Part shown: in pieces, positions 1 to 46,978 of the stretch | How positions within the stretch are numbered: the stretch's first letter is position 1 | How the letters are laid out: every line of letters starts with the position of its first letter | DNA from: Guillardia theta CCMP2712 | Lineage: Eukaryota > Protista > Cryptophyta | Assembly: GCF_000315625.1 (NCBI RefSeq) | Contig: NW_005434420.1 | Span: 1 to 46,978, forward strand | DNA length: 46,978 nucleotides | Reading direction: 5' to 3' | Notes under the pieces: generated by a model | The model's database searches: none | What the model was told of the DNA's origin: nothing | Seen by the model: the letters and a program-made list of their open reading frames with translations, nothing else | Program-made: the position numbers and the translations under genes

Positions 1-306
1 CCCTAACCCCTAAACCCTAAACCCTAAACCCTAAACCCTAAGCCCTAACCCTAAACCCTAAACCCTAAACCCTAAACCCTAAACCCTAAACCCTAAAGGC
101 TAAACCCTAAACCCTAAACCCTAAACCCTAAACCCTAAACCCTAAACCCTAAACCCTAAACCCTAAACCCTAAACCCTAAACCCTAAACCCTAAACCCTA
201 AACCCTAAACCCTAAACCCTAAACCCTAAACCCTAAACCCTAAACCCTAAACCCTAAACCCTAAACCCTAAACCCTAAACCCTAAACCCTAAACCCTAAA
301 CCCTAA
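1..306. repeat. Telomeric repeat array (CCCTAAA)n, TTTAGGG type, at the chromosome/scaffold end
   Basis: About 43 tandem CCCTAAA units from base 1, with a few variant units (ccctaag, ccctaa, ggctaaa) in the first ~100 bp; C-rich strand at the 5' end as expected for a left telomere. Confidence 0.98.
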
Positions 307-631
307 CGTCGTGCCTGCTGACATGTCGAGCGGATGGCTTCTGCGATAGCGTCGGGGGTGCATCCCTCCACAGCCTTGCAAGCCTGGGCTGTCCTGCTGT
401 TCGGATAACGCTTCGCGAAGCTCTTCACCCTCTCGACGAGATCAGCTTCGAGGACAGAGGCATCCACAAGTCCGCTCTGCGTGTATTGGCATGATCTCCG
501 ATACAGCATGTTGCAAACATTTTCATCATACTGAAGAAACCATACTTAGAAAGCTATTTGAAGTATACAAACCTCTCGCTTGCAGCTTCCTTGGGGCCCT
601 GGCGGCTTCCCCTACACCTGACAAGGAGCCA

Positions 632-698
632 TGCTGCCGAAAATAACGGCGCCTGCTGCCGAAAATAACGGCGCCTCCTAAACCCTAAACCCTAAACC
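632..698. repeat. 22-bp direct duplication followed by a short interstitial telomeric block
   Basis: tgctgccgaaaataacggcgcc occurs at 632-653 and 654-675; cctaaaccctaaaccctaaacc follows at 677-698. Confidence 0.9.
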
Positions 699-819
699 AG
701 CCTTGAATGGTGTTCAAGCTGCTTATCAGCCCTCACATATACAATTCTAGTCTAAAGAGGCGCGCGAGCACTGGGAGTACACGGCCTACAATGCTACCCT
801 GCTTCTGAGGTCTCGTCCT

Positions 820-1737
820 TCTTTCTACTTCTGCTGTCTTCTCTTGGCTTCCTAAGCCTCAGTCAGGAGAGTTGCCTCTCCTCACCTTGGCCTTCAGTCG
901 CCACCTACTCCTCCTCCATTCAGCTTCCTCAGCCTCAGTCAGAAGAGTTGCCTCTCCTCACCTTGGCCTTCGGTTGCCTCCCGGAGTCCTACCTTCTCTC
1001 CTTACCTTGCCTACCTTGCTGGCTCGTCGGTTGCTCTTCGACTTCGCCGTGTTGTCTTGCTTCATGCTCAGCACAGCTCAAGCCGCTCGGCCCCCGCCCT
1101 CGCCTTGCTCTTCTTCCATGTCTTCCTCTTCTTCGTCATCTTCCCTCATCTCCACCCGCAGTCGGTCCTTCTTGTCCNNNNNNNNNNNNNNNNNNNNNNN
1201 NNNNNNNNNNNNNNNNNNNNNNNNNNNNNNNNNNNNNNNNNNNNNNNNNNNNNNNNNNNNNNNNNNNNNNNNNNNNNAGGAACTTGAAGAGATCGACGCT
1301 CTATGTCGTCGCTCTCCGCCTCCTGCTCAAGCTCAGCAGCTGCCGTTGCCCGTGGCGAGAACGCGCTGCCCCTCCTTGCCTTCTTGCTCTCTCCTTGCAC
1401 GCGAGTCCAGCGCTTGCTCTGCAGCCACTTCCCCAGCTTCTCCTTGAGAACGTTGCGCCCCACTCCCTGCTCCTCTGGCGTCTTCGCCCACTCTCCCGAG
1501 TCCCAGCGACATGAACTCCAGACTCCCCCGAGAGTAGAAGGTGTCGTGGAGATTGCCAACGGCCTTGTCCAGGACCAGCTTGATCGGCTCGCTCGTCCCC
1601 GCCTCGTTCAAAGAAGCTGCATCTTCGATGACTGCTGACAGCTCGCTGACGAGCTGCATGTCCTCTTGGCTTGACGGAGATGCTGCCTCCATTGTGATCC
1701 TCTCCAGGTCTGCTGCGCCTTCGAGATAGAAGGGCAT
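820..1737 (-). pseudogene. Subtelomeric degenerate/hypothetical E/K/R-rich coding-like sequence
   Basis: Minus-strand ORF MPFYLEGAADLERITMEAASPSSQEDMQLVSELSAVIED... followed by purine-rich, coiled-coil-like sequence across the N gap; ~40-bp internal duplication (about 858-897 and 932-971) carrying stops. No recognisable domain. Confidence 0.25.
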
Positions 1738-2050
1738 GCTATCAGTGTTTAGCTTGCAGGCTTGAACACTGACGATGCAGACGGCGCAGTCACTGTCGCG
1801 CCGGCCCGGGCGGCCGGCGGGCTGAAGTCGAGTTGACTGAAAAAAACAAAAAAAAAAGTCTCGCAACAAACTTTTCCCGCGCTCTTTCAGTGCCACAAAC
1901 CTTGAACATGCGCGCATGCTCGACCTCGCACTTGATATCCCCTGTCGCATGCTTGTATCTGAGAAATTGAATGAAAACATATGTTTTTCTAACTTTGATA
2001 TATCCTGATCTGCCAGCAGAAGACATCTGAGTCGAAAATTCTTTATTCAA

Positions 2051-3660
2051 ATGAAAGCTCAATCGCACCCAGGTAATGATTTCTGATCACCGACATTGTT
2101 TTCACCTGTTTCATTCCTGGCAGTCTTGGAAAGAAAGATTTTTGTTGGAGGACTTGCACCCGACGTGACTGAAAAAGAACTACACGACCATTTCTCTGTA
2201 CTGCAAGATTCTGTATTTTGCAAATTCTGAGTTTTCCATCAACAAAAGGCATTCGGAGAGGTTGAAAAGGCTTGGATCAAAACAATCTTTCGAAGTGCAG
2301 ACATCATTCATTGATTCTCTATCTTAGCTTTGTTTGTTTGGTAGATAACAAATGGAGCTCGAGAGGGTTTGGATTCGTAGTGTTTGAGAAATCGGATACC
2401 GCAAAACACGTCGTTACTGTGACGCACGAGATAAATCATAAAGTCTGCGAAGCCAAGGAATTTTTCAAAATATCAAATCAATTCAATCCTCATTTTTGAG
2501 TTAGGTTGCTGTCCCATATCCAAGCCCTTCTTCAAAACAAGAAAATACCATTGAAGAATCACATGGCAGCCGTTCCCTGGATTCTTGCAAGGCATTTGTT
2601 TTCTGGAAATATGGCAAGTTCAACTCTTTGGAACTTTTCGAATACGCAAATGTTTGCTTTCTTCTTCAATCAAAACCATCATCTCACTATTTTTACAGAA
2701 GATTTGGGGAAGCAATGTGAGATGGGCCGAAGTTTTGAAAAATCCAGAAACAAAACGTTATCGAAGGTAAGGCATTTAATGAAGTTGTTCGGTGGCTCAC
2801 GATTGAAAAGATGTGGCTTCATCACGTTTCGATCTGAAGTTCTTGCAAGAGAAGCTATGGGGCAAAGAGTGAATAAGCTTGAAGGTAAAAGTGATTATGT
2901 CGGAACTCTATGAATCTGCGAACAGGCATGCCAGAGCTGACGCTGAAAGAAGCTTTTGAGAGGTCCTTCACCACGTTTAGGGACGTTGACGAGAACAGAT
3001 CAGCAACTTCCAGTTTTGTGTGTCAAGAGGAGGAGTATTCGACTGATGAACAATCTTGCGAATCATGCTGCTCGCAATCTTCGAAGGAATGCCAGCGAAA
3101 GAATACGGAAGACAATGCAAAAACTCAGAAAGAGGAAAACCACAAAGAGGACGGAAGGTATTTTCAATTTCTTTCGAATATCTCTGAATTGTGCTCAACT
3201 TTGGTCAACAGCTCAGACGATTCAACATATTCTGCTGGATCTTGGTAATGCTCTCTCAACCTTGCCAAATTGATTTGATGATCGCAGCGGAATTAGTTTT
3301 TCTGGATCGCTCCAAGGCCTAAACGGTTGTGGACGATTCGAACCTCTTTATTCTGAGACATCCCCTGCCCAAGACTGGACGCCAAATCGAGCTGTATCCA
3401 TGTTTCCTCAGCATTATTTCATAGCACTTGTTCCACCGTATCAGGGTGCATCGCCTATCATGCCTGACCGATCAATGCTGGCACATTCAATGCCCCTTCC
3501 ATGCATGCTCTATAGCCCACCTGCGCAGCCATTTGGTGCTTGGAGTATGCAAGATACAGGAACAGGATTATTCAACTTTGGAGATTCATCATTTGAAAGA
3601 CCTTCATGTAAAAATTTGCATTTCTGGAAAAAATATGTTGACTTTGTGAATCCAGTTTAA
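2051..3660 (+). CDS. RNA-binding protein with two RRM domains (Musashi/hnRNP A-like), multi-exon
   Basis: ATG 2051, MKAQSHP, intron, then ERKIFVGGLAPDVTEKELHDHFS (RNP2) and SRGFGFVVFEK...HEINHKVCEAK (RNP1). A divergent second RRM follows (RHLFSGNM; RCGFITFRSEVLAREAM), then a low-complexity tail; last exon open to TAA at 3658-3660. Confidence 0.8.
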
Positions 3661-4105
3661 AATACGTTGAGCGACATCTATCGAATGAAATGCCGTTGTG
3701 CATTGTGAGTTCTCTGATGAGTGTGAGAACAAATTTCTTTACAAATAGTAAATTCTAAGGGACTGAACGGGTTTAGGGTTTATGGGGAACGGGAAAATTT
3801 CTTAAGCAACAAAAGAATAGGCGTGAGTGTCGATCAAATATTCGACAGAAAGCAAACCAACGCAGCCAAAGCTTGCAAGTGGTGTGAGAGAAGGAGCCTG
3901 GTGGATGTTAGAGAAAGGGGGCTTACCAGTGATGAAGCAGTTGGAGTTCCGCGGAGATAAGGGAGTCAACACACGAAAGAGACGACACATTTGAAGCTTG
4001 GTTTCGTCAAGGATGTAGCAGCAGGATCCATTGGATTGCACTGACAAATGATACTGTTTTGACTTTTTTGTAGTTGACTGAAATGTATCACACTGCACCT
4101 GCCGC

Positions 4106-6243
4106 ATGGCTTTACCTCGTATGCCGCAAGGAGACTTGCGAGGGGTTGCAAGCAAGAAAGAGACACCACAAGTCAACCGTTTCGATAGCGACGACGAGGA
4201 GGATGTACCTGGAACTAGGCCTAGCAGCTTCCAAGACTCTTCTCTACCGCTCATCTATGCCGATAGCAAGCCTCGCAAACTCATCGGAACAACGGTAACT
4301 GCTTCGTTTGCTGATTGAACATGCTCCGTGTGCTGATTGATCATACTCCGTGTGCTGATTGAACATGCTCCGTGTGCTGCTTGAACATGCTTTCCAACGT
4401 TACTTGTCAGATACATGCGGCTGCGCGGCGGAATAGGTTGGACATTCTGCAGGAACTTATCCTGATAGGCCGGGCAGATATCAATGCGAAGGATGCACAA
4501 GAGATGACATCAGTATGTCGCAATCTTTGTGGCCTCGGTTCCTATTGACCGTTTCGTCGCAGCTTCATTACGCATCAAAGCGCGGGAACGATGCTATCGT
4601 TGAATTTCTAATCAACAACCGAGCAAACCTCAATATTCAGAATCAGGTTGAGAGCATTCTTTGTTGCACAGATAAATAACTTGCATGCCTGTGTCAGACT
4701 GGATGGACCGCTCTTTCTATAGCCATCCAAAATCGACGACAGTCAGTGGCCAAGATGCTTCTTAAAGGCCATGCGGATCCCTGCACTGCGTCCTCCGGCA
4801 ACATCACTCCATTGCATCGAGCAGCTGCGTTGGGGGAAGAGGAGCTAGCAAACATGTTAGTTCGTGCAGGAGCTTCATTCCTATGCTGTGACTCCCTTCG
4901 TCGGGACACTCCTGTCCACTATGCTGCAAACCAAGGGCATACGTCCATCATTCAATTCTTCGTAGGAGAAAGCAGGTGAAGAGAGATGATGTCACTGTAT
5001 ATGATAACAAATCCAGTTCAGAAGATGGCTAGACATGGTCAATGACTGGGGACAGACCCTGCTACATGTTGCTGCTGAATCGGGGCAAGTTTTGTTTCTA
5101 TACAAATCAGCATGTTTGACTTCAGTTTGGCTCTAGTTTTATTGATATCGTTGAGTATGCCCTTCGATTCGGGTCCACAGACTCTTGGAGAAGGAAACCA
5201 AAACATGAGTTTTGAAGAGATCGTAATTTTTCTTTTAGAGAGTTTGTGAATAGGAAAGACAAAAGGGACGGAGACTCTGCACTGCATCTTGCTGTAAAAA
5301 GCCAAAACATTGAGGTTTGTGAAAGCTAAATGAAGCCAAAACATACCTGATCATCCTCAAAGGTGGTGAAAGTCTTGGCAAACTCTGTGGTAAGAAATCA
5401 TGGAAGCGATACCTGTTCTTGATCTCTCATTGCCACTTTAGTTCTGTGACATCAATCAGCTCAACGATCTCGATCAAGCTCCTCTTCATCTGTCGGTCGC
5501 TCTTGGAGATCGTCAAATTCAACGAGTTCTTGTTCTTGCAGGTGGTCTCTAACATCTTGTTTCTTGTCTCACACAAAACAGGAGCAAACACAAGGACAGC
5601 AGACACTGATCTCAAGCTCCCAACTCAGGTCAGAGAGCTTTTTCTTCATTCTATTGTTTGTTGACCTAAGCTAAAGCTGATCATTACCACTGGTGCCTCG
5701 CGAGTCTTGAAAGCTCCAGATCCGGTTCGAAGTACCGCGGCCCTCAAAGGGTTGACCCGCTTTGTTTTCTTATTTCTCATGACAAGAGGCTTAGAATAAC
5801 ATGGGAAAGTGAACTAAGAAAGCACCGGATCTCTGGCAGGGCCACGAGACTGGTGGAAGAGCAGAGGCAGCTAGAGGCTGCTCGCGTTCGAAGAGAGCAC
5901 GAGCAGATGGAAATGGAGCTCACTAGGCGGGTCTTGCGGACCCACGAGAAAGCGCTTGACGAAGAGCGAAATGAGCTTGCTCGTCGCCTGCGCCAAGAAA
6001 CAGCCGCAAACAAGATTTCAAAAATGTTCCGTCAGTTTCTCGTGGCGAGGCAGGAGAAGAAGAGGCAGCAGGCAATCGAGCGAAAGCGTGCACAGAAAGA
6101 GGCTGCCAGGCGACGAGAAGAAAGAGAGAAAGCAAAAGATGTATGGCCATTAGCTTTACAACTTGCAATGCTGCTCTTGACCAAATTGTTAGGAATTGGC
6201 AAGATTACAAATAAGAAGGAATGACGACGGAGTAGGGGAGTGA
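4106..6243 (+). CDS. Ankyrin-repeat protein with C-terminal coiled coil and IQ-like motif, multi-exon
   Basis: Spliced ankyrin repeats: IHAAARRNRLDILQELI...ADINAKD, LHYASKRGNDAIVEFLINNRANLNIQN, GWTALSIAIQ, ITPLHRAAALG, DTPVHYAANQGH, GQTLLHVAAESG, GDSALHLAVKSQN. E/R-rich coiled coil with AANKISKMFRQFLVARQ; last exon 6193-6243 (ELARLQIRRNDDGVGE*). Confidence 0.85.
4310..4391. repeat. Intronic minisatellite, 22-bp unit x ~3.7
   Basis: tgctgattgaacatgctccgtg repeated with 1-2 mismatches in the first ankyrin-gene intron. Confidence 0.85.
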
Positions 6244-6268
6244 AGGGAAATCTGAGGTGTAAGCAAGA

Positions 6269-7624
6269 TCAAAGCCGAGGTTTGAGAAGGCTTTGAGAAG
6301 CAAAGCGACTACTGAGAGGTGTTAGCTCTCCTCTGAGGTTCTGCAGCATTGCGCGAGAAACCTGCGTTGAGCAAGATCAGACGTAGACCTTTGCAACAGA
6401 CCCGCATCACCTGCTCCGGAGACAAACCCTTGCCGAACAAATATGCGAGCTTTGCACAGGTAGCCTTCAGCAGTTGTCAAGGAGAAACGCTAGTGTAGAA
6501 GAACAAGACCTCAGTCGTCATGTCCAGCGCAGGCACAATACCAACACGGTTGAGGGCATCATTGACAGCATAGGAGCCGACTGCGACAGACCCGCTAGCA
6601 CATTGCGACGTGACGACCACGATACAGCCCTTCTCTTTGGCAAGGGAAAGCGCACGGAAGAGGTTGGGGTCGCGGCTACTGACGTTGCCTCCGCCAAAGA
6701 GCTCCAGGACGATGGCTCGACACGTTTCAGTGCCAGCGGATGCGAGACGGAGGATGGAGTCGATGTCGAAGGTGGGAACCATCTTGATGACCACCATCCT
6801 TGTCGACATGTTTTCGTGCACTCTAAACCTTCCCTTGGGGATCGGAAGAACCAAGTTGTGCTTGAGGTGTAGTGAGATCCCGAGAGTGGCAAGCGGAGGA
6901 AAGTTGGGGCTGACAAAGGCTCGCAGACTCCCTGAGTCTCCTTTCCTACAGCGATTTGCTCGAAAGAGCTTGTTGTCGAAGAAGGTGCAGACCTCCGGGA
7001 CCTCAAGCGACGCGGCGAGAGAGATGGAAGTCAGCAGATTTCTTTTCGCGTCGCTGAAAGGCTGCATAATATCCAATTAGTCACTAGATCAAGCACCCAA
7101 ACTCTTTCACCTGGTTCAGCGGGATTTGTGCTCCTGTTAGTATAACTGTCTTGCCTGTTGCGCAATGTCAATAGATGTTCGCATGTTTGTCGTGATGCTC
7201 CACCAAGATTTTCCAACATGAAAGACAAAGCCGAACCAGTATATGCCAGAGTGTCTGTTCCCATTACCACGACGAACCCGTCATACGTGAGATAGTGCTC
7301 TCCAATCATGCACGCTATCGTCGTCCAGTGTCTGTCCGTTATGTCCGGACCATCCACGAGAGGACGAAACTCCTTCACGTCAACGCGCGTGCCCATGCGG
7401 TGCAAGCTCAGCAGGTCGTGTATAAGCATGCTTGGAGTGTCATTCTCATTCACAAATTCCCCATTTTCATCCATACGCGACCTGCAAGGAAGCTCGGTTA
7501 CTCCTTGAGCCGGCTCGAGCAGCACTGACCCCATCTGACCGCCTGTGAAGACAACGAGGACGGATGCTGAGCTCTCATGCTCCAGACACAACGGCATGGA
7601 CCCTTTACCGACTTTCTCGGCCAT
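6269..7624 (-). CDS. L-asparaginase type I (AnsA/lysophospholipase family) homolog, multi-exon, with active-site substitutions
   Basis: VLVVFTGGQMG, YDGFVVVMGTDTLAYTGSALSFMLENLG|KTVILTGAQIPL, EVCTFFDNKLFRANRCRK...AFVSPNFPPLA, AIVLELFGGGNV, VVTSQCASGSV, DMTTE|ATCAKLAYLFG, MLQNLRGELT. Stop at 6269-6271. A short upstream exon from an ATG at 7704 is possible. Confidence 0.9.
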
Positions 7625-7899
7625 CAATCATCAGTGCAGCAGAGACCTCTTGCATCTGCACCTTGCGACAAACCCTCGTCCCGTTGTCCTCCAGAGGCAA
7701 CCATGTGATCTGTTTGTCAGCTGCTCTGGCCTGACGAGGCCCCGCTTATTCGTCTGATCAGCTAACACTATCTTGTATCAGCTCCTCCTATCTGTTTTAT
7801 CAGCTCCTCTTCTCCCATCTCTCATCTCAGCTCCTCTCCTCCAATCTCTGTTATCAGCTTTTCTCCCATCTCGGATTCCAGTAGCTCTGAGGTTGGCTC

Positions 7900-8445
7900 G
7901 GATAGGGAGCGGAGGAGGGCAGGACGGAAGGAGGGCAGGACAGAAGGAGGAGAGGGCAGGAAGAAGAGGGGAGGCAGGAGGGAGGAGAACGGGTAGGAGG
8001 GAGGAGAGATGAGGGAGGAGAGATGAGGGAGGAGGGAGAAGGGAGGAGGGGGGGCGGTGCCGATGGAAGATGGAGGGAGGAGGGAGGAGGGAGGAGGGAG
8101 GAGGGAGGAGGGAGGAGGGAGGAGGGAGGAGGGAGGAGGGTCGGGGGAAGAGGATTAGGTGTGGTGTGTTTGTCGGTAGGGGCTGCGGGAGGAGGTCCCC
8201 GGAGAACTGATGCTTGATGTCGGAGATAGGNNNNNNNNNNNNNNNNNNNNNNNNNNNNNNNNNNNNNNNNNNNNNNNNNNNNNNNNNNNNNNNNNNNNNN
8301 NNNNNNNNNNNNNNNNNNNNNNNNNNNNNNGGGAGGAGGGGGGAGGGAGGAGGGAGGAGGGAGGAGGGAGGAGGGAGGAGGGAGGAGGGAGGAGGGAGGA
8401 GGGAGGAGGGAGGAGGGAGGAGGGAGGAGGGAGGAGAAGGGGCAG
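7900..8445. repeat. Purine-rich (GGAGGAG)n microsatellite tract interrupted by an assembly gap
   Basis: Heptamer gagggag arrays at about 8073-8140 and 8331-8435 flanking 100 Ns (8231-8330). Confidence 0.9.
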
Positions 8446-11400
8446 GAAGGAATGGTGGAAGAAAACATGAGAAGGGCATGATAGCTTGTTCATGAAATGT
8501 GCAAGGAAACTTGACTATTTGACATGTTTCCATTTTAATTTCAAAGTACAAAGTTTCGATCCACTGTTTCTTTGCCTCGCCCTTTGACACAAGACCATAG
8601 TTCAGCACGACTTCATTTGAAATGAAAGAAATCTTATTGCCTGCTCAGGTGAGAAGTCACATTACAGTTCTCCACCTGCCAGGAATCATTTGTCTGGTTG
8701 TGCTTATTCTGGTGTCCTTGTGAAGATCAGGCATAGATACACAATGATTCAACGCTGTTGAATGGTACGCTGCTGATGGTAGCGAAAGGAACGGGAGCGG
8801 TTCAGTCTCGGAGGAGGAAAAGACTGAAATCAAAGGGCTCGCGCCAAAGAAGTTTTCGAATGATTCCAGAGGTGTTGGAGAAGGCATCTTGGCAACGAAG
8901 AGGTGTGGTTGTGATGGCAGATAACAAGATTCGGAGGACAGAATGCAAATAGGAAGCGAAGAAGATTTGTGAGACAACAAAAATAAAATCAGGAAGAAGA
9001 ATAGAGTGGCTGTAGGGAACAGGAGCAGGTCAAGCTGCAGGTCAAGCAAGGTTGAGAGCAGGGGGAGGGGGATGGTATGGGTCGCAAAAGTCTCAAATCC
9101 AAGGAAAGAGTTCTTCGAAAAAGAGTGGTATCGAGCAAAGGGGTTACACACACGGAGGAAACAATTTTCAAAAGGAGTTTTTTCAATGTACCGTAGAAAC
9201 GCGATATGGTCAGCAAGCCATGATCGAAACATGGCTGGCGTAGAAACGTGCAGAGCGGAGTTTATCTAAATCTTTGACGATCACAAGCAAAGAAATGTCA
9301 CGCCAGAGCAGATCGTGACTATGGGGACAAAGCGACCCGCAACGCTTTCACTGCTGAGCAGTTAGTTCACACTGGAAGAAGCAACCTGTTACCTGAACAG
9401 GAGAACTCCCAACAAGGATGAGAGGAGGATGCCTCCGCCTGCAACCTCATCACTTCCAGCACGCTCCCTTTCTCGCCATCACCTCGCTTGATTGCTGTGA
9501 CATAAACAGGAGAGATCCAGGCAAAAGCTTGATAACTGTTGCACGTGTCACTGCCAGCCACACGCAAGGAGAAGTGTACAGCGAAAGCATGTAAATGGCA
9601 TCTGAAAGGCAGATCGCGAAAATGAGCAGCAGCACTGGAGGTGCCATGAACTGGTAGCTCAGTCAGCTTACAGTTGAGACTAAACCGGAAGAACCTTCTT
9701 CAGTTCACGAAATGTAAGGCCTCCAGACATGAACGAGCCACCTAGAGTAGTACTGACCATGCCGTCAAGCGCAATATTAGCTGCATAGCACGAAAGCTAC
9801 CTCGCCATTAGCAATCTTCCATATGCATAGTACAACGTCTTTCCTGCCGATTTGATTGCAACCTTGCGAAAAGGATTCAGAGATTACAACAGGTTGCGCG
9901 GGAAACTTGGAGTTAGCTCAACGAAGCGATTATGGAAGACCTTGTCAAGTCTAGATGTAAAGCCATAGATGACACAGTTGATGAGGATAAACCATGAGCC
10001 CAGGGGAAGCGGTCCCAGCATCTTGGCCTGCAAATGTTTTCATCCATCCAATATTCATTCTCATTGATTGCAAACCTCCTTGACGTTTCCACTTGATCCT
10101 TTCGGTGCAATCCCTTTTCCAAGCAAGAAGGCACCATATGCAATGCACCTTTCACACAGATTATCCCCAAGGTTTCATTGTGAATTGTTTGAGATAATCA
10201 CCCAACAGATAGGATGTGATACGGAGGATATGACGTTTTTGCTTCGTCGCATCCAAATTCAATCATTCTATGCCATCCTGAGGTCAGCAGAAACACAAGA
10301 CCACTCCTGACATTACTTGCATGCAAGCGGCATCACGGCTACTCCGACCAGGAATTGCATAACAGGATCAAAAGCCTGACAGAACCTCAGATCCATTTCC
10401 CCGCAAATGTGTTCACACCAGAAACGGTGCACAAAGGGAAATGTCAGACTCCGCAAAGGCCTGCACAACTTTTATATTACGAAAATGCAAAAGTGAGGCT
10501 CTTACTTTGGTCTCAAGAGTTTTGACAATAGAATTTAAAACGGATGCACTGACAGCAGCAATCCAGAACGCTCTTGGGATTGAAGCGCGTCAACTCAACA
10601 CAACATGAAAGAAGACTTGTTGGACCTTGGGGGCAGTGCATCTGTCATCTCTTGCACGGAACCGAACTTCAAATCTCCGGACTGCAAAAGCGTCAGACTA
10701 AACGAAACATCTCGTAGCAAGCAACATTGAAACAATAGATTATTGAAACGATTCCTTGAAGCAAAGTTGCAATGCCAACCTATCGCATGGATATGAGTTC
10801 AGGTATCAAAAATAAAGCAGGCCATACTTGCTGTGCACTGCCGATGTTATGCTGGGACAGAATTTTGCGGAATGCACCCACGGCAGCATTTCCTAAGAGA
10901 CGAGTCATGAAACAAGAGGTCTTCAAGAGCCTTACCAATAAGAGCGACCCCGGCCAGTGCCAGACCCATAGCGTAGTTTTGGTCCTTAACTGAAGAAGTA
11001 GTCTTCGTCGATGCACCACTGGAAAGCCTTACCTGGATTGTTGATCAACGATCATCAAGGAATTAAATAGAAATTACTTGATAGAACGACGCAGCAGTCA
11101 CAGCTACAAGTGCAAAAGAAATCTGATTGGAAATCGAACTAAAAAGTCCTGACTTTGGAGGCGATTTGCTGCAAGATCTTTAAGAATTTGAGCGACAAGT
11201 TGTTAGGGTTGCTCACAGCTCAGATTCAGAGGACATTTTTGAGTGCAGTTCGTTCTCCTGAGAAATATCAATAACAACAACATCGGTCAAACATCATTCT
11301 TACAGAGCTCTTCACGTCCCAGGTCTCACTTGTTGCTGATTTGACGTAAGATACAGAACATTTCGCGCTCAAGCACACACCTACTGTATCGAAGCCTTGA

Positions 11401-12467
11401 TTCACTGCAATTGCCTGTCGAAACGCTTATTACGACAGAAAATCAATGTCTTCAAAACCTCAGCAAATTCAACCGACAGCTGGCGCAGAGGTTTGAAAGA
11501 CTGTGACCCTTTCCTGCAGCGTGACGCACTTTTTAATGCAGGATTCCGGGTTCTCATCCTTTACGCAACCTGCTTGGAACTTTCGTATTGTCGATACGAA
11601 TGTCCGCAGCGCCTGTTTCATTATGCTTGTTAGTCGGATCTGCGACTGTCGACACAAATGGAACCGATGTTAGATGGCAGAGCAAGACAGCACCAAATCT
11701 TGTTGAAGAAAACTGAGGATTACATCGAGAGCAGCACATTCGAAAAAACCTGAGTTGCCAGGAAAATAAACAACACAGGCGAGACGCACGTCTTGAAAGT
11801 CCATGTCAGCTCCCGCAAGGGCGGCGCATTCGCTTCACCTTAGCTATTGCAAGTGATCTCACTGCCATGAATCGACCCCTCAGGGTGTAGCAAGGCAAAA
11901 TCGTTCTCTGGTGGCTGCATCGATATGGCGTCAGCTACCGGCACACTGGCTGGATTCAAGAGCACAAGGATTCTCTGTCGTCAAAATCTACCAATGCTGG
12001 ACGTATCTCGATGAATGTTTTACACGCTTCTTATTCTACAGTCTGAGTGTTGATCAGCTGCATCAAGACGGGCTTCTGAGCAGCTCATCCTGTCTTGATC
12101 CAGCCCCCTTTCCTCCTTGCGTCTCTTCCTTTCCTCTCATTGCGGCCCCTCTCGTCAACAAGCGAGAGGACAGCGACATTTTTACTCAAAATTGCAGCAG
12201 TGGCGACCGGGCACCCGGCTATTCCTTTACTCAAAGTTAAGTTAAAAATTAGTACGAGGACAATGAGTAAAATTTTGAGTCATACCACCGATGATGGAGT
12301 TGACCTTTTTTTTCGTTTTTGCTAAATCGATAGAAGGAAGCTAAATCGGTGGGACATGCTGGCATGAGGGAAGCAAACGGGCGTAGCAGCTGCTCTCTCG
12401 GACGCCTGGCGTTGGTCTCAATCTCTCCTGATCCTTGCTGACCGTCAGAACAGCTTGCTTCCTCGCC

Positions 12468-15400
12468 ATGGTGAAGACTGCTTTCCAGAATTGGATCCAG
12501 GGGCCGCATGACCCTGAGAAACGAACGTTCATTAGCAGCCTCTTTCTGCGATTGATCGAATCAAGAGCATGGGAATATCTCTTCCTGTGCATCATTGTTT
12601 TCACCGCTACAATCAAATTCACAGACCTGCGAGACTCTCCCCCGGAGTGGAAAGCTAGTCTTCTTCAGATATCTCTGGTACAAAGTTTCCATGTGTGAAT
12701 TAGCTGGTAACGCTGTTTATGCGCAGTATGGTTGTTTGACCTACAGCATTGAATGGATCATAGAACTACTCACTCTGGGATCTTCGGAGTTTTTTAGCAG
12801 CGGCTGGTATCGAACGGACACCATTGTCAATGTGTTCAACTGGGGAAGCTATCTGGACTCAAACGGATATCTTCCGAGGATTCTCAGTCTGATTTTCCCG
12901 AATATCGCCTTCTTAAGGATCCTGCGCTTTCTGAAGCCTCTAGGACGAGTGAGACTGCTCTTTTCTTCCAAAGTTGTGGTCAAGACGGTTGCTGGAGCCA
13001 TGGCGTCAATGGGCCCTGTGCTTGCCTTGGTGTTCTTTCTTGTGCTTTTATTCGGAGTCGGAGGGATCTATTTGTTCGGAAAGGGTTTAGCCTTGTACTA
13101 TAGGTGTGGGCTTCCTCTGACAGCCGATCAATCCAAGTTCTTCTTCAATGAAAGCTCCTACCAGCCAGCCCCTGGATCTGATATCAACATCGCAAGCTGC
13201 GGGGTGAACCTAACACGCATTGACGAGTTTCAATCACAGTACAACGCATACTTGCGAGAGGCGTCAAGCACAGGTCAATCATTTGAGTTTGCAGACTTTG
13301 ACCTAGACGGAGCCGATGAGAGATACTGCATAGCCTTGACCCCTGAACGTCTTTGCGCTTGTGCCTCCCTCCCCAACGGTGAGAGTCCAGACGTTTGTGT
13401 GGACACGGCGAACTGCCGAGAGAATATTTGCTTTCGAGGAGATATCATTCCGGTCGATTCCTTGCATGGGTTCAACAATTTTGCAACTGCATCAATGACT
13501 GTGATAGCTGTCTTCTTTCAGAAGAATTGGTCCATGTTCATGGATGCCTGTGTCCAGACTTCGGGCCCTTTCTTCGGATATTTCTATTACATCTTTCTGG
13601 TTATCTTTGGAAGCTTTTGTCTCCTCAACCTCACTGTTGCAACTGTTGGGCAAACGTTTACAAGAGTGAAAAAGGAAGCTGAGAAGAAAAGAGCAGATAA
13701 AGATGCCGAGCAAGCACGAAAAGACAAGATTCAAGTATTTTCAGATGTTTGAAATTCTTGTTATACCGATGATCTAATCTGTTGATCTTTAGGCTGAAAG
13801 AGATGAAATGAAGAAAATGGCCAAGGCAAAAAGTGATGAAGAGGGCGGCGAGGAGGGGTCCGAGGTTTGACCATATCACCTACCCTGCATCGTTTGTTTA
13901 ACTCTTGCCAGGATGTGACATTGCAGTTCGACGAGAACACATTGTTTTATTGTTGGTTATTGGGACTTGTTGGACTCCCATTCATCCACCGCATCTACTT
14001 AAAGACATGGAAAGAGGGAAGGTGGTTTGTTCTCCGTATTGCTTCGTTCAACTTTCTTTTCTTGGGATGGGTCTCGGATTATTTTCTCCTCGAAAAATTG
14101 AATCAGCTCGCCTCTGTTGCCGAGATTGAATATATTGAAGAGAAAAAGATGAAGACTATTGAACATCTCGAAACCGAGAGAGGCAGAATCTGTGAGCTTG
14201 TTATATTTCTTTCGTTCTTCTTATCAATTCTTGATCTAACTTGCTTCTGCAGTGTCGTCCTTTACGGGAGGATGGAGATTGAAGCTCGCGATGGTTCTCT
14301 CATATCCCCTCAAGCGTCTTCCCCACCACACATCCCTGCAGTACTTGGACTCTCGTCTGAAAGCATTGAGGCAAACAAACGAGGAGGAAAACGTGTCAGA
14401 GGGAGAGGAAAGCTCGGAAGTTTCCGATGACGAGACAACTTCTGAAGCTGAGAGCGGCAAGGCAGCCACTGCAGCACAGGAGGGACAGAGCATTTTTGCC
14501 TGGATTGCCGATCTTGTTGTAGTGATCAATGCTGGCTCGATGGCTATGAGTGGCTTCAACGATAAATTGAACCCTATTCTGAACGGCGTGGGTTATTTTG
14601 CTTCTTTGTTCTTCATTGCTGAAGCCGTCGCCAAATCTATCTCATACGGGGGATGGAGGTAGAGAGTGAATTGTGTTCCTCATCCGCCTGCTCCTACAGC
14701 TGACATCGCTGGCAGCTACTACCTCCTGGATGGCGGAAATCGTTTTGACTTCACCCTTGTCTTGGTCCCGACGATCGGCGAAGTGACAACGGAGGGGTCG
14801 AGCTTTCTGGGGCTGGGGGCAGACTACATCTACCAGGCTCTCGCCCTCCAGGCCATGCGCGTCTTCCGAATCGCGAAGCTGACAAAGCACCTCACCGGGC
14901 TCAGGCGACTAACTGCCCGCGCGTTTGGCAGCCCCGCAGGAGTTGTGTACGCGCTACTTGTAACCATAGGGTTCATCTGCTTCTGCTCCTGTTTCGGCAA
15001 CGAGCTCTTTCGCTCCAGTGTGGTGAAACCCATCCTTTGACTCGAGCTTCTTTGACGCCCAGCAGGAATTTGCGGTGGCTCGGAATGACTTCCAGTACTT
15101 CCTTGGAGCGATGAAGTGCTTGCTAGAGTTCCTCCTGGGCGATCGCTACATGCAGTCCCTTGACATCGCCTACCAGTCGAAGGATGTCATCGGTAAGGAG
15201 AACAAGAAGTTGAGGGGGGGGCTCGTGACGTAATGACAGGGGTTCTCTTCTTCCTTGGTTACTACTACGTCGCAAACTTTCTTGTGCTTCGTATGTAAGT
15301 AGCTTGACCCTTACGACGCGTGGAACTTGATGATAACGAAATGACAAGTTACCGTTCAGGTTCATAGCTCTTATCCTTGAAAACTTTGAGTTCGACGAAG

Positions 15401-18400
15401 ATAAGAAGATCAGCATTCAGATTCAGCTGTTTCAGAAGCAACAAATCCTCATGAACGACCTCATCGACGGCAGGTTACTTCTGGCCTTCCTTGCTCCTTG
15501 TCTCCATCTCTCATCGCCTCCTGCTCCTTGGCTCACCTTCCCCGCAGTGCGAGAGGCTTCAGCATCCAAGAGCAGTTTGCTCGCCTTCGCAAGCAGAATT
15601 TGGACGAGGATCATCTGAGTGTGTTCCAGCAGAAATGGTCCCAGGTGGTGAAGGACAGGGGTGAGTGAACACGCTGCTGCCTCTTTCCCCTCTACCTCTA
15701 TGTTTATTTCCGTCTCTCTTGCGCCTTATCAGCCAATCATCTTCTGCTGATTTTCTAGTTCCTCTGTATCGTGCCATTCATACACACACTCATCGTCTGA
15801 ATATCGCCTTGATCTCAATCGTTGCCATCGCAGCCACCAACATGCAAAGGGCTGTTTTGCATTGACGATAATTGCTTATCCGCTGATGTTTGTGCTTATT
15901 CGCTGATGTTTGTGCTTATCCGCTGAAGATTGTGCTGCCTTGCAAAGTGACAGCGTCCTCGTGCAGCTGCAGAAGTGAGCAAGGACGACGCGGGAGGAGG
16001 AGAAGAGAGTTACTTGTGGAACATTCTCATCAGTGCAAATGAAAGAAAGGAGCAGGGGTTGAGAAAGGAGAAGACAGAATCAGAGGGACTGATCAAGATT
16101 CTGATCAAGTTGATTATGGTGATCCTTCATCTCTTTGCCGATGAAGCTGACTTCGCAATTTCTTCTCTTTATACCATCTTGAACCAACCCCCGTCCTCGT
16201 TCATGTCCTCGTCCTTGTTCTTGTTCTCATCTTCATGTTCCTCCTCCTCTTGTTGTCTCTTTCTCTTCGTGTCCAGATGGCACGCAAGCTCTCCTACACT
16301 TTGGTCGAGAACCAGAAGTTTGACCTTCTTGTTCTCTTCGCCGTCATCTTCTCGGTGGTGTTGGTGCAGGTGGACACGAGCGACAACCCGATCTTCACAG
16401 ACGAGGTTCGACTGACGATCGACATCAGCCTGCTCTGCTTCTTCACCTTTGAGACCAGCCTCAAGATCTTCACCTATGGCTTTCTCACTCCTACAGGAGT
16501 CTCCCCGAAGAGCATCGAGTACCCGCAGGGCAAGCCCGCCTTCTTCTCCAACACGGAGGACGGAGGATGGAACCTTCTCGACGCCGGGGTCGTCATCCTC
16601 ATGATACTCGACGTGCTCCCCCTCAGCTTCAGCGTCGGAGGCTTCAAGTGCATCCGAATCGTCAGGATCGTCCGGCCGCTGCAAAAGCGAAGTCAGACAG
16701 TGAAGGGGCTCATGGCGGCGCTGATCGCGAGCATCGGGTCGATCTTCCACGTTATCAACCTTCTTCTTCTCCTCATACTCATCTTCGGCCTCATGGGCGT
16801 CTCGCTCTTCCGCGGCAGGCTCAACGTCTGCAACGATGAGGCCGTCTCCCACTCTCGCGACTGCATCGGCGTCAACTACGGCGGCATTCCTGATGTCCCT
16901 TGCCGCGGGTATGTCGATCGGATCTGCCAGCAGGAGCTGGGCAGGTTCATCGGTCAACAAGTTCTTGTCCCCCGTGTCTGGTCCCCCCCCTCTGAGAACT
17001 TCGACAACCTGGCGGTCGCCAGCATCACTCTCCTCCGCCTCTCTGCGCAGGACAACCTGCGGTCCATCTTTCACAGCCTCATGGACATGGCGCGCTACTA
17101 CCAGGTTGTGTGCAGCGGGGACGGGGAGGACGGAGAGAACGGTTGTCCAGCAGGACAGAACCAGTACATCGTCGCATCTCAGTCGCAAGCAGACACAGCG
17201 CCGGAGAACATCCTCTTCCCCCTGTGAGCTGCCTTCCCTGCTGTTGTCCAGCTGACTGACATGCCTTCAGGTTCTACATCTTCATCGCCAACATCTTCAT
17301 CAGTCAGCTCGTGATCGGCGTGCTTATTGACAACATCAGGAGGCAGACTGGCTCCGCCCTCTTCACTGAGCAGCAGCGCATCTGGCGAGCGACGCTCATC
17401 ACTATGGATCGGCTCAAGAAGAAGTTCAAACCTCAGATCCCCGAGCAGCCGCTGCGCAAGTGGCTCTACCTGGTGCTAGAGTCGGAGACCTACAACATCT
17501 TCATCATGTCCGTCATCATCCTCAATACCCTCTGGATGGCCACAGAGCATGAACGTGAGCCTTGAAGGCCCTGCAGCTCTGCTCCAGCTGACCCTCCTTT
17601 GATTTCAGCTCATCCAGCTTTGTACAGCACGATTCAGAACTATGTCGATCCTGTTTTCATCGTCATCTACGTCGGTACGGCAAGAGCTTTGTGGCTTCTT
17701 GTTGCGCTTCATCTCGCTTCTGCCTTCAAATGCGCTCTGTTCTTTTTCCTCTCCTTACTGGTCAAACTCCCTTGCCTTTTGCCCTTATCCTTGTCTTTAT
17801 CTTTGTTGTCTTTTCCATTGCATATTCTTTTTCGATCAACATTTCGTCTTCTTTCTCACGCATGCTGACAGGGGAGACGATAGCGAAGATGACGGCATAT
17901 GGTCTGATCTCTTGGTCGGAAGAATCCCCTGCGGAGGAGCAGGAGGAAGAAAAAGAGCCCACCTCCTCCTCTTCTTTCTTCTCCTGTTTCAAGAGATACA
18001 AGAGCCCTTACTTCGGAGATGTACGCACAACTTTCTTCCTCCTTTACCTGTGGATGTTGTCATTCTCCTGTCTTCATTGTCATTTCGTTGCTCCCACTTC
18101 TCTAATTTCCTTTTGTATTTCTGTTTCTACTTCTATTCCTATCTCCATTTCTACATCTACATCTACTTCTACTTCTACTGCAACTTCTACTTCTACTTCT
18201 ACTTCTACTTCTACTTCTACTTCTACTTCTACTTCTACTTCTACTTCTCACTTCCTCATCGAGTTCACCTGACCTTTTCCTTATTGCAGGCCTGGAATTT
18301 CTTTGATTTTTTCGTGGTTGCTATGAGCGTGTTAGATTCTTCGGGCATCATCAGTGGTCTTAGCTTCCTCAAGCTCCTCCGAGTTCTCCGCGTCTTCCGT

Positions 18401-21280
18401 CTCGTTCGCCGCGTGAAAACTCTCCAGGTAGATGAGACCTGTACACCCTTTTCCTCGCCTCCTCTCCTCCTTTCCTCCTCTCTTCTCCCAATCTGTCCTT
18501 CACTTCCTCTCCCTTGTATCTTCTGCTCTGCTCTGCTCTGCTTCCCTTCTCTCTATGTCTCGCCTTCTGAGCAAGAGGCAGGTGATGATCACGACGCTGC
18601 TGGGAGCGATCAACGCAATCCTCGCAGCTCTTCTGTTTCTCAGCATCTGGATCTTTATCTTTGCGGCGGTGGGGTCAGACAATCAGATGTTCAATGACCT
18701 CCGGCATGGCCTCGTCATCGACTCTCGCTGGAACTTCCACACTCTCTTCAACGCCGTCCTCCTCCTCTTCCGCACGGCGACTGGGGACGGATGGTTCGAC
18801 CTCCTTTATGATGCTTCTGTCCGCCCGCCCTACTGCACGGCCTCGTCGCCGGAAGTGCCGGTGGGAGACTGCGGGCGAGGGATCATAGGGTACATCTACT
18901 TCATCATCTTCTACTTCGGATGCAACTATATCTTCCTGCCTCTCTTCGTCGCCACTCTCATTGACTACTTCTTCGAGGTGAACGTGTGGAAAGGGAGAGG
19001 GGAAGAGGAGGGAAGGGAGGGGAGGGTGAGGGGAGGGAGGGGGGAGGAGAGTTGAAGTGCTGAAGGCTGGCGGCAGGCGGAGGTTGAGAGTCAGTCGCTG
19101 TTCAACGGGGATGACTGCGAGACATACGCCAACGTCTGGTCGGAGTTTGACGAGGAGGGTGACGGAAGAATTTCAATCGAGAACCTCCGACCCCTCGTCG
19201 ACAGACTCGGTAAGATCCAATTTATCTTCTTTTTATTCAACCAGCCAAAGAACATTTCAAGTTTAGTTGCCTCGGTTTCAACGATTAGACAGATTTTGAA
19301 AAAGATAGTGGAGTTCAGGATCTTAGCTGGAAAGATATTCCAAGTTGAGTGGGGAGCAATGAAATTATGGGGAGAAACTTCAAATTCTGAGCTGACTTTC
19401 CAACGTGTTTGACAGCTGTCAATGGGCATCCAGCAGGCTTCAGAGTCTCGTCGGACCTCGAGCGGTTCAAGATGATCTGGTCAAGGGTCATGACCGACCC
19501 CAGCACGTTCCCACTTGACGGGCTGCGGGTGCCTGATGAAGTCAGCAAGGAGATCGGGCTGACAGTCATCACTAGGTAACCTTGAGCTGCCTTCCTCTCA
19601 TGCTGCCGTCCCCTGCCCTCCTCAGGCTCTTTCCATCACTTCTTCGATGCTTCCTCAGGATCCTTCCTCTTGCTTTCCTCTGCCGAACGTTTGTGTCCCC
19701 GTGCATGCTCCGTTGTCTTTGGCGTGTCTCCCCGTCCCTTGTCCTCGTCTGACATCTCATCTCAGAGACAACATGGTCAAAGCGTTCGGGAGCGGGAAGA
19801 GAGCTCTACGGATCCGCGAGTTTCTTTACAGCAAATTCCCGGAGATCAAGAACAACGAGGTTGAATTCAAGTATGCCGCTAAGGTGAGAGGAAGAAGAAG
19901 GGAACGGAAAGATATGATGAAGGAGATGTAGATAAACGGGAGAGCAGAGCAGAGCAGAGCAGAGCAGAGCAGAGCAGAGCAGAGCAGAGCAGAGCAGAGC
20001 AGAGCAAATGATTCTGAGCACAGGTTCTCTGCATCTTCATGGACGGCATTCGCGCGCCCATCACGATTGCAGATCTTGTAAACCAGGGAGCGTCCAAGCA
20101 AATTCTAGTGGCGCTGCAAGGAGACGCAGTGATACGGGGAAGAGATGGGAAGGAGAACGATCGTTGGCTGCCGCTCGGAGTTCACAATCAGCTGACGAAC
20201 AAGCTGGCGGATGGGGTGCCTAAGGGATCGAAGAAGAAGAAGATGCCTGGGAAGGAGGAGCTGCCAAACATCATGAAGGCAGTGAAACTGGTTCTCTTCA
20301 TTTCCTTCTCCTCTCCTCCATCCCCTCCTGTCATCGTCTCTGTATACTTCATGTTCCTTTCCACTGCTGATGATCTTCCTCTATTTGTTTCCTCTTCCTC
20401 TTCCTCCTCCTCCTCCTTATGTGACGTTTTGTTGCAATCAGGTACAACTTGAGCTCAGGCCTCCAGTGCTGGACCCGGACGAGCCTCCTCCGATGCCAAC
20501 AGCGCAGAAGGTCGGGGAGCTGATGGGAAAGATCCGCTTCATGAAGGATTCTTACGAGGATGTGCGTCCTGCTTCTCTTCCTTGCCTGCCCCTGACACTC
20601 TCGCTAGATTGTCGACCGGCTGATCGATGAGGTTCTCTGGGGGAAAGAGGAGGAGGAGGAGGCGCAGGAGTCTGTCATCAGCATCCTCCTTGGCGAGATC
20701 ATGGTGCTGTCTGTTCATCAGTTTGCGCAGGAAACATCATCCAAGGTGAGTCGCCTGCTCGACTTGTACCTGAGTGTCTAATCCTTGCCAAGATCTGGAC
20801 GCAGATAAAGCCAAGGGAGACCAACAAGGCTCTCTTTCGCTTCACACAGGCAGCGAGTGAGTCTCCTCCCTCCTCCTTGCTCTCCCCATCCCTGACCTCT
20901 CCTCAGAGTCGAAGATGCAACAAGGCATCGCGGCCGCAGTCAAGTCTGTGCCCCGCGGCTGGCTCAATGCGAAGAGGTCGCGGCCGGCGCTGAGGAGGAT
21001 GAAGCCCACGGAGGAGACGAGGGACCACACGCAAGAAACCGTCCTCTCCCTTGCCCTCAAGGCCCCCGCCGCTCCTGCTCGCCCTGCTCGCTCCTCCAGC
21101 CGGTACAAAGTCTCACCTCCTCTGCGCCAAGCGATCCGGAAGGGCAAAGTGAACTCGACGTGGAAGACTATGTTTCGAGGAAACTTCGGAGGAGGAGGGG
21201 CGGAAGGCGAGGGCGACTGGAAGACAGAATACAGCAAGAGGTTGGAAGGACTGAGGCGATGGACAGGCATAGAAGTATGA
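12468..21280 (+). CDS. Four-domain (4x6TM) voltage-gated cation channel alpha subunit, Nav/Cav/NALCN superfamily, many exons
   Basis: Four S4 segments: LRILRFLKPLGRVR, MRVFRIAKLTK, FKCIRIVRIVRPLQKR, LKLLRVLRVFRLVRRVK. S3 motifs WYRTD, GNRFDF, WNLLD, WNFFDF. Four P-loops: FNNF...FFQKNW, FQYF...LLGDRY, FDNL...SAQDNL, FHTL...ATGDGW. S6 ends LLNLTVATV, FIALILENF, VIGVLIDNI, LFVATLIDYF. III-IV linker GSALFTEQQRIW. EF-like C-terminal YANVWSEFDEEGDGRISIENL. Final exon ends IEV* at 21280. Confidence 0.93.
15873..15937. repeat. Intronic 20-bp tandem repeat x ~3
   Basis: tgcttatccgctgatgtttg units inside the channel gene. Confidence 0.75.
18165..18249. repeat. (TTCTAC)n microsatellite in channel intron
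   Basis: Directly visible hexamer array. Confidence 0.9.
19941..20005. repeat. (AGAGC)n microsatellite in channel intron
   Basis: About 13 pentamer copies. Confidence 0.92.
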
Positions 21281-21464
21281 CAACGAAGAGGATTAGGAAA
21301 AGGTCTGAAATGTCTGTATCATGTGTTGAGAACGAATTAAGTTAAGTTGTGATCATACCAAAATTACAACAGGAAAAATCAAAAACAAAACCACACCTCA
21401 ATTCAAGGCAACAAGACTCTAGGACATGATTCAGAGCCAGGCAAGGGGAACAACGTTGATCATC

Positions 21465-24400
21465 TCAAGTGGCAACAGAGATGCTCGCTTTATCCCCCTC
21501 GGCCTCTCCTGCCTGCTCCAACCTGTAGCTCTCCATCGTCTCAGACCTTCGCAGCTTCAGCATGCGCTGCATCTGAACGTAGCAGGGGAACGTCCTCACA
21601 TCATGCACCTGAACCTCCCCGATGATGTTCATCCCCCTTGGCCCTCGCAGCAGCATCGATACCATCAACACCCTCAACCCGCCCCCATCCACCTCTCCCT
21701 GCACCTCCTCCTCCTCCTCCTCTCCCTTCTCCTCCTTCCTCCTTGCCCTCACAAATTTGTTCCTGATCCTGCACACTGACAGGGGCTCACTGCTGTCAGC
21801 CGCCCGCAGCCACTGGAGGACTTGAAGCATCTTGCTCGGCCCGCGGCAGACGACGGAGAGTCGAACGGGGTCGACGATGTTGGCAGCAAGAGGCCACGCG
21901 GCCTCCGGTCGGCAGGCAGGAGCGACAAACGAGGCCGATGCCAGACGAGAGATGGCTGCGACGTTGACGGAACGAGCAGCATGAGAAACGTCGGACAGAG
22001 CTGGAGAAGTCGCAAGAGCAGGAGGAGCGTTGTCAACATCATCAGCAGCAGCAGCAGGAGCAGCAGCAGGAGGACCACTAGCAGGAGCAGGAGGAGCGAA
22101 CTCTTTCAGCTTCTCTCTCATGCGGTGCTGAGACTTGACCCGTGCATAGCGGACGGTGACGTCATCCTCCTCGCCCTCGAAGCGGCAGCGAAGAGTCACT
22201 TCCTCCCCTCCTGCATGTTGCACTACGAGACCGGTGGAGTGAGGCAGCAGCAGCAGCAGCAAAGACTCGCGGAAAGTCTCCGCCAGTGTTGTCGCCTTGG
22301 CATGGAGCTGCGCAACAAAAACATGCTCGGGAAGACACTGACAGGAGCGAGTGAACAAGGCTCGCGCCTCCTTCACATCCTCCTCGCTGACTCTGATCGC
22401 CTGCACCTGAATTCATGTGAGAGGTGAAATAGCAACTACATGCAGGAGCAGGGAGGGATAAGGAGAGCGATCAAGAAGGATCTCTCAGGATACACGTGCG
22501 CTGAAGAATCTCCAAGGATACATGTGAGCTGAAGGATCTCTAGGGGATAAATGTGAGCTGTTCTTACTCTCGCATCGTCTTGTCGTAGAGGAGTCTCTGG
22601 TATTTGATCCACGTTTCTCAACCCTTCCATGAAAGACGAAGAATACGAACTCCATGGATCGCTACTGCCAGAATAACAGGTTATCTCCACAATGATATCC
22701 TTACTCATAGGCTCAATTATCATAACCATCATCATCTCCATCACCATCGTCACTGTCATGATTTCCATCATCATCTCCATCATCATCATATTCATTATCA
22801 TTGTGCTCTCTGTCAACAATGCAACGTCAAAATTTCCGCATCACCTTGGTGCATTTTCATTTAGTTTCAAGGAATCTTCGGCATCTGCGAGCTCCAGCAG
22901 CAATTCGCCTCCAGGCTCCTTCAGGATGGCCTGGCACTGCGCCTCTGAGACTTTGCGCAGCTTTCGGCATATCTCAGCCACAAGGTTCTTGAGCTTCACA
23001 AACAAAGTGACGTCATCATTCCAGATGCTCAATCTCGGCATCTTGTCCTCAAAGAATCGATATCTCTCCTCCTGATTCATGTCAACGAGCAAGACGCTGA
23101 TATGCTGGGCCCTATCTAGGTTCTCCACCAATGCATGCTGACTTCCGGACATGTGGTTTGACATCTCCTTCAAAGGGGAAGAAAAGTCCAAATTGTACTC
23201 GAGAAGCTGCTGGCAGAGCTCGAGGATCCAGTTACAGAGGCTCATGTACTGGATGGAGAAGAGATGACTAGTGGAGTCTTTGTCCTGAATGCGAGCGAGG
23301 GAGTAGCAGAAGCTGTCGAAGAAAGTCTCGTCGAATTCTCGCTTCATCATGGCAAGGCGAGCTGCGGACTCCATCGACTGCTTGTCTATGAGGACGAGCT
23401 TCTCCCTATCCGCCCACATGTCTGCTTTCTCTGTGTTGAGCAAGAACCCCTCCTTGCGAGTGATGTGCAGGCGAGCGCGAAGAGATTTGACCATCTTTGC
23501 GAGCTTCTTCTCCTCTGCAGACGACGAGGATCTCGTGAAGAATCTTGTGAGTTGACCAACGAGGAGCAGCAGCACAAAGATGGGGACGAGAATGACCACC
23601 AGTACGACGTCCAGGCTCCAGCATCCTCCGTTCAAATCAACCTTGCCGCCGCTGCACACGGTGCAGTCCGACTCTTGCGTGTGACCCTGGCCGTCAGTCA
23701 CATACCCACCTCGGCATTTGATCGGCGAGCTCGACTTTGCGGGGCAAAAGGAGTCGATGGGGCAGAGCTGGGAGCCCTCAGTTCCTCCGACACAAAACGA
23801 ACCAGCCGGGCATGGCGAACAGAAGGAGAGGGTAGGATCAGCAAGCATGCCTGGCGGGCAGATAGCTGGGATCCAATGCTTCCAGGTGTCCATGTTAGTC
23901 TGCACCCATTGGCAAGCGACATTGAACATAGCGTCATAGACCTTGTCGCCTCGCGACTTCGCCAACGCACTTGCCCCCATCATCGCGTCCATATCTTGAG
24001 TGTAGAAGTTGAAACGAGAACCGAGAAATGCAACATGGCCGTCGGTCGCCGCCATGTACCTCCAGCAGTAATTCCTCGGCTTGACATTGGATAGACTTGT
24101 TCGGAAGAAACTCTGCGATTGCTCTAGAGTGTTGGGGTCAGGGCACTTGAGCAAGACGGGATACTTGTCAGACAAGCCCAGCAGGTTGTCATCTGGCTTG
24201 TACCATCCGAACATGAGCTTTGTAGACCTGATCGTGCGATAGTAGACATCGTCAAAGGCCGGCGTGCCGTCTCTCACCTTCAGTAGTGCGACTGGGAAAT
24301 TCAAAAAGTACGACAGCTGGAAAACAACGTGGTACTCGTACTGGACAATCAAAGGAATGCACTTGGAGTTGTTTGCCAGCCGTCTGCAAGCAGGCGACAG

Positions 24401-25159
24401 CCAGACAACATCGTTCATGCAATCTACCTCGTTGTTCTGAGTGAACTCAATGTACTTGTTCTTTCTCCTGTCGTTCCCAAATTCCTTCGTGTCCAGCGCA
24501 GTGCAGGTCTCCAAATATTCAATCGGAAGAATCTTGAGGAGAGTGTCAAGAGAATCAAAATATTCGAAGGCGCTGTATAGTGCAGGGTCATAGAACTTGT
24601 AGTAGTCCAGAAATATGTTTTGACGAGTGCCAGCATTGTACACATCACTCCAGATGAAGATTTGATCTACAGTATCATACTCCATCACTGTTAGCAGTGT
24701 AGGCTGTAGGTCGTTTGGCAGCTTCTGTGTTCTTTCTATCCCAGAGCTCCAAGATTCTATCGTGAAGTGCAAGAGAGGGTTTGTCAGGTTTCGGATTGCA
24801 CAGCTAGCGTCTGTTGGGTCGAGGCATCCAGATACATAGTTTACACCTGCTCCTGAATTCGGGACGGAGTTGTCGAAGACTGTGACAGAATACTCCATCA
24901 CCTCTGCGAGCAAGATGTAGAAGATCTCTGCAAGGATCCTCGCAGAAGCCCATCCTGCATAAGGAAGCAAGACGTCGTGAAGACTGCCATCAGCGTACCG
25001 CAGTTTCCTCAGGCTGCCCGTCTTGTTTACGTTGAATTGTGGGAAGGAGAAGGAGGTCTGCGTGAGGCATTGCCTCGGATGAGGCACAGGGTTGAAGGAA
25101 GTAGCTGATCCAGCCCTCACCACTGCCATCAGTCCTGCCAACAGTGGAAGCACCAGCAT
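21465..25159 (-). CDS. Type I membrane receptor: signal peptide, periplasmic-binding-protein (type 2)-like ectodomain, GCC2/GCC3 (ephrin-receptor-like) Cys repeats, one TM, cytoplasmic RelA/SpoT-like nucleotidyltransferase domain (~1115 aa)
   Basis: Exons 25159-22845, 22664-22568 and 22406-21465 join in frame through canonical GT-AG introns (phase 2, then phase 0). Signal peptide MLVLPLLAGLMAVVRAG; WASARILAEIFYILLAEVMEYSV and VACQWVQTNMDTWKHWIP bracket a PBP2-like domain; CSPCPAGSFC/LCPIDSFCP repeats; TM VVLVVILVPIFVLLLLVG; RVKSQHRMREK, NIVDPVRLSVV, RIRNKF, GGLR, GEVQVH in the last exon. Confidence 0.8.
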
Positions 25160-25703
25160 GAGCGCGCAGGTCCAAGCCGGTTACAACACGAGGGCGATCG
25201 TCATCCTCCTGCAATAGGTGTAGTTTTCAGTGTGTTTCATGTTCCAGCATCTCTTTAGAACTTAATATCGTCCTTCTAGGACTTCAAGTACAAGCAATAC
25301 GCCCGATTTCTACTCCTCATTTCGATGTCGCCCTCTCCTCGTCGTAGGCTCTCTCTCTCTCTCTCTCGCCCATGCGCACACTACCTATGTTTGACCTGAT
25401 CTCCTCCCTTCCCCCTCCCGGCTGATCTGCTCTGATGTGATCTGCTCTACTGTCGCCACTGAGTGTAGCACAAGCGATGCTCGTGCACGTGGAAGATCTC
25501 TATGTGTGCTCTGCTCTGCTCTCCTCTCCTCTTCATTCCTCCCCTCCCCTCCCCTCCCCTCTCCTCTCCTCTCCTCTCCTCTCCTCTCCTCTCCTCTCCC
25601 CCCTCCCCTCCTCTCTTTCAACTGTTTTATATCTCAGGTTCTCAACTCTACTGCCGACTTACTTTTGATCTGCTCGTATCGCCTTAACGACTCTGCGAAC
25701 TGA

Positions 25704-25827
25704 TTCCTAGCTCAACAACACTGCCACGAGCTCTTCCTAGCTCAACAACACTGCCACGAGCTCTTCCTAGCTCAACAACACTGCCACGAGCTCTTCCTAG
25801 CTCAACAACACTGCCACAAGCTCTTCC
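25704..25827. repeat. 30-bp minisatellite x4
   Basis: ttcctagctcaacaacactgccacgagctc four times head to tail with one mismatch and no spacers. Confidence 0.93.
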
Positions 25828-28392
25828 GTTCTCGTGCCATAGCTGTGTGGCTCTTGCTCATTTTGTCCTCAAGACAAGAAAAGACAGCGAGAACCAACCC
25901 TAATCCTGCCAACTGCTATCCCCCAAACTTAACTGATATCTTCACTTAACTACGCGGAGGTCCTCGGACTGAGGGACCGCCGTGCTACTGCAAGTGACTA
26001 GGGAGCAACGAGTTGAAAATGTTTTATTACAGATCACGTCCACACTCGATCCATATGGGATACGCATTGAACGTTGAGTAGTTGGTTTATTTGAACCCAA
26101 GTTCAATGGTATGAGATATCTGAGTAACGAATGGGACCGTTGTAGTGACGCATTGATCAGAATCTTTAGCTATAAATACATCAGAGAACAAGTTGAACCT
26201 GGGCCATTGGTCTGGATAGGTCAAGCTTCACTTCGTCGAAGATGTTCGATGTGCGACCTGTTGTACAAAAGAAAGAAGATCGAATTGCGATCGGCACGGG
26301 TCAGCATACAATGATGCACCTTGTAAATTGCTCATGTGATTTATCAGATAAGGAACTGACAACGGTCCTGCGCAGTCAGTGACGTGATGGCCATCATGTC
26401 TTGACTTAATCAGGATAAAGATGTGCAGTATCACTAAAAAACATTCTTACAGTTCAGCACTTCTAGGTATTCTTGTACCTGTATCAGAACAACAGACTGT
26501 CGTTGAGACTCTGATTGATGACCTTCCAGCTGTTATCGTGCAAGATCAGTGCTGGAATTTATTTCTGATGGCAACAAACGTCATCAGATTACTCGTGATA
26601 TCACGTAGAGAAAGTCATGCAAGGATCAATCAGGTCAGTGAAAGAGCATTTATTTTTGAATTCCGAGGGAGTTGATGTAGACAAAGGTTGGGTGTATCAA
26701 GGACTAGGAAATACTAATGCAATGACGATAAATTTTAAGAAGGCTGTTAGCAATCCTAGAGTGGATCTTGAAGCTTTTGACCGGTTTGATTGGATCATAA
26801 TCTCCGTTCCAAAATTGTCATGCGTACAGGACCAAAATTCTGAAGTTGCCCTTGTCTCCCCGTGGCTAGGTTTTGAGCTCGCATCAATCCTGCTTGATTC
26901 CACTGTCCTTCGGCAGGAAATTCTTGCTGATGGATCTAGTAATTCGCTCTTCTGTTGCGTTGACCAGTCACGATGATGCAGGTTGCCTGGGTCAGGCTGG
27001 TATGAAACGTTCGTGACAAGATTTTCACGTGTAGATTCTACAGCAACAAGAGCATTTGAGCCATAGAATGAACTAAAGCTCTCCATCGAAGTAGGATCTG
27101 TCATGCCAAGAACAGTCTGTCTGATCTGATTGAGTCGATGGTCCAAAGCCTGGGGAAAAGATGTAGCGTCGAGGGAACAAACTGCGATGGTGAAGGGAAA
27201 GAGCGGTTGATGAATGCCATATCCGCACACCAAATCCCATCGTTCCATTTTCGTTTCAAGTCACAGGACATCGAAACGTTGTTAAATCAAGACCTTTCAA
27301 GAGATATCCCCAGATCTCATCGGGTTTTTGGGCCGTAAAGCAACGATCACGAGGGCAGCTTACGGGCGGATCGCTATCAGTTATCATCCAACCGTCAGCA
27401 AGTCCCGTCGCCGCTCGGAATGGCCTTACAGGCGACCTCAAAGAGGTTGTAAAGGTCCGTACAGTAGGCTAGACTCACTGCTTGTTGCCGTGACCAACTT
27501 ACTTCGAGTCGGTAGCATCATCACTGGGCCGGGCTGCAATTGAACAGCTGCTTGCTCGTGACCGTTCGGGATTGGGACGAGTTTTGGCCTCGCTGCTCGG
27601 TGTGACCGTACGGAGAACCGTACGGGATCCGATGATCTCAGTCACGGCGCCCCGGCGGTGTGGCCGGGCGGCCTGCAGTGCGGCACTGCACCGGGTGACC
27701 GCCGCACTCCGGTCAGCCTGGCAGGGTTGAACCGCCCGCCACGGAGGCTTCTCAGTTCAACTGAGAGTCAAAGTTAAGTTAAAGATCGCCCTGCCAACTG
27801 CTCAGTGTCCCCAAAACTTAACTTAACTAGTAACTTTCCTGATACCTTCACCGTAACTGCGGCGCGCAGGTACGGCCCCGCGGTTCTCGGAGGCTCCCGG
27901 GCCCGCCGCGCCGCGTCCCGGCGACCGGGTGACTCAGTGGCGCGGACTGGGACGGCCACCCGCGATGATGGCGGCGAATGTCCGTGTGCCGCGGCGGCCA
28001 GTACGGAACTGAGTGACTGAACCGTTCAACTGAACAGTGATGGCTCACTGAGTGGGCCGGCCCGCCGCGCCGGGCCGCCGCGCCGGGCCCGGCCCCCTGA
28101 TGAGACCGGTGAAGATCGGCACACACAGTCATGGCGGGGACGGTGACGGTAGCGGAAGAGACAAGAAGCTGCAAGGATGATGGCGGAGATGGAGATGTGA
28201 CGATGTGAGGGCGATCAGTGTGCCTTGAATCTCTATACAAGAGCAGCTCATGAAAGGTCAGTGAGCTGAAAGTGTGAGCTCGAATCGTTGACCTTGTTCG
28301 AGCCAGAACCTTGCTGACATGTCCTTGCTATGATGACAGGCTAAGTGATGCAAGCATAGGTAATCGAAGCTACCGGGAAGAGGCAGCGTGAC

Positions 28393-31284
28393 ATGCAGCC
28401 CTCAGCTTTGACGAGATCACGGCTCCTACTTGTCTTCGTCGTTCTAGAGGTGACGCAAGGAATGTAAGCATCGTTTATGACGAATGGAGCAGGTGGCAGC
28501 AAGTCACAAGGTATCGGTCGAAGGACCTGCAGTCTATGTCGACGAGCACGCGAGGATGTGAGTTGGAACGCGATAGCAGAGCCTCTCTTCGCCCCTTGTC
28601 TCCCTCACCTGCTGGCAGGCGCATCAAGCCAGGGCAATACCTCAAGACTGTCCTCCTGCGAGTAGAAGGGCACAGCTCTCCCATCGCCATCCCCGTCCAT
28701 GATGGAGAGGTGGCTGATCTGATCGCTGCCTCCTTCTTTCGCCAGTACAACCTTCCCTTCGACGAGTCTTACATTCCAGGTGAGCTCCGTGGTGTTATGA
28801 GCTGCTTGAGGAAAACTGCTGCATTGTTGCTGGTTTGACTGATTCTCATTGTGATGGTTGATGCTTCTTGTTCTTCTCTCTTCTCGTTCTTGCTGTCCTC
28901 TATCACCCGATGGCTTTGATGGCTGTCTGACTTACCTCATTCAGTTCACAACACAATCGCCGCGGTCCTGAAGAGGGAACAAGGCCCTGAAGACATCTCG
29001 AAATCGCGAGTGGATCCGAAGATTGCAGCGCAGGTAGCGGCGCATCCTTTCTTGGAGAGCTCGGACAAGAACAAGAACGTCTTCCTTGTGGTTGAGATTC
29101 ACTTTGAGAGAGGAGGGGGGGCTGGAGGGAAAACCTTGCTATTTGAGGTCATGGAGGGGGAGGAGCCGTTGGATGCTGTGGCAAGGCACAAGGATGCTCA
29201 AGATCTTAGTGAGGTGGAGAGAGAGTTTGCAGTGAAGCACGTGACAGACAGGATCATCGACAAGCTCTTGCTCGAGGAGAAGAAAGTGGCTGAGATGCAG
29301 AGAGGAGATCGAATTGCGGCCATGTTTGGCGTGGAGGCAACAAGTAGCCAGACCTTGCAGTCTCCCCTCCGGCATGACAGCGACCCTTCCTGGAGGAGGA
29401 CGGATCCAGACGACCTTAGGGATCAGGATCGCGTACAAGAGATGCTCTTCCATCTACAGCATCCTCCCTCCTGCAGCGATCGCAACCTAGTGGTTTTCTC
29501 CATGGACAGAGCGATCTGGGGCCTTGCGGTGAATATTCACTTCCTCACTCTCCTCCTCAACTTCTGCTGGAGGCACAACCGAACGCTGGTCACCGCAGAC
29601 CCCGATCACTGGAACTACGCGGGGAGAGAGTGCACGAGAGGATGGGAGTGCTTCTTCCACCCCATCAGCTCATGCAGGGAGGATGACGTCTGGCAGCCCT
29701 ACACCTCTGACATTCGCAATGACATCCTCTTCGACTTCCGCGGCTACCTCTACCAGGTCGACACCAGCACCCAACGCGTCCTCCACTTCTCCAACGTGGA
29801 CGGGCCTTGGCTGCAGCTTCTGTCGCAGGAGGAGTATCGTCTCTTCCTGCCGGAGACCTTCCGGCATCGCGGACACCTCTGGTGGCGATCGCAGCTGACT
29901 AAGTTTGTGATGCGGGAGAAGCCGTTTGTGAGGAGATACGTGGAGGAGCGTCGCACGGCCATCGGCTGGCACCGCGACCTTGTGGCCCTTCATGTTCGGC
30001 ATGGCGACAAGTCGTGGGACGTCGCTCACCAGGTGAAGTGAAAGTGACGAACAGGAGAGCAAGAGGCAGGGAGGAGGTAGCCATGGCAAAGTAGAGGATA
30101 CACGAGCTTAGCCATCCTCCTCCTCCTCCTCCTCCTCCTCCTCCTCCTCCTTTTCCATCGCTTTCTCCTCCTGCTCCGCGATAACTTGTACTCCAGGCAT
30201 CTTACATGGGAGGGCTTCAGCCCTACCTCGACAAGGCCGCGCGGCTTGCAGGAGGACAACGGGGACAGCTGCGTTACTTCATCAGCACGGATGATCCAGG
30301 GGTCCTAGAAGAGGCCCAGGTGACCGGTCATGCATGCTCCTGCGCCTGATGCGGTGGTGCAGGCTCGGTCTCTCGATGCAGTGTGGGATAGAGAAGAGGC
30401 TCGTTACAACGGCACGCACATCTACTCCCCTCCTGGCGTGTCGGAAAAGAAATGGCCAGGCTTCCCGGGCAGCGACGACCGAGTCAACACGCTGAGGTCA
30501 ACAACCATTCCACTTCCTCCTCCTGTCTCCGCTGCACTTCCACTTCCTCCCCTCCTACTCTTTGATGCAACCCTTCTCCCGCACCTCTTCCTCCTCCCAT
30601 CTCGTCGCTTCTCGTCTGACGTGCATGCACAGCTATACGCTGGACAGCATCAAAAGCGTCTTCCTGCTCGCCGACGCGCGCTGGTTCGTTGGCACGACGA
30701 CGTCTTGCTTCTCTCGCCTGGTCTATCAGGTCCTCAGCGCCTCTTGCACCCGTTCCTCGGCTTTCATCCCAGCTCATCTTCTTTGTAGCTCTCCTCCTCC
30801 TCCTCCTCTCCCTCGTCCTCTCCCTCGTCCTCTCCCTCTCCCTCGTTCTCTCCCTCTTCCTCTTCCACGTTCTCTTCCTATTCCTTGTTTTTTGTTCTCG
30901 AAATCCCTCCGAGCTTCTCTTCCTCCTCCCTCTTCTGCTCGAATGCTGCTGTTTCCTTCTCTTTTCCTTTCTTGTCTTTCGCTTCTTTCTCAATTCTTTC
31001 TTCAGCTGCGAGTAGCGCGGAACTTGCAGCATGCGGACATGAGCAACGCGTGGACAGTGGACAGGTAAGGCGGATAGCCGGCAATGATGGCTGGGAGGGA
31101 ACGAGGGGCAAGAGGAACGTGAGAGGAAGTTGCCAGAGGGTTGAGAAAGAGAAGCAGGAAGAGGAAGGAGAAGAGAGAAAGACAAAGGGAGAGGGAGGGA
31201 GGAGGTGGGAGGGGGGAGAAGGAGCTGTCTTTCTCTCTTATTGACATGGCAGAGACCCACGTTACCCTCAGTGGGAGGGCTGGA

Positions 31285-31298
<14 letters not shown>
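28393..31298 (+). CDS. Alpha-1,6-fucosyltransferase-like protein (GT23, FUT8/NodZ family), multi-exon, secretory
   Basis: N-terminal hydrophobic MQPSALTRSRLLLVFVVLEVTQG; LFHLQHPPSC, GWECFFHPISSC, WWRSQLTKFVMR, ALHVRHGDK (FUT8 HVRRTDK-like motif I), YFISTDDP (motif II), FVGTTTSCFSRLVYQ (motif III). Last exon RDPRYPQWEGWIIDP* ends at 31298. Confidence 0.85.
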
Positions 31299-34528
<3,230 letters not shown>

Positions 34529-35203
34529 CACTGCATCTGCATGATCATCGTCATCGTCGTCATCATTATCATCTGTTTTGTCTCCACCATCTTCATCACC
34601 TTCATCGTCTTCACCATCTTCGTCGCCTCGTTGTCGCTTCCTCCAACCACCGCCCTTTTTGCTGCATGCCTGGCGAGAAGAAGCCCAGAAGACGAGGGCC
34701 GTAGCGGGGACGAGGGTTACTCAAGGCCCGGCCGGGGTAATTTCCCGAGTCTTTCTCAGTGATTTTTTAAGACGGGTTGGTCTGAGTGGAGATGAGGTCG
34801 TCATCGAAAAAAGTTGTACGATGGTGGCCGCAAGGTACGAAGTTGGGGAGGAGGAGGAGGAGGAGGAGGAGGAGAATCAGATGGAGGAGATGGAAGAGGC
34901 AGGAGGATAAGTGGGTGGAAGAGAAGAGTGAAATCAAGAACCCTTCATCTCGATCAGGACGAGGAAAGGCTACAGGAACAAGAACAAGGACAGTTGAGAT
35001 TGTCATGTCTAGCTAAATGCTTCAAGATTTGTGTTGATAGGAAGATGATTCTCTTCCCTGCTGTGGATGCAGTTTCGATAAAACAGACAGCAGTTGACCA
35101 AGTTTTGGTTCCCCCCCCCCCCCTTTTCTCCCTGCAACCCGGACAATTTTGCTGACTTCGTGGCTACCAAACACTGACATTCCTCCTGACCTCTGCTCGC
35201 AGG

Positions 35204-37820
35204 ATGTTACGAGCCTCCGTCCTCTTGTGTATGACCGCGCAGTCGTTCGCCTTCAGAGCAGGTGAGCAGGCTGACAAGACAGGAGGGTGAAGGTGCTGAC
35301 GGGAGAGCAGCGCTGTATCCCATGACAAGACATGTAGCTAAGACCCAGCTTCCCAGCCATCGAGGTGCCTCAGCTCGCTCACTTGCGACTCTTTACGTGA
35401 CCTGCTCTCCCCTCAGCCACTCCCGCCATCCTCCGGCAGAGGCCTCGTCTGAACTCTCTGAAAAGTAAGAGAAGGAGGAAGAAGGGAGGGTTGGGGGCAG
35501 GTAGCGATGAGTAGAGGAGAGCAAGAAGACAGTGGGAGGGTTGCGGAGGGAGGAGGCAAGAGACAGGATGAAGCATGGAGTCTTGCATGATCTGTGCTCC
35601 AGTGGAAACGAACCCAAAGGAGCTCCGACTCGAGCTCACTCTCGGCGAGCTCTGCAAGACCCTGGTGGGCCCATAGACCCACCTTGTGCTTTCTGATGGT
35701 AAACGGCAGGTCGGGACCTGTACGTCCGGTACCCTCTGCACAACCCTCCCGGTCCGAGAAGATTTCGACGGGCTCCACAGGTTTCTCCCCTCCTCCTCCT
35801 CCCTCCCATCCTTCTCCCCTCTACCTTTTCTTTCTTCTCTTCTCCGCTCCTCTCCCCTCCCTGCTCTCCTCCCCTCTCCCTCTCCCTCTCGTCCCTTCTC
35901 TGATACGCTGGAAGGTTCGGCCCACAGTCCCAGGCCACCGTAGAGAAGTGGGAGAAGTACGGGAAGGAGTATCCATTCGGTGACGAGCTGAGAATTCAGC
36001 TGAGGGAGAGCTGAGGATGGACAGGAACGCTGGTGAGCTACTTGTTGAACGAAGAAGGGCAGCCGTACATGCTGCTGGCCAACAACGCGGCGCACACTCG
36101 CAACATCATGGCGAATCCCAAGACGGCGCTGTACGTGCAGAACCCGCAGAGCCCGGGACAGAAGGGAGCGCGTGTGACGCTGGTGGGAGAGATTGAGAAG
36201 ATCTCCAACCCGCAGGTCAGGAGGAGGAGGACGGAGTGAGACGGTTGGAGGATGGAGGGAGGGGGGGGGAGGACGAGCAGGAGTTGACTTGCTGACTGCT
36301 GCGCAGGAGCTGAAGGACTGCAAGGAGTTCTACGCCGACAGATTCCCGGACCAGGCCGAACCTCTCGAGGACGATCGATTCTCTCGCTACTTCACCATGT
36401 GCGGCCCCACCTGCCCCAGCTCCACAGCAGCTGATGATGTTGGCAGGTATAAGCTGATCATCAAGGACATCTACTACGTGTCTGGCTTCGGAGTGACAAC
36501 CTGCTGGGTCAACCCTGAGGAGTTTTCAAAGGCGCAGGCCGATCCTCTTGCGCCTTTTTCTCAGGTCCTCTCCCCCACTGCCTCCTGTGCCTCGTGAGCC
36601 TGCCTTGCAGGAGCTGCTGGACGAGTGGAATAGGAAGAGACAATCTGAGTACCAGGCCCTTGCCGCGGTGAGATGGAGGAGGAGAGGAGAAGCTGGGGAT
36701 GAAGTCGAGGTGGTTGTGGGGGGGGGGGTCAGGGCTGTTGGTTGTGGCACAAGTATAGATTGAAGAAGAGGAGGAAGGGGGGGCAGAGGGAGGAAACACT
36801 TTTTCACGAGCTTCTACAGGCTTTCTTCGGCTCCGAGCTCGACCTGGACGATGTTGACAGCCCTCGCATCACGCAGGTATGACCCACTACCCTAACCCCC
36901 TCCTTCTCCAATACACACCCTCCCGCCCTACTCTGTGTACGCCCGATTCCTTCCTGCCCCTTACCCTCTCTCTCCTCTTCTCCCCTCTTCCTACTCTACG
37001 CCTTCTCTTGCTCTTGCTCCCCCGCCTCCCCCATGCTCATCGCTCCCTGTAGCTTGACAGGTTTGGCTTCGACTTTCGTTTTCGTTTCCCCAGAAAGGAT
37101 GGACAGCATGTGAGTTGCCTTGGCCCAGATCTTAACCTCTTATCCTGAACTTACACCACGATCTATCTTTTCTCCTTCCCATTGAAATTTCCTCTTCCTC
37201 GTCCCCATCCCCATTATTATCCTCGTCCCAAGCCGCATCCCCATCATCCTCTCCTCCTCACGACGGTTTCATATCCCATCAATGATGCTCAGTCACCTTC
37301 GATGGCAAGTTAGTGTTGGGGCGTGTGACCTTTGCACAGGACGGGCAGTACGACATTCGCGAGTATCGCATCGGCTTCCGTAACCACGCCATGTCGAAGG
37401 AGGAGGCTCAAAGCGCCATGTTCAAGATTTTGCAGGAGGTGCGTAGAAGAGGAAAGCTGATTTGAAGATGAGGGGGCCCGAAAGGGAGAGAGAGAGGAGA
37501 CAAGGAGAAAAAGGAGACACGCAAGGAGGAGACACACAGACAGGCAGAGGATGGGAAGCCTGCAGTTGACACCCTGGCACAGGCGTGGGAGAAGATCAAC
37601 GGATACGATGACGAGGTAGGAAGATTCAATCTCTCTTCTCCTCTTCACTAGTCCAGTCCCCCTCCCCTCGTTTGGATTCTAATCACATCAGCAGTGGGGT
37701 GATTTGGATAACCCCCCAATGATCCTAAAGAGAGCAACCGACCTTGAGGTGCCTGGCGTCTCCTTCCTAAACCCCAATGACAAGCCTGACAGGTTGCGCA
37801 ACAATCGAGCAAACCCATGA
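35204..37820 (+). CDS. Plastid-targeted glutamyl-tRNA reductase-binding protein (GluBP/PGR7)-like or HugZ-like protein (PNPOx-like split barrel plus DUF2470-like domain), multi-exon
   Basis: Bipartite leader MLRASVLLCMTAQSFA-F followed by an S/R/A-rich transit peptide; SGTLCT, YPFGTLVSYLLNEEGQPYMLLANNAAHTRNIMANPKTALYV, ARVTLVGEI, IYYVSGFG...WVNPEEFSKAQADPLA, LDRFGFDFR, YRIGF...AQSAMFKILQE|AWEK. Stop at 37818-37820. Confidence 0.8.
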
Positions 37821-37989
37821 CGGTAACGGGAGCGCAACGGGACTAGAGAGGCGGGCTTGTTAAAATCCACACCATTTCTTATAAACCAAAATATCCTCAC
37901 ACCCAAACAATCAATCGAACAAACCGACTTAAATTTCTTGTTGACTACTGAAGCTTCTCAAAGATCTTGTTGACCACTGCAGCTTCTCA

Positions 37990-39990
37990 TCAGACGTCAC
38001 GTGACATCCCGCGACCCTGGTCGAGATCATCGAATGCCTGCAAGACTGTCAGTTTCTGATCGCTGTGCCTTCTCCATCCTCTACCAATGCTTGCTCGACC
38101 ATCCCCTTCCTTCTTCTCATCATACCTGGCGCCAGTTGTTTGGCTGGGCTCCCCCTACACCTCCTGCAGCGCTCTGCTGCACCGGCTGAGCTGACATCCA
38201 GTTCGCTGGCGCGTTGCCGGCGTTCTCATCGATCATGCGGGGAGGAGGAGCCGACATGAAGGAGTTTGGCATGCCACCGGGCATCATCGACGTTTGCATA
38301 GGAGACATCATCATCTGGCTGGGCTGAGACATCTGAAAAAAATATCGGTGACTATCGACCCAAATTTAGCCAAGGCTCTACCTGACGCGGCGAGCTCATC
38401 TGCTGCATCGTCGCCATCTGTGACAAAAGCATGCCGAGCTGCTCCTGCGAGATAGGCGAGTTCTTTCCAGAGGATTGTTTGCCAGCCTTAGATTTCTGAC
38501 TCTGGTTGCTCTCGCCAGCTTGGTCATCGACGTCTTCGTCGTCGTCCGACATCTCTTGCGCTTCCATTTCAGCCTGCTGTCGGCGGCGGAGCTCCTGTAT
38601 CTTCCCCGTCATCCTCTCGCGCCCTCCCTCCTCGCCCCCTCCTTCTGACCCGCATCTTCTTCTTCTCCGCGTTGAAGTCTTCCATCAAGTCCGACTTCGT
38701 CACCTTCAGCTCTGACAGCTCAAGATTTGCCTTGTCCATGAGCAGCTGGAACCGAAGTAGCGCAAACCCGTCTGCACACACCCAACACGCCCCGTCAGAA
38801 ACAACTCGTCATACCCCTCCACCCTCCTACTCACACATAGACTTCGCCAGCACGTCCATCACAACGTTGATGCAATGCTCCGTCACTTGGTCGATCACCT
38901 TGGTCTTGAGCAGCAGCCACAACACCGGGTACACCATCCAGATGCAGAAGTAGGTGCTCAAGGCCGTCTGCAGTGGGTTCCTCACGTTCTTGTTGCGGAA
39001 ACCTGTCAATCACATCCCTCCGTCACGTCCCCGCCCCTCTACTCCCTCCCGCCAGATCCACCTGCTTTCGAGGCCACCGACACTCGCCGGGACTGGGTCG
39101 TGTTGCCCTTCTTGGCGAAGTACTGGATGAAGCGTACCTGCGCGCACTTGCATCAGCCACCATGTCCTGCCTCCTGCCTCCCTTCCCTACCTGCACGAGG
39201 CTAATGATGTTGAACCACGTGTAGCTGAACAGCAGCATCCCAAACGCAAACCACAGAAACCTGTACATCCCATCCTCAGCCTCCAGCCCTCAGTATCCCC
39301 TCGCCTCTCCCTTGACATACGTGGCTGGTGGTGGTGTGTTCGCAGACATGAAGCCGGTAAAGATCGTGATCTGCACGTACACCGCGTAGGTGATCTTGTA
39401 CGGCAGGTTGAGCGTAGTCAGCAAATCGAAGGTCTGCCACACTCCGTCAGCCTCACCTCCCCTCTCTTACTCTTCGTCCCTACCAGAAGAGGGCAGGTGA
39501 TGAGGTAGTCAAAGTACTTGTACAGGATGATGTTGGTCGCGGCCCCGACGTCTCCGGACAAGTGCGACGTGATTCTTGCGTACTGCGCCATCCTCCCGTC
39601 AGCTCCGTCAGCTCCGTCAGCTCCTCTGTCCTCCTCCCCATCCCTTTGCCCGCTCCCCACCACTCCGCATCGTCACTCACATATGCCACTGCCGCAAACA
39701 GATTCACGTACAGCGAGATCATCCCCTTCTCACGGTACCCTGCACGCCGTCAGCTTTCACCCCCAGCCTCCTGACCCTCATCTCGCGCCTTACCGAAGAA
39801 GTAGAGGATGTCTTTGTTGGGCGGCTTGAAGTTCATCAGCCTGTACGCCAGCACGGCCGCAGTCCCTCCCAGCGAGATGAAGCCGACCCAGTCTGCGATC
39901 AATCGGTCATGACATGGGCTTGAATGACAGCGGAGTACCAAGTGCCTGGACGACGGGGGTGCGCAAATAGGCTACCGAAGAGGTGCTCAT
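37990..39990 (-). CDS. Bacteriorhodopsin-like cation channelrhodopsin (cryptophyte BCCR, GtCCR family), copy A, 12 exons, ~440 aa
   Basis: Spliced: MSTSSVAYLRTPVVQALDWVGFISLGG...YFFGYREKGMISLYVNLFAAVAYYARITSH...LYKYFDYLITCPLLTFDLL...NLPYK...YFCIWMVYPVLW...VMDVLAKSMYGFALLRF. TM3 has D-T-D at the bacteriorhodopsin D85/T89/D96 positions, K at R82 and the xCP motif; TM7 has DxxxK with the retinal lysine. Long cytoplasmic tail ends AFDDLDQGRGMSRDV*. May be a published GtCCR, but I cannot assign the number. Confidence 0.93.
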
Positions 39991-41307
39991 GGTATGAACT
40001 CAAAGGTTCGATGAGTAGCACAATATTCTGGTCTGAGAGTTGAAAGATAGATTTTCTGTCAACCACAGCATGCTTCAGTACATTGAATCAGCGGTTGTTG
40101 TACTTGGATACTTTCTAATGCTGTACTGATTGCATCTCTTTCCTTCAGTTCCTGCTCATAGGGCTGAGATCTATTCGTTCAGGAAACAAGGTATCTTGTT
40201 GCTTCTTCTACGTTCCTCCCCATCCTCCTCCTTTTCCTTCTCCATCCTCGCCGCCTCTCTCCCTCGCAACCCTCAATATCCATTTCACAGTGAGCTCTGA
40301 TACACTCCTCAAACCCACCCCTACCCACTCTCTTGATACCCCCCATGCATTCCACCCTCCTATTCATATGGGATGACCCGGTTCTTTTAGTCCTTTGTAC
40401 CAGACAGAATCAATTCACCCCATCCCTTTGGATATCCACGAGTTTCCTCTAGTCCCCCACCCCCTTATCCCCCGCAATCTCCACCTACCCATTGCCCCAT
40501 TCTTGGGTCTATTTTAATTTCAGATACAGGATGCAGTCCCGAGGACGGGGTGGGTGAGCAGTCATTGAGGGGGTAGGGTGGGTCACACACCTAACGCAAC
40601 AACCAAGGAGGTCGATGATTTCGCTGGGGTCGGTAGAAGGGGATAGAAACGGATATGAAAATGAGTAAAGAAATTGTATGGAGAATACTACTGTAAAAAT
40701 TAATGTAAGGCATTTTGGTACTGAAAGAATTGACGAGCGAGGGGCCGTAAGAGAATGTCGGATCGGGGGTGGTAGACTATTTGGGATTTGTGGGGGTGCA
40801 CAAAGGTTGAGGAGGGGGTGGGGTCCAGAGAAAATGGGGGACTCCACCACATCCCGAGTAACCGAGCAGGAGACAACTAAAATACTTTTAAAATGGGTCT
40901 TTCTTACAATGGTTGTAGTCAAGTTTGATGGCTCTTGTTCTCATAGAGGGACGGCGGCATGGTGGCAAAAGCGGGGAAAGGGGAGACGGCAGGTACAGCC
41001 ATTAGCAGATCCGTCTCAAACATGGTCTCACTTTTAACCCCAAGATGTTCCGATGGGGATTGAAGCAGTAGATGCATCATCACAAAATTCTTGCAGGGAG
41101 CATGGGGAAACAGAAGAAAACTGATGTCTAGAAATGTCCAACTACAAGTGTACAAGTTCATGATAATTCGAACAAACGATATTGCACATGGCATTGCCAC
41201 ATGTCATATCTTCACAAGAGCTAAAACGGAAAATTAAGCAAAAGCCAAGGATCGATGCGATCACAACTATAAACAAGCCCACACAGGAGCTGCTACATAT
41301 GTCAATA

Positions 41308-43248
41308 TCACACATCACGCGACATCCCGCGACCCTGGTCGAGATCATCGAATGCCTGCAAGAATGTCAACACCATCAGTAAAATCTCAATCCCTTCAAG
41401 ATCAGCTGACCTGGCGCCAGTTGTTTGGCTGGGCTCCCCCTACACCTCCTGCAGCGCTCTGCTGCACCTGCTGAGCTGACATCCAGTTCGCTGGCGCGTT
41501 GCCGGCGTTCTCATCGATCATGCGGGGAGGAGGAGCCGACATGAAGGAGTTTGGCATGCCACCGGGCATCATCGACGCTTGAAGGGGTGAAGCTGGTTGA
41601 CCGATCGGTGCCATCTACAAGATATCGGTGACTATCGACCCAAAACTAGCCAAGGCTCTACCTGACGCGGCGAGCTCATCTGCTGCATCGTCGTCATCTG
41701 TGACAAAAGCATGCCGAGCTGCTCCTGCGAGATAGGCGAGCTAGTGCCTGAAACATGATTGCCTCCCTTGATCTGATTCTGACGACTGTTGCCATGCGCC
41801 TCCTCCTCGTCATCCGATAATTCTTCTCCTTCCATTTCAGCCTGCTGTCGGCGGCGGAGCTCCTGTATTTTCCCCGTCATCCTCTCGCACCCTCCCTCCT
41901 CGTCCCCTCCTTCTGACCCGCATCTTCTTCTTCTCCGCGTTGAAGTCTTCCATCAAGTCCGACTTCGTCACCTTCAGCTCTGACATCTCAAGGCTCGCCT
42001 TGTCCATGAGCAGCTGGAACCGAAGTAGCGCAAACCCGTCTGCACACACCCAACACGCCCCGTCAGAAACAACTCGGCATACCCCTCCATCCTCCTACTC
42101 ACACATAGACTTCGCCAGCACGTCCATCACAACGTTGATGCAATGCTCCGTCACTTGGTCGATCACCTTGGTCTTGAGCAGCAGCCACAACACCGGGTAC
42201 ACCATCCAGATGCAGAAGTAGGTGCTCAAGGCCGTCTGCAGTGGGTTCCTCACGTTCTTGTTGCGGAAACCTGTCAATCACATCCCTCCGTCACGTCCCC
42301 GCCCCTCTACTCCCTCCCGCCAGATCCACCTGCTTTCGAGGCCACCGATACTCGCCGGGACTGGGTCGTGTTGCCCTTCTTGGCGAAGTACTGGATGAAG
42401 CGTACCTGCGCGCACTCGCATCAGCCACCATGTCCTGCCTCCTGCCTCCCTTCCCTACCTGCACGAGGCTAATGATGTTGAACCACGTGTAGCTGAACAG
42501 CAGCATCCCAAACGCAAACCACAGAAACCTGTACATCCCATCCTCAGCCTCCAGCCCTCAGTATCCCCTCGCCTCTCCCTTGACATACGTGGCTGGTGGT
42601 GGTGTGTTCGCAGACATGAAGCCGGTAAAGATCGTGATCTGCACGTACACCGCGTAGGTGATCTTGTACGGCAGGTTGAGCGTAGTCAGCAAATCGAAGG
42701 TCTGCCACACTCCGTCAGCCTCACCTCCCCTCTCTTACTCTTCGTCCCTACCAGAAGAGGGCAGGTGATGAGGTAGTCAAAGTACTTGTATAAGACGATG
42801 TTGGTCGCGGCCCCGACGTCTCCGGACAAGTGCGACGTGATTCTTGCGTACTGCGCCATCCTCCCGTCAGCCCCGTCAGCTCCTCTGTCCTACTACTCCC
42901 CCCTTGCCCGCTCCCCACCACTCCGCATCGTCACTCACATATGCCACTGCCGCAAACAGATTCACGTACAGCGAGATCATCCCCTTCTCACGGTACCCTG
43001 CACGCCGTCAGCTTTCACCCCCAGCCTCCTGACCCTCATCTCGCGCCTTACCGAAGAAGTAGAGGATGTCTTTGTTGGGCGGCTTGAAGTTCATCAGCCT
43101 GTACGCCAGCACGGCCGCAGTCCCTCCCAGAGAGATGAAGCCGATCCAGTCTGCAATCAATCGGTCATGACATGGGCTTGAATGACAGCGGAGTACCAAG
43201 TGCCTGGACGACGGGGGTGCGCAAATAGGCTACCGAAGAGGTGCTCAT
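41308..43248 (-). CDS. Bacteriorhodopsin-like cation channelrhodopsin (BCCR), copy B, tandem paralog
   Basis: Same 12-exon layout and motifs as copy A. Differences in the 7TM region are WIGF vs WVGF and NIVLY vs NIILY, plus DKASLEMSE vs DKANLELSE just after TM7. The tail is more divergent but has the same terminal peptide. Confidence 0.93.
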
Positions 43249-44613
43249 GGTATGAACTCAAAGGTTCGAGGAGTCTGAGATTATGTTTGCTGTGTTCTTT
43301 GCTTTATCTGGCATGCGATTCATTAGTTTTCTCATGTTTGAGATGTTTTTTTGAAAATCACGTACGCATGCTGGTACATTCGCAGGTATCTGCTAACTTT
43401 TGCGATCAATTCTAGACTATAATCAAATAAAGGGGTCTGCGTGTGCATTGAGTTTTGACATGATTTGCTACTCAAACAATTGAAAATCAAACCACGCACT
43501 CAATCTTTCAAATTGTACTCATGTATACATTCCACTGTTATCTCCCCTTTCATTGAGTGTGCTATTTCAATCCATCCGATCGACCATCCTGCGTACTTCT
43601 TCTTTTCCTCTCTCAGTCATCCTTTGCTGCCCTTGTCTCCTCTCCGTCAACCTCCGCCATCTCCCAGACTGTCGCCGCCTTTGCCTCGCCAATATGACTC
43701 GCGGGATTCGAGGGACTCCACCCCAGGTCAACAAGTTTCCCAACAGGGTGAGAGGGTGTATAGGGAAGTGGGGTACTTCTCAGGGGAAGATGGGGGTAGG
43801 GTCATACATAGATAGGGTCATTGGGATGTGAAAATGATGACGGGGGACCAGAAATGGTGAAAGGTATCTTGAGGATCCTAGATGGTGGGTGGTCAACATC
43901 AATATCACTCACATTTGTTTCCATAGTACAAAAATTCTACAAATAATAATGAGTAAACATTGACGATAGATCAACATGGAGGTATCTAAGGCCCCCAAGG
44001 GGACGGGGTACCAAGGAAAATACCTGAAACAATGTACTGTTATGAATAGTTTTGAGTTCATGAAAAAGTATCTTTTCACTGACTGGGGGTCAGATCAATG
44101 GCCCTTTGGTACAGAACATCCCTGGTACAATTTGTACCGGGATGACGGCAGATTGGATCTCGGGGGGTCATGTTCAGGGGCTGCAAAAAGGGGCAGGTCG
44201 TCAGATACGGTCGTATCTCAGGGACGGAACGGTCCATGTCACACTGCAGTGGAAACGAGCGTTTCCGTATCGACTGTTCTAAAACGTTTTACTCCTCTCT
44301 GTTGCTACTGGATTTACGGCCCCTCAAATAGCACGGGAGCCCTAGTAGCCTACAACGCCTATGGCGAGATCGGTAGCTGGTTACATGTAATTTTATCATA
44401 TATTATTGATTTCTAAAAATGAATGTAAGGGCGGTTACACTCTGGCTACATGGTAGTAACGGATACTTCAGTCTCGTACAACAAATGTCTGGTACATCCC
44501 CGGGGCCCGAAGGGAGAAAAAAAAAGGTCAAACTCGAACAACAAGACAACGGGTCAACATCATCAAGTCTGCTGTGGAAGAGAGTGTGTGTGGTGGTGGT
44601 GTTCCTTCAGAAG

Positions 44614-46851
44614 ATGGCGCGAGGAGCGCTTGCAAGCCTCGTCGCCCTCTGTCTGCTGGGCTCGAGCTCGAGTGTGAGCTCGTCCTACACGCTCAACGAT
44701 GGGACAGGGAGGACGAGCGATGGTAACATCCTGTACATGTGGGGGAGGAACAACGTTGCGCAACTCGGGGTTGTCTCATGCGTGCAAGACACAAGGTTCT
44801 TCACCTTCTCGTGCCTCCCTGATACAGTCGACCGGTCGACACCCTCTGCTTGCCCGCTGCTGGGATACTCCAAGGTTCTGAATGCCAGTCTGGGCAACAC
44901 CGTCTCCTTCGTGCTGCTTGCCGATGGCAGCGTGTACTCATGGGGGGAGGGGCAGTACTTGGGAGTGGAGACAAGCGAGCTGTACACCGGGGTACCGAAC
45001 CTCGTGGATGGACTAGCGGGAACGAGGAGGATTGAAGTCGGTTACACGAGCACACTCGCATCCTTTGCTCCTCGCCAGGGGAACATCATCGAGTACGATG
45101 ACTTCCAGAACTTTCACAGCGACTTCAGGTCGGGGCCGTCAGCTTCGATCTTGTTTCGGACTCCTCTCCTGACTTCCTGTCTTCAGCTTCGTTGGGGATG
45201 CACAGCCCTCGTTCTCGCCTCCTCTTGACTGCCCAAGATGCGTTGCATGGGAGAAGTCGAAAGCTCAGCCTGTAGGGTTTGCACCCATCACAGGGTACAA
45301 GTGTCAGGCTCCACTATGGGGAACTCTATCCAACCCCTGGTGTGCGAGTCATAAGTGAGTTTGTCTTCCTCACAGGATGGCAGGTGCTACGTCGGGAGCT
45401 TTGCTTCGGCTCCTTGCAAGAATGCCATACAGGCGGGTCCCGTGCCGGTACGCCATGGGAGGCAGGAGGGAGATGGGGGCTAATGCCGGGGGCAGGGTGA
45501 GCCCGGGATGTTCTATTTCCTCACAGAGTGCGTTGACAACGGCAGAGTCCATCTCACTCCCTATCCCCCGGAGCCGAACAAGAGAGGGTTCGTTAAGGAG
45601 AGACGAGCAGGGGAGCGACGGCTGAGGCTGCTTCAGATGCCTGTGGTACAACCGGCCTGTAGAGGTCTTCTCTGCTTTCACCTCCACGTTCCGCTTCGAG
45701 ATCGAGGTCTTTTATTCCTGTCCCCTACTGCCCGTCCTTACTGCCGGCCTTGCCCAGGGCTCGGAGCTCGACGCAACGCATGGAGGAGGAGACGGCATTG
45801 CCTTTGTAATGCAGAACGAGGGACCAACAGCATTGGGAGGGAGCGGCAATGTGTGAAGCTCCTTCCCAACACTCTTGGTGTATGTGCTCATGACCGATAC
45901 GTAGGATCTTGGGGTAGCAAAGAGTGACAGATACAGCTTCACTCGAGGTTGTAGACGTTTTTGTTCTCATCCCTTGCCAGTTTTTCCGTTCCTTTGTACT
46001 TCTCCCTCCCTCCCTCCCTCCCTCCCTTCCTCTCTCCCTCCCTCTCTCCCTCCCTCTCTCCCTCCCTCTCTCCCTCCCTCCCCCGTTGAGAAGAAAACCT
46101 CGTTTTACTTACTCGCACCAGTCAACAAGATACAGTTGTCTGACTTATTTCGTCTCTCCGCAGGCATACACGATGCTGCTGCATTTGAAATTCGAACTTT
46201 CGACGAGCCAGGGTCACACATGAACTTTTATCATACCTCATCCATGTTTTCCTTTTGAATTGCATTGCTCCTGTGCTATGTTTCCAAACTTTCTCATCAT
46301 CAACATCATTGTTCTTCTTCTCCTCCTCCTCCTACACCAACACCACAACTCCTTCCACTGTTACCTCCTCCTACTGTTACCCTGCCTTCATCCCCCTTGC
46401 CTATCCTTCCCTCCCGTGTCGCGGACCCGCATGTCTGCCATCTCTCTACTTGAGACTAACCAGCATCCCTTCCTCACTCCTGCTTCTGCAGTCTTGTCAT
46501 CAGGGCATGCGGAGCGGGGAAGGCGTACGTGAGAGACGTGGGAGCTGGTCCTGATTGTTCTGCTCGGCTGTTGACCAAGACAGCAGACGAACGTGTCCTG
46601 TGTGAAAGCAAGAACAGACTTCAACGTGCAGGAGACGTCAATTTCTACTTTCAGTACTCCTCCTCCTCCTCTAGCATTACCACCAACTCTTCTACCTCAG
46701 CCCAACGCTCTCCTCACACTACATCACCTCCCTGGCCCCTCCTCTACCTTCCATCATCTGTACCTACTCCTCCTCCCCCCCCTCTCCTCCTCCTCCTCTA
46801 GAATCGCCTTTCCCTACATCTCCGACACCACAACTTCCTCCACACCACCTT

Positions 46852-46926
<75 letters not shown>

Positions 46927-46978
46927 TCCATCATCATCATCTCCATCATCATCATCATCATCGTCATCATCATCACTC
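44614..46978 (+). CDS. Secreted/surface protein with RCC1-like repeats and a legume (L-type) lectin domain; multi-exon, apparently 3' partial
   Basis: Signal peptide MARGALASLVALCLLGSSS; RCC1 repeats LYMWGRNNVAQLG and SFVLLADGSVYSWGEGQYLG...PNLVDGL; lectin motifs RVHLTP...KRGCLWYNRPVEVFSAFTSTFRFEI, GGGDGIAFVMQN...ALGGSG, AAAFEIRTFD. Last visible exon is near 46490-46650. Confidence 0.7.
46851..46974. repeat. (CAT)n trinucleotide microsatellite
   Basis: About 40 units with a few interruptions at the window end. Confidence 0.95.

What the first reader, a model, noticed from the sequence alone, without database searches (positions are those of the whole stretch)
13468..18800. Four-domain channel with a K-D-D-D selectivity filter (lysine in domain I)
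Seen: counting from the conserved P-loop Phe, the filter position (18) is K in DI (FFQ-K-NW, codon 13522-13524), D in DII (LLG-D-RY, 15141-15143), D in DIII (SAQ-D-NL, 17051-17053) and D in DIV (ATG-D-GW, 18786-18788). The usual Trp two residues later is Y in DII and L in DIII, and DII +1 is Arg where Cav channels have Asp. Established: Cav = EEEE/EEDD, Nav = DEKA or DKEA, NALCN = EEKE/EKEE, so known filter lysines lie in DII or DIII. Inference: an independent route to Na+/monovalent selectivity or reduced Ca2+ permeability in a cryptophyte.
Basis: partly seen in the sequence, partly recalled or inferred. Interest (0 to 1): 0.8.

Follow-up and report, generated by a model that had tools for sequence, protein, structure and literature searches.

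The report
Algal four-domain channel with domain-I lysine
This is an intact, intron-rich gene for a voltage-gated four-domain cation channel whose pore ring reads Lys/Asp/Asp/Asp, one member of an undescribed cryptophyte channel family that keeps a lysine in domain I, where no characterised sodium, calcium or NALCN channel has one.

Summary
A spliced model on the + strand (ATG at 12468, followed to 20570; 20 GT..AG introns, no stop) gives four 6-TM repeats. Their filter codons are AAG 13522-24 (K), GAT 15141-43, GAC 17051-53 and GAC 18786-88.

Alignments to solved Cav3.2, Cav1.1, Cav1.2 and Cav1.3 chains put K, D, D and D on the filter glutamates. For domain II this is read through a homologue.

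The lysine is conserved. Twelve distinct relatives were read at the domain-I site, and eleven have K. They include Guillardia theta XP_005839567.1, its MMETSP transcript and a Hanusia phi transcript. One lineage is Q/Q/D/D.

Family rings are K/D/D/D or K/E/D/D. In a quick tree the family is a separate, long-stemmed clade outside the Cav3, Nav and L-type clades. Of 110 other full-length hits, none has a clean domain-I lysine. Three papers place filter lysines in domain II or III only.

All four S4 segments are charged. The III-IV linker carries an IFM-like 'ALFT'. No aspartate follows the filter residue in any domain; domain II has Arg there.

The function is inferred: a fast-inactivating, Na+/monovalent-preferring channel with poor Ca2+ selectivity.

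Same-genome notes list separate D/D/K/D and S/S/R/D channels.

The parts
12468..21283 (+). Whole gene. The CDS was modelled from ATG 12468 through 20570 (1853 aa, 21 exons). A conserved C-terminal tail continues to about 21280, where there is a stop at 21281-21283. The exons between 20570 and about 20915 are not resolved.
   Evidence: Spliced model. There are 20 introns, all GT..AG, 43-306 nt long. The model is colinear with the intron-poor homologues L005, L003 and P0209. Tail homology. The start Met aligns with the N-terminal Met of the G. theta transcript P0246 and follows an in-frame stop.
12727..13734 (+). Exon 2: domain I, S2 to S6, including the long S5-P extracellular loop and the P-loop.
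   Evidence: Pfam Ion_trans, E = 2e-26. The best PDB matches are Cav3.2, Cav3.3 and Cav3.1.
13471..13545 (+). Domain I P-loop, 'FNNFATASMTVIAVFFQKNWSMFMD'.
13522..13524 (+). Domain I filter codon, AAG = Lys336.
   Evidence: Aligns to the DI filter Glu of Cav3.1, Cav3.2 and Cav3.3. K is conserved in 11 of 12 relatives.
15090..15164 (+). Domain II P-loop, 'FQYFLGAMKCLLEFLLGDRYMQSLD'. It lies in exon 6 (15066-15192).
15141..15146 (+). Domain II filter codon GAT = Asp763, followed by CGC-type Arg764 at the +1 ('beacon') position.
   Evidence: Relatives have D or E at position 0 and R, H, S or N at +1.
17000..17074 (+). Domain III P-loop, 'FDNLAVASITLLRLSAQDNLRSIFH'. It lies in exon 11 (16277-17223).
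17051..17053 (+). Domain III filter codon, GAC = Asp1183.
   Evidence: D is kept in every relative read.
18735..18812 (+). Domain IV P-loop, 'FHTLFNAVLLLFRTATGDGWFDLLYD'. It lies in exon 16 (18582-18977).
18786..18788 (+). Domain IV filter codon, GAC = Asp1521.
   Evidence: Aligns to the Cav1.1 DIV filter Glu.
12910..12954 (+). Domain I S4, 'FLRILRFLKPLGRVR'.
   Evidence: 6 K+R in the S4 region, mostly at every third position. Coordinates.
14855..14908 (+). Domain II S4, 'MRVFRIAKLTKHLTGLRR'.
16643..16690 (+). Domain III S4, 'FKCIRIVRIVRPLQKR'.
18365..18418 (+). Domain IV S4, 'FLKLLRVLRVFRLVRRVK'.
17350..17376 (+). Motif 'GSALFTEQQ' in the short III-IV linker, at the place of the Nav 'IFMT' inactivation particle.
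   Evidence: It is kept as ALY/ALF-T in relatives. The comparison with IFMT rests on established knowledge (PMC5824947; 10.1101/2020.04.29.068528).
19110..19208 (+). Proximal C-terminal EF-hand-like stretch, 'DDCETYANVWSEFDEEGDGRISIENLRPLVDRL'.
   Evidence: Conserved in L003, L005 and P0209. Not scanned against Pfam on its own.
13942..14091 (+). Two conserved hydrophobic stretches in the I-II linker.
   Evidence: Noted only; topology not tested.
18428..18581 (+). Intron 15.
   Evidence: No coding sequence is affected.

Best explanation
The window carries an intact gene for a voltage-gated, four-domain (4 x 6TM) cation channel. It belongs to an undescribed cryptophyte family.

In this family the ring of four pore-lining filter residues is Lys in domain I plus three carboxylates. 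It reads K/D/D/D here and in the closest relative, and K/E/D/D in a sister group.

Shown:
- the gene structure;
- the four repeats with charged S4 voltage sensors;
- the position of the lysine on the filter Glu of solved Cav channels;
- its conservation;
- the family's separate place in a tree;
- the lack of an Asp next to the filter residue (Arg in domain II here).

Inferred: depolarisation moves the four S4 segments and opens the pore. The protonated domain-I lysine cuts the ring charge from -4 to -2, or to about -1 with Arg764. It abolishes the high-affinity Ca2+ site and acts like the 'built-in cation' of DEKA or EEKE filters. The channel would then pass mainly Na+ or other monovalent cations, with little Ca2+ selectivity. 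The 'ALFT' motif in the short III-IV linker would give Nav-like fast inactivation.

Confidence that it is a real, conserved K-in-DI channel is about 0.9. Confidence in the selectivity mechanism is about 0.55.
For: Gene model: 1853 aa with no stop, and 20 introns that are all GT..AG.

Pfam Ion_trans matches pieces of all four domains.

Filter alignment to Cav3.2, Cav3.1 and Cav3.3 for DI, to Cav1.3 for DII (via L005), to Cav1.2 for DIII and to Cav1.1 for DIV.

DI Lys is kept in L003, L005, L010, L011, L012, L013/14, L015, P0074, P0048, G. theta XP_005839567.1 with its MMETSP transcript (P0244/P0246), and Hanusia phi P0245. L012, the closest relative at 63% identity, has the same K/D(R)/D/D.

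The family forms a clade with support 100 on a long stem, outside the Cav3, Nav and L-type clades.

Among 110 full-length library hits, DI is E or D in nearly all. None has a clean K at that site.

All four S4 segments are charged, and the III-IV linker carries ALFT.

Literature:
- A lysine in the filter is the determinant of Na+ selectivity or permeability, and is known only in DII or DIII (PMC10120453, PMC6259924, PMC5824947).
- An Asp at +1 favours Ca2+ selectivity, and losing it makes Cav3 Na+-permeable (PMC10120453).
- Low fixed charge goes with Na+ selectivity (PMC7764494).
Against: There is no electrophysiology for any family member.

No annotated product of this gene was found in the protein collections.

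The filter lacks the Nav outer acidic ring. Positions +3 are S/M/R/F.

DII and DIII lack the usual +2 Trp, so pore geometry may differ from the templates.

One family lineage is Q/Q/D/D, so the positive charge is not indispensable.

Whether a lysine works in DI as it does in DII or DIII is unknown. My recollection that the position of K matters in Nav mutants, and that single E-to-K Cav1.2 mutants lose Ca2+ affinity, is from memory and was not checked here.
Confidence: 0.6

Rival explanations
1. It is a functional voltage-gated channel that remains a non-selective or Ca2+-permeable cation channel. On this reading the domain-I lysine only tunes conductance, divalent block or pH sensitivity. It would resemble Nav2 (DEEA) or NALCN-type pores and would not create Na+ selectivity.
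For: Three carboxylates remain in the ring. The DIV P-loop is very Cav-like, 'LLLFRTATGDGW' with Asp at +4. DII to DIV of the family match L-type Cav best. A Q/Q/D/D relative shows the site tolerates a neutral residue. NALCN with EEKE is Na+-permeable yet strongly Ca2+-blocked (PMC10120453).
Against: No Asp at +1 in any domain, and an Arg at DII +1. The ring charge is at most -2. Every characterised four-domain channel with a filter lysine is Na+-selective or Na+-permeable (PMC5824947).
Confidence: 0.25
2. The window copy is a silent or decaying paralogue, or a channel-derived sensor that no longer conducts. Only the K/E/D/D paralogue (XP_005839567.1) would be the working gene.
For: No RNA run on record holds the stretch. 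No annotated or transcript-derived product of this gene was found.
Against: 1853 codons without a stop across 21 exons, with 20 canonical introns. All S4 charges and the gate and linker motifs are kept. A 63%-identical relative, L012, has the same K/D(R)/D/D ring and long open frames. That shows purifying selection on this subtype.
Confidence: 0.08
3. The lysine is not in the filter ring. The cause would be a register shift in the DI P-loop, or an assembly or base-call error.
For: The family is divergent, at about 25-35% identity to solved channels. DII and DIII deviate at +2.
Against: The alignment runs ungapped from the conserved 'F-N/D-N-F' to the +2 Trp in three Cav3 structures. K sits exactly 18 residues from the Phe in DI, as the filter residue does in the other three domains. 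The same K is present in independent assemblies and in G. theta and Hanusia transcripts.
Confidence: 0.03

Closest known systems
Cav3 (T-type) calcium channels, filter E/E/D/D
   Same: Four-domain voltage-gated architecture. Asp in DIII and DIV of the filter. Cav3 chains are the best PDB matches for domain I. The K/E/D/D sister group differs from EEDD at a single position.
   Different: DI is Lys, not Glu. DII +1 is Arg/Ser/His/Asn, not the invariant Asp. The family is not in the Cav3 clade. DII to DIV match L-type better than T-type. The III-IV linker is Nav-like.
Animal Nav1 channels, filter D/E/K/A (cnidarian D/K/E/A)
   Same: One lysine among carboxylates in the filter. A hydrophobic triplet followed by Thr in a short III-IV linker. 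Charged S4 in all four domains. An EF-hand-like proximal C-terminus.
   Different: The lysine is in DI, not DIII or DII. DIV is Asp, not Ala or Gly. There is no outer acidic ring at +3. The clade is separate.
NALCN, filter E/E/K/E or E/K/E/E
   Same: One Lys plus three carboxylates, net charge -2.
   Different: The lysine is in a different domain. NALCN has an Asp at DIV +1 and charge-poor S4 segments. This channel has Gly there and charge-rich S4 segments. PDB matches to NALCN are the weakest.
Cryptophyte and oomycete D/D/K/D(G) four-domain channels (Pozdnyakov et al. 2018, PMC5824947, clades WSC VI/VIII)
   Same: Protist four-domain channels with one Lys and three Asp. They were proposed as Na+-permeable candidates. 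One is in Guillardia, and the scan noted one elsewhere in this genome.
   Different: Their lysine is in DIII, with D/E at DIV +1. None appears among the 150 best library hits to this DI. None of the ten Guillardia accessions or S4 strings of that paper match this gene or XP_005839567.1.
Guillardia theta XP_005839567.1 (GUITHDRAFT_101752, UniRef100_L1JW22), a 'hypothetical protein'
   Same: Same family. K in DI, D in DIII and DIV. Same N-terminal start, linker hydrophobic stretches and ALY/ALF-T motif. It is transcribed (MMETSP transcript P0246).
   Different: Only 53% identical to the window protein. DII is Glu with Ser at +1 (K/E/D/D), not Asp-Arg.

Membership tests
[quoted passage not shown] | Four homologous 6-TM repeats in one polypeptide | tested here: met
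   Pfam Ion_trans on pieces of domains I, II, III and IV. Spliced model with 24 TM-like segments. Colinear matches to all four repeats of Cav and Nav chains.
[quoted passage not shown] | S4 with Arg/Lys at every third position in the repeats (voltage sensing) | tested here: met
   6, 6, 7 and 7 K+R in the S4 regions of DI to DIV.
[quoted passage not shown] | P-loop between S5 and S6 with one filter residue per repeat, and Trp at +2 | tested here: inconclusive
   The filter residues align in all four repeats. Trp at +2 is present only in DI and DIV. DII has Tyr and DIII has Leu, and this is conserved in the family.
Cav3 / T-type | Filter E/E/D/D | tested here: not met
   K/D/D/D.
Cav3 / T-type | Asp at DII +1 ('beacon'; PMC10120453) | tested here: not met
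   Arg764. The family has R/H/S/N.
Cav3 / T-type | Falls inside the Cav3 clade | tested here: not met
   FastTree on 63 rows. The named Cav3 proteins and EEDD rows form their own clade with support 100. This family is a separate clade with support 100. The tree is quick, and the long stem makes deep placement unsafe.
Nav1 | Filter lysine in DIII (DEKA) or DII (DKEA), with Ala/Gly in DIV | tested here: not met
   Lys in DI and Asp in DIV.
Nav1 | IFM-type hydrophobic motif in a short III-IV linker | tested here: inconclusive
   'ALFT' sits at the corresponding place, in a linker of about 55 aa. Its function was not tested.
NALCN | Lys in DII or DIII, Asp at DIV +1, and charge-poor S4 | tested here: not met
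   Lys in DI, Gly at DIV +1, and charge-rich S4.
Protist D/D/K/D channels (PMC5824947) | Lys in DIII, with D/E at DIV +1 | tested here: not met
   The S4 strings of all ten Guillardia entries differ from this gene.
Cryptophyte K/[D,E]/D/D family (defined here) | DI filter Lys, DIII and DIV Asp, DIII +2 not Trp, and 'SFCLLNLTVATVGQ' in DI S6 | tested here: met

The most novel reading that the evidence does not exclude
Cryptophyte algae have their own family of fast-inactivating, Na+-selective four-domain channels. In this family the selectivity lysine sits in domain I. It would be a further independent origin of lysine-based Na+ selectivity, the first in a photosynthetic eukaryote, and natural proof that the lysine works from a domain other than II or III. 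Such channels could carry Na+ spikes that amplify the depolarisation produced by the cation channelrhodopsins encoded 20 kb away in the same window.
Probability: 0.4. Interest if true: 0.8.

Novelty: new variant of a known kind. Interest (0 to 1): 0.62.

Why it matters
Ion selectivity in four-domain channels is explained largely by one ring of four residues. A single lysine is the accepted switch from Ca2+ to Na+ selectivity. Every studied case has it in domain II or III (PMC10120453, PMC6259924).

A conserved, naturally selected lysine in domain I, with Asp or Glu variants in domain II and a Gln/Gln variant in the same family, is a ready-made set of natural mutants. With them one can test whether the position of the lysine in the asymmetric pore matters.

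The finding also bears on whether photosynthetic protists have four-domain Na+ channels at all. Fast Na+ signalling was long held to be confined to animals, until the single-domain EukCatB channels were described (10.1101/2020.04.29.068528).

The main survey of protist four-domain channels (PMC5824947) did not include this family.

Tried and rejected
No cDNA check of this paralogue was therefore possible. They lie in intron 15, and the splice search was restricted to acceptors at or after 18488.

2. Literature word searches for KEDD/KDDD/KEEE, 'lysine in domain I' and named E-to-K mutants found nothing relevant.

3. The idea that the published Guillardia D/D/K/D is a mis-ordered model of this gene (K/D/D/D rotated by two domains) was rejected. 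The short III-IV linker and the C-terminal EF-like region fix the domain order here. The scan also notes a separate D/D/K/D gene on another piece.

4. The idea that the gene is a Cav3 orthologue was rejected by the tree and by the DII +1 residue.

5. MAFFT --auto on full-length sets timed out twice. FFT-NS-2 was used instead.

6. ESM Atlas gave only generic Ion_trans clusters.

7. An exact look-up of the DIII ORF product found nothing on record.

8. No structure prediction was attempted. The four-domain core exceeds 1200 aa, and a spliced protein has no reference.
Full report
**What is there.** The + strand between about 12.4 and 21.3 kb holds a multi-exon eukaryotic gene. Stop-free stretches in three frames carry S1-S6-like segments. 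Pfam Ion_trans matches pieces of domains I, II, III and IV.

I joined the stretches by listing all GT/GC..AG pairs that keep the frame open. Each joined peptide was scored against intron-poor homologues fetched later. The result is a model of 21 exons:
- 12468-12677, 12727-13734, 13912-14191, 14253-14658, 14716-15022
- 15066-15192, 15240-15294, 15360-15473, 15548-15660, 15967-16118
- 16277-17223, 17271-17554, 17609-17674, 17872-18020, 18290-18427
- 18582-18977, 19077-19209, 19416-19575, 19766-19883, 20024-20290, 20442-20570

The model translates to 1853 residues without a stop. All 20 introns are GT..AG and 43-306 nt long.

Two junctions in unconserved linkers are less certain: 13735/13911 and 16119/16276. 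The conserved tail continues to about 21280, but the exons between 20570 and about 20915 were not resolved. The ATG at 12468 follows an in-frame stop. It aligns with the first Met of a Guillardia theta transcript of a paralogue.

**The observation.**
- AAG 13522-24 = K336, in 'FFQKNW'
- GAT 15141-43 = D763, in 'LLGDRY'
- GAC 17051-53 = D1183, in 'SAQDNL'
- GAC 18786-88 = D1521, in 'ATGDGW'

phmmer against all PDB chains aligns the DI P-loop without gaps to Cav3.2, Cav3.3 and Cav3.1. There, K lies on the Glu of 'TLEGW'. The other three positions align as follows:
- The DII position aligns to the Glu of 'GEDW' in Cav1.3. This was read through the homologue L005, which is colinear with the window.
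- The DIII Asp aligns to the Glu of 'MEGW' in Cav1.2.
- The DIV Asp aligns to the Glu of 'GEAW' in Cav1.1.

The order of the repeats is fixed by two features: the short III-IV linker, and the EF-hand-like stretch after repeat IV. The lysine is therefore truly in domain I.

The side remarks also hold: Tyr at DII +2, Leu at DIII +2, and Arg at DII +1.

**Is the lysine real and selected?** A full HMMER scan of 1.84 billion representatives with the DI exon gave a small set of close fragments at 45-70% identity. After those came about 140 ordinary four-domain channels at 25-36% identity.

In the close set the site is K in P0001, P0005, P0007, P0036, P0042, P0048 and P0074, and Q in P0020. I fetched the contigs behind these proteins and read all four P-loops.

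| Ring | Members |
|---|---|
| K/D/D/D | window; L012 (closest relative, 63% identical, also 'GDRY') |
| K/D/?/? | L010, L011 |
| K/E/D/D | L003 group, L005 group, L013/L014, L015, P0206 |
| Q/Q/D/D | P0205 |

Seven further fragments keep the DIII Asp, with a non-Trp residue at +2.

P0206 is identical over its whole length to two Guillardia theta proteins. One is XP_005839567.1 from strain CCMP2712 (GUITHDRAFT_101752, 'hypothetical protein'). The other is a G. theta MMETSP transcript. A Hanusia phi transcript fragment is 90% identical and also has the lysine. The domain-I lysine is therefore present in mRNA of two cryptophytes, though for the K/E/D/D paralogue and not for the window gene.

**Where the family sits.** In a FastTree of 63 full-length proteins, the nine family rows form one clade. 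Support is 100 and the stem is long, at 1.49.

The clade lies apart from three others: named Cav3 proteins with EEDD rows, named Nav proteins with DEEA rows, and the L-type-like rows. The tool warns about long-branch joins, so I claim only that the family is not inside those clades.

PDB affinities are mixed. DI matches T-type best, while DII to DIV match L-type best.

Among 110 other full-length hits aligned with the model, DI is E in about 90. It is D, A, S or G in most of the rest. Only P0080 has 'TLK-W', a lysine beside a one-residue gap, and it lies in another part of the tree.

**What is known.** Three open papers place filter lysines only in DII or DIII of animal Nav1 and NALCN (PMC10120453, PMC6259924). 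In protists they are reported as D/D/K/D(G), A/G/K/E, S/S/K/E and D/K/T/D (PMC5824947).

That survey lists ten Guillardia accessions with their S4 strings. None is this gene, and none is XP_005839567.1. Notes of this scan record separate D/D/K/D and S/S/R/D channels elsewhere in the same genome. These fit the survey's Guillardia entries and show that the present gene is a different one.

I found no annotated or transcript-derived product of the window gene itself.

**How it probably works.** The following are shown:
- All four S4 segments are charged.
- The S6 gates are conserved.
- The III-IV linker is about 55 residues long and carries 'GSALFTEQQ' at the place of the Nav 'IFMT'.
- There is a C-terminal EF-like stretch.
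- No Asp stands at +1 in any domain. The +1 residues are N, R, N and G.

The rest is inferred from established filter chemistry. A ring of four carboxylates plus the DII +1 Asp makes the high-affinity Ca2+ site (PMC10120453, PMC7764494). One lysine lowers the fixed charge, and in every tested case it gives Na+ selectivity or permeability (PMC5824947).

Here the ring charge is -2, and about -1 if Arg764 counts. I therefore expect a depolarisation-activated, fast-inactivating channel that prefers Na+ or other monovalent cations and selects poorly for Ca2+. My confidence in that is about 0.55.

My recollection that single Glu-to-Lys changes in any Cav1.2 repeat weaken Ca2+ block, and that Nav selectivity depends on where the lysine sits, is from memory and was not checked.

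**What speaks against the reading:**
- The outer acidic ring of Nav channels is missing. Positions +3 are S, M, R and F.
- The +2 Trp is lost in two repeats.
- A Q/Q/D/D lineage exists.
- There is no functional or expression evidence for this paralogue.

**Limits.** Those places lie in intron 15. No letters of them went to a search tool afterwards.

The organism name is coded. 'Guillardia' rests on relatives and on earlier notes, not on a direct identification.

No four-domain structure could be predicted, because the core is longer than 1200 aa and a spliced protein has no reference.

**Verdict.** The finding is a new variant of a known kind: a conserved cryptophyte channel family with the filter lysine in domain I. 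One member is already public but undescribed.

Noticed in passing
window 13942-14091: The I-II linker holds two hydrophobic stretches, 'LFYCWLLGLVGLPFIHRIYL' and 'WFVLRIASFNFLFLGWVSDYFLL'. They are conserved in L005 and in the G. theta paralogue. They could be an extra membrane hairpin or a gating element.
   Followed up: partly
P0205 (2419 aa; cluster of 44 members on ENA metagenome contigs): A lineage inside the same family has Gln in both DI and DII (Q/Q/D/D). It is a natural neutral counterpart of the lysine.
   Followed up: partly
P0080 (2224 aa, JGI metagenome): An unrelated four-domain channel, near a ciliate sequence in the tree, reads 'GITLK-W' in DI with D/E/E in the other repeats. 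It may be a second, independent domain-I lysine, but the site has a one-residue gap.
   Followed up: partly
P0126 (Rotaria sordida CAF1358221.1): A rotifer protein inside the Cav3 clade reads E/K/D/D ('ISIQKDWT'), which would be a T-type channel with a domain-II lysine.
   Followed up: no
window 18100-18260 (intron 14, 18021-18289): A long pyrimidine-rich simple repeat. It reads as (FY)n, (L)n or (ST)n in the three frames and inflates mechanical ORFs there.
   Followed up: no
window 16169-17188, minus strand: A 339-aa ORF lies antisense to the domain III exon. I take it for a shadow of the coding strand and not a gene.
   Followed up: no
Whether the proximity means anything is unknown.
   Followed up: no
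L013 8204-9556, L005 11957-13348, L014 11856-13208: In three relatives' contigs, a 450-463 aa C2-domain gene lies a few kb downstream of the channel on the opposite strand. This suggests conserved local gene order in that subgroup.
   Followed up: no

Follow-up and report, generated by a model that had tools for sequence, protein, structure and literature searches.

Can a eukaryotic membrane receptor carry an alarmone-synthetase-type enzyme as its cytoplasmic tail? The question is raised by a minus-strand locus of the cryptophyte Guillardia theta CCMP2712, located between positions 21465 and 25159 of contig NW_005434420.1. The window, i.e. the whole stretch of DNA analysed, spans 46,978 nucleotides of this contig. 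A preliminary description made from the sequence alone joined three open reading frames of the locus into a single protein composed of a signal peptide, a PBP2-like domain, cysteine repeats, one transmembrane helix and a RelA/SpoT-like C-terminal domain. It interpreted this protein as a ligand-gated receptor producing a nucleotide second messenger.

Gene structure and transcripts

The locus corresponds to GUITHDRAFT_121812 (P0001), annotated as a hypothetical protein of 1117 aa. The UniRef name of P0001, a truncated string, begins 'Tyrosine-protein kina'. Joining positions 25159-22845, 22664-22568 and 22406-21465 gives 3354 nt with a single terminal stop, whose translation is identical letter for letter to P0001. 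The elements of the gene are the following:

25160..25204, minus strand: 5' UTR, minimum extent (contigs of runs X1 and X2 reach 25193-25204)
22845..25159, minus strand: coding part of exon 1 (aa 1-771 and the first 2 nt of codon 772; ORF 22841..25159)
22665..22844, minus strand: intron 1, 180 nt, GT..AG (GTGATG..CAG), skipped in three runs
22568..22664, minus strand: exon 2, 97 nt, Ser/acid-rich linker (aa 772-804)
22407..22567, minus strand: intron 2, 161 nt, GT..AG (GTAAGA..CAG), skipped in three runs
21468..22406, minus strand: coding part of exon 3 (aa 805-1117), RelA/SpoT-synthetase-like domain, core at about aa 830-1100
21316..21467, minus strand: stop codon (21465-21467) and 3' UTR (X1 record 1 reaches 21316)

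Translation starts at the ATG at 25159, the first ATG past an in-frame stop. Intron-less, transcript-like contigs from runs X1, X2 and X3, which belong to three studies, use exactly the GT..AG junctions predicted for the joint reading frame. All three runs show use of the donor after 22845 and skipping of both introns, and exons 1, 2 and 3 are bridged within single contigs. X1 record 2, X2 record 7 and X3 record 10 contain exon 2 flanked by the two joints. Intron 1, which contains an ATG/GAT-rich simple repeat, and intron 2 are covered by none of the transcript contigs. RNA thereby spans the two junctions on which the fusion depended, and the case that the preliminary description considered fatal to it (transcripts ending at the TGA at 22841, with the last exon expressed separately) is contradicted. 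Raw RNA reads of run X19 numbered four at the locus, too few to define ends or isoforms.

A predicted single-pass membrane protein

The N-terminal two thirds of the protein can be divided as follows:

25103..25159, minus strand: signal-peptide-like leader, aa 1-19 (MLVLPLLAGLMAVVRAGSA), from hydropathy scan and translation
23870..25102, minus strand: ectodomain, aa 20-430, with weak OpuAC/ProX-like hints and three N-x-S/T sites
23621..23860, minus strand: aa 434-513, ephrin-receptor-like/TNFR-like Cys-rich repeats with 12 Cys, from the translation
23546..23614, minus strand: aa 516-538, sole transmembrane helix, with the basic stretch RFFTR..KK..K..R.R on its C-terminal side, from hydropathy and translation
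22850..23542, minus strand: conserved cytoplasmic juxtamembrane module, aa 540-770, delimited by phmmer and matching no known family

The leader and the transmembrane helix, both anticipated in the preliminary description, were called by a Kyte-Doolittle hydropathy scan, which is a heuristic. Beside the leader, the scan detected one strongly hydrophobic stretch only, at about aa 516-538 and bordered by basic residues on the C-terminal side. The predicted layout is that of a receptor enzyme, with a leader, one transmembrane helix, the N-terminus outside and the C-terminus inside; the protein would be located in the secretory pathway. By the same scan, each of the long family members examined has one strong mid-protein hydrophobic segment, in some cases with a weaker N-terminal one, the sole exception being P0020, for which no hydrophobic segment was found. 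Plastid targeting was rejected from the alignments: the conserved ectodomain (TSFNPVPHP..CL) begins within a few residues of the leader and would therefore leave no room for a plastid transit peptide.

The block of 12 cysteines bears out the repeats proposed earlier. Ephrin_rec_like (PF07699) is found below threshold in relatives (P0008, E 0.01, 16.1 bits against a cut-off of 23.1; P0003, E 0.13), and 90% of the members of an Atlas cluster carry this domain. The assignment of aa 20-430 as a PBP2-like domain of about 400 residues is the only element of the earlier description that was not confirmed. Exon 1, ectodomain and juxtamembrane module included, has no relevant Pfam match at E up to 1, and no OpuAC/ProX (PF04069, type 2 PBP) match above the Pfam threshold is present in GUITHDRAFT_121812. 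In relatives, OpuAC matches are sub-threshold (E 0.043 for P0154, 0.22 for P0003 and 0.014 for the C35 paralogue) and always involve profile positions 2-53. The best match of an ectodomain profile among PDB sequences was a ProX-like binding protein at E 1.7; a larger profile of eight sequences gave no match to PDB sequences, nor did hhalign against E. coli ProX. An Atlas feature search with the ectodomain region returned OpuAC and Ephrin_rec_like clusters at 0.90-0.91. The AF2 model of the ectodomain, built from four sequences, had a pLDDT of 45 and was unusable for a fold search. The ectodomain is common to four G. theta paralogues at 46-50% identity.

A cytoplasmic cassette shared by a modular family

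The juxtamembrane module has no Pfam match, and the Atlas feature search gave no usable match for it. It recurs within the family: phmmer with aa 540-804 detected the same region in P0008 (2e-35), P0018 (8e-16, CHASE), P0064 (3e-15, Phosphonate-bd) and P0155 (1e-13, ANF). The same C-terminal domain is likewise found behind ANF_receptor (P0006, P0155, P0065), CHASE (P0018) and Phosphonate-bd (P0064) ectodomains. As judged from these sequence comparisons, one cytoplasmic output cassette is combined with differing ligand-binding ectodomains.

The C-terminal domain has 234 homologues at E<=1e-3. A genome-wide search with the family profile A1 identified at least 15 strong loci in G. theta. The named members, whose names come from cluster look-ups, are all from cryptophytes; a homologue search with the family alignment as query yielded mostly metagenome proteins. 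Paralogues, for which the preliminary description proposed a search, are present in G. theta.

A RelA/SpoT-type fold predicted for exon 3

The structure of the exon 3 domain was predicted (AF2 model mb3878dea3869) and compared with the PDB by Foldseek and VIA. RSH enzymes occupy ranks 1 to 25 of the structural neighbours and stand more than 5 Z units above Pol X; the best matches are the housekeeping enzymes SAS1, RelQ and RelP, not toxins. With solved RSH enzymes as its best neighbours, clearly above other nucleotidyltransferases, the modelled domain is assigned to the RSH synthetase fold, as the preliminary description had foreseen for the last exon.

Direct sequence searches were negative. 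Pfam RelA_SpoT (PF04607) matched neither exon 3 nor the 54 aligned family members at E up to 10, and the sole PDB sequence retrieved by the family profile was an immunoglobulin light chain (E 1.4), a chance match. A transitive link is provided by a distant G. theta paralogue, an ORF of 1016 aa. Family profile A1 matches its aa 828-978 (E 4.8e-13; 2.9e-9 genome-wide) and Pfam RelA_SpoT matches its aa 890-1005 with 35.4 bits against a cut-off of 27. Aligned by hhalign with E. coli RelA and SpoT, the family shows the correct motif register at a probability of only 2%; this alignment serves for column mapping only and is not evidence of homology.

Conserved donor site and remodelled acceptor site

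All the motifs quoted in the preliminary description (RVKSQHRMREK, DPVR, RIRNKF, GLRV and EVQVHD) are present. The predicted catalytic elements, in the order of the protein, are the following:

22110..22142, minus strand: RVKSQHRMREK (K895, R899, K903), putative counterpart of the RSH ATP-phosphate motif R-x-K-x-x-x-S-x-x-x-K
21909..22076, minus strand: 56-aa Ala/Pro-rich low-complexity insertion in the catalytic domain, lineage-specific, a gap in 52 of the 54 aligned homologues
21861..21872, minus strand: DPVR, comprising R986 and the putative Mg2+ ligand D983, which hhalign column mapping places on E. coli RelA D275
21753..21770, minus strand: RIRNKF, basic strand (family consensus RVKNKF), which hhalign pairs with the DDYV region of RelA, ahead of PKPNGY
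21669..21680, minus strand: GLRV replacing family GYRD, with L1048 at the predicted acceptor-stacking Tyr (RelA Y319; FaRel2 Y128); hhalign pairs GYRD with RelA GYQS
21600..21617, minus strand: EVQVHD (E1068, Q1070), aligned by hhalign to RelA E335-I-Q (EIQIRT)
21552..21569, minus strand: QRMLKL replacing family HKLYK(I/V), aligned by hhalign to RelA H354-W-K-Y-K

Conservation was counted over the columns of the 54 aligned family members. K895, R899 and K903 are each conserved in 52 of them, and RVKSQHRMREK probably represents the basic ATP-phosphate motif on the helix preceding the catalytic strand, an equivalence based on motif order and on the fold match. D983 and R986 are invariant (54/54); the Mg2+-coordinating Asp of the D-x-x-x-x-R strand is D275 in RelA and D90 in FaRel2, according to published work. 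Within RIRNKF, the Asn (N1020) is invariant and the columns of R, K and F show conservation of 90% or more. The catalytic Glu-x-Gln is found as E1068 (52/54) and Q1070 (53/54). These eight residues, invariant or nearly so in the homologues, are all kept in GUITHDRAFT_121812, the predicted donor-ATP and Mg residues (K895, R899, K903, D983, R986, E1068 and Q1070) among them.

The acceptor side differs. The acceptor-stacking column holds Tyr in 41 of the 54 sequences (GUITHDRAFT_133234 included), Leu in four and Phe in three; GUITHDRAFT_121812 lacks the Tyr of the G-Y motif and has L1048. The next-but-one column is Asp in 48 of the 54 and Val in GUITHDRAFT_121812. In the HKLYK columns, H is found in 30 members, Y in 31 and K in 26, the corresponding residues of GUITHDRAFT_121812 being Q, L and K. 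The GY motif is deleted in the orthologue from Hanusia. In addition, two lineage-specific low-complexity insertions adjoining motifs interrupt the catalytic domain; the 56-aa one relates to residues 129-163 of the exon 3 AF2 model, where pLDDT falls below 50. The sequence thus points to a remodelled acceptor pocket (Tyr to Leu, H..Y to Q..L), and because of these replacements GUITHDRAFT_121812 may be inactive or specific for a different acceptor, which, in an active enzyme, would probably be bound in a non-canonical way.

Comparison with known systems

The closest structural relatives, SAS1/RelQ and SAS2/RelP of Bacillus subtilis and Staphylococcus aureus (PDB 5DED, 5DEC, 6EWZ, 6FGK), share 11-16% identity with the G. 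theta domain, which matches neither Pfam nor PDB by sequence. They are soluble homotetramers, whereas the G. theta domain is tethered to a membrane receptor. GUITHDRAFT_121812 further differs from them by the Leu at the stacking Tyr, by the two low-complexity insertions and by being eukaryotic and nuclear-encoded with spliceosomal introns. A homodimer prediction for its C-terminal domain, in which the alignment was not used, scored 0.00 and carries no weight in either direction. In contrast to the long RSH enzymes (RelA, SpoT, Rel) and to the plant and algal plastid RSH1-4/CRSH, it has no hydrolase, TGS or ACT domain, and a predicted signal peptide and transmembrane helix replace the soluble, plastid-targeted layout of RSH1-4/CRSH. 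Long and plastid RSH enzymes are controlled by ribosomes or Ca2+; in GUITHDRAFT_121812 control would come from the ectodomain. The toxSAS/CapRel/FaRel2/Tas1 proteins and the exported alarmone synthetases (EAS) are either toxins, from bacteria or phages, or secreted enzymes, unlike this cytoplasmic tail of a eukaryotic membrane receptor.

The architecture is that of single-pass receptor enzymes, receptor guanylyl cyclases among them, with an ectodomain (ANF_receptor in several paralogues), one transmembrane helix, a conserved juxtamembrane module and a C-terminal nucleotide-converting domain. Contrary to the cyclases, the predicted enzyme is an RSH-type pyrophosphokinase of Pol-beta fold and not a class III cyclase, and the kinase-homology domain is absent. 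Beyond the receptor family, the closest domains by sequence belong to multi-pass G. theta membrane proteins with two RSH-like domains (e.g. G000:C1:833990-837036), one of which exceeds the Pfam RelA_SpoT threshold and bridges both families. They are encoded by intronless ORFs of about 1000-1500 aa with several hydrophobic segments, in contrast to the single-pass, single-domain GUITHDRAFT_121812.

Proposed function and alternative readings

Gene model and transcript, membrane-protein layout, predicted RSH fold, conserved donor-site residues and modular family together make up the established frame; topology, location, ligand gating, catalysis and product are inferred. In the reading that we favor, and that has about an even chance of being right, GUITHDRAFT_121812 enters the secretory pathway as a type I protein with one membrane pass and belongs to a cryptophyte-expanded receptor family in which ectodomain, transmembrane helix and module are followed by a RelA/SpoT-type pyrophosphokinase domain with a ligand-switched, alarmone-like output. 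This domain would be a very divergent, small-alarmone-synthetase-like pyrophosphokinase, joined to the ectodomain through the transmembrane helix and the cytoplasmic module of about 230 aa. Binding of a ligand outside would alter the arrangement of the cytoplasmic cassette and switch on a reaction in which pyrophosphate passes from ATP-Mg to an acceptor 3'-OH, either on a purine nucleotide or at an RNA end, so that an alarmone-like signal would arise in the cytosol. The earlier interpretation is supported in part: the RSH-like fold and the receptor architecture agree with it, but the PBP2 identity of the ectodomain was not confirmed. Against a synthetase count the missing Pfam RelA_SpoT match, the 2% hhalign probability, the Leu in place of Tyr and the two insertions. 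Another point against is the lack of an evident RSH-type hydrolase dedicated to a cytosolic alarmone, as the only two HD_4 hydrolase loci of the genome both lie within canonical long RSH genes.

A wider generalization is put forward tentatively and is rather doubtful: cryptophytes would possess a previously undescribed class of receptor enzymes, 'receptor pyrophosphokinases', in which extracellular sensors of the solute-binding type directly gate an RSH-type synthetase, whose product in the cytosol would be alarmone-like, be it (p)ppGpp, (p)ppApp or a novel 3'-pyrophosphorylated nucleotide. This would amount to a second-messenger system parallel to the receptor cyclases. Within such a class, GUITHDRAFT_121812 would stand out by its remodelled acceptor pocket and, for that reason, possibly by a different product.

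Unlikely, yet the most serious of the alternatives, is a pseudoenzyme receptor that has lost acceptor binding and, no synthetase itself, would regulate, scaffold or hetero-oligomerise with catalytically competent paralogues, in the manner of pseudokinase receptors. The changes from GYRD to GLRV and from HKLYK to QRMLK agree with it, as do the GY deletion in Hanusia, set against Tyr in 41 of 54 relatives, and the lineage-specific insertions next to motifs. At the acceptor-stacking position, the substitution Y128A abolishes the activity of FaRel2. The family-profile score is also lower, at 231 bits against 279-292 for three of the four paralogues sharing the ectodomain. Nevertheless, the donor-site and metal residues are all conserved in Guillardia and Hanusia, whose domains are 59% identical, which would not be expected of a domain free of catalysis. 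The GY motif also varies in other sub-lineages (GLN, GFN), a pattern that speaks for diversification of the acceptor and not for decay.

It is improbable that the protein is a conflict or defence receptor whose RSH-like domain, like toxSAS/CapRel/Tas1, is a toxic effector (tRNA 3'-CCA pyrophosphorylation or ATP depletion via (p)ppApp), fired by a surface or endomembrane sensor upon a pathogen- or kin-derived ligand, with no homeostatic second messenger. The structural matches favor housekeeping enzymes over toxins, ectodomains of the ANF-receptor, CHASE and solute-binding types classically sense small molecules, and no antitoxin-like or immunity partner is evident, short of a systematic search. 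Still less probable is a similarity confined to the generic Pol-beta nucleotidyltransferase fold, the domain being another nucleotidyl-transferring or cyclase-like enzyme with a chemistry unrelated to RSH pyrophosphokinases. Such a reading is opposed by the ranking of RSH enzymes above Pol X, by the RSH-specific motif order of the family consensus (K..R..K helix, D..R strand, GYR, EIQ, H..YK) and by the transitive link to Pfam RelA_SpoT. Finally, the idea of separate genes or products, i.e. a truncated 772-aa receptor ending at TGA 22841 and an independently expressed RSH-like protein, can hardly be entertained: a transcriptome protein of Hanusia phi (P0002, 780 aa) does end in ..VPR, the exact endpoint of read-through at the unspliced donor, and the Hanusia C-terminal domain (P0004) was assembled as a separate sequence, but the exon-spanning contigs already contradict it for G. 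theta, the annotated gene model is identical to the spliced product and the fused layout is the same in paralogues.

Significance

In the papers searched, RSH enzymes are bacterial cytoplasmic, toxin or exported proteins, or plastid proteins in plants and algae. A receptor with an alarmone-synthetase-like tail was not described in this literature, in line with the earlier statement that no characterised example is known; 'RelA/SpoT' could not be searched with its slash and a miss is possible. A nuclear-encoded, spliced, single-pass receptor with a cytoplasmic domain of RSH fold would differ from the known RSH enzymes. Several classical ligand-binding ectodomains precede this same cassette, which has expanded to at least 15 genes in one alga. 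The natural Tyr-to-Leu variant offers a ready-made probe of acceptor specificity. If the domain is active, extracellular ligands would directly control alarmone-type chemistry in a eukaryotic cytosol, and the family would be a concrete eukaryotic candidate for making alarmones outside the plastid, as well as a new class of receptor enzymes, comparable with receptor kinases and cyclases.

Gene model and transcript

Three minus-strand open reading frames (ORFs) had been proposed, by sequence reading, to be joined into one gene at two GT..AG junctions.

Reading frames and introns of GUITHDRAFT_121812 (window coordinates)
22841-25159, minus strand: ORF 1, 772 aa (sequence reading)
between ORF 1 and ORF 3, minus strand: middle ORF, a short piece (sequence reading)
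21465-22406, minus strand: ORF 3, 313 aa (sequence reading)
22665-22844, minus strand: intron 1, 180 nt, GT..AG, skipped by contigs of three runs
22407-22567, minus strand: intron 2, 161 nt, GT..AG, skipped by contigs of three runs

The intron 1 donor (AAG/GTGATG) was read after 22845 and its acceptor (CAG/T) before 22664, the intron 2 donor (AGA/GTAAGA) after 22568 and its acceptor (CAG/GTG) at 22406. Contigs from three public runs, each belonging to a different study, were mapped on window 20900-25600. Every run yielded a contig skipping exactly 22665-22844 and 22407-22567. Exons 1, 2 and 3 are bridged within single contigs, which bypass the TGA at 22841, and no contig of the three runs covers either intron; the source must therefore be RNA. 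The proposed junctions are thus used, and the observation on this gene is confirmed. The transcript seen spans ~25204 to 21316. The spliced CDS (3354 nt) has one stop, the terminal one, and its translation is identical to P0001, i.e. GUITHDRAFT_121812, a hypothetical protein of 1117 aa from Guillardia theta CCMP2712, so that the gene model was already in GenBank under that description.

Most of intron 1 consists of an ATG/GAT-rich simple repeat (22690-22810), which produces spurious Met/Ile-rich ORFs on both strands (e.g. 22436-22819 minus, 22692-23075 plus). One 208-nt contig of run X1 matches forward over 25027-25204, then back over 25027-25056; this fold-back at the transcript 5' end most likely arose during assembly. 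In Hanusia phi, the transcriptome-predicted orthologue P0002 (780 aa) ends in ..VPR, the exact stop point for read-through of an unspliced intron 1 donor (AG/GTGA; window 22841-22846). For the C-terminal domain, the nearest relative is the MMETSP transcript P0004, a separate record that is taken to be the Hanusia phi orthologue. This split could reflect either an isoform that retains the intron and yields a receptor without its tail, or a break in the assembly.

Receptor layout and family

The expected leader, Cys block and single transmembrane (TM) segment were recovered by translation and hydropathy scan. A hydrophobic leader (aa 1-19) is followed by a ~410-aa domain, a Cys block (12 Cys, aa 434-513) and a single strong TM segment at aa 516-538, which has basic residues after it. 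C-terminal to the TM, a conserved cytoplasmic stretch of ~230 aa is followed by exon 2, rich in Ser and acidic residues, and by the 313 aa of exon 3.

The PBP2/OpuAC identity given to the ectodomain in the preliminary description is plausible but putative. It is favoured by Atlas features (0.91 to an Ephrin_rec_like + OpuAC cluster, 0.90 to OpuAC clusters), by sub-threshold Pfam OpuAC matches in three relatives, all on the same N-terminal profile segment, and by the best PDB sequence match, a ProX-like binding protein (E 1.7) with collinear N- and C-terminal segments. On the other side, Pfam OpuAC gave no match in GUITHDRAFT_121812 itself, nor did a richer ectodomain profile against PDB or the ectodomain against E. 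coli ProX (hhalign). The ectodomain structure model has a pLDDT of 45.

Homology searches uncovered a family. The same ectodomain is common to four G. theta paralogues at 46-50% identity, two on contig C60, one on C7 (GUITHDRAFT_133234) and one on C35 (sequence comparison). The same C-terminal domain also stands behind ANF_receptor (GUITHDRAFT_110646, handled as P0006/P0155, and P0065), CHASE (GUITHDRAFT_162182) and Phosphonate-bd (P0064); GUITHDRAFT_122367 is an ANF_receptor member by its UniRef name. All long members examined, P0020 excepted, have one strong mid-protein hydrophobic helix by hydropathy, and the juxtamembrane region (aa 540-770) is conserved across the ANF_receptor, CHASE and Phosphonate-bd types. 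The reused unit is the TM, the ~230-aa module and the RSH-like domain together.

All named members are cryptophytes (Guillardia theta, Hanusia phi, Cryptomonas curvata and the non-photosynthetic Cryptomonas paramecium), the remainder being environmental sequences. One environmental contig looks eukaryotic, since its gene calls are fragmented and without Pfam matches. The environmental relative P0013 occurs on 24 contigs. At L012:2314-4447, an ENA metagenome scaffold from GROS21 samples, it lies 300 nt downstream of a same-strand 371-aa ORF; the contigs are without any Pfam match. The two are probably exons of one receptor gene from an uncultured eukaryote, freshwater or marine.

Fold and relatives of the C-terminal domain

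A Pfam search of the C-terminal domain gave no match. phmmer, run exhaustively against 1.84 billion representatives, retrieved 234 relatives with E<=1e-3, of which 73 had E<=1e-10. The alignment of 54 of them (A1) has the consensus APxKxxxRMREKL ... WPLxANILDPVRxSIVC ... RVKNKF ... DGYRDL ... IIGEIQxHD ... HxLYK, in which P172, D179, R182 and N216 never vary (numbered within exon 3; +804 gives the protein position). An AlphaFold2 model on A1 reached a mean pLDDT of 76.7, with the core >90. Two lineage-specific low-complexity insertions inside the catalytic domain are disordered in this model and are also present, shortened, in the Hanusia orthologue.

Insertions in the catalytic domain (window coordinates)
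21909-22076, minus strand: insertion 1, Ala/Pro-rich loop of 56 aa that separates the K..R..K helix from the D..R strand
21690-21740: insertion 2, run of Glu immediately ahead of the G-L-R strand

Foldseek against PDB returned small alarmone synthetases (SAS) or relatives (SAS1/RelQ, RelP, exported synthetase) as all of its top 43 matches, from E 1.9e-5, as anticipated for the last exon. RelA_SpoT clusters were also reached by ESM Atlas searches, both on shape and on features.

The A1 profile matches the G. theta genome at 55 places. The receptor family accounts for ~15 strong loci; weaker matches, frequently two to an ORF, fall within intronless ORFs of ~1000-1500 aa. One of these ORFs (L007:1990-5037, 1016 aa) matches A1 over aa 828-978 (E 4.8e-13) and Pfam RelA_SpoT over aa 890-1005 (35.4 bits, cut-off 27), and provides a transitive sequence bridge between the receptor-family domain and RelA_SpoT. 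Direct hhalign comparison of A1 with E. coli RelA and SpoT is statistically weak (2%); its register places D983 on RelA D275, G-L1048-R on G-Y319-Q, E1068-V-Q on E335-I-Q and Q1084..L1087-K on H354..Y357-K.

These intronless ORFs constitute a second, larger G. theta family (G000:C1:833990-837036, which is L007:1990-5037:-; G000:C64, L006:2368-5499:-; ~25 further loci). Many loci carry two RSH-like matches per ORF, both ORFs examined have several hydrophobic segments, and one ORF exceeds the Pfam RelA_SpoT threshold. Some copies form tandem or inverted pairs (C1:834103/840553; C206:46672/56473).

Active site

K895, R899, K903, D983, R986, R1017, N1020, E1068 and Q1070, (near-)invariant in the A1 family, are all present. 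The family GYRD (Y in 41/54, D in 48/54) is GLRV here, and HKLYK is QRMLK; in P0004 (59% identity) the GY motif is absent altogether. Two active-site residues are highly conserved among SAS enzymes (bioRxiv 10.1101/2021.04.30.441581). With the donor residues kept and GYRD and HKLYK changed, the donor side looks intact but the acceptor side does not, and GUITHDRAFT_121812 may be read as having an altered acceptor or as a pseudoenzyme. That no donor or metal residue has been lost in either genus favours some retained chemistry.

Genomic and literature context

Two canonical long RSH genes (HD_4 + RelA_SpoT) were found in G. theta, on C47 and C24.

HD_4 (ppGpp hydrolase) loci
G000:C47:131263-132737: within a canonical long RSH gene
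G000:C24:131220-132315: within a canonical long RSH gene

No further HD_4 locus and no stand-alone Mesh1-like hydrolase were detected in the genome, nor is a stand-alone RSH-type hydrolase for a cytosolic alarmone visible there. The 2011 RSH survey names no eukaryotic members beyond Mesh1, the plant RSHs and a small number of divergent SAS, and the word 'transmembrane' is absent from it (PMC3153485). According to a 2025 paper, the RSH enzymes characterised up to that time act in the bacterial cytoplasm (PMC12691689). Literature searches turned up no publication on RSH domains linked to receptors or on ppGpp enzymes of Guillardia.

The proposal of a ligand-gated alarmone receptor holds in part: GUITHDRAFT_121812 has a fused receptor architecture and its C-terminal domain, as modelled, an RSH fold. 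The acceptor pocket of this copy is remodelled. The gating by a ligand, the catalytic activity, the product and the location of the protein are what we infer. The protein is related to two known kinds, RSH enzymes and receptor enzymes.

What the first reader, a model, noticed from the sequence alone, without database searches (positions are those of the whole stretch)
37990..43248. Tandem pair of DTD-motif (pump-like) cation channelrhodopsins hidden by 11 introns each
Seen: no track ORF shows the protein, but splicing gives two ~440-aa type I rhodopsins with KYFDYLITCPLLTFD (TM3), GYRE before TM2 and DVLAK (TM7). Established: cryptophyte BCCRs (GtCCR1-4, ChRmine) are light-gated cation channels that keep the bacteriorhodopsin D85/T89/D96 motif and are valued optogenetic tools. 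Inference: at least one copy may be an uncharacterised natural variant. Near-identical 7TM cores with different tails and promoters suggest separate targeting or expression.
Basis: partly seen in the sequence, partly recalled or inferred. Interest (0 to 1): 0.75.

Follow-up and report, generated by a model that had tools for sequence, protein, structure and literature searches.

The report
Untested tandem cryptophyte channelrhodopsin-like genes
Two intact, intron-rich neighbouring genes of the alga Guillardia theta encode close relatives of the light-gated cation channels GtCCR4 and ChRmine; both are already annotated and catalogued but untested, and the public gene models carry a likely splicing error in the key helix.

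Summary
On the minus strand, 37990-39990 and 41308-43248 each carry 12 exons and 11 GT-AG introns. They encode 441-aa and 436-aa type I rhodopsins with K-Y-F-D...T-C-P-L-L-T-F-D (the DTD motif), GYRE before TM2 and DVLAK in TM7.

The window is Guillardia theta CCMP2712. The genes are GUITHDRAFT_148915 and GUITHDRAFT_148916 (XP_005819002, XP_005819003), named "hypothetical protein". Konno et al. 2020 list them among 42 rhodopsin-like genes. They are none of GtCCR1-5, and I found no functional data.

The nearest solved proteins are GtCCR4 (E 7.6e-65, 44% identity), GtCCR2 and ChRmine.

New here:
- Both RefSeq models keep 27 intron bases as coding, which inserts VGTKSKRGE into helix C inside the DTD motif.
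- The genes belong to a well-supported subclade with a 35-47-residue cytoplasmic TM5-TM6 loop carrying a conserved RRxS-type motif. Its only tested member I could identify (G1CCR) gave no photocurrent.
- The pair is an old duplication (tail dS about 0.29) whose 7TM core was later homogenised (dS 0.03).

Channel activity is therefore inferred, not shown. The scan had already noted other BCCR genes elsewhere in this genome (GtCCR2 and a mis-annotated GtCCR1/2-type gene), but not this locus.

The parts
37990..39990 (-). Copy A = GUITHDRAFT_148915 (XP_005819002.1 / EKX32022.1 / UniProt L1I7F9). CDS from ATG to stop, 12 exons, 441 aa in the corrected model (450 aa in RefSeq).
41308..43248 (-). Copy B = GUITHDRAFT_148916 (XP_005819003.1 / EKX32023.1 / UniProt L1I6Y7). 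CDS from ATG to stop, 12 exons, 436 aa in the corrected model (445 aa in RefSeq).
39939..39990 (-). A exon 1 (start codon; conserved YLRTPVVQAL N-terminus)
   Evidence: Homologues share the Y-L-x-[ST]-P-[IV]-V-Q pattern.
39794..39892 (-). A exon 2 (TM1)
39681..39739 (-). A exon 3 (GYREKGM and TM2)
39484..39582 (-). A exon 4: first half of TM3, with K92 (BR R82 position), D95 (BR D85) and T99 (BR T89)
39457..39483 (-). A: 27 nt of intron 4 that RefSeq treats as coding (VGTKSKRGE). I read this as a mis-splice, because it leaves a 23-nt intron.
39321..39433 (-). A exon 5: TFD(106)LL, which holds the BR D96 equivalent, then LNLPYK and TM4
39191..39260 (-). A exon 6 (TM5)
39062..39137 (-). A exon 7: extended cytoplasmic TM5-TM6 loop with R181-R182-V-S184
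38835..39002 (-). A exon 8: TM6 and TM7 with W211, Y214, P215, D239 (BR D212) and K243 (BR K216, Schiff base)
38650..38771 (-). A exon 9: conserved post-TM7 helix (YGFALLRFQLL...LKVTK...KKKMR)
38382..38594 (-). A exon 10: acidic and Ser/Gln-rich tail, the most divergent part between the copies
38126..38332 (-). A exon 11: Met/Pro/Gln-rich tail ending NNWRQ
37990..38037 (-). A exon 12 (AFDDLDQGRGMSRDV and stop). It is predicted only. If intron 11 is retained, the protein ends WRQV.
43197..43248 (-). B exon 1
43052..43150 (-). B exon 2 (V20I relative to A)
42939..42997 (-). B exon 3
42752..42850 (-). B exon 4 (I89V relative to A; K-Y-F-D...T-C-P-L-L)
42725..42751 (-). B: the same 27 intron bases that RefSeq treats as coding
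42589..42701 (-). B exon 5
42459..42528 (-). B exon 6
42330..42405 (-). B exon 7 (loop with RRVS)
42103..42270 (-). B exon 8 (TM6-TM7, DVLAK)
41918..42039 (-). B exon 9 (N/S and L/M differences from A)
41662..41862 (-). B exon 10 (12 nt shorter than in A, in frame)
41411..41614 (-). B exon 11 (3 nt shorter than in A, in frame)
41308..41355 (-). B exon 12. Its protein is identical to A's, with 3 synonymous differences.
40017..41306 (.). Unique spacer between the copies, which contains copy A's promoter region. It has no similarity to the sequence upstream of copy B and gives no Pfam hit.

Best explanation
The locus holds two intact tandem paralogues of Guillardia theta, GUITHDRAFT_148915 and GUITHDRAFT_148916. 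They encode retinal-binding type I rhodopsins of the bacteriorhodopsin-like cation channelrhodopsin (BCCR) lineage.

Shown here:
- A 7TM rhodopsin fold.
- The Schiff-base Lys (K243) with its D239 partner.
- An intact DTD triad (D95, T99, D106), with Lys at the BR-R82 position as in GtCCR4.
- Closest homology to proven channels (GtCCR4, then GtCCR2, then ChRmine).

Inferred: after retinal photoisomerisation and proton transfer from the Schiff base to the D85-type acceptor, the protein most likely opens a passive, inwardly rectifying monovalent-cation pathway within each protomer, as its relatives do.

The two copies differ mainly in their disordered cytoplasmic tails and have unrelated upstream DNA, so they probably differ in regulation or localisation and not in photochemistry.

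Two lineage-specific features may modulate function. One is an extended cytoplasmic TM5-TM6 loop with a conserved basophilic-kinase-type site (RRVS184). The other is a conserved W-R-x C-terminal motif.

The public gene models are wrong at one splice donor and insert 9 residues into helix C. A construct built from them would probably be non-functional.
For: Gene structure:
- 12 exons and 11 GT-AG introns, a consistent frame and no stops in either copy.

Family:
- Pfam Bac_rhodopsin matches exon 8 alone (25.5 bits) and the RefSeq proteins (46.5 bits).
- The PDB sequence search with the RefSeq protein gives GtCCR4 at 7.6e-65, GtCCR2 at 2.9e-39 and ChRmine at 2e-22, then HcCCR and the KCRs. No pump appears among the 14 hits.
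- Exon-by-exon searches agree.
- Foldseek on the AF2 model ranks GtCCR4 first (44% identity, TM-score 0.72), then GtCCR2 and ChRmine.

DTD columns:
- They are as marked in Fig S1 of PMC7175095.

Mis-splice:
- All 10 homologues whose TM3 was read in the long-loop clade, most of them from transcript-sized contigs or MMETSP transcriptome clusters, and GtCCR4, GtCCR2 and ChRmine lack the 9-residue insert.
- The RefSeq intron would be 23 nt, against 46-98 nt for the other 21 introns.
- AF2 gives pLDDT below 50 for residues 101-114.

Both copies are under constraint:
- Core dN/dS is 0.20, tail dN/dS is 0.49, the tail indels are in frame, and exon 12 has 3 synonymous and 0 non-synonymous differences.

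Identity:
-.
- The genes are not GtCCR1-5.
Against: - No photocurrent, spectrum or retinal binding has been measured for either protein or for any DTD member of their subclade.
- The only tested protein that I could place in the long-loop subclade, G1CCR, gave no current in HEK293 cells. It has Thr at the D96 position.
- Nine of 19 BCCR homologues tested in that study were silent.
- Expression is unproven. Neither gene is among the 25 quantified by RT-qPCR in PMC7714340. Their 90%-identity protein clusters contain only the genome-derived model.
- Exon 12 and the exact C-terminus are predictions.
Confidence: 0.6

Rival explanations
1. The proteins are BCCR-lineage rhodopsins that are not ion channels. 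They would be photosensory or regulatory rhodopsins, or electrically silent ones, that signal through the extended cytoplasmic TM5-TM6 loop and the long tail.
For: - The long-loop clade is separated from the proven short-loop channels with 100/99 support.
- Its only tested member, G1CCR, was non-electrogenic.
- A conserved [KR][KRH]xS motif lies in the cytoplasmic loop next to helix F, the helix that moves in the photocycle. It is present in 13 of 14 sequences.
- About half of the tested BCCR homologues are silent.
Against: - G1CCR lacks the D96-type carboxylate. PMC7175095 reports that neutralising this residue abolishes channel activity in GtCCR1 and GtCCR2. These two genes keep it.
- The 7TM is 44% identical to GtCCR4 and keeps the family signatures GYRE, LNLPYK and AKSxYGFALL.
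- Silence in a heterologous cell often reflects poor trafficking and does not prove lack of function.
Confidence: 0.25
2. The proteins are outward light-driven proton pumps, as the DTD motif would suggest in archaea.
For: - The DTD triad, the D212 and K216 equivalents and the retinal-pocket W/Y/P residues are all conserved.
- Pumps such as cyanorhodopsin, archaerhodopsin and BR are the next-best structural matches.
Against: - Every one of the 14 sequence hits in the PDB is a channelrhodopsin of the BCCR/KCR group, and pumps are absent at E of 1e-5 or below.
- Lys replaces the BR R82 arginine.
- Every tested cryptophyte DTD rhodopsin of this lineage that gave a current conducted passively.
Confidence: 0.05
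3. One or both copies are unexpressed, decaying duplicates, or the pair is an assembly artefact made of two alleles.
For: - Neither gene is in the RT-qPCR set of PMC7714340.
- No transcript-derived protein clusters with them.
- The 7TM cores are nearly identical.
Against: - Both ORFs are intact across 12 exons with canonical splice sites.
- The indels are in frame and dN/dS is below 1 in both core and tail.
- Synonymous divergence is about nine times higher in the tail than in the core, a mosaic that alleles would not show.
- The flanks are unrelated and the sequence between the copies is continuous without Ns.
- No third copy exists elsewhere in the assembly.
Confidence: 0.07

Closest known systems
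GtCCR4 (Guillardia theta Gt_164280, GenBank MF039475, PDB 8YEL) and its near-twin GtCCR5 (Gt_164579)
   Same: They come from the same organism and the same BCCR lineage. They share the DTD motif, Lys at the BR-R82 position, GYRE before TM2, LNLPYK after TM3 and AKSxYGFALL after the Schiff-base Lys. GtCCR4 is the best PDB hit (E 7.6e-65) and is 44% identical over the 7TM.
   Different: - GtCCR4/5 lie in a different, well-supported subclade.
- The TM5-TM6 loop stretch is 17 residues in a GtCCR4-like homologue (P0033) against 35 here, and that homologue has no RRxS motif. GtCCR4 itself aligns with an 18-residue gap at this loop.
- The tail is unrelated.
- GtCCR4/5 are patch-clamped light-gated cation channels. 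These two genes are untested.
GtCCR1/GtCCR2 (PDB 8YEJ) and ChRmine/RlCCR1 (PDB 7W9W, 7SFK)
   Same: They are BCCR-family DTD rhodopsins with proven passive cation conductance. They are the second and third best matches (2.9e-39 and 2e-22).
   Different: Identity is only 32% and 23-25%. They belong to other BCCR subfamilies as described in PMC7175095.
G1CCR (Geminigera sp., GenBank MN585294)
   Same: It is the only tested BCCR homologue with the long TM5-TM6 loop and the KRxS motif. It resembles P0020, P0024 and P0026 in the same major clade.
   Different: It has Thr at the BR-D96 position (DTT) and gave no photocurrent in HEK293 cells.
Gt_135937 (G. theta, contig C17) and its Hanusia-like transcript orthologue P0002
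   Same: This is the closest paralogue. It is 85% identical in exon 8, P0002 is 62-65% identical overall, and it has the same loop, motif and exon layout.
   Different: It is a single copy and its tail runs on after WRS without a terminal intron. Its public model is truncated before TM7. It is untested.
Bacteriorhodopsin (Halobacterium salinarum)
   Same: It shares the DTD triad, the D212/K216 pair and the 7TM fold (TM-score about 0.7).
   Different: Identity is about 18%. BR has Arg, not Lys, at position 82. BR is an outward proton pump without a cytoplasmic tail.

Membership tests
Microbial (type I) rhodopsin, Pfam PF01036 | 7TM Bac_rhodopsin domain scoring above the curated cut-off | tested here: met
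   Exon 8 alone scores 25.5 bits against a cut-off of 24.6. The RefSeq proteins score 46.5 and 46.7 bits. The AF2 model has 7 helices and is fold-matched to rhodopsins.
Microbial (type I) rhodopsin, Pfam PF01036 | Schiff-base lysine in TM7 (BR K216) with the D212-type aspartate four residues before it | tested here: met
   The motif D239-V-L-A-K243 is in exon 8 of both copies. These columns are invariant across 24 homologues (D248 and K252 in RefSeq numbering).
Bacteriorhodopsin-like cation channelrhodopsins (BCCR) | DTD motif in TM3 (BR D85, T89, D96) | tested here: met
   D95, T99 and D106 are present in the corrected splice. They align to the D, T and D of GtCCR4 and ChRmine and to the marked columns of Fig S1 in PMC7175095. 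In the RefSeq models the triad is interrupted by 9 extra residues.
Bacteriorhodopsin-like cation channelrhodopsins (BCCR) | Closer in sequence to proven BCCRs than to pumps or to chlorophyte channelrhodopsins | tested here: met
   All 14 PDB hits at E of 1e-5 or below are BCCRs or the related HcCCR, KCRs and BlChR2. The top hits are GtCCR4, GtCCR2 and ChRmine.
Bacteriorhodopsin-like cation channelrhodopsins (BCCR) | Light-gated passive cation conductance | not testable with these tools
   This needs patch-clamp recording of the corrected constructs. No published data were found. The only tested member of the subclade was silent.
Bacteriorhodopsin-like cation channelrhodopsins (BCCR) | Trimeric assembly, as in ChRmine | not tested
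   Only a monomer was modelled.
GtCCR4/GtCCR5 subfamily | Groups with GtCCR4-like sequences in a tree and has a short TM5-TM6 loop | tested here: not met
   A branch with 100/99 support separates the long-loop clade, which includes both genes, from the GtCCR4-like, PsuCCR2 and RaCCR4 clade. The loop stretch is 35 residues against 17.
Light-driven proton pumps of the BR type | Arg at BR position 82 together with DTD, and closest relatives that are pumps | tested here: not met
   Lys (K92) occupies the R82 position. No pump appears among the significant sequence hits.

The most novel reading that the evidence does not exclude
The long-loop clade comprises Gt_148915, Gt_148916, Gt_135937, their Hanusia and environmental relatives, and the DTT group. 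It could be a functionally distinct BCCR subfamily. Its gating, trafficking or signalling might be controlled through the extended cytoplasmic TM5-TM6 loop, for example by phosphorylation of the conserved RRxS serine, and through the W-R-x C-terminus. Its conductance properties might differ from those of GtCCR4 and ChRmine. It may have escaped characterisation partly because the G. theta gene models are mis-spliced or truncated.
Probability: 0.2. Interest if true: 0.6.

Novelty: new member of a known kind. Interest (0 to 1): 0.35.

Why it matters
BCCRs such as ChRmine and GtCCR4 are among the most light-sensitive optogenetic actuators, so untested natural variants have practical value.

The useful result here is not the existence of the genes, which are annotated and catalogued. 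It is three other points:
- The public protein sequences carry a 9-residue artefact inside helix C. A construct synthesised from them would probably fail.
- The genes belong to a distinct subclade in which no DTD member has been tested.
- The pair offers a natural comparison of two nearly identical photoreceptor cores with different tails and promoters.

If the corrected proteins conduct, they add a new branch of BCCRs with a possible phospho-regulated loop. If they do not, they help to mark where channel function ends within this lineage.

Tried and rejected
- **Pfam on single exons.** Only exon 8 reaches the rhodopsin model. The other exons are too short, so a blank there means nothing.
- **Splice enumeration script.** My first script used wrong frame anchors for exons 4 and 10-12 and returned nothing for introns 4, 10 and 11. 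I fixed this by direct reading.
- **Alternative intron 9 acceptor.** An acceptor giving a 36-nt intron was rejected because it runs into a stop. The homologues read KKKxR directly followed by ELRRR-type sequence.
- **Papers not held.** Govorunova 2016, Yamauchi 2017 and Sineshchekov 2017 are not held. Any mention of these two genes in them could not be checked.
- **S4 Fig of PMC7714340.** It shows which 29 genes were amplified by RT-PCR but is held only as an image, so it could not be read.
- **The joined spliced model.** I did not search or fold it, because it has no reference. All searches used single exons by reference or the database proteins P0039 and P0040 (the RefSeq models, with 9 extra residues).
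- **Retention of intron 11.** This would give C-termini WRQV and WRQVS, like the W-R-x ends of the relatives. I considered it but did not adopt it. Exon 12 with its acceptor is a 94%-identical island between unalignable sequence, and it differs only at synonymous sites.


Full report
**What is there**

Three-frame translation of the minus strand shows two series of short coding pieces that repeat about 3.26 kb apart. I placed the splice sites by frame continuity, GT-AG ends and homologues.

- Each copy has 12 exons and 11 introns. The introns are 46-98 nt long and all are GT-AG.
- Copy A runs from its ATG at 39990 to the last stop base at 37990 and encodes 441 aa.
- Copy B runs from 43248 to 41308 and encodes 436 aa.
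- The longest exon is 213 nt. No ORF of 90 aa or more lies on the coding strand.
- A six-frame Pfam scan of the whole 87.1-Mb assembly finds 50 rhodopsin matches, but none on this contig.

**Handling of the spliced model**

The joined spliced model has no reference, so I did not search or fold it. All searches used single exons by reference, or the database proteins P0039 and P0040. Frame, split codons, exon identities and dN/dS were computed exon by exon.

**Identity of the genes**

- Exon 8 used as a query against the representative library returned a family of full-length relatives.
- A word search with one of them (P0002) then returned two NCBI proteins encoded on a 46,978-nt contig. These are GUITHDRAFT_148915 (450 aa; XP_005819002.1, EKX32022.1, UniProt L1I7F9) and GUITHDRAFT_148916 (445 aa; XP_005819003.1, EKX32023.1, L1I6Y7). 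Both come from Guillardia theta CCMP2712 and both are named "hypothetical" or "uncharacterized".
- Both appear as Gt_148915 and Gt_148916 in the catalogue of 42 rhodopsin-like genes by Konno et al. 2020 (PMC7714340). They are in its S1 sequence dataset and its RT-PCR primer table, but not among the 25 genes it quantified.
- The five proven G. theta cation channelrhodopsins are GtCCR1 = Gt_120390, GtCCR2 = Gt_99928, GtCCR3 = Gt_162755, GtCCR4 = Gt_164280 and GtCCR5 = Gt_164579 (PMC10172181). Neither gene here is one of them.
- A full-text search for their identifiers finds only the Konno paper.

**Family**

- Exon 8 alone passes the Pfam rhodopsin cut-off.
- Against solved structures, single exons and the RefSeq protein all hit GtCCR4 best (7.6e-65), then GtCCR2 (2.9e-39) and ChRmine (2e-22), then HcCCR and the KCRs. 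No pump is among the significant hits.
- An AF2 model of the RefSeq protein has seven helices. It matches GtCCR4 at 44% identity and TM-score 0.72, followed by GtCCR2 and ChRmine.

Key residues in corrected numbering:

| Residue | BR equivalent or role |
|---|---|
| K92 | R82 position (GtCCR4 also has Lys) |
| D95 | D85 |
| T99 | T89 |
| D106 | D96 |
| W211, Y214, P215 | TM6 retinal pocket |
| D239 | D212 |
| K243 | K216, Schiff base |

**A splicing error in the public models**

- P0039 and P0040 equal my models except for nine extra residues, VGTKSKRGE, between ...ITCPLL and TFDLL....
- These residues come from keeping the first 27 bases of intron 4 as coding, which leaves an intron of only 23 nt. 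The other 21 introns of the two genes are 46-98 nt.
- The donor I use, GTAGGG, is the same hexamer as the donor of intron 6.
- All 10 homologues whose TM3 was read in the long-loop clade, most of them from transcript-sized contigs or MMETSP transcriptome clusters, lack the insert. So do GtCCR4, GtCCR2 and ChRmine, whose alignments open a 9-residue gap exactly there.
- AF2 ends helix C at residue 102 and gives pLDDT below 50 for residues 101-114.

The insert sits between the T89 and D96 equivalents, so a construct synthesised from the RefSeq sequence would probably be defective.

**A distinct subclade**

A maximum-likelihood tree of 21 relatives splits with 100/99 support into two clades.

- The short-loop clade holds a GtCCR4-like sequence, P0048 and P0034. 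By comparison with the published alignment, P0048 is PsuCCR2 (functional) and P0034 is RaCCR4 (silent).
- The long-loop clade holds both genes, the Hanusia-like orthologue of Gt_135937, seven environmental or transcriptome sequences, and a DTT group.

In the long-loop clade, the stretch from RFxQYF to VRNPL is 35-47 residues, against 17 in a GtCCR4-like homologue (P0033). GtCCR4 itself aligns with an 18-residue gap there. That stretch carries [KR][KRH]xS[IVMLF][AS] in 13 of 14 sequences; here it is R181-R182-V-S184. Standard rhodopsin topology places the E-F loop in the cytoplasm. A basophilic-kinase site is therefore a reasonable but untested reading.

Most DTD members end W-R-[SD] plus 0-3 residues. 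The two genes read NNWRQ at the end of exon 11.

Among the 19 BCCR homologues tested by Sineshchekov et al. 2020, only G1CCR has this loop. It has Thr at the D96 position and gave no current. No DTD member of this clade has been tested in the literature I could read.

**The duplication**

- The shared block is 37989-40016 against 41307-43274, at 94.8% identity. This is the CDS plus 26 nt of leader.
- DNA on either side is unrelated, and there are no Ns.
- Exons 1-9 differ at 4 residues (V/I, I/V, N/S, L/M). Their introns differ by 1.9%.
- The core has dS 0.031 and dN 0.006.
- Exons 10-11 have dS 0.285 and dN 0.140, with in-frame length differences of 12 and 3 nt.
- Exon 12 has three differences, all synonymous.

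I read this as an old duplication whose 7TM part was homogenised later by gene conversion, with both copies under purifying selection. It does not look like two alleles or an assembly artefact.

The promoters are unrelated. The tails are homologous with divergent patches and an identical last exon.

**What remains open**

- *Function.* I put a light-gated cation channel at about 0.6, a silent or sensory rhodopsin at 0.25, a pump at 0.05, and dead genes or an artefact at 0.07.
- *Expression.* I found no transcript-derived protein in the clusters, and the RT-PCR gel of Konno et al. is held only as an image.
- *C-terminus.* Without intron 11 splicing, the proteins would end WRQV and WRQVS, like their relatives. 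Against that, exon 12 with its acceptor is a conserved island with only synonymous changes.

**Context**

- The nearest paralogue is Gt_135937 on contig C17, 85% identical in exon 8.
- GtCCR4 and its twin lie on C56 and C64, 49% identical in exon 8.
- Upstream of copy B, on the other strand, lies an RCC1-repeat ORF.
- Other agents of this scan reported GtCCR2 and a mis-annotated GtCCR1/2-type gene elsewhere in this genome, but not this locus.

**Verdict**

This is a correct and careful first reading of a real feature. The feature is a new, untested member pair of a known family, already present in annotation and in a published catalogue. What this check adds is the corrected splice, the subclade placement and the duplication history.

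Noticed in passing
L033 (G000:C17:986788-989952), about 583-2355 (+): Gt_135937 appears truncated after TM6 in the S1 dataset of PMC7714340, so it lacks the retinal lysine there. The genomic locus nevertheless holds the TM7 exon (MDVLAKS) and a full tail ending QDWRSSIMFTPE. Its 'no-lysine rhodopsin' status therefore looks like a truncated gene model.
   Followed up: partly
window 39062-39137 and 42330-42405 (-); proteins P0002, P0005, P0020, P0024, P0026 and P0041-P0047: The extended cytoplasmic TM5-TM6 loop carries a conserved [KR][KRH]xS[IVMLF][AS] motif (RRVS here) in 13 of 14 long-loop BCCR relatives. It may be a kinase site.
   Followed up: partly
window 38126-38140 and 41411-41425 (-); C-termini of P0004 and P0041-P0047: Relatives end W-R-[SD] plus 0-3 residues. 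In both copies here, an in-frame stop follows WRQ by 1-2 codons if intron 11 is not spliced, so the true C-terminus is uncertain.
   Followed up: partly
proteins P0001 and P0052 (ENA metagenome contigs of 1.1-1.4 kb): Environmental contigs encode the exon-8 peptide at 100% identity, but their intron read-through differs from both copies. This points to Guillardia-like relatives in nature.
   Followed up: no
window 44419-45228 (+): An ORF with RCC1 repeats (PF00415, PF13540) lies upstream of copy B and is oriented divergently from it.
   Followed up: no
G000:C56:487926-488078 and G000:C64:469804-469956 (-): Two loci encode the same GtCCR4-type TM6-TM7 exon, each scoring 95.9 bits against PDB 8YEL. 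This fits GtCCR4 and its near-twin GtCCR5 being a dispersed duplicate pair.
   Followed up: partly
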